This document shows, piece by piece, positions 1 through 17,624 of a stretch of DNA of 17,624 bases (its first letter is position 1; every line of letters starts with the position of its first letter). Source of the DNA: Bugula neritina. Its lineage: Eukaryota; Animalia; Bryozoa. The stretch spans positions 1 to 17,624 of the forward strand of contig CAXIUT010000238.1 of NCBI GenBank assembly GCA_964035545.1, in the 5' to 3' direction. Below the pieces are notes generated by a model. It did no database searches. It was not told the origin of the DNA and saw only the letters and a program-made list of their open reading frames with translations. The position numbers were made by a program, and so were the translations under genes.

Positions 1-87
1 CCCAACCCCAACCCCAACCCCAACCCCAACCCCAACCCCAACCCCAACCCCAACCCCAACCCCAACCCCAACCCCAACCCCAACCCC
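1..87. repeat. Left telomere, (CCCCAA)n
   Basis: Perfect tandem C4A2 hexamers from base 1 to 87, C-rich strand 5', followed abruptly by AT-rich unique sequence. C4A2 is the Tetrahymena-type ciliate repeat. Confidence 0.99.
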
Positions 88-144
88 TTAAGATAAATAC
101 TAACTTTTTAATTAATCAATATAACCATAAGATATTTATCTACT

Positions 145-1436
145 ATGTAAGACAAACCTAAGCAGTGGAAAAGAAAAATCGAAGGAAATAAAACATTGGC
201 CTCAGTCAAAAATCCTCTCAGAAATTTCATTTAAAAAGAATTGCCATCTATTGACCTCTCTAAATTTCCTGATAGACCCAAATAATCAGTTAATCTATCC
301 ATTGGTGACCCATCAGCTTCACCAGAATTCAGGTATTTCCACTAAAATCAAGAACTCACAAAGATAACCTCGAACATATCTCAGCCTGTGTAGGAAAAAA
401 CGATGGATACACTGAGTTTACAGGTATGCCAAGTGCCAGACAAGCAGTGGTGGATAAATTCAAAGTTGATGGCTATAGTCTAAGCAAAGATGATGTTTAC
501 TTAACAGCTGGCGGAAGTATGGCAATGTGGTCAGTCATAAATCTGCTTGCCCAAGATGGAGATAACTTTCTCTTTCCTTCTCCAGGATTTCCTCTTTCTC
601 TTACAATTGCTAAAAGTCTAGGATTGGAACCAAGATTCTATCATTTGCAGCCAGATAAACACTGGGAAGCCAATATAGAAGAAATGTAGAAACTAATCGA
701 CGCTAAAACTAAATTTATTCTCATTAATGACCCTTCGAATCCATTGGGATCAGTTTGGTCGGTAGAACACAAAAGATAAATAATTTAACTTGCTATTAGA
801 AGGAAAATTCCTTTGTTAGCAGATTAAATTTATGAGGAAATGAGCTATGAAACTAAACCTTCAACTTTTGCTGAACTAGTTAAACCAGAAGAAGCTGATA
901 AAGTTACAATATTCAAATGCTCAGGACTGACAAAAAGATTTTTAGCTCCTGGATGGCGTATGGGTTGGATCATACTCTACGCAGGCAAACAAGCCCAATA
1001 ATTCTATCATAATAAACTCCAAGGAATCTTTAATGTGATTCTGATGGCCACCAGTATTATGCAAGTAGCTCTTCCTTAAATTTTAAACAACCCAAACAAT
1101 CATGAAAAAATGATTTCAAGGCTAGACATGATGAAACAAAACGAATAGGATATCAAGAAATCTCTTCAGGAAGAAAAATATTGCACGGTTGGACATTCTT
1201 CAGGAGCTATGTACGCTACGATCATTATTAAACTTGATCAGTTCAAAGGAATCGATAATATGATCGAATTCGCCAAAATGCTTTTCGCATAGTAGAACGT
1301 TATGATCTTTCCTGGAGATTTTTTTGTATCAGAAAATACTTTTATCAGACTGGTCATTAGTTGTTCTCTCCCTAAGATAGAATAGTTTTTGGCTAGATTT
1401 AAACGTTTCTGTCGAAGACATCTCAAAGAAATCTGA
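145..1436 (+). CDS. TAT: Tyrosine aminotransferase (PLP-dependent class I aminotransferase), 423 aa; exons 145-332 and 353-1436
   Basis: Read with TAR=Glu: NPLRNF, NLSIGDP, DGY..TGMPSARQAV, DVYLTAGGS, PSPGFP, INDPSNPLGSV, LLADEIYEEM, SGLTKRFLAPGWRMGW (PLP lysine), GAMY, EENVMIFPG. Removing a 20-nt intron at 333-352 (GTATTTCCACTAAAATCAAG) restores the frame. Stop is TGA at 1434-1436. Confidence 0.93.
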
Positions 1437-1629
1437 TCTATATTCAGTTATCTTATTACTTATTTTTTCTACCTAAAAATCGGTTACATTATAACATATA
1501 TTTTCCAAAAAAAAAATAACTCACTGAATTTAAAAGCCCTTTTTGATTTAAGAGCTACATTCTTCAATTATACTTCTGAAGAGAGGTTCAACAAAATAGA
1601 TTGTTTTAATGATAAAAACTGTACTTCAA

Positions 1630-2082
1630 TCATAAGTTAATTCCTTGACTAATTTGCGAAACGGCCATGAGTCGATGAATAGGAGACTCCTCTCTTCTAC
1701 TTTCTTTAGAAGACTCTCTACCTGTATCAGTTCGAGGTTCACTCATTGCTTTAGATTATCTTGGTTGAGGTTATTTTTGCTTGATTGTTTTATTATTGTC
1801 CATGCTGATTCCTGTCAAATTGTTTTATTTATGGTAGTCTTTCTCTACTTTTTGACGGTTATTGAGAAGAATGAGAACCTTTGTTGGTTGAAGTGACACT
1901 TATTCATTTTGTTTTTTATCATATTTTTTCACCTATTTGATGGGTTTGATGCAACTTTGTCTTCTATTCGATGGCGAAACTACTTCAATAAACTTCTTCT
2001 TTCCCCTTTCTGTTTTCTCAAAAGTACTATTATCTTGATTTGATTAGTTGGTAGGATTGGTACAAGCTGTAATGATAAACAT
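1630..2082 (-). CDS. Hypothetical hydrophilic K/E/S-rich protein, about 150 aa
   Basis: ATG at 2082 to TGA at 1630, open under code 30 (MFIITACTNPTNESNQDNSTFEKTERGKKKFIEVVSPSNRRQS...). It fills the gap between TAT and GCP2. No motif was recognised and the boundaries are uncertain. Confidence 0.5.
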
Positions 2083-2170
2083 TTAAAAATTGATATATAC
2101 TTATAGGCTATGACTATTATAGTTTTACTTAAATAGATTTGATAAGAACAACAAATAACCACCCACAAAA

Positions 2171-4512
2171 TCAATAAATTTATCTTTTCCATCCTTTCCT
2201 AATAAAGTTCTCTTAATCTAAAATCTAACTAAGCCGTAAAAGATGATTTTCCTCCTTCTTAGTACTACATAAATAAACATAATACCAAAGATTGATTTAT
2301 CGGATAAATGAATGCAAACCTTCCTGGAATGCTTCGGCAGATTTGCCAAGAAATTCAAGATAGCTATCTTCTTCGATCAGATCTTTTATTGTGTTACGAA
2401 GATATCGATTATACTATTTTAGTTGTCTTGAATTGGTCGGTTTATTTTGCTATATATATTAGGATATACTTTGATTGTATTGTATTCATCTTCTACCTTA
2501 CCCAGATAGCTTTTCAATTGAATGTAGTTGTAGATTGTACTGCCGATGTCAGAAGTTAACAAAGGTAGCAATTTAGCATTCGTTAGTAATGATTCTTTGA
2601 GACAGTTATTTAAGAAAAGATCATGATATTGTATAATTTACTAGAAGTTATGAGCTTTTTTGAGATCGCTTGACAACTTGAACCAATTTTGTTCGATAAC
2701 TTCTTCAGTAAAATAATAGATCAATCTTTTGACAAAAGTAAGTATTTTATGATTGAGAGTGTAGGCTATTTTGAAGCATTACATATCACCCATTTATTTC
2801 ATAGATTGTAGCATGGCCCAACATGATTCTAACTGTCTTTATAAAAATTTACACCATAGTAATAATCTGAATATGGTTTGATATTTTGAGATAGTTTTTT
2901 TATTTAGTATGAGATTTAAAGGAAATTAGCATTTGAAATCTAGTGTTATATAATCGATATATTTTGAATCTTTTTTTAAAAATGGTTTTTATGAAAAATT
3001 GAATTAAAATATCTAAGATTATAGGGTTTTTATTCTATGGATTTGTTAGAATACTGTCATTGTATCTAAACGACAACTTATTTATTATTTGCAGCAGTCA
3101 TTTGATGCAGAACTTGTGCGGACTGTTAACTAGAATAGATTTTGTAGTTTTTATACCGAAAATAGACGATTTCTGCCGTCTACTTTTGATTTCTTTTGGG
3201 TCATGAGATCATCATCAGCTGCTAGTAAAAAATATGAAATAAGATCGCCAAATTTCAAGAAATAGTATCCTTTCAAAGAGGCCAATACATCAACTAATTT
3301 ACATTACTAAAAGATCAAAGTTAGGAGATGTTGATTAGCCCAATGATATGCTTTCAAGATAGGTTAAGTAAAATTTTGACGATTGATATGATATTCAATA
3401 TTATTTTGGATATCTTTATTAAATGGACAATTAATCTATCTATTACATGCCTTCAATATATTGATATATTTTCCTGTTATCAATATCTTCTCTTGATCCT
3501 TTTCCAGTAGTGATGGAGTGTGTTAGATCTTCAAATGATATTTCTACTACCAGTTAGTCCACTACCCTTAGGCTTTTTCTTCAACTTTTATCATAAATTA
3601 TTAGTATTTATCTTCAACTACTCCCTAGTATATCCATTTAGACAGCATACCGATATACAATTCGATTAATTTTTAGTATAATTGTTTGTATACGTTAAGG
3701 ACGAATGCATCAGTAGTATTATTAATCAATTTTTGAAGACATGTTATCAATTGCCCTGAATGTAAATTTTTTGAAGCATTTATTAACTATGTTAAAGCCC
3801 GCATAATTTTCAAAGAATCTTGGATGTAGACCCACATGTTCTGAAGAGATAATCCCTGTTATGCCCTCTAATCTAGCTGAGTAATTTAATAGTAGTACTG
3901 ACTGACAATTCTTCTCAATCCGTCGCAAAGAGCACCAATGATGATTCCCTTGCCGAATTATAAAGATTTGATAAAAGTCATCAATTTCTAATAATGAGAA
4001 GTAATTTCTAATATTCTATAAGTTAGTTGAGAGAGGGCAATGTTACAACTTGGACTGTTGAGGTGAGGTTCGATAGCAAAGAATGAGTCTCCAGGTTTTC
4101 TTTTGATGTATACTCCTTCATAGCCCATGCTAACATCTAATATATCTTCGATAAGCAAAGATTATTGTAGATCAGGTGAATTTATCCTTAAACTTTGACG
4201 ACTACCAGCCATACTTTAAATTTGATGTTCTTTTGATACGAATTTACTAAAAGTAGGTCTTTTGTATAACCATTATGGCAATTGAACGGAATTGGCAAGT
4301 TGAATATTCCATACTGATCGCTAGCTATCCATTTCCATGTTGGTCTAACATTGGTAACTCGAGTGATGAGTTGTAAGATATGCTCCATTGTATGCTTTCA
4401 AGACGATAGAATCAAAGGGAGTCAATGGTTTTTTACTTGAAGTTTATAATATTTTTTGAGATGACAGATATGAAACAGTCCAGGTGGCTGATTTGAATAG
4501 CATTTTATTCAT
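2171..4512 (-). CDS. TUBGCP2: Gamma-tubulin complex component 2 (GCP2/Spc97 family)
   Basis: Continuous frame from 4512 to 2470 containing LQESLLIEDILDVSMGYEGVYIK, LSLQNMWVYIQ, MLSKWIYEGVVEDKYEEFMI, KILITGKYINILKAC, SLKGYYFLKFGD, FELTVRTSSASND, ITLDFKCEFPLNLILNKKTISKYQTIFRLLLWCKFLERQL, EEVIEQNW and HDLFLNNCLKESLL (GRIP1/GRIP2 motifs, GCP2-like). Predicted introns are 2450-2469 (20 nt) and possibly 2265-2285 (21 nt, in frame). The 3' end is less certain. Confidence 0.9.
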
Positions 4513-4541
4513 TTATTAATTGAGAGATCTTTTATCAAATT

Positions 4542-4876
4542 TCAGTTATCCTTTTAATGTACTAGTTAAAAATTATTCACTCGAATGGGTACTAAATAAA
4601 TATTGTACTACTTATTGATTAAATAGATTTGTGTCCCTTACGTGAGTAGAACTTATTTATTGGTGTTATCTTTTGGTATTATTTTAAGTTTCAAAGCGAT
4701 GTCGATTGGTTGGTTGGGTTTGATGTTTGTGTGGATGGATGGAGGTGGGAATGTGGATGCTAGGGTTTGAGTCAGATGTTTGAAACCTATGTGTTTTTGG
4801 GTGTATTTGCTTTTTATTGTAATTTCGCTTTATAGAGATAGAGGTACCTTCCGTAGGGGAGTTAGAGGTGCTGCAT
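4542..4876 (-). CDS. Small hypothetical protein, 104 aa, weakly MSP/PapD-like beta-sandwich
   Basis: ATG at 4876, a 20-nt GTA..AG intron at 4828-4847 and TGA at 4542 give an exact 105-codon model: MQHLELPYGSEITIKSKYTQKHIGFKHLTQTLASTFPPPSIHTNIKPNQPIDIALKLKIIPKD... The ITIK..HIGFK and IKPNQPIDI spacing recalls MSP domains, by eye only. Confidence 0.55.
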
Positions 4877-5059
4877 TATTTGAATTTTTTATATTAAAAA
4901 TTTGGTATTTATGTTAATTCAAATCTAAAGGTATTAAAGAATAATAATCAATAAATAATGAAATATAAATGATAATATTATTTTGACTATTAAGCTTCAT
5001 TAATGAAAATTATAAACTATTTGATAGATAAGATATGATATTATAACTTATTCGATAAA

Positions 5060-5820
5060 ATGAAAATATCCTTCTTAGTAGCTATCTTTCTACTTTTAAT
5101 CGTATCAGCTAATTCACTAAGATTGCGTATTTTCATTTGTATTTAGAACCAAGTGAAGCACATTAACATTGGCATGATTAGCCTTGGCACGAGCATCATC
5201 ATGAAGATAATTAGCCTTGGCATAGATATTGGAACAGGCATTGGCATAGAAATGAAGATAATTAGCCTTGGCATTAATAGTGGCATAGACACTGGCATTA
5301 AAATTAAGATGAGTAGCCTTGGCACTAATATTGGCATTTTTACTGGATTTAGCATAGAAATGAAAATTAATCTTGGTATTAATTTTGGAATAGGTTTTGG
5401 AAATAACATAGAAATTAAGGTTAATCTTGGCACCAATATTGGCAAAGATATTGGAACTAAATTAAAAATAAAGATCATTCAACTTTACATAAAGAACTTT
5501 CCTCAAGAAGAAATCCTACAAAGAAAAATTAAATCGAAAAAGAATCCTAATCTAATATTTAAAAAGCTGAATCTACTTTATTGGAAAGAGTGGAAAAAGA
5601 TATAAAACAGTTGAATAAACTTGAAAAATTAATTAAATAAAACGATCAAAAAAAGAAACTTTCAGATCAGTCTGTCCTCAGAGATACTCCCTAGAAGAAT
5701 AAAATCAAAGTTTCAGATCAACCAGTCCTAAGAGATAATTCTTAAAACAATAAAACTAAGCTTTTTATTCCTATTATTCATAATTCAAAAGTATTTTCTG
5801 TTCCAAACAAGAAGAGTTGA
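5060..5820 (+). CDS. Secreted Trp/His/Glu-rich repeat protein, 246 aa; exons 5060-5126 and 5147-5820
   Basis: Signal peptide MKISFLVAIFLLLIVSANS, 20-nt intron at 5127-5146, then HEHWHDEPWHEHHHEDN-EPWHRYWNRHWHRNEDN-EPWHEEWHRHWHENEDE-EPWHEYWHFYWIEHRNEN-ESWYEFWNRFWKEHRNEG-ESWHQYWQRYWNE, a charged coiled-coil-like segment, and TGA at 5818-5820. Confidence 0.85.
5212..5475 (+). repeat. Coding tandem repeat, five degenerate units of 51-54 nt (starts 5212, 5263, 5314, 5368, 5422)
   Basis: Each unit begins TAGCCTTGG or TAATCTTGG and has TGG at codons 3, 7 and 11. A partial unit starts at 5179. Confidence 0.9.
5662..5763 (+). repeat. Two-copy 51-nt coding repeat in the C-terminus of the secreted protein
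   Basis: SDQSVLRDTPEKNKIKV and SDQPVLRDNSENNKTKL, with units starting at 5662 and 5713. Confidence 0.8.
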
Positions 5821-5881
5821 TATCTTCAAGTAAATTTATGAACAAAATTATAAAAAATAAACTTAAATAAAAGATAATTAA

Positions 5882-6376
5882 TCAAGGTTTAGAGTATTTG
5901 TAATTTTCCAGCATTTAAAAAAATATTTTATCTCCATTTTATTACTCTTACGATGAACTCTCAATCTTTTACAATATCTTTTGCCCTCCCATTTTCTTCT
6001 TATTTATCTCTTTTCCACTACTCTCTACTCGTACAGTAGTTGAAGGTTCTTCTCGATACTATTCACCTGAATTATCGCTAATAAAAGTTTTATTAGTTAT
6101 TTGTATTTTAGGTACATTTCTTTTCTTCTTATTTTTTTATTCTTCTTTACTTTTAGGTCTGACAACTAAGTATGTAACTGATGCAACTGCGATAATAAGG
6201 ATAACTGTTTTATTCTAATTATAGAATTCTTTTGATTTGTCGATGATAGGTTATGCTTTTTAAAGGGCTGTATCTATGTGAGGTTTAGTGAACTATTTTA
6301 TGTAGGCGAATAGAGTGAGAGTATTTGATGAGATAAATTTATATGCTTTCATTAAGTTTGACTATTCATTGATCAT
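5882..6376 (-). CDS. Hypothetical single-pass membrane protein, 164 aa
   Basis: Intronless, ATG at 6376 to TGA at 5882. One hydrophobic stretch TVILIIAVASVTYLVV is followed by the basic segment RPKSKEEEKNKKKR, and the tail is acidic (SSSEEEENGDKIFFEMLENYKYSKP). Confidence 0.7.
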
Positions 6377-6537
6377 TTGCTTATATTTTTTATTTTAGAT
6401 TAGAAATCTTAAGGCTAATATGCAACTACAAGTATCAAAATTTTGATAAAAATTCTAATTATGGACCATTATGATAGTATTTTGAAGAGATTGTAGTTTA
6501 TAAGTATGATTAGCTTTACTTTTTAAATTATATTTAA

Positions 6538-6810
6538 ATGGACTTTTCAAAACATTCAGAAGGAACGACTTCCGTTAAGGTACATCATCAACCTGGAGGG
6601 AAAAGCAACTTCTCTATTGGATGGGATAACAATGAACCAGCTCCCAAGAAGACCAACAACACCCAACCAGCCGTTGAACCAACAGCTCCTCAATCTAAAC
6701 CCAACAACATCGCAGGATTAGCACAAAAAAAAGAAGAAGAAGCACCCAACAAGACTTCAGTAAAGGTACATAATCCTCCAGGAGGAAAATCAAACTTTAC
6801 CCTTGGCTGA
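6538..6810 (+). CDS. Jupiter/HN1/SPIRAL1-like small microtubule-associated protein, 90 aa
   Basis: Two PGG motifs, TSVKVHHQPGGKSNFSIG and TSVKVHNPPGGKSNFTLG, joined by a low-complexity linker. This matches the S-x-[KR]-V-x-x-x-PGG-x-S-x-F/L motif of HN1/Jupiter and SPIRAL1. It ends in TGA and contains no TAR codons. Confidence 0.85.
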   Translation: MDFSKHSEGTTSVKVHHQPGGKSNFSIGWDNNEPAPKKTNNTQPAVEPTAPQSKPNNIAGLAQKKEEEAPNKTSVKVHNPPGGKSNFTLG

Positions 6811-7020
6811 TAATGATCTCATTAATCACTTCAAATGGTTAACTTCTTTTACTCAAATTAATTTTTTTGAACATGCAAGTGAAAAGATATTTTTCTTCTT
6901 AGAAATTTCAATAAAACAAAAGACTTTTATCATTTTATCTTAAGAAAACGATGAAAAAATAATTAAAAGTGTTATTTAAGTACTTAATCATAAATAGATA
7001 AAGATCTTAAAAACAAGAAC

Positions 7021-7944
7021 TCACGACTATAATTTTTTATTCTTTTCTAAATTTTAACTATTCATTATGATAGGACTAATTTTTTTAGCTCTTCTCGCCA
7101 TAAGATCATTCTCTCCTCTGATAGGTGAGGACTTTAGTAGTACTTATTGTTTCTTCATTTCTTAGTTATCATCGATTAGACTACGAGGCTGTGCTTCTTT
7201 AATTCCATTATCTTGGAACCAATCAATAATACTTCCAATTTTTTCAAACTAACAAAGATCTTCTTTCCTGGCTTAAGGAGTGGTAGCTACAGCTTCAGAA
7301 TTGTCACTAATTGGAAAACTTGCCTCAGCTACAATACTCCATTTTTTATCAATTTTGCTATCAAAATGAGTTTACATTTAATATTTTATTTTATGTCCTA
7401 TATCAATATGAATTTAGACTCAATATAAAGATCACATATAGTATTTTCTACCTCTTGATGCATCATATTCGTTCTGACATCTTGCCTCTATCAACTAAAT
7501 TTCTAATTCCTATATCCTCTTTCTTAACTATTTATCATTTTTCTGGTAATGTCCTAACATTTTTTACAACCTCATTGCTATTTTATCATATTTAGACGAT
7601 TTCTCCTCTGCTAGAGGCATCATCTATTCTTCACATAACAAATCAGTCTCTAGAGTTTGATTTCTTTTGATTGGTTTTTTAATCTGTCTGATCTATTTTT
7701 AAAAAAGATCAAGAGTCTCATTGCACTCAAGATCTAAAGGATCAGAACAATATCTATTCAGTCGAGGTTGAGTAACTTATCCACTAATATCTTGTTTTTG
7801 ATATTTAGATTTTTTAGTTCGAACGTAAGATGATTCATAATAACCAATATTAGTTTTATGAGGACTAAGACCAGCAGTGTTTTAGTTGAGTAGCCAGTCA
7901 CTAGGGATGTTTTCTTTACCAATTGGACTTTTATTCTTAAACAT
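7021..7944 (-). CDS. Hypothetical coiled-coil protein(s): either one gene with a 54-nt intron (7398-7451) or two in-frame genes (7944-7432 and 7377-7021)
   Basis: A single reading frame from ATG 7944 to TGA 7021 is interrupted only by two TGA codons near 7420-7434, which lie inside a GTAGAA..ATATAG segment. KELRKRIEELEIELIEAR is coiled-coil-like. No family was recognised. Confidence 0.55.
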
Positions 7945-8093
7945 GACTGTTACTATTATAACTAATCAAATCATAGCAAGTCAAAAATAAACAAACAACT
8001 GAAAAAAATAAATAAATTTAATATTTAGGGAGATTTAGGTATTAAGGTAGTTTAATAAAGAAAATGATGGAAAATAGATGGTAGATTGATGGT

Positions 8094-8098
8094 AAAAA
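8094..8098 (-). terminator. RNA polymerase III terminator (T5) of the tRNA gene
   Basis: TTTTT immediately follows the discriminator base on the minus strand. Confidence 0.75.
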
Positions 8099-8168
8099 TG
8101 CTACGACCGGGAATCGAACCCGGGTCAGAGCGATGGCATCGCTCTATGCTACCACTACCCATCGTAGC
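8099..8168 (-). tRNA. tRNA-Gly(GCC), 70 nt, D-stem one base short
   Basis: GCTACGA TG GGT AGTGGTA GCAT A GAGCG ATGCCAT CGCTC TGAC CCGGG TTCGATT CCCGG TCGTAGC A. It has a perfect 7-bp acceptor stem, a canonical T arm/B box and a GCC anticodon. Confidence 0.9.
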
Positions 8169-8563
8169 CGATATAAAAAATATCGTATCATCTTGAAGTA
8201 ATTTAAATTCTTGACTAAATCTTTTTTTAAACAAAATTTTCTTTTTAAAAAAAGTTAAAAAATAATATTAAAAATCAATAAAATTGAACTAAATAGACAA
8301 TTGATTCAATATTAAATAAAAAATATGATATCTATGTCCAAAAAACCTCTATTTTTATTTTTACTTTCTTTTTGTTAAAAAATAATTTTACCTAACTATG
8401 ACAACTAAGGAAGTTTTGATGGGTTTCTTGTTGTTGTTGAGTTGATTGTTGAGAATTATTTATCAAGGCATGAGTGACTGACTGATTTATGTAGTTTATT
8501 TGTGCGCTTATATCCAATTTTAAAAAGTTAGCAATCATTAAAATTCTATATTTAATAATTGAT

Positions 8564-9670
8564 ATGGAACAACCGCGAACAACCAAATATTTCAATACTT
8601 AGAGTCAAAATGAATCAAAAAAAAGAACTCTACCCATAGTTTAAGACTCTGATTATGAATAGCCAACTCCTGTTAAAAAATTAGCCCAAACATTCGAAAA
8701 CTCAATAGGTTTTTCAGACAAAGATTACTCCCATACAAGACCTTTCAACATATCTAACGACCACTAACCGCTTATCCCACCTGAAAGACCTCTACCCTTC
8801 AACTAAAACCTTCAATCTAGACGATCAACTCTTCCCAATCCTCCCGAAGGTAATCTAGATAGATACAAATCTCTATTGCCTATTTATCTGGCCAAACGTC
8901 TGAATCCTTCATATGAAGCATTGATAAAGGTGGCAGATATAACAGATAAGATACTATTCAAATTGAAATAGTTTTCATGGATGTAGGCTTTATCCAATAT
9001 TGAACTATCTATTGCAGAAAGAATGGATATTGATAATATCTAAGGAATTTTGAGGAAGATCAATTTTATAGTACCCGGATCTTATAAATTTTATAGAGAT
9101 CCTCTTAAAAATATGGTTGTTGGGTTTTCATATGGGTTCTAAAAATTATAAATGAGGAAGTATCTGCTTAGAAAGAAATTGTATTAATATGCATTGAGTT
9201 TTACTGAAGGATTTAAAGAAATCAATAAAATAGATGAGATTATACCTTAAAGAAGAGATTAGGTAAGAAAGACAGCTATATTTTTCAACAAAAAATCAAA
9301 AAAACATCAAAATACATAAAACAACCACAAACAATTTATAAAAGAGCTATAGCAAGAAATCCAAGACAAGTAGACAACTTTGATGTAAAAAGATCAATAA
9401 ATGCAAGACTATCTTTCCCATTAAGATATTCATAAATTCATTCTCCAGCTCGAATAGTTATTCCTTAAATACAAAGTAAAAAGCATATACAAGATGAACT
9501 TAATCGACAGTTTTGTAAATAAAAACTACTAGACATCCACAATAACAACTCTTCTCTCAAAAATAGAACAAACTGGTAGATATCTATATGCTAGCAGATC
9601 ATCGAACAATTCTATCATTTACACTTTGAAATAGAATTAGAAATAAATAGTTGTGCAAAGATTGACTTGA
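8564..9670 (+). CDS. CDT1: Cdt1-like DNA replication licensing factor, 368 aa, intronless
   Basis: The N-terminus MEQPRTTKYF resembles the Cdt1 PIP box (human MEQRRVTDFF) and is followed by a CDK site TPVKK. The middle block LNPSYEALIKVADITDKIL...KINFIVPGSYKF...KLEMRKYLLRKKLYEYA parallels the first winged helix (LPYKYQVL..MDTIV..QIKTVYPASYRF..LLQRRQIFSQKL). The C-terminal IHKFILQLEELFLKYKVKSIYKMNLIDSF parallels the MCM-binding winged helix. Similarity is by eye. Confidence 0.65.
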
Positions 9671-9736
9671 TTTGAGTATTGTTATTTCCATTACTAATAT
9701 CAACTATTAATTACAATTGATATTTATTAATTACCA

Positions 9737-10462
9737 ATGCTTCGTGTTTTAACCCGTCGTACTTCATCTCTGTTGACTCGTCCTTCTCAACCTTTTTGTA
9801 TTGGTGGTTTTGCTCCTGCTGATCCTCGTAAACATATAACTATGCAACATAACATCCACAACATGTATCTGGACCTCTATGAATACGGATAATATCCTGA
9901 TTGGGTCCATGTTTGTAGTGTATCTCCAAGAACCTATGAAAACCAAGTTATTGACATCATTGCTCAAAGCCTCAATGAAAAATATGTACTTTTTAATATC
10001 ATGCAGGGAACAAATATCAACTCAGAATTTATTAATTCTAAAAGATCAAGAAGTTGGAGTAAATTTTTAGCTAAAGATCTTAAAATTACGCAAGAATTTC
10101 ATTAAATCTATCCCTCACTTATTGGTAAACTAGCCTATGGAATATTTGTCAAAGAAAGTCGACTTACTTGGATAGTTGAACAACGAGCTCGTTTCTAGAT
10201 GAGTCTGAGTTCAATGGATGCCTAGACTCCACTAACTGTTGGAGATTTTATTGATCAATACAATTCCAATATTGAAACTTGTGTCTTGGCATCGAATTTT
10301 GGATTTGCGGCTTAGATCGATCAGGAGGATTCGGCTTTATAGAAGCATTAGGCTCAGCAAAGTGGATTGGCTGCTAATGGATCTCCAGGAATAGATGATT
10401 TGAAAAATTTGAGCAAAGAGAACGATAATTTCATCAACAGATTGATGGCTTTCCTTCATTGA
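9737..10462 (+). CDS. Mitochondrion-targeted protein of unknown function (241 aa, or 234 aa if 9986-10006 is spliced)
   Basis: Arg/Ser/Leu-rich, acid-free presequence MLRVLTRRTSSLLTRPSQPF, and an open frame to TGA at 10460-10462. GTACTTTTTAATATCATGCAG is a likely in-frame 21-nt intron. Confidence 0.75.
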
Positions 10463-10628
10463 AATCATAAATACATAAATTATTCTATAAAACAATATAT
10501 CTAGAGCTATTTATTGATTGCTAAAACAAACAGAACAATGAAAAAGTACAATATTATGCAAAATAACAGGTTATTAAAGGATATATTTGTATAATTAATA
10601 TGTTTTAGATGATATAAAGAATATTTGA

Positions 10629-11860
10629 TCATGATTATTTGCAAGCCTCTGGATCAGAAACTCTTCTTTATAATTAAGCCATATTAGCAAGTATATTATT
10701 ATGCATTTAATTAACTCCTGGAATAATGATGCTAAGTTCTTTCCAGAGAGGAAGTACAAATCCTCTGCAGAATCCGATTTGTCCTCCATAGAAAGTTTTA
10801 AGATCTTTATATTTATAAAAAACAGTAACATCTAATCCAGTATTTTTTTATCTAGTGGCAACCTACTAAAACTAGAAATTGACCAAAGAACTCCAATTCA
10901 TATAATTATTAAAGTCCAAACACGGATTGCCGATATCGCATCCATGGAATACTTATTCCATCAAAAACTATATAAATAAATAATTACCAAAACCCCCTTT
11001 CCATTAAATTTCTGAGCTTTGTGCATTATTTTCAAATGCTATAGATCTTTGAAGTGGGTGCTTACGTCGGTGGACAGTACCATTCTTGTTATTAGATGTC
11101 TTATATAGGCGGAGTCGAGAGATGTGTAGTTATTGAGGAAGTTGATGTTTTTGTCTTTTTTTAGGAGATTCCAGAATTAGTATAAATGCATTTTTTACAT
11201 TACTGCCATATTGCTACCCTATACTGCTAGTTGACTTTTGCTTTTAACTTCAAATGCATTTGTTGTTCCTGGATGTCTCAAATCATGCACCAAGGCTGAT
11301 ATAAATATATAAAACCACTATTTTTAATTTAGTTTTGTTTGCAGTTCAGGGCAGCGATTGTATGTCTGGAAAAGAAGCTATATTAAATAAAGATGTACCA
11401 GTAGCAATGAAAATGCGTGACTGAAATTGTGATAGGCAATAATATTGTAATTATCTGCTATTGTTTCTAGCAATTGGTCGATATTGAATGAATTTGCGAT
11501 GGTTTGGCGTTCGCTGTTGGCAGTGAGTATCAATTTAGAGAAATTTATTAGCTAAGAAATTGTGTATGATAGAACGGGGAAATCTAATTTGTTGAGATCC
11601 TATAAATCGACTATAGGTTTAGGAGGGGGAAAGTTTTGTAATCTGAAGCAGGATAGGGGAGGTAGGCTATCTTGGAGGTTATACCTGTTTTTGAAGGCTT
11701 GAACATCAGTGATGGATTTGTTGTGTTTTTATAGTTTAGACCATCTTGAACTTGGAGCTTTTTTGATGTGGGAGATCAGGACGAAGGAATCTTAGGGGAT
11801 GAGGTTGCCGTTGTTGGCTGATTTGCGGGATGGTTTGGGTTTATCGATGATCATACTCAT
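10629..11860 (-). CDS. Class I 3',5'-cyclic nucleotide phosphodiesterase (PDEase_I), 396 aa, catalytic domain only
   Basis: Motifs IAYHNFSHAF, SALVHDLRHPGTTNAF, AVMEKMH, MVLSTDVSTHF, FHGCDIGNP, NWSSLVNFEF and GQIGFCRGFVLPLW. Introns are 11378-11398 (21 nt; removal restores normal His-to-HD spacing) and 10968-10987 (20 nt, frame-restoring). Stop is TGA at 10629-10631. Confidence 0.93.
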
Positions 11861-12169
11861 TGCTTCTATTATTTATATATTTAGAAAAACGGAAAATAAC
11901 AAGAAATAAATAGTAAGTACTTGATCTTAAGCAACCACGCTTTTAATATTTTATTTTTGGTACTAATAGAGATAAAAGGTTATTTATTTTATGTTTATAA
12001 ATGAATAATTAATTTTTCTGATAAGATGAAACAAAAGTATAATAAAATCATAAAAATAAACAAAATGATATAATTTGAATATAAACTTTTGTGTTAGTCT
12101 TGAGTTGGTATTCAGAAAGAGTAATAGAACATTAATTATTGTATCACTATTTTAAATAATAAACAGAGA
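11861..12169. promoter_or_regulatory. Divergent AT-rich intergenic region, presumed bidirectional promoter (PDE / ART-TPR)
   Basis: 309 nt of very AT-rich sequence between two head-to-head ATGs. No specific element was identified. Confidence 0.4.
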
Positions 12170-15100
12170 ATGAACAAGTCTTAGTAGACTGATATCAGTT
12201 CAACTGAGTATACTTATACTGTAACTCGAGCCAAACCTAAAAGATATAGCTAATCTAAAGATCTAAAAGACAAACAATTGATTATTATCAACAACTCTAT
12301 GAACAAATAGGCATAGGAATAATAATAACTGTAAGATACTTCAATGGTAAATTTAAGGACAACATCAGGTAAAAAAAAATAAGATTACGTATAGCTACCT
12401 AAAATAAACTTTCAAGCTGCCATGCTAAATGATAAAAATAGAAGACCATCATAAGTGAACATCAAACTGCCACTAATTTATGAAGATTAAGACGATTCTA
12501 ACAATAATGGAACTAATGCTGTTCCATCTGATGAAGTATAAAGCGATTACCTTGATGAAATAGAATAACAGAAAGGTTAGTGGAATAATTGGAACATACA
12601 GCAGTTAAAAATAGCTACTCCTGCTCGAGATAATTATATCTAGTCGGAATATTCGCTTGTACCTGAATCGATATCTGATAGAAAAAAAAAATAAAGAAAG
12701 ATGTCCAGAGATGTCTAGAAAGAAATGTAGAGAAGATAGAGATAGAGAAATCTATAAATGGTTAGTAACTTTTTATCTGGGAAGGCATCGATGGTGTGGC
12801 TATTTGTGCTGGGAGATGAAATATAGGAAGATGAAATCGCTAAAGTTAAATAGATATATCGATAGTCAATAGATAATGATTATGAAATACCAGTATGTAG
12901 GAGTTATAAAGAAGCATGTCGGTTTTTGAATTTATCCAACTGTTTTTTCAAATTGGTTGTTGATCTTAATATCTCTGAGAAGTTTCTTTAGTAGTCCTAG
13001 AACAACAAGAATATAGCTTCTATTTATATCTATAATCCCTATCAGGTTTAGGGAATTAATCGAGCTTTTTAAATGAAAAGAGGAACAAAAAAAATCAAAG
13101 GGATGTTCAATGATTTACGAGAAGTTACTAAACAGGCTAAAGTATAGCTATAAAATGAGGCTAAATTTGTTAGAGTTGGGTAGGATCTTTAGACATAAAA
13201 AAATAAATTAAGATTTCCTAGTTTTATCACTCTTACTGGAAGCGATAGTACTGATGTAACTAACTATCGATTGTGTTTATTTGGAGCTTTGAAATTAAGA
13301 TAGAAGAATGAGAGATAGGCCTATTTGAAGTAGTTTACAGATATGGTCTAACTTAGATATAAAGATGTAGATAAATAATTGTAACATCTGATAGAATATA
13401 AAAGAATTGATCATCTAGGCTAAAATACAGAATAAAAGATGAGAGAAATCTTATCATTTTACGTGAAGTAAACTTTTTATTATGTTTTAACTAATTCTAT
13501 ACTGAGGTTATCGAGAAGTGCATAAGAATTTAGGCCGTGCACTATTCCTTTCAACTAGACCTACCATGCTATTAAACATTTTTATCTTAGAAGTCAGAAA
13601 TAGGGTAAAATATCAAATAATATGATCGTATATCGAGGAGCTAAATTACGTAACAGTGATGTATCATCTTTATCGATAGGTAGTTTCGTATAGTTGCTTG
13701 GTTTTACTTCAACATCATTGAAAAGATCTGAGGCATAGAAATTTATGGATGGAGATTCTTATTTAATAGAAATACATATATAGGAGGGTAGCAAATCAAG
13801 TAAATAGTCATAGAAATTGTATGATCATGGGTATGTATAGATAAATAGGTATGGGTTGGCATCTAAGGCATTTCAGAAATAGTAGTAGGTTCTTTTTAAT
13901 GCGTTAAATGTGTTTCAGGTGACAGGTTTAGATTTCCATTCTGCTGTTAGAAAAATAACTATGAAATATGGTGCTATTTTACCACTTCTTCGCTCAAAAC
14001 CACAAGAACTTAATCCTCATGATCGATCGGTTATGTAAAACTATCGATATTGTTTATAAACCTTTTAGTAAATATAAGATGACGGTGATGTTCTCATGAT
14101 AGCCCAGTAGCATAACCGATGTGTAGAATATTACCAGGGGAAGGTCGATAGAGGCGATGCAGATTTCAAGATATATGGGAAATTGGCTAATGCTCAGCTA
14201 TAAAGTGGTGATCTTGAGGAGGCTTATACTAATGCATTGAAATCTTTATAGTAATTAGAAGATACTTCCCAAAGTAGTTAAGAAATAAAGAAGACAGTGA
14301 ATCAACTTAAAAAGAATTCTAATATATTTGACTTCAAAGAAGATTATGTGCATTATTATCATAGTATTGATTCATGTGTACAATTGTTGAAGTAGCAGGA
14401 TTGGTTTTAGAGTGCAAAATTATATAAATAAAAGGCATAGAAGAAATTAAAAATATGTGATTTTGAAGGTTGTTAGCTAGATTTACAATCAAGTCGGAAA
14501 GTTATATAGGAGTATGCTGATTCATTTGAAATAAGACGTAAAAAAATATAAAAAAGATATTATTTAAGATCTTTATGTTGCGGATGTGTTAGAAATGCTC
14601 ATTAGATGTAGTAGCAAAAATAATTTTAGTTGATTAAAGTTTAAGAGGAATAGATTTAGTTTTAAAGAAGAAAGGAGGAAGTGCATTAACTTTATATATA
14701 GATATAAAATATTACTAGAGAATTAGCTGAATAAATTGGTAATAAAAAAATGTATAGTGATAGTTTGTAAGCCAGTCAAAAACATTTCGGACAGATGGAA
14801 AAGCAATCATTGCTTAATCCGATTGTTTAGGCTAAATTTGTTGCAATATAAGCTAGTACTTTTGACAAACATGATAATTTACCACAATTTTAGGTGAAAA
14901 TGGAATAGGCAATAAAAAAAGTTAAAAAACATGATCCTTTTCATAAAGATATTGGACAGTATTGCAACGTACTGGGCACCGAACGTCATGTGGCAATTAA
15001 AAGAAAGTTATTACTAACCCCTTTGAAAAATTATTAATCATATCAAGATATAAATTCAGAAGATAATGCTCCTATCATATAAACCGAAAAAAGACCAGCA

Positions 15101-16330
15101 TAGAAGTATAACTATGAAGAGCATGAGAAGTTGAGAGTGAAGAGTAAAGATGCATTGACTTAGGCTGCATAGAATATCGCATATAATAAAGGAAAGTAGA
15201 GTCCAGATTATTTATCAGTTAGAAATAAAATAGGATAACTTGATCTTGAAACTTCTAGGTTGTCAGAATCATAAAAATTGGTTAAGTAAACTTTGCAGTT
15301 CAAGATGGTTCGTTTTCATTCATAAGGTGCCAAATGCTATCTTTTGCTAACTAAAATATCACTTGCCAAGGGAGAGTTAAAGGTATCTTTTGTTAATTTG
15401 GAACATGCTTTCTAGATATTGAGAAATACTCTTTTGAAAGTTGATAATAGTCAATACAATTCGATTTTGTTGAACAATCCCTTATATATTGACATAAACC
15501 TCCACAAAGCTAAAATATTCAACCGTCAGTTGAAACACGACCTCGCTTTGAAATAGCTAAAAGTTCTCAATAAAATAGCATAGATACGACGAGATAGACA
15601 CCACAATAGTACGATACTAGCCTCTGTTCTTGAATAGTAGGCACAGATATAACTTTGTACTGGCTAGACTGACACTTTCGAATAAAAGTTGTTATAGGCA
15701 ATACAAATAAGATAGATTTAGATGGGAAAATACAATATTCCTAATGCTATAGCATATTCTAATCTTTTCAAATTTATGTTGAATCTTCAGGACAAAGAAA
15801 TGGCAATGGAATATCATTTGAAGGCTACATAGATATTTTCTCGTTTTCCGGCTGATCATCCTAACTTCTGGGTCATTCATCTTTCCAATGCTCTAGTCTA
15901 TTTGAATGAATAACAATATCATAGATGTCTATAGTAGTTATAAAACTGTTTGAAGGTCACTCACTATCGATATAGTTTGAACCATATCATTACCCTAAAG
16001 ATAAACTTGCAATTTGCCCAGATGTTGCGAAAGATGTAGAAAACAGAGCGAGCAATATCGGTGCTTCAATAGTTAGAGGGCACAGTGCTTAGATATCTAA
16101 AATAGAAATAAGAAAACGGGTAGAAATTATAACGAGAAACAGATGACTAGAAATATCCATTATTAAAAAACGTATACAAGCAGTTGAAAGATATCCATCA
16201 GGTGGATGAGAATTAACCTGGCAGTCGGACATAGAATAATTTATTGGAGATGCAAAAATATGAGAAGCAGTTGAAAGATATGTAGGGGATGTTGAGAGGT
16301 AGTAATGTGAATGAAATATAGAGAGGTTGA
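12170..16330 (+). CDS. Large mono-ADP-ribosyltransferase (R-S-E / ARTC class) with C-terminal TPR-like repeats, 1386 aa, intronless
   Basis: A 4161-nt frame with no internal TGA. ART motifs are ILSFYVKETFYYVLTNSILR, MIVYRGAKL (R489, 13634), GFTSTSLKRSEAEKF (S514-T-S516, 13709-13717), YLIEIHI and FQKEEEVLFNALNVFQV (E571-x-E573, 13880-13888). Downstream helical repeats include IYGKLANAQLESGDLEEAYTNALKSL and AIAYSNLFKFMLNLQDKEMAMEYHLKATEIFSRFPADHPN. Confidence 0.88.
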
Positions 16331-16409
16331 TTATATGAATGATTGGGTTATTTATTTTTGAGGCTGATTTGATTGTTATTGATGGAAGTTATAATATTTA
16401 AGTTAGAGG

Positions 16410-16731
16410 ATGTCTCAGGTACATGTTTTTTTAGGTAGGGTGGAGTGTAAAGCAAGAAATAATAATTCAAAAAGTATCTAGAGAAGACGGGAGCTGTAGA
16501 TCAGCTCACTAAAATACTTGTTGACTTATATGAGGAGCCTGAAAAACCAGGAAATGCTGTTGATTTTATCAAAAGGCGGCTGGGAGGGGGAGAGGAAATC
16601 GATGGGGGACGACTGAAGCAGGAATACGAGTCGGCCAAGCAAGAAAACGAGAAGTTGAAGAAGCAGATAAAAGATGTAAAAGATGAGGTATATAATAAGT
16701 GATGTAGATTGAGAAAAGGAAGAATTTGTGA
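16410..16731 (+). CDS. MYCBP: c-Myc-binding protein homologue (MYCBP/AMY-1; FAP174-like ciliary protein), 93 aa
   Basis: ESKKEEFKKYLEKTGAVDQLTKILVDLYEEPEKPGNAVDFIKRRLG matches the family pattern SKREQFRRYLEKSGVLDTLTKVLVALYEEPEKP. Predicted 20-nt introns are 16419-16438 and 16688-16707. If the second is retained the stop is at 16700-16702. Confidence 0.92.
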
Positions 16732-16950
16732 CAGTGATGTTATCCCATCAAACATAGCTAATTAATTCAATATAAAATAACTATAATATTTATATCATTC
16801 ATCTCCAATATTTATAGAAGAAATAGTGATTATATGGGGTAAAGATCTTCTATGGATAGATGGCTATGATAGAATATTATTTGAATGGTGATAAATTACT
16901 TAAAATGGGGTGATTATTTAGTTATTTTATTTAATACATCATTTTAGGGA

Positions 16951-17499
16951 TCATGGTTATTGGTTTTTTTATAAACTGAAAATGTTGTCATTGGTTGATA
17001 CTAGACTTGCTAATTTGGGTATTGATAGAGGTTATAAGGAATTTTGTCTTATTGAAAATGAACCCAGTAAATCCTAATTATAAATATTTTAGTTCTAAAA
17101 CTATTTATTGAGACCTCGATTTTATTCTGGTATTTATTATGTTTGATTTTATTATGGTTTATTCATTATTTATTCTTACTATTGTATTACATTTAATTCA
17201 GTTTTTTTATTTTATTTTATCTATTGATTGATTTTATTTTGTTAGAAATTGATACTTTAACTTGTTTTTTAATTTAATTTTTTATTCATAGCTTAGTACT
17301 ATTATAAAAACGACAGCTATTGTAATTTTTTATGATCTTTTGCTTTCTTTATAGGATTAAGTATTTAACTATTCTAATTTTTTGCACCTGCATTTTGAAT
17401 TTAATTCTAATCGATGGTTACTATTTAACCATAATTATTCATTTTTCTTTTATATATTTTATCATCTTTCAAAGGAGAATGAACTCTCTTCAAATTCAT
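16951..17499 (-). CDS. Low-complexity E/N/K-rich ORF, 182 aa, probably a 5'-truncated gene abutting the right telomere
   Basis: Open frame MNLKRVHSPLKDDKIYKRKMNNYGEIVTIDENE... to TGA at 16951. The ATG is only 8 nt from the telomere and the frame stays open up to the repeat. The 3' end is uncertain. Confidence 0.45.
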
Positions 17500-17507
17500 C
17501 TTATTTA

Positions 17508-17624
17508 GGGGTTGGGGTTGGGTTGGGGTTGGGGTTGGGGTTGGGGTTGGGGTTGGGGTTGGGGTTGGGGTTGGGGGTTGGGGTTGGGGTTGGGGTTGGG
17601 GTTGGGGTTGGGGTTGGGGTTGGG
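17508..17624. repeat. Right telomere, (TTGGGG)n
   Basis: Tandem T2G4 repeats to the end of the window, G-rich strand 3', complementary in orientation to the left telomere. There is one G5 variant. Confidence 0.99.

What the first reader, a model, noticed from the sequence alone, without database searches (positions are those of the whole stretch)
5060..5820. Secreted Trp/His/Glu repeat protein (WxxxWxxxW): candidate underwater adhesive, stalk or metal-crosslinked material
Seen: a signal peptide, then 100 codons (5161-5460) containing 17 Trp and 19 His by hand count. These are arranged as five E[PS]WxxxWxxxW units separated by acidic N/E/D linkers, grading from His-rich to Tyr/Phe-rich, followed by a charged coiled-coil-like segment and a second 17-aa duplication. 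There is no cysteine. Trp at i, i+4, i+8 would form an aromatic stripe on a helix flanked by His/Glu ligands. Established: His-metal coordination and aromatic or cation-pi interactions drive pH-triggered assembly in mussel byssus and squid beak proteins, and sessile peritrichs secrete stalks, holdfasts and loricae. Inference: a structural or extrusome cargo that condenses on secretion, or a secreted metal chelator or membrane-active peptide precursor. I do not recognise the family.
Basis: partly seen in the sequence, partly recalled or inferred. Interest (0 to 1): 0.75.

Follow-up and report, generated by a model that had tools for sequence, protein, structure and literature searches.

The report
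Ciliate secreted Trp/His repeat protein
A tiny chromosome of a ciliate that travelled with a moss-animal genome carries a real gene for an exported protein with five regular units very rich in tryptophan and histidine. No relative was found, and its job (self-assembling material, membrane-active agent or metal binder) is still a guess.

Summary
Codons 5161-5460 contain 17 Trp, 19 His and 22 Glu, 17 of the Glu written TAA or TAG. They form five E-[PS]-W-x3-W-x3-W units plus one truncated unit. The 246-aa product has no Cys and carries a 17-aa duplication near its end.

The Trp frame is the coding frame. All 17 TGG triplets are invariant while their flanks vary. The tail in the same frame scores higher on codon usage than all 230 off-frame control windows.

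TAA and TAG both fit Glu best in this window, which is the known peritrich code.

ATG 5060 opens the only signal-peptide-like start among 357 ATG-initiated open stretches in the window. A 20-nt intron (5127-5146, or alternatively 5102-5121) joins it to the Trp frame. No RNA evidence was available.

No paralogue, Pfam family or public copy was found. The Trp module has no stop-free piece of 20 aa or more, so it could not be sent to protein or structure searches.

The units look like short amphipathic helices with an aromatic face and a neighbouring His stripe. The module has pI about 5.7 and the tail about 10.

A pH- or metal-switched self-assembling secreted protein is my best guess. A membrane-active protein is nearly as likely. 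The scan has no note of this protein on other DNA.

The parts
5060..5126 (+). Exon 1: start codon and signal peptide (aa 1-22 plus the first base of codon 23)
   Evidence: The ATG sits in an AAAATG context. There is an MK n-region, a 13-residue hydrophobic core and V-S-A before the likely cleavage site. It is the only signal-peptide-like start among 357 ATG-initiated open stretches in the window.
5127..5146 (+). Preferred 20-nt intron (phase 1), 80% A+T
   Evidence: It fits GTAY-N10-A-N3-AG. It has the same length and GTATTT start as the intron at 333-352, whose removal restores the conserved aminotransferase sequence. Removing it joins the signal peptide to the Trp frame. No RNA evidence.
5102..5121 (+). 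Alternative 20-nt intron candidate
   Evidence: It fits the same consensus and gives the same frame shift. It would lengthen the hydrophobic N-terminus and remove the V-S-A site, so it is less likely. It is not excluded.
5147..5817 (+). Exon 2: the rest of the 246-aa product in the Trp frame
   Evidence: The frame is open to the TGA at 5818. All 17 TGG are invariant while their flanks vary. The tail's codon-usage score of +22 bits exceeds all 230 off-frame control windows.
5161..5211 (+). His-rich lead and truncated unit (aa 28-44)
   Evidence: Translation. H-x3-H and H-x-H motifs are listed.
5212..5475 (+). Five 17-18-aa units, each E-[PS]-W-x3-W-x3-W plus an N/E/D linker (aa 45-132)
   Evidence: The hydrophobic moment peaks at 85-95 degrees.
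5527..5637 (+). Charged K/E-rich amphipathic segment, coiled-coil-like (aa 150-186)
   Evidence: Hydrophobic residues at 3/4 spacing. No predictor was run.
5650..5751 (+). Tandem 17-aa duplication (aa 191-207 and 208-224)
   Evidence: TRF gives period 51, 2 copies and 79% matches. The copies differ mostly at third codon positions of this frame (7 of 12), including cag/caa, ctc/cta and tag/taa. This was read from the sequence.
5752..5817 (+). C-terminal 22 aa, mixed hydrophobic and basic
   Evidence: It has no paralogue in the assembly and no Pfam match.
5818..5820 (+). TGA stop codon
   Evidence: TGA is absent from all long coding frames of the window and is the only stop used.

Best explanation
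Shown: this is a real, single-copy gene of a ciliate that uses the peritrich code (TAA/TAG = Glu, TGA = stop). It lies on a complete 17.6-kb telomere-capped chromosome. It encodes a 246-aa protein whose repeat region is read in the Trp frame.

Very probable: a 20-nt intron joins a classical signal peptide to that frame, so the protein enters the secretory pathway.

Inferred: the N-terminal module is an array of five to six short amphipathic helices.
- Each helix is N-capped by Glu-Pro or Glu-Ser and closed by His-Arg-Asn or Gly.
- Each has an aromatic face made of Trp at i, i+4 and i+8 plus an aromatic residue or His at i+3 and i+7.
- In the first units a His stripe (positions 2, 6, 10) lies next to that face.

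The module is strongly acidic at seawater pH and turns cationic below about pH 5.7. The C-terminal half is basic (pI about 10) and partly coiled-coil-like.

My best guess for the mechanism follows from that. The protein is kept soluble, all-cationic, in an acidic secretory compartment. On release to neutral or alkaline water, or on binding Zn, Cu or Ni through the His pairs, it self-associates. The aromatic faces pack together and the acidic module pairs with the basic tail. It would then be a condensing matrix or coating protein: granule cargo, stalk, holdfast or surface layer.
For: Context: (CCCCAA)n and (GGGGTT)n lie at the two ends of the window. The window is contig C247 of a 216-Mb assembly whose large contigs belong to another organism.

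Frame:
- All 17 TGG are invariant while the flanking bases vary. In any other frame, on either strand, that would need an invariant third codon position.
- Second codon positions vary least: 4 changes against 7 and 8.
- The tail scores +22 bits, above all 230 off-frame windows (maximum 4.5).
- The tail duplication differs mostly at third positions.

Code:
- In an aminotransferase alignment with five bacterial homologues, TAA fits E best (55, against Q 22 and K 8). TAG also fits E best (47, against Q 16 and K 3).
- The TAA in the D-x-I-Y motif aligns to E in 5 of 5 homologues.
- TAA sits at the Glu of the phosphodiesterase L-E-N-H-H-type motif, and three TAG sit where an ExE motif is expected.

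Secretion: ATG 5060 is the only signal-peptide-like start of 357. A 20-nt consensus intron sits where the frame shift is needed. A 20-nt intron is verified by homology at 333-352.

Physical chemistry:
- The hydrophobic moment peaks at 85-95 degrees.
- The module has pI 5.7, with charge -17 at pH 8.1, -12.5 at pH 7 and +5 at pH 5.
- The tail has pI 10.

There are six H-x3-H pairs.

Precedent: squid-beak His-rich proteins self-coacervate when pH rises from acidic, through His and aromatic contacts (PMC10766971).
Against: - No RNA evidence for the splice. The intron consensus is weak: 8 matches in the window against 6.2 expected by chance. A second candidate exists at 5102-5121.
- An in-frame ATG at 5035 could start an unspliced, non-secreted product.
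- No homologue, paralogue or family was found, so there is no conservation evidence for function.
- No structure model could be made. The helices are inferred from periodicity and capping residues only, and simple propensities for Trp, His and Tyr do not favour helix.
- Known His-rich material proteins are Gly-rich and disordered, unlike this one, which has a single Gly.
- Nothing links the gene to a stalk, holdfast or granule.
Confidence: 0.35

Rival explanations
1. It is a membrane-active secreted or food-vacuole protein, or a multi-peptide precursor. The Trp-stripe helices bind membrane interfaces. Acidification protonates His and Glu, turns the acidic module cationic and switches on binding to or lysis of ingested bacteria or other targets. 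The acidic linkers act as neutralising spacers.
For: - Trp has the strongest interfacial preference of any residue, and four of the five units have a favourable summed Wimley-White interfacial energy even with charged Glu.
- Five of the ten W-x3-W intervals carry Arg at the middle position. That is the W-X1-X2-X3-W design (X2 or X3 = R/K) used to stabilise amphipathic helices in synthetic antimicrobial peptides (PMC12292521 and PMC12947016).
- The charge flips from -12.5 at pH 7 to +5 at pH 5 and +18 at pH 4.
- Bacterivorous ciliates acidify their food vacuoles (established knowledge).
Against: - The module is strongly anionic at neutral pH, and units 2 and 3 are net acidic, unlike known cationic peptides.
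- No recognisable processing sites such as dibasic pairs flank the units.
- The long basic, coiled-coil-like tail is not expected of a peptide precursor.
- No homology to any pore-former or antimicrobial family.
Confidence: 0.25
2. It is a secreted or lumenal metal-binding protein that buffers, scavenges or stores Zn, Cu or Ni. The His pairs at i, i+4 and the many Glu and Asp residues are the ligands. The Trp residues only stabilise the helices.
For: The 100-aa module holds 19 His and 26 acidic residues. There are six H-x3-H and seven H-x-H motifs. Di-His sites at i, i+4 on helices are classical metal sites (established knowledge).
Against: His content falls to one per unit core in units 4 and 5 while Trp stays invariant, so selection appears to act on Trp rather than on the ligands. 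No known metal-binding domain was found. There are no Cys residues.
Confidence: 0.1
3. It is the same Trp/His protein but is not secreted. Translation starts at the in-frame ATG at 5035 without splicing, which gives a cytosolic protein. The signal-peptide-like ORF at 5060 would then be a coincidence or an upstream out-of-frame ORF.
For: The Trp frame is open back to 4987 and contains an ATG at 5035-5037, upstream of 5060. The intron consensus is not enriched in the window. No RNA data are available.
Against: Signal-peptide-like starts are rare here, 1 in 357. One lies directly in front of the module, with a consensus 20-nt intron placed to give the needed shift. ATG 5060 has the A-rich AAAATG context and 5035 does not. 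Codon scores for this short stretch do not decide between the two.
Confidence: 0.1
4. It is a young, fast-evolving low-complexity orphan ORF with no specific function, or the repeat is not translated in the Trp frame at all. The second case covers the Ile/Gly-rich ATG frame read without splicing, a minus-strand frame, or non-coding tandem DNA.
For: - The ATG frame runs unspliced from 5060 to the TGA at 5612.
- One minus-strand frame scores +13.8 bits in the repeat.
- No relative was found anywhere.
Against: - Only a single-codon amino acid explains 17 invariant TGG triplets among varying flanks. The ATG frame would need T at the third position in 17 of 17 preceding codons and mostly the rare GGC for Gly.
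- The high-scoring minus-strand frame has no Met at all.
- The tail is clearly coding in the Trp frame.
- The tail duplication shows synonymous changes.
- No Pfam family matches in any frame.
Confidence: 0.1

Closest known systems
Histidine-rich structural proteins of marine animals (squid beak HBPs; by recall also Nereis jaw Nvjp-1 and mussel His-rich domains)
   Same: They are secreted and modular, with tandem repeats rich in His and aromatic residues. Their charge is set by His titration. pH rise from an acidic store triggers self-association through His-aromatic and pi-pi contacts (PMC10766971).
   Different: Those repeats are Gly-rich pentapeptides (GHGLY type), disordered and without Trp. 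Here there is one Gly in 246 aa, 17 Trp at a strict spacing of 4, acidic linkers and predicted helices. No sequence similarity could be tested or seen.
Diatom cingulins (Trp- and Tyr-rich girdle-band matrix proteins)
   Same: They are secreted protist proteins built of highly repetitive Trp- or Tyr-rich regions alternating with charged regions. They form an insoluble extracellular organic matrix (PMC4557024).
   Different: Cingulins alternate aromatic regions with KXXK (silaffin-like) regions and carry RXL processing sites. Here a single aromatic module is followed by one basic tail, without that alternation. The lineage is unrelated, and homology was not testable here.
Designed Trp-stripe helical antimicrobial peptides (W-x3-W motif: RILK1, RKW)
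   Same: W-X1-X2-X3-W with Arg or Lys in the middle stacks Trp at i and i+4, stabilises an amphipathic helix and creates a Trp cluster on one face (PMC12292521 and PMC12947016). Five of the ten intervals here have Arg at X2.
   Different: Those are 13-residue, strongly cationic synthetic peptides. Here the units sit in a 246-aa protein, the module is net -12.5 at pH 7, and His and Glu dominate the polar face.
Exchangeable apolipoproteins (Pro-punctuated tandem amphipathic helices); from established knowledge
   Same: They are secreted, with tandem amphipathic helical units separated by Pro, and bind hydrophobic or lipid surfaces.
   Different: Their period is 11 or 22 residues with Leu-rich faces, and they belong to a defined Pfam family. 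Here the period is 17-18, the face is Trp-rich, and there is no Pfam match.
Ciliate dense-core granule matrix proteins (Paramecium trichocyst matrix proteins, Tetrahymena Grl); from established knowledge
   Same: They are ciliate secretory proteins with a signal peptide, acidic regions and heptad or coiled-coil segments. They are stored condensed and change state on release.
   Different: Those families are not Trp- or His-rich, belong to multigene families and are proteolytically processed. Here the gene is single-copy in the available contigs and no similarity could be shown.

Membership tests
Gene using the peritrich nuclear code (NCBI table 30) | TAA encodes Glu | tested here: met
   Six TAA columns in the aminotransferase alignment fit E best (55, against D 31, Q 22 and K 8). 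The TAA in the D-x-I-Y motif aligns to E in 5 of 5 homologues. TAA also sits at the Glu of the phosphodiesterase L-E-N-H-H-type motif. The sample is small.
Gene using the peritrich nuclear code (NCBI table 30) | TAG encodes Glu (not Gln; and TAA is not Lys as in Oligohymenophorea sp. PL0344) | tested here: met
   Five TAG columns fit E best (47, against Q 16 and K 3). Three TAG codons stand where an ExE motif is expected at 13880-13888. TAG and TAA interchange at the first codon of the repeat units. The known codes are described in PMC10553269.
Gene using the peritrich nuclear code (NCBI table 30) | TGA is the only stop | tested here: met
   There are ORFs of 375 to 1408 codons free of TGA but full of TAA and TAG. 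TGA occurs 0 times per 3274 training codons, against 25 per 1000 off frame.
Secretory protein with a cleavable N-terminal signal peptide | Basic n-region, uncharged hydrophobic h-region of 7-15 residues, and small residues at -3 and -1 | tested here: met
   The n-region is MK, the h-region has 13 uncharged residues, and V-S-A precedes N-S. This is a rule-based check only, and the start is unique among 357 ATG starts. SignalP was not available.
Secretory protein with a cleavable N-terminal signal peptide | The signal peptide is in frame with the mature protein in the mRNA | not testable with these tools
   This needs the 20-nt splice (5127-5146 or 5102-5121). The consensus fits, but no RNA data could be reached.
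Squid-beak-type His-rich material proteins | Gly/His/Tyr pentapeptide repeats (GHGLY type) in disordered, Gly-rich sequence | tested here: not met
   There is one Gly in 246 aa. The repeats are 17-18 aa with Trp at a spacing of 4.
Diatom cingulins | Alternation of Trp/Tyr-rich regions with KXXK regions, and RXL processing motifs | tested here: not met
   There is one aromatic module followed by one basic tail, with no alternation. Sequence homology could not be tested.
Cationic Trp-rich helical antimicrobial peptides | W-x3-W with a basic residue at X2 or X3, plus net positive charge at neutral pH | tested here: inconclusive
   The motif is met in 5 of 10 intervals. The charge criterion is not met at pH 7 (module -12.5) and is met only below about pH 5.7.
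Thrombospondin type-1 / C-mannosylation Trp motifs | W-x-x-W spacing in a Cys-knotted domain | tested here: not met
   The spacing here is W-x3-W throughout and there is no Cys.
Any Pfam family | Significant match to a curated profile | tested here: inconclusive
   The three stop-free tail pieces, the ATG-frame ORF and the minus-strand ORF give nothing significant; the best is MspA at E = 0.27. The Trp module itself has no stop-free piece of 20 aa or more, so it was never scanned.

The most novel reading that the evidence does not exclude
This is a previously undescribed kind of extracellular building protein of sessile ciliates. It is a Pro/Ser-punctuated array of Trp-stripe helices with an adjacent His stripe. 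The array acts as a pH- and metal-gated switch for underwater assembly or adhesion (stalk, holdfast, lorica or granule matrix), and it evolved independently of the Gly/His/Tyr materials of molluscs and annelids.
Probability: 0.15. Interest if true: 0.7.

Novelty: new variant of a known kind. Interest (0 to 1): 0.4.

Why it matters
If the protein does assemble or adhere on a pH or metal cue, it would be a helix-based, Trp-driven counterpart to the Gly/His/Tyr materials of squid beaks and worm jaws. It would also be the first molecular handle on what peritrich ciliates secrete to attach themselves, about which I found no proteomic data.

If it is instead membrane-active, it would be a natural version of the W-x3-W design now used for synthetic antimicrobial peptides, with a built-in His switch.

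There is also a practical lesson. Ordinary annotation would miss this gene. A standard-code gene caller sees only the off-frame Ile/Gly ORF, and 23 of its 246 codons are TAA or TAG.

As it stands, this is a well-supported orphan gene with an extreme composition and no functional evidence.

Tried and rejected
- **Ile/Gly-rich ATG frame (5060-5611, unspliced).** Rejected. It would need 17 of 17 preceding codons to end in T and mostly the rare GGC Gly codon. Its codon scores are negative.
- **Minus-strand frames.** One has no Met. One needs 17 of 17 CCA Pro codons. One contains many TGA.
- **Codon-usage score inside the repeat.** Ambiguous: the Trp frame scores +4 and one minus frame +13.8. I did not rely on it.
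- **Array of micro-exons and tiny introns**, as reported elsewhere in this genome. Rejected because GT dinucleotides are almost absent from the repeat.
- **Paralogues in the assembly.** I searched by DNA, two Trp-spacing patterns, the off-frame ORF as protein and the C-terminal piece. Only the gene itself appeared among the small contigs.
- **Public proteins.** A word search with the off-frame ORF gave nothing. Exact look-ups of six standard-code ORFs of the window were not in the collection.
- **Pattern scans of metagenome and genome contigs**.
- **Intron consensus enrichment in the window.** Not significant.
- **Rfam and tRNA scan.** Nothing in the region.
- **Literature.** No Trp/His repeat protein of ciliates and no peritrich stalk proteome was found.
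- **Left out.** The spliced, read-through 246-aa product and its Trp module were not sent to any protein, atlas or structure tool. They have no stop-free reference, and I did not type them in.

Full report
**What the window is.** The window starts with (CCCCAA)n and ends with (GGGGTT)n. It is the whole of contig C247 in a 216-Mb, 321-contig assembly whose multi-megabase contigs belong to another organism. Earlier notes of this scan name the host as a moss animal, Bugula neritina, and the small telomere-capped contigs as a passenger ciliate. I treated those notes as leads.

Read with TGA as the only stop, the window holds ordinary eukaryotic genes:
- a class I/II aminotransferase (PF00155, E = 1e-9);
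- a gamma-tubulin complex protein (weak N- and C-terminal Pfam hits on pieces);
- a class I phosphodiesterase (PF00233);
- a 1408-codon ORF;
- a tRNA-Gly.

**Genetic code.** I tested TAA and TAG separately, because a ciliate with TAA = Lys and TAG = Glu is known (PMC10553269). I aligned the aminotransferase, read with X at the reassigned codons, to five bacterial homologues fetched from plasmid records.
- Six TAA columns fit Glu best: BLOSUM sum 55, against Gln 22 and Lys 8.
- Five TAG columns also fit Glu best: 47, against 16 and 3.
- In the controls, true GAR codons return Glu. True CAR codons return Gln and Glu almost equally (45 against 42). AAR codons do not discriminate.
- The TAA inside the D-x-I-Y motif aligns to Glu in 5 of 5 homologues.
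- TAA stands at the Glu of the phosphodiesterase L-E-N-H-H-type motif, and three TAG stand before V-L-F where an ExE motif is expected. The motif identities come from my own knowledge.

The sample is small. It agrees with the known peritrich code and with the earlier notes on other contigs.

**Which frame is translated.** Because only TGA stops translation, several frames are open over the repeat. These include the ATG frame read straight through (Ile/Gly-rich, ending at the TGA at 5612) and two minus-strand frames. Four things decide for the Trp frame.
- All 17 TGG triplets are invariant while the bases around them have diverged. Across the five unit cores the minimum changes are 7, 4 and 8 at codon positions 1, 2 and 3. 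Only a single-codon amino acid explains this. Every other frame on either strand would need an invariant third codon position next to variable first and second positions. The ATG frame would also use the rare GGC codon for most Gly, although GGC is only 15 of the 108 Gly codons in the window's other genes.
- The non-repetitive tail 5461-5817 scores +22 bits in this frame. That is above all 230 off-frame control windows (maximum 4.5) and within the upper range of 46 true in-frame windows. The other two plus-strand frames score -9.6 and -4.2.
- The two copies of the 51-nt duplication differ at third positions in 7 of 12 differences, three of them purely synonymous codon changes (read; repeat).
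- The best-scoring minus-strand frame has no Met at all.

**How the signal peptide is joined.** The Trp frame is not the ATG frame, so 3n+2 nucleotides must be removed. This ciliate has 20-nt introns. Removing 333-352 from the aminotransferase gene restores the conserved S-I-G-D-P...G-Y region across a frame shift. Earlier notes give the consensus GTAY-N10-A-N3-AG. Two 20-nt stretches fit it here, 5127-5146 and 5102-5121. Either one gives the Trp frame, and both cannot be removed together, because that runs into a TGA (and reading). I prefer 5127-5146: it is 80% A+T, starts GTATTT and preserves the V-S-A cleavage site.

The consensus alone is weak, with 8 matches in the window against 6.2 by chance. 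The support is therefore circumstantial. The only signal-peptide-like start among 357 ATG starts in the window lies immediately upstream of an independently supported coding frame, with a consensus intron at the required place.

A rival start at ATG 5035, in frame and unspliced, would give a protein without a signal peptide. I give that about 10%. No RNA evidence could be obtained.

**Relatives.** None were found, but the test was limited.
- Within the assembly, DNA, two spacing patterns, the off-frame ORF and the C-terminal piece found only the gene itself among the small contigs.
- The public protein word search with the off-frame ORF, which is what a standard-code gene caller would predict, found nothing. 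Six exact look-ups were negative.
- Pfam found nothing in any frame.
- The Trp module has no stop-free piece of 20 aa or more (the longest is 16 aa). Neither it nor the joined spliced product could be handed to the protein, atlas or structure tools by reference, and I did not type it in. Protein-level homology and fold of the module are therefore untested.

**Anatomy and likely physics.**
- Each unit starts with Glu-Pro or Glu-Ser, which are helix N-caps, and ends with His-Arg-Asn or Gly.
- On a helical wheel, Trp lies at 0, 40 and 80 degrees. Positions i+3 and i+7, mostly Tyr, Phe or His, lie at 300 and 340 degrees.
- His at positions 2, 6 and 10 lies at 100-180 degrees in units 1-3.
- The mean hydrophobic moment over the module peaks at 85-95 degrees and is low at 160-180 degrees. 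This favours short amphipathic helices over strands.
- With model pKa values, the module has pI 5.7. Its charge is -17 at pH 8.1, -12.5 at pH 7, +5 at pH 5 and +18 at pH 4.
- The tail has pI 10 and the mature protein 6.7.
- There are six H-x3-H pairs.

**What it does.** These features allow three mechanisms that I cannot separate.
- Assembly on a rise in pH or on metal binding, through the aromatic faces and pairing of the acidic module with the basic tail. The precedent is squid-beak His-rich proteins (PMC10766971).
- Acid-switched membrane binding. The precedent is the W-x3-W design of helical antimicrobial peptides.
- Metal binding.

I rank assembly first (0.35) because of the oligomerising tail, the dipolar charge layout and the invariance of Trp rather than His. 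Membrane activity comes second (0.25).

**Comparison and novelty.** The protein meets no tested defining feature of squid-beak His-rich proteins, cingulins or thrombospondin-type Trp motifs. It meets the antimicrobial W-x3-W pattern only in part. It works most like the broad kind 'secreted His/aromatic-rich repeat protein', built differently: helical and Trp-based with acidic linkers. I file it as a new variant of a known kind, with a 15% chance that it represents a new type of ciliate building material. The scan's notebook shows no other record of this protein on other DNA.

Noticed in passing
window 1-86 and about 17500-17624: The contig is a complete 17.6-kb chromosome capped by (CCCCAA)n and (GGGGTT)n. 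The right-hand tract contains irregular units (GGGTT and GGGGGTT).
   Followed up: partly
window 145-1436 (+), intron 333-352: This is a tyrosine-aminotransferase-like gene (PF00155) with one 20-nt phase-2 intron. Removing the intron restores the conserved S-I-G-D-P...G-Y region. It has 13 in-frame TAA/TAG codons, one of them at the D-E-I-Y motif.
   Followed up: yes
window 5102-5121 and 5139-5158: Two further 20-nt GTA...AG stretches overlap or flank the preferred intron. All give the same frame shift. The first fits the A-at-15 consensus and the second does not. They may be alternative splice sites or chance.
   Followed up: partly
window 4560-4947 (-): The open frame upstream of the first Met of the gamma-tubulin-complex gene is Pro/Thr/His/Ser-rich, has no Met and makes the plus strand G-rich (GC skew +0.27). 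It is either an unrecognised 5' exon or an unusually composed intergenic spacer next to the Trp/His gene's promoter.
   Followed up: no
window 13880-13888 (+), inside ORF 12104-16327: Three consecutive TAG codons stand directly before V-L-F, downstream of an F-T-S-T-S motif. Read as Glu, they would form the ExE motif of an ADP-ribosyltransferase. Another finding of the scan covers this gene.
   Followed up: partly
window 10964-11800 (-): This is a class I cyclic-nucleotide phosphodiesterase (PF00233 on one piece) with the H-D-x-x-H-P-G motif. A TAA sits where the family has the Glu of L-E-N-H-H.
   Followed up: partly
window 6538-6810 (+): A small protein has two V-K-V-H-x-P-P-G-G-K-S-N-F motifs. 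From memory it resembles the HN1/Jupiter microtubule-associated family. Pfam gave only a weak DUF4057 hit.
   Followed up: partly
window 16466-16699 (+): A short protein resembles c-Myc-binding protein (MYCBP/AMY-1) by recalled sequence (Y-L-E-K-x-G...L-Y-E-E-P-E-K-P). Pfam returned only generic coiled-coil hits.
   Followed up: partly
window 8099-8168 (-): tRNA-Gly(GCC) is the only RNA gene that ARAGORN and Rfam find in the window. There is no suppressor tRNA on this chromosome.
   Followed up: yes
window 5885-6400 (-): A convergent neighbouring ORF ends about 65 nt downstream of the Trp/His gene's stop. It encodes a small protein with one hydrophobic segment. The very short 3' spacing suggests tightly packed genes.
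   Followed up: no

Follow-up and report, generated by a model that had tools for sequence, protein, structure and literature searches.

The window, a stretch of 17,624 nucleotides, is a telomere-to-telomere ciliate chromosome in which TAA and TAG are read as glutamate (the peritrich code), and it carries a real ciliate gene masked by this variant genetic code. The 1386-residue product combines three predicted folds, a receiver, an ADP-ribosyltransferase (ART) and a TPR-like solenoid, and is likely to be an undescribed cytosolic arginine mono-ART with putative activity and a regulatory role. The features are listed by position in the window.

10629..11860, minus strand: neighbouring cyclic-nucleotide phosphodiesterase (PDE) gene (PF00233), which faces the ART gene head-to-head across a gap of 310 bp
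12170..16330, plus strand: entire gene, encoding 1386 aa under NCBI table 30, with receiver-like, ART and TPR-like solenoid parts (ORF translation, orthologues)
12170..12754, plus strand: residues 1-195, charged, poorly conserved N-terminal region, likely disordered (composition, orthologue identity)
12779..13159, plus strand: residues 204-330, fold of a CheY-like receiver, probably a pseudo-receiver (AlphaFold model, structure search)
12962..12964, plus strand: D265, last residue of beta3, the putative phospho-acceptor Asp position (from the secondary structure of the model)
13202..13429, plus strand: residues 345-420, conserved helical subdomain preceding the ART core (model, orthologue identity)
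13430..13975, plus strand: residues 421-602, ARTC-type ART domain (profile against PDB, Foldseek, VIA)
13634..13636, plus strand: R489, first triad residue (alignment)
13709..13717, plus strand: S514-T-S516 motif (alignment)
13880..13888, plus strand: E571-E572-E573 (ExE), codons TAG TAG TAG (sequence, alignment)
13976..16297, plus strand: residues 603-1376, all-helical TPR-like solenoid (AlphaFold, Foldseek, Pfam)
14462..14668, plus strand: residues 765-833, long hairpin of two helices whose tip carries a hydrophobic Cys cluster (802-806), a candidate anchor through S-palmitoylation
16410..16702, plus strand: neighbouring small coiled-coil gene, likely 20-nt intron at 16419-16438 (sequence)

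A gene masked by the peritrich code

The reading frame runs from ATG to TGA over 1386 codons with 52 TAA and 77 TAG in frame and, as the preliminary description stated, it is invisible in the standard code, its longest open piece under table 11 being 49 aa. Each of the other five frames holds 19-54 TGA, and the longest TGA-free run in 500 base shuffles had a median of 215 and a maximum of 584 codons. TAR stands opposite glutamate in the LADxIY motif of an aminotransferase in all four PDB alignments shown, and at several GCP2 positions in an alignment judged by eye. In the orthologues, the cells facing TAA, TAG and GAA contain glutamate in 40%, 44% and 46% of cases, those facing TAA/TAG contain glutamine in 6-7% and lysine in 10-12%, and two strain differences exchange TAR and GAR. 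A glutamine reading of TAR was rejected because the aminotransferase motif, the orthologous loci and the orthologue-cell counts all favour glutamate, and a split code (TAA as lysine, TAG as glutamate) because both codons face glutamate.

The motif positions quoted earlier were all found in place (MVWLFVLG at 12791, R489 within VYRG, S514-T-S516, and E571-E572-E573 as TAG-TAG-TAG). The gene had also been called intronless, which stands on comparison with orthologue L022, relative to which there is no insertion of at least 4 aa, rather than on RNA. Such genes are an annotation trap: the close library matches are fragments of 45-161 aa, so the standard code shreds the gene, and the glutamine code makes the catalytic loop QQQ. 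A word-index search with residues 200-640 and a single-sequence PDB search returned no matches, and Pfam places the ART domain below its cut-off (E 0.0017).

Predicted domains of the protein

The N-terminal region had been described as acidic and disordered; its first 200 residues contain 47 D/E and 33 K/R, and disorder is likely from this composition and a mean orthologue identity of 27%, the folded models starting after residue 203. The following segment, earlier called receiver-like, is modelled by AlphaFold with the beta/alpha pattern of a receiver, and VIA matches it to 2qzj with Z 9.8 and rmsd 3.3 over 117 aligned residues, many receivers being tied. It resembles CheY-family response-regulator receivers in fold (Z 8.8-9.8, ~115 aligned) and in the Asp that ends beta3. 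Receivers that can be phosphorylated also carry an acidic pair after beta1, Thr/Ser after beta4 and Lys after beta5, and in these residues the peritrich protein departs from the CheY family: in the orthologue alignment the positions after beta1 are variable, Tyr-Asn follows beta4, and no conserved Lys follows beta5. Position 265 is Asp in 20 of the 24 covering peritrich loci and Asn in four, and its equivalent is Ser in 60 of 68 rows of the distant family. The modelled fold is thus likely to be a degenerate pseudo-receiver. Residues 331-420, which include the helical subdomain, have 62% orthologue identity.

The ART domain is identified by a profile match to Vibrio Vis in the PDB (E 6e-13), a Foldseek match of the model to ExoS (E 1.2e-6) and VIA scores of Z 12.9 for Vis, 12.8 for 6drh and 12.7 for ART2.2; the AlphaFold model has the ART beta-core fold with pLDDT 87.7. 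The full triad reported from the sequence is in place, with R489, S514-T-S516 and the catalytic E573 in the expected order on the strands and profile-aligned to Vis. R489 is kept in 28/28 peritrich loci and 58/59 covering library matches, S514 and S516 in 28/28 loci (S514 in 54/54 covering matches) and E571 in 26/26 loci and 40/41 matches. ExE is present in all 26 covering peritrich loci, encoded by a mix of GAA, GAG, TAA and TAG, and in 36 of 39 covering library matches. According to passages of a review (PMC3102197), a glutamate two residues ahead of the catalytic one marks arginine specificity, and by analogy with known families the predicted enzyme would share it, in line with the earlier assignment to the arginine-type R-S-E enzymes. 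A hydropathy scan found neither a hydrophobic N-terminus nor a transmembrane stretch (highest 19-residue value 1.25); the protein therefore has no signal peptide, as had been noted, and should be neither secreted nor an ecto-enzyme.

The remainder of the protein, earlier described as helical TPR-like repeats, is modelled as stacked helix pairs in a superhelix (pLDDT 84.9, pTM 0.82). Its best Foldseek matches are the Ski complex, IFT-A, Ctr9 and OGT, all at high rmsd, and Pfam TPR_12 at 1239-1301 scores 29 bits, under the cut-off of 30.1, while orthologues L022, L018 and L032 exceed it. Mean orthologue identity is 38-57% in the solenoid against 67% in the ART domain; residues 1001-1200 are 72-80% identical in L022, compared with 69% for the ART domain. 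The solenoid is colinear along its full length between the two peritrich subfamilies, A and B. In the model the hairpin consists of helices 765-803 and 809-833, and its tip bears 3-4 Cys here and in six distinct subfamily-A orthologues and 1-2 in L001 and subfamily B; such a Cys cluster would likely act as a lipid anchor.

Family, selection and distant relatives

Orthologues are 43-61% identical across nearly the full length. They come from 32 pattern loci, less four (L003, L006, L014, L026) with no match to the protein, and P0084, a repeat, was excluded from alignments. Because the DNA pattern depends on one retained motif, it would overlook paralogues that evolve faster; fragments of greater divergence, such as P0014, P0026 and P0045, also exist. 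Neighbours are retained by the orthologues in seven loci, representing five distinct genes. The head-to-head arrangement with the phosphodiesterase gene recurs in L005/L022/L031, L020 and L009, and the coiled-coil gene, which we take to be c-Myc-binding-protein-like, lies downstream in L002 and L022/L031 at 85-87% identity. With L022 the ART protein is 61% identical, the phosphodiesterase 55-57% and the gene at 9737 56-68%, so that the ART gene and the phosphodiesterase gene beside it diverge at similar rates. Subfamilies A and B have support of 93 and 97 on a quick tree without prokaryotic rows, whose deep branches are weak ground, and subfamily B has a conserved neighbour of its own. These two subfamilies and a few further copies are the paralogues seen in peritrichs, among them a copy patchwise ~80-85% alike that occurs at similar depth in three runs; the peritrich family looks small, and its A/B paralogues are old.

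Between species synonymous sites are saturated (pS 0.83-0.93; pN 0.26-0.37). Among strains, 36 of the 40 differences listed are silent, a further 24 differences lying outside that list (pN/pS 0.03, p 2e-20), no indel interrupts the frame across three runs, and the near-identical pair L022/L005 differs by two silent and three replacement changes. The helical part has 29 silent differences of the 32 listed. The gene is therefore under strong purifying selection, repeats included, and the diversifying repeats and unstable locus of an arms-race receptor are not seen, given pN/pS 0.03 and synteny. The defence reading of the preliminary description is weakened by these syntenic orthologues, their neighbour-like rate and this selection, which lend no support to fast evolution. 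Such features largely fit a vertically inherited, slowly evolving orthologue, which is nevertheless neither single-copy nor spread across ciliates, since paralogues exist and the gene was found only in ciliates with TAR as glutamate.

Bdelloid rotifers and a large metagenome-derived family also have the receiver/ART/TPR layout, so the kinship with bdelloids suggested in the preliminary description was right. The bdelloid relatives, all uncharacterised, include Rotaria P0204 (auto-named 'Nephrocystin-3'), Didymodactylos P0203 and Adineta P0241; P0203 and P0204 share the order receiver-like, helical, ART, TPR. Their ART domain matches the peritrich one by hhalign at 98.3% (E 2.5e-14); the direct receiver match is not significant (E 0.047), and the link runs through the intermediate family at 92% and 98%. 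The bdelloid proteins are ~20-25% identical to the peritrich protein and far from it on the quick tree; their repeats are canonical TPR_12 where the peritrich ones are degenerate, Ser replaces D265, and no hairpin insert was seen. Rotifer clusters have 52-846 members, and in the large ones 25-37% of the proteins carry the ART Pfam domain. The metagenome family (P0060, P0039, P0058 and ~80 more, likely eukaryotic) has the same domain order, a receiver profile match of 92% (E 5e-7) and ExE in 76 of 77 rows parsed. It differs in its standard-code open frames, many copies and a Cys-rich insert after the ART domain, and 28 of 80 members start with Met-Gly (likely myristoylation) where the peritrich protein has its internal Cys cluster. 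A search with P0060 gave 88 matches, several pairs of which have a longest contig of equal length, suggesting tandem copies, and longer members span ~570 to 1535 aa, some perhaps partial. Homologous domains in the same order place the peritrich protein with this bdelloid-type receiver-ART-TPR superfamily, which has no formal name, the receiver link being indirect.

None of the 30 matches looked up carried a ciliate name, so that no named protein of a non-peritrich ciliate emerged, and searching longer proteins with a profile produced seven matches, two of them named and both rotifer. Short-pattern scans of GTDB genomes gave 58 and 20 matches to the patterns, of which none could be confirmed, which leaves room for a bacterial origin, and those of viral contigs gave 0, 0/101 and 1/143; neither set yielded a donor. 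The one viral match, L033, is an ART of phage type that shows 34% identity across 69 aa, and was rejected as a specific relative. The horizontal transfer raised earlier thus found no close bacterial or viral relative in these scans to support it, the quick tree having no prokaryotic rows. Titles and the beginnings of abstracts contained no published description of the family, which a 2015 review on ART evolution may mention.

Proposed function and known systems

The gene, its code, motif conservation, synteny and selection are observed, and the three folds predicted. Our preferred reading, held with moderate confidence, is that this protein, having no signal peptide, puts one ADP-ribose on arginine of the cell's own protein as a regulated signalling step. 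The ART domain would take the ADP-ribose from NAD+, the solenoid may bind a partner or substrate that is itself conserved, the hairpin with its Cys tip could tether the enzyme to the inner membrane face through palmitoylation, and the degenerate receiver might serve as a switch, allosteric or for docking, that does not use classical phosphotransfer. Because neighbours are kept and almost no amino-acid change is tolerated, a regulator of own proteins is likelier than a fast-evolving weapon.

A conserved immune sensor can likewise be under purifying selection, and relatives elsewhere are expanded, as the P0060 matches and rotifer clusters illustrate. The toxin-type fold, the effector-plus-repeat layout, the expansion of that layout in rotifers and the metagenome family, and the peritrich paralogues would all suit a sensor-effector whose solenoid either detects a foreign molecule that does not vary or stands guard over a protein of the host, freeing the ART to modify a protein of the invader or to cause cell arrest. 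We find this possible but doubtful, as synteny is stable, pN/pS is low even in the repeats, the family appears small and is old and neighbour-like in rate, and the A/B solenoid is colinear throughout, in contrast to the variable lengths of the expanded family. True two-component output, in which a histidine-kinase relay phosphorylates D265 and toggles the ART, draws on the receiver fold, on a residue that is Asp in most loci but Ser in the distant family, and on the head-to-head cyclic-nucleotide phosphodiesterase; it is very improbable, however, as the remaining phosphorelay residues are not conserved and two subfamily-B genes that retain the full triad have Asn for Asp. Fold cannot reveal target class, and passages of PMC8120803 and PMC3102197 describe R-S-E enzymes that hydrolyse NAD+ or modify nucleic acid or small molecules, but the latter source gives such enzymes QxE where the peritrich family keeps ExE, which makes a main activity other than on protein arginine unlikely here.

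Returning to the signalling step, we would speculate, quite tentatively, that receiver-ART-TPR proteins form an old class of eukaryotic arginine ARTs, so far undescribed, that are cytosolic and tethered to membranes. Rotifers and other lineages would have amplified them as immune sensor-effectors, and peritrichs would have domesticated them as a signalling switch contained in one protein, where the receiver Asp or solenoid input would turn a toxin-type enzyme on the cell's own target. Passages of two reviews place eukaryotic ARTC enzymes outside the cell or in the ER (PMC3102197, PMC9027952); the 2010 one, in such passages, knew no characterised intracellular arginine-specific ART (PMC3102197), and the 2021 one calls the source of mammalian intracellular arginine ADP-ribosylation unclear (PMC9027952), a question that the peritrich family does not answer. 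These natural, conserved, signal-peptide-free predicted ExE enzymes with built-in regulatory domains do make it possible to test in a protist whether arginine is ADP-ribosylated endogenously in the cytosol.

The R-STS-ExE triad is common to the peritrich protein and Vibrio Vis (4xzj), Serratia Tre1 (6drh, so named in passages of PMC8120803), Pseudomonas ExoS (6gnk), ART2.2 (1gxy) and HopU1 (3u0j). Identity to these arginine ARTCs is 13-21%, and Vis, 6drh, ART2.2 and HopU1 superpose with Z 12.3-12.9 and rmsd 3.6-4.1 over 169-198 aligned residues. Unlike them, the peritrich ART shares one polypeptide with a receiver fold and a solenoid of 770 aa, and it is chromosomal, syntenic and under purifying selection. 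Vertebrate ecto-ARTCs have a signal peptide and a GPI anchor or are secreted, whereas the hydropathy scan gave the peritrich protein no hydrophobic N-terminus. Tetrahymena BUBL1, a ubiquitin-Hint-ART protein, is likewise from a ciliate, intracellular and labelled an arginine ART, but built on a different architecture.

Hidden gene, genetic code and chromosome

The ADP-ribosyltransferase (ART) gene at 12170-16330(+) stays open for 1386 codons when TAA and TAG (TAR) are read as Glu (table 30); table 11 leaves no more than 49 open, and shuffled sequence reaches 584 at most. This bears out the preliminary description of a long frame missed by the standard code. In the LADxIY motif of the aminotransferase, Glu aligns with TAR in all four of the alignments listed, and within the ART family TAA and TAG both follow a GAA-like pattern, unlike CAA or AAA, which excludes a code split between Lys and Glu. 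TAR faces Glu most often in 27 of 28 homologous loci (L021 is uninformative), and among the strain differences in the gene three exchange TAA with TAG and two exchange TAR with GAR. The catalytic loop, TAG TAG TAG here, is written by orthologues with mixed GAA, GAG, TAA and TAG, and the proposal of catalytic glutamates hidden in these codons holds. One library fragment of the family, P0019, has QQQ in this loop, probably because a TAR=Glu gene, known from the protein fragment alone, was translated with the Gln code.

Telomeric C4A2 repeats at 1-87 and the complementary G4T2 at 17503-17624 make it likely that the window is a complete 17.6-kb, multi-gene ciliate macronuclear chromosome. Among its genes are ordinary eukaryotic ones (tyrosine aminotransferase, GCP2, phosphodiesterase, tRNA-Gly), and a single contig of run X1, possibly the source sample, covers 9596-14865, linking the ART gene with its upstream neighbours. 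The host is likely a peritrich, since the available portion of PMC10553269 places the single ciliate origin of UAR=Glu in Peritrichia.

Further features of the window and of one orthologous locus
5060-5614(+): putative 184-aa ORF whose start resembles a signal peptide, with imperfect repeats rich in Gly and Ile; it may encode a secreted structural protein; no match in a Pfam scan; 3-nt insertion at 5173 in run X3
6538-6810(+): 90-aa protein with two PGGKSNF repeats and a weak DUF4057 match (Pfam E 0.014), which we take to be SPIRAL1/HN1-like
8564-9670(+): 368-aa uncharacterised gene, no match in a Pfam scan; 30% identity with L018 10316-11692(-), near the ART orthologue of that locus
16419-16438: likely GT-AG intron of 20 nt in the downstream gene, after Met-Ser-Gln
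L002 2714-3253(-): seven extra residues at the matching place, apparently an in-frame 21-nt intron; such tiny introns can thus hide in the long ORFs of these ciliates

Predicted architecture

Pfam recognises the protein weakly (ART E 0.0017; TPR_12 E 1.2e-6). Residues 204-640, searched against 1.84 billion representatives, gave 118 matches, and among the 117 kept R489 is conserved in 58 of 59 covering matches, S514 in 54 of 54 and ExE in 36 of 39. A profile search with the ART region recovered Vis (E 6e-13) along with further enzymes of the R-S-E type, and the AlphaFold model of 204-640 (55 rows, pLDDT 87.7, pTM 0.72) resembles ExoS by Foldseek and Vis, 6drh and ART2.2 by VIA (Z 12.7-12.9). 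The first 140 residues of this model match response-regulator receivers (VIA Z up to 9.8, many tied), and the model of 596-1386 (16 rows, pLDDT 84.9, pTM 0.82) is all helical, resembling TPR solenoids with no close template. All three parts noticed earlier, the R/STS/ExE ART, the receiver-like N-domain and the TPR-like repeats, are therefore recovered, and by predicted fold and motif the product belongs to the ARTC ExE class.

The preliminary description had overlooked a long predicted hairpin (765-833) tipped by a hydrophobic Cys cluster. The cluster counts three to four Cys in this protein and in six different orthologues of subfamily A, and one to two in the others; it is a candidate palmitoylation site. 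Among distant-family proteins, 28 of 80 instead begin Met-Gly, likely a myristoylation signal judging from sequence; a lipid anchor may thus be a shared trait of the superfamily.

Close relatives and neighbours

A DNA pattern in which TAR could stand for Glu found 32 metagenome loci, of which 28 encode homologues. In a quick tree these fall into subfamily A, with this gene (support 93), and subfamily B (support 97). Window neighbours recur at seven loci, representing five distinct genes; L008, L019, L021 and L024 have no flanks and lie outside this comparison.

Conserved neighbours of the ART genes
Phosphodiesterase (PDE), head-to-head with the ART gene: L005/L022/L031, L020, L009
Downstream gene: L002, L022/L031
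Gene at 9737: L020, L022
Gene at 8564: L018
Subfamily-B upstream neighbour, conserved multi-pass membrane protein of ~800 aa: L023 7521-9926(-), L032 5655-8192(-), L011 1953-4331(-), L004 2348-4045(-)

The last, kept in L004/L023, L011 and L032, has no real match in a Pfam scan. No window neighbour was found in the 1.9-4.7 kb of upstream flank of L001 and L015, which may be a third paralogue. Codon habits couple A with B copies (L009+L012, L024+L011, L002+L004), a hint that each species has a single A and a single B gene. In three runs, contigs of similar depth are 80-85% alike to the ART gene in patches, closer over 13052-13377 than any orthologue (60-73%), and may represent either a paralogue of more recent origin or a relative living alongside. 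Frames break just after the ART in L004/L016/L023, L012 and L027 and within the solenoid in L001 and L028, probably at introns in subfamily-specific places.

Mechanism and origin

In comparisons between species, synonymous changes have reached saturation and pN lies at 0.26-0.37, figures from a DNA pattern that favours conserved members. Mean orthologue identity is 55% in the receiver, 67% in the ART, 38-57% in solenoid segments and 18% in one loop; against L022 the ART protein reaches 61% overall, the PDE 55-57%, the gene at 9737 56-68% and the small downstream gene 87%. Of 64 strain differences, 36 of the 40 listed are silent (pN/pS 0.03). Near-identical locus pairs for the most part point the same way, with silent/replacement counts of 9/5, 7/0, 8/0, 3/1 and 2/0; the exceptions are 2/3 and 0/1. 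The architecture is conserved here instead of being caught up in an arms race, and the defence reading first suggested is weakened.

On balance we favour a cytosolic, probably membrane-tethered arginine mono-ART, whose solenoid would choose a conserved self target and whose pseudo-receiver would serve as the switch. An immune sensor-effector that is itself conserved is a possible, if less likely, alternative. Given the ARTC ExE assignment, action on a non-arginine target or as an NADase seems improbable. Receivers carry their phospho-acceptor at the end of strand beta3, where the model places D265, a residue absent from the preliminary description; of 24 loci, 20 have Asp at this position and four have Asn, 60 of 68 rows of the distant family have Ser at its equivalent, and the remaining phosphorelay residues lack conservation among orthologues. 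True phosphorelay output is accordingly very doubtful.

The distant protein P0060 and 87 further matches have the layout of the ART gene product, and two among the weakest are named bdelloid proteins. The suggested bdelloid kinship stands for this layout and for the ART, linked to the bdelloid-like group by profile comparison (98.3%); for the receivers the P0060 family bridges the two groups (92%, then 98%), and comparing them directly gives E 0.047. In the Atlas, P0204 belongs with rotifer clusters that range from 52 to 846 members; where ART Pfam is named, 25-37% have it. P0191, also of the distant family, has a protein kinase domain preceding its ART and TPR parts. Short-pattern scans of GTDB genomes and viral contigs confirmed no close prokaryotic or viral relative; L033 1-597, a phage-type contig, encodes an R-STS-ExE ART of generic type close to a capsid-like gene and was set aside as not a specific relative. 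Peritrich and rotifer members are not joined in the quick tree. Horizontal transfer is a possible reading, and a patchy old family fits equally well.

The available portions of PMC3102197, PMC9027952, PMC8120803, PMC10553269, PMC3417536, PMC3482391 and PMC10809525 hold no account of the receiver-ART-TPR family, and literature searches found no paper on it; prior mention is possible. The preliminary description is confirmed as observation and supported in part as interpretation, in the ARTC ExE class and rotifer-shared layout and not in the defence role. Toxin-type mono-ARTs have been recruited several times by eukaryotes, according to the portion of PMC3417536 available, and the architecture of this one is common to uncharacterised rotifer proteins.
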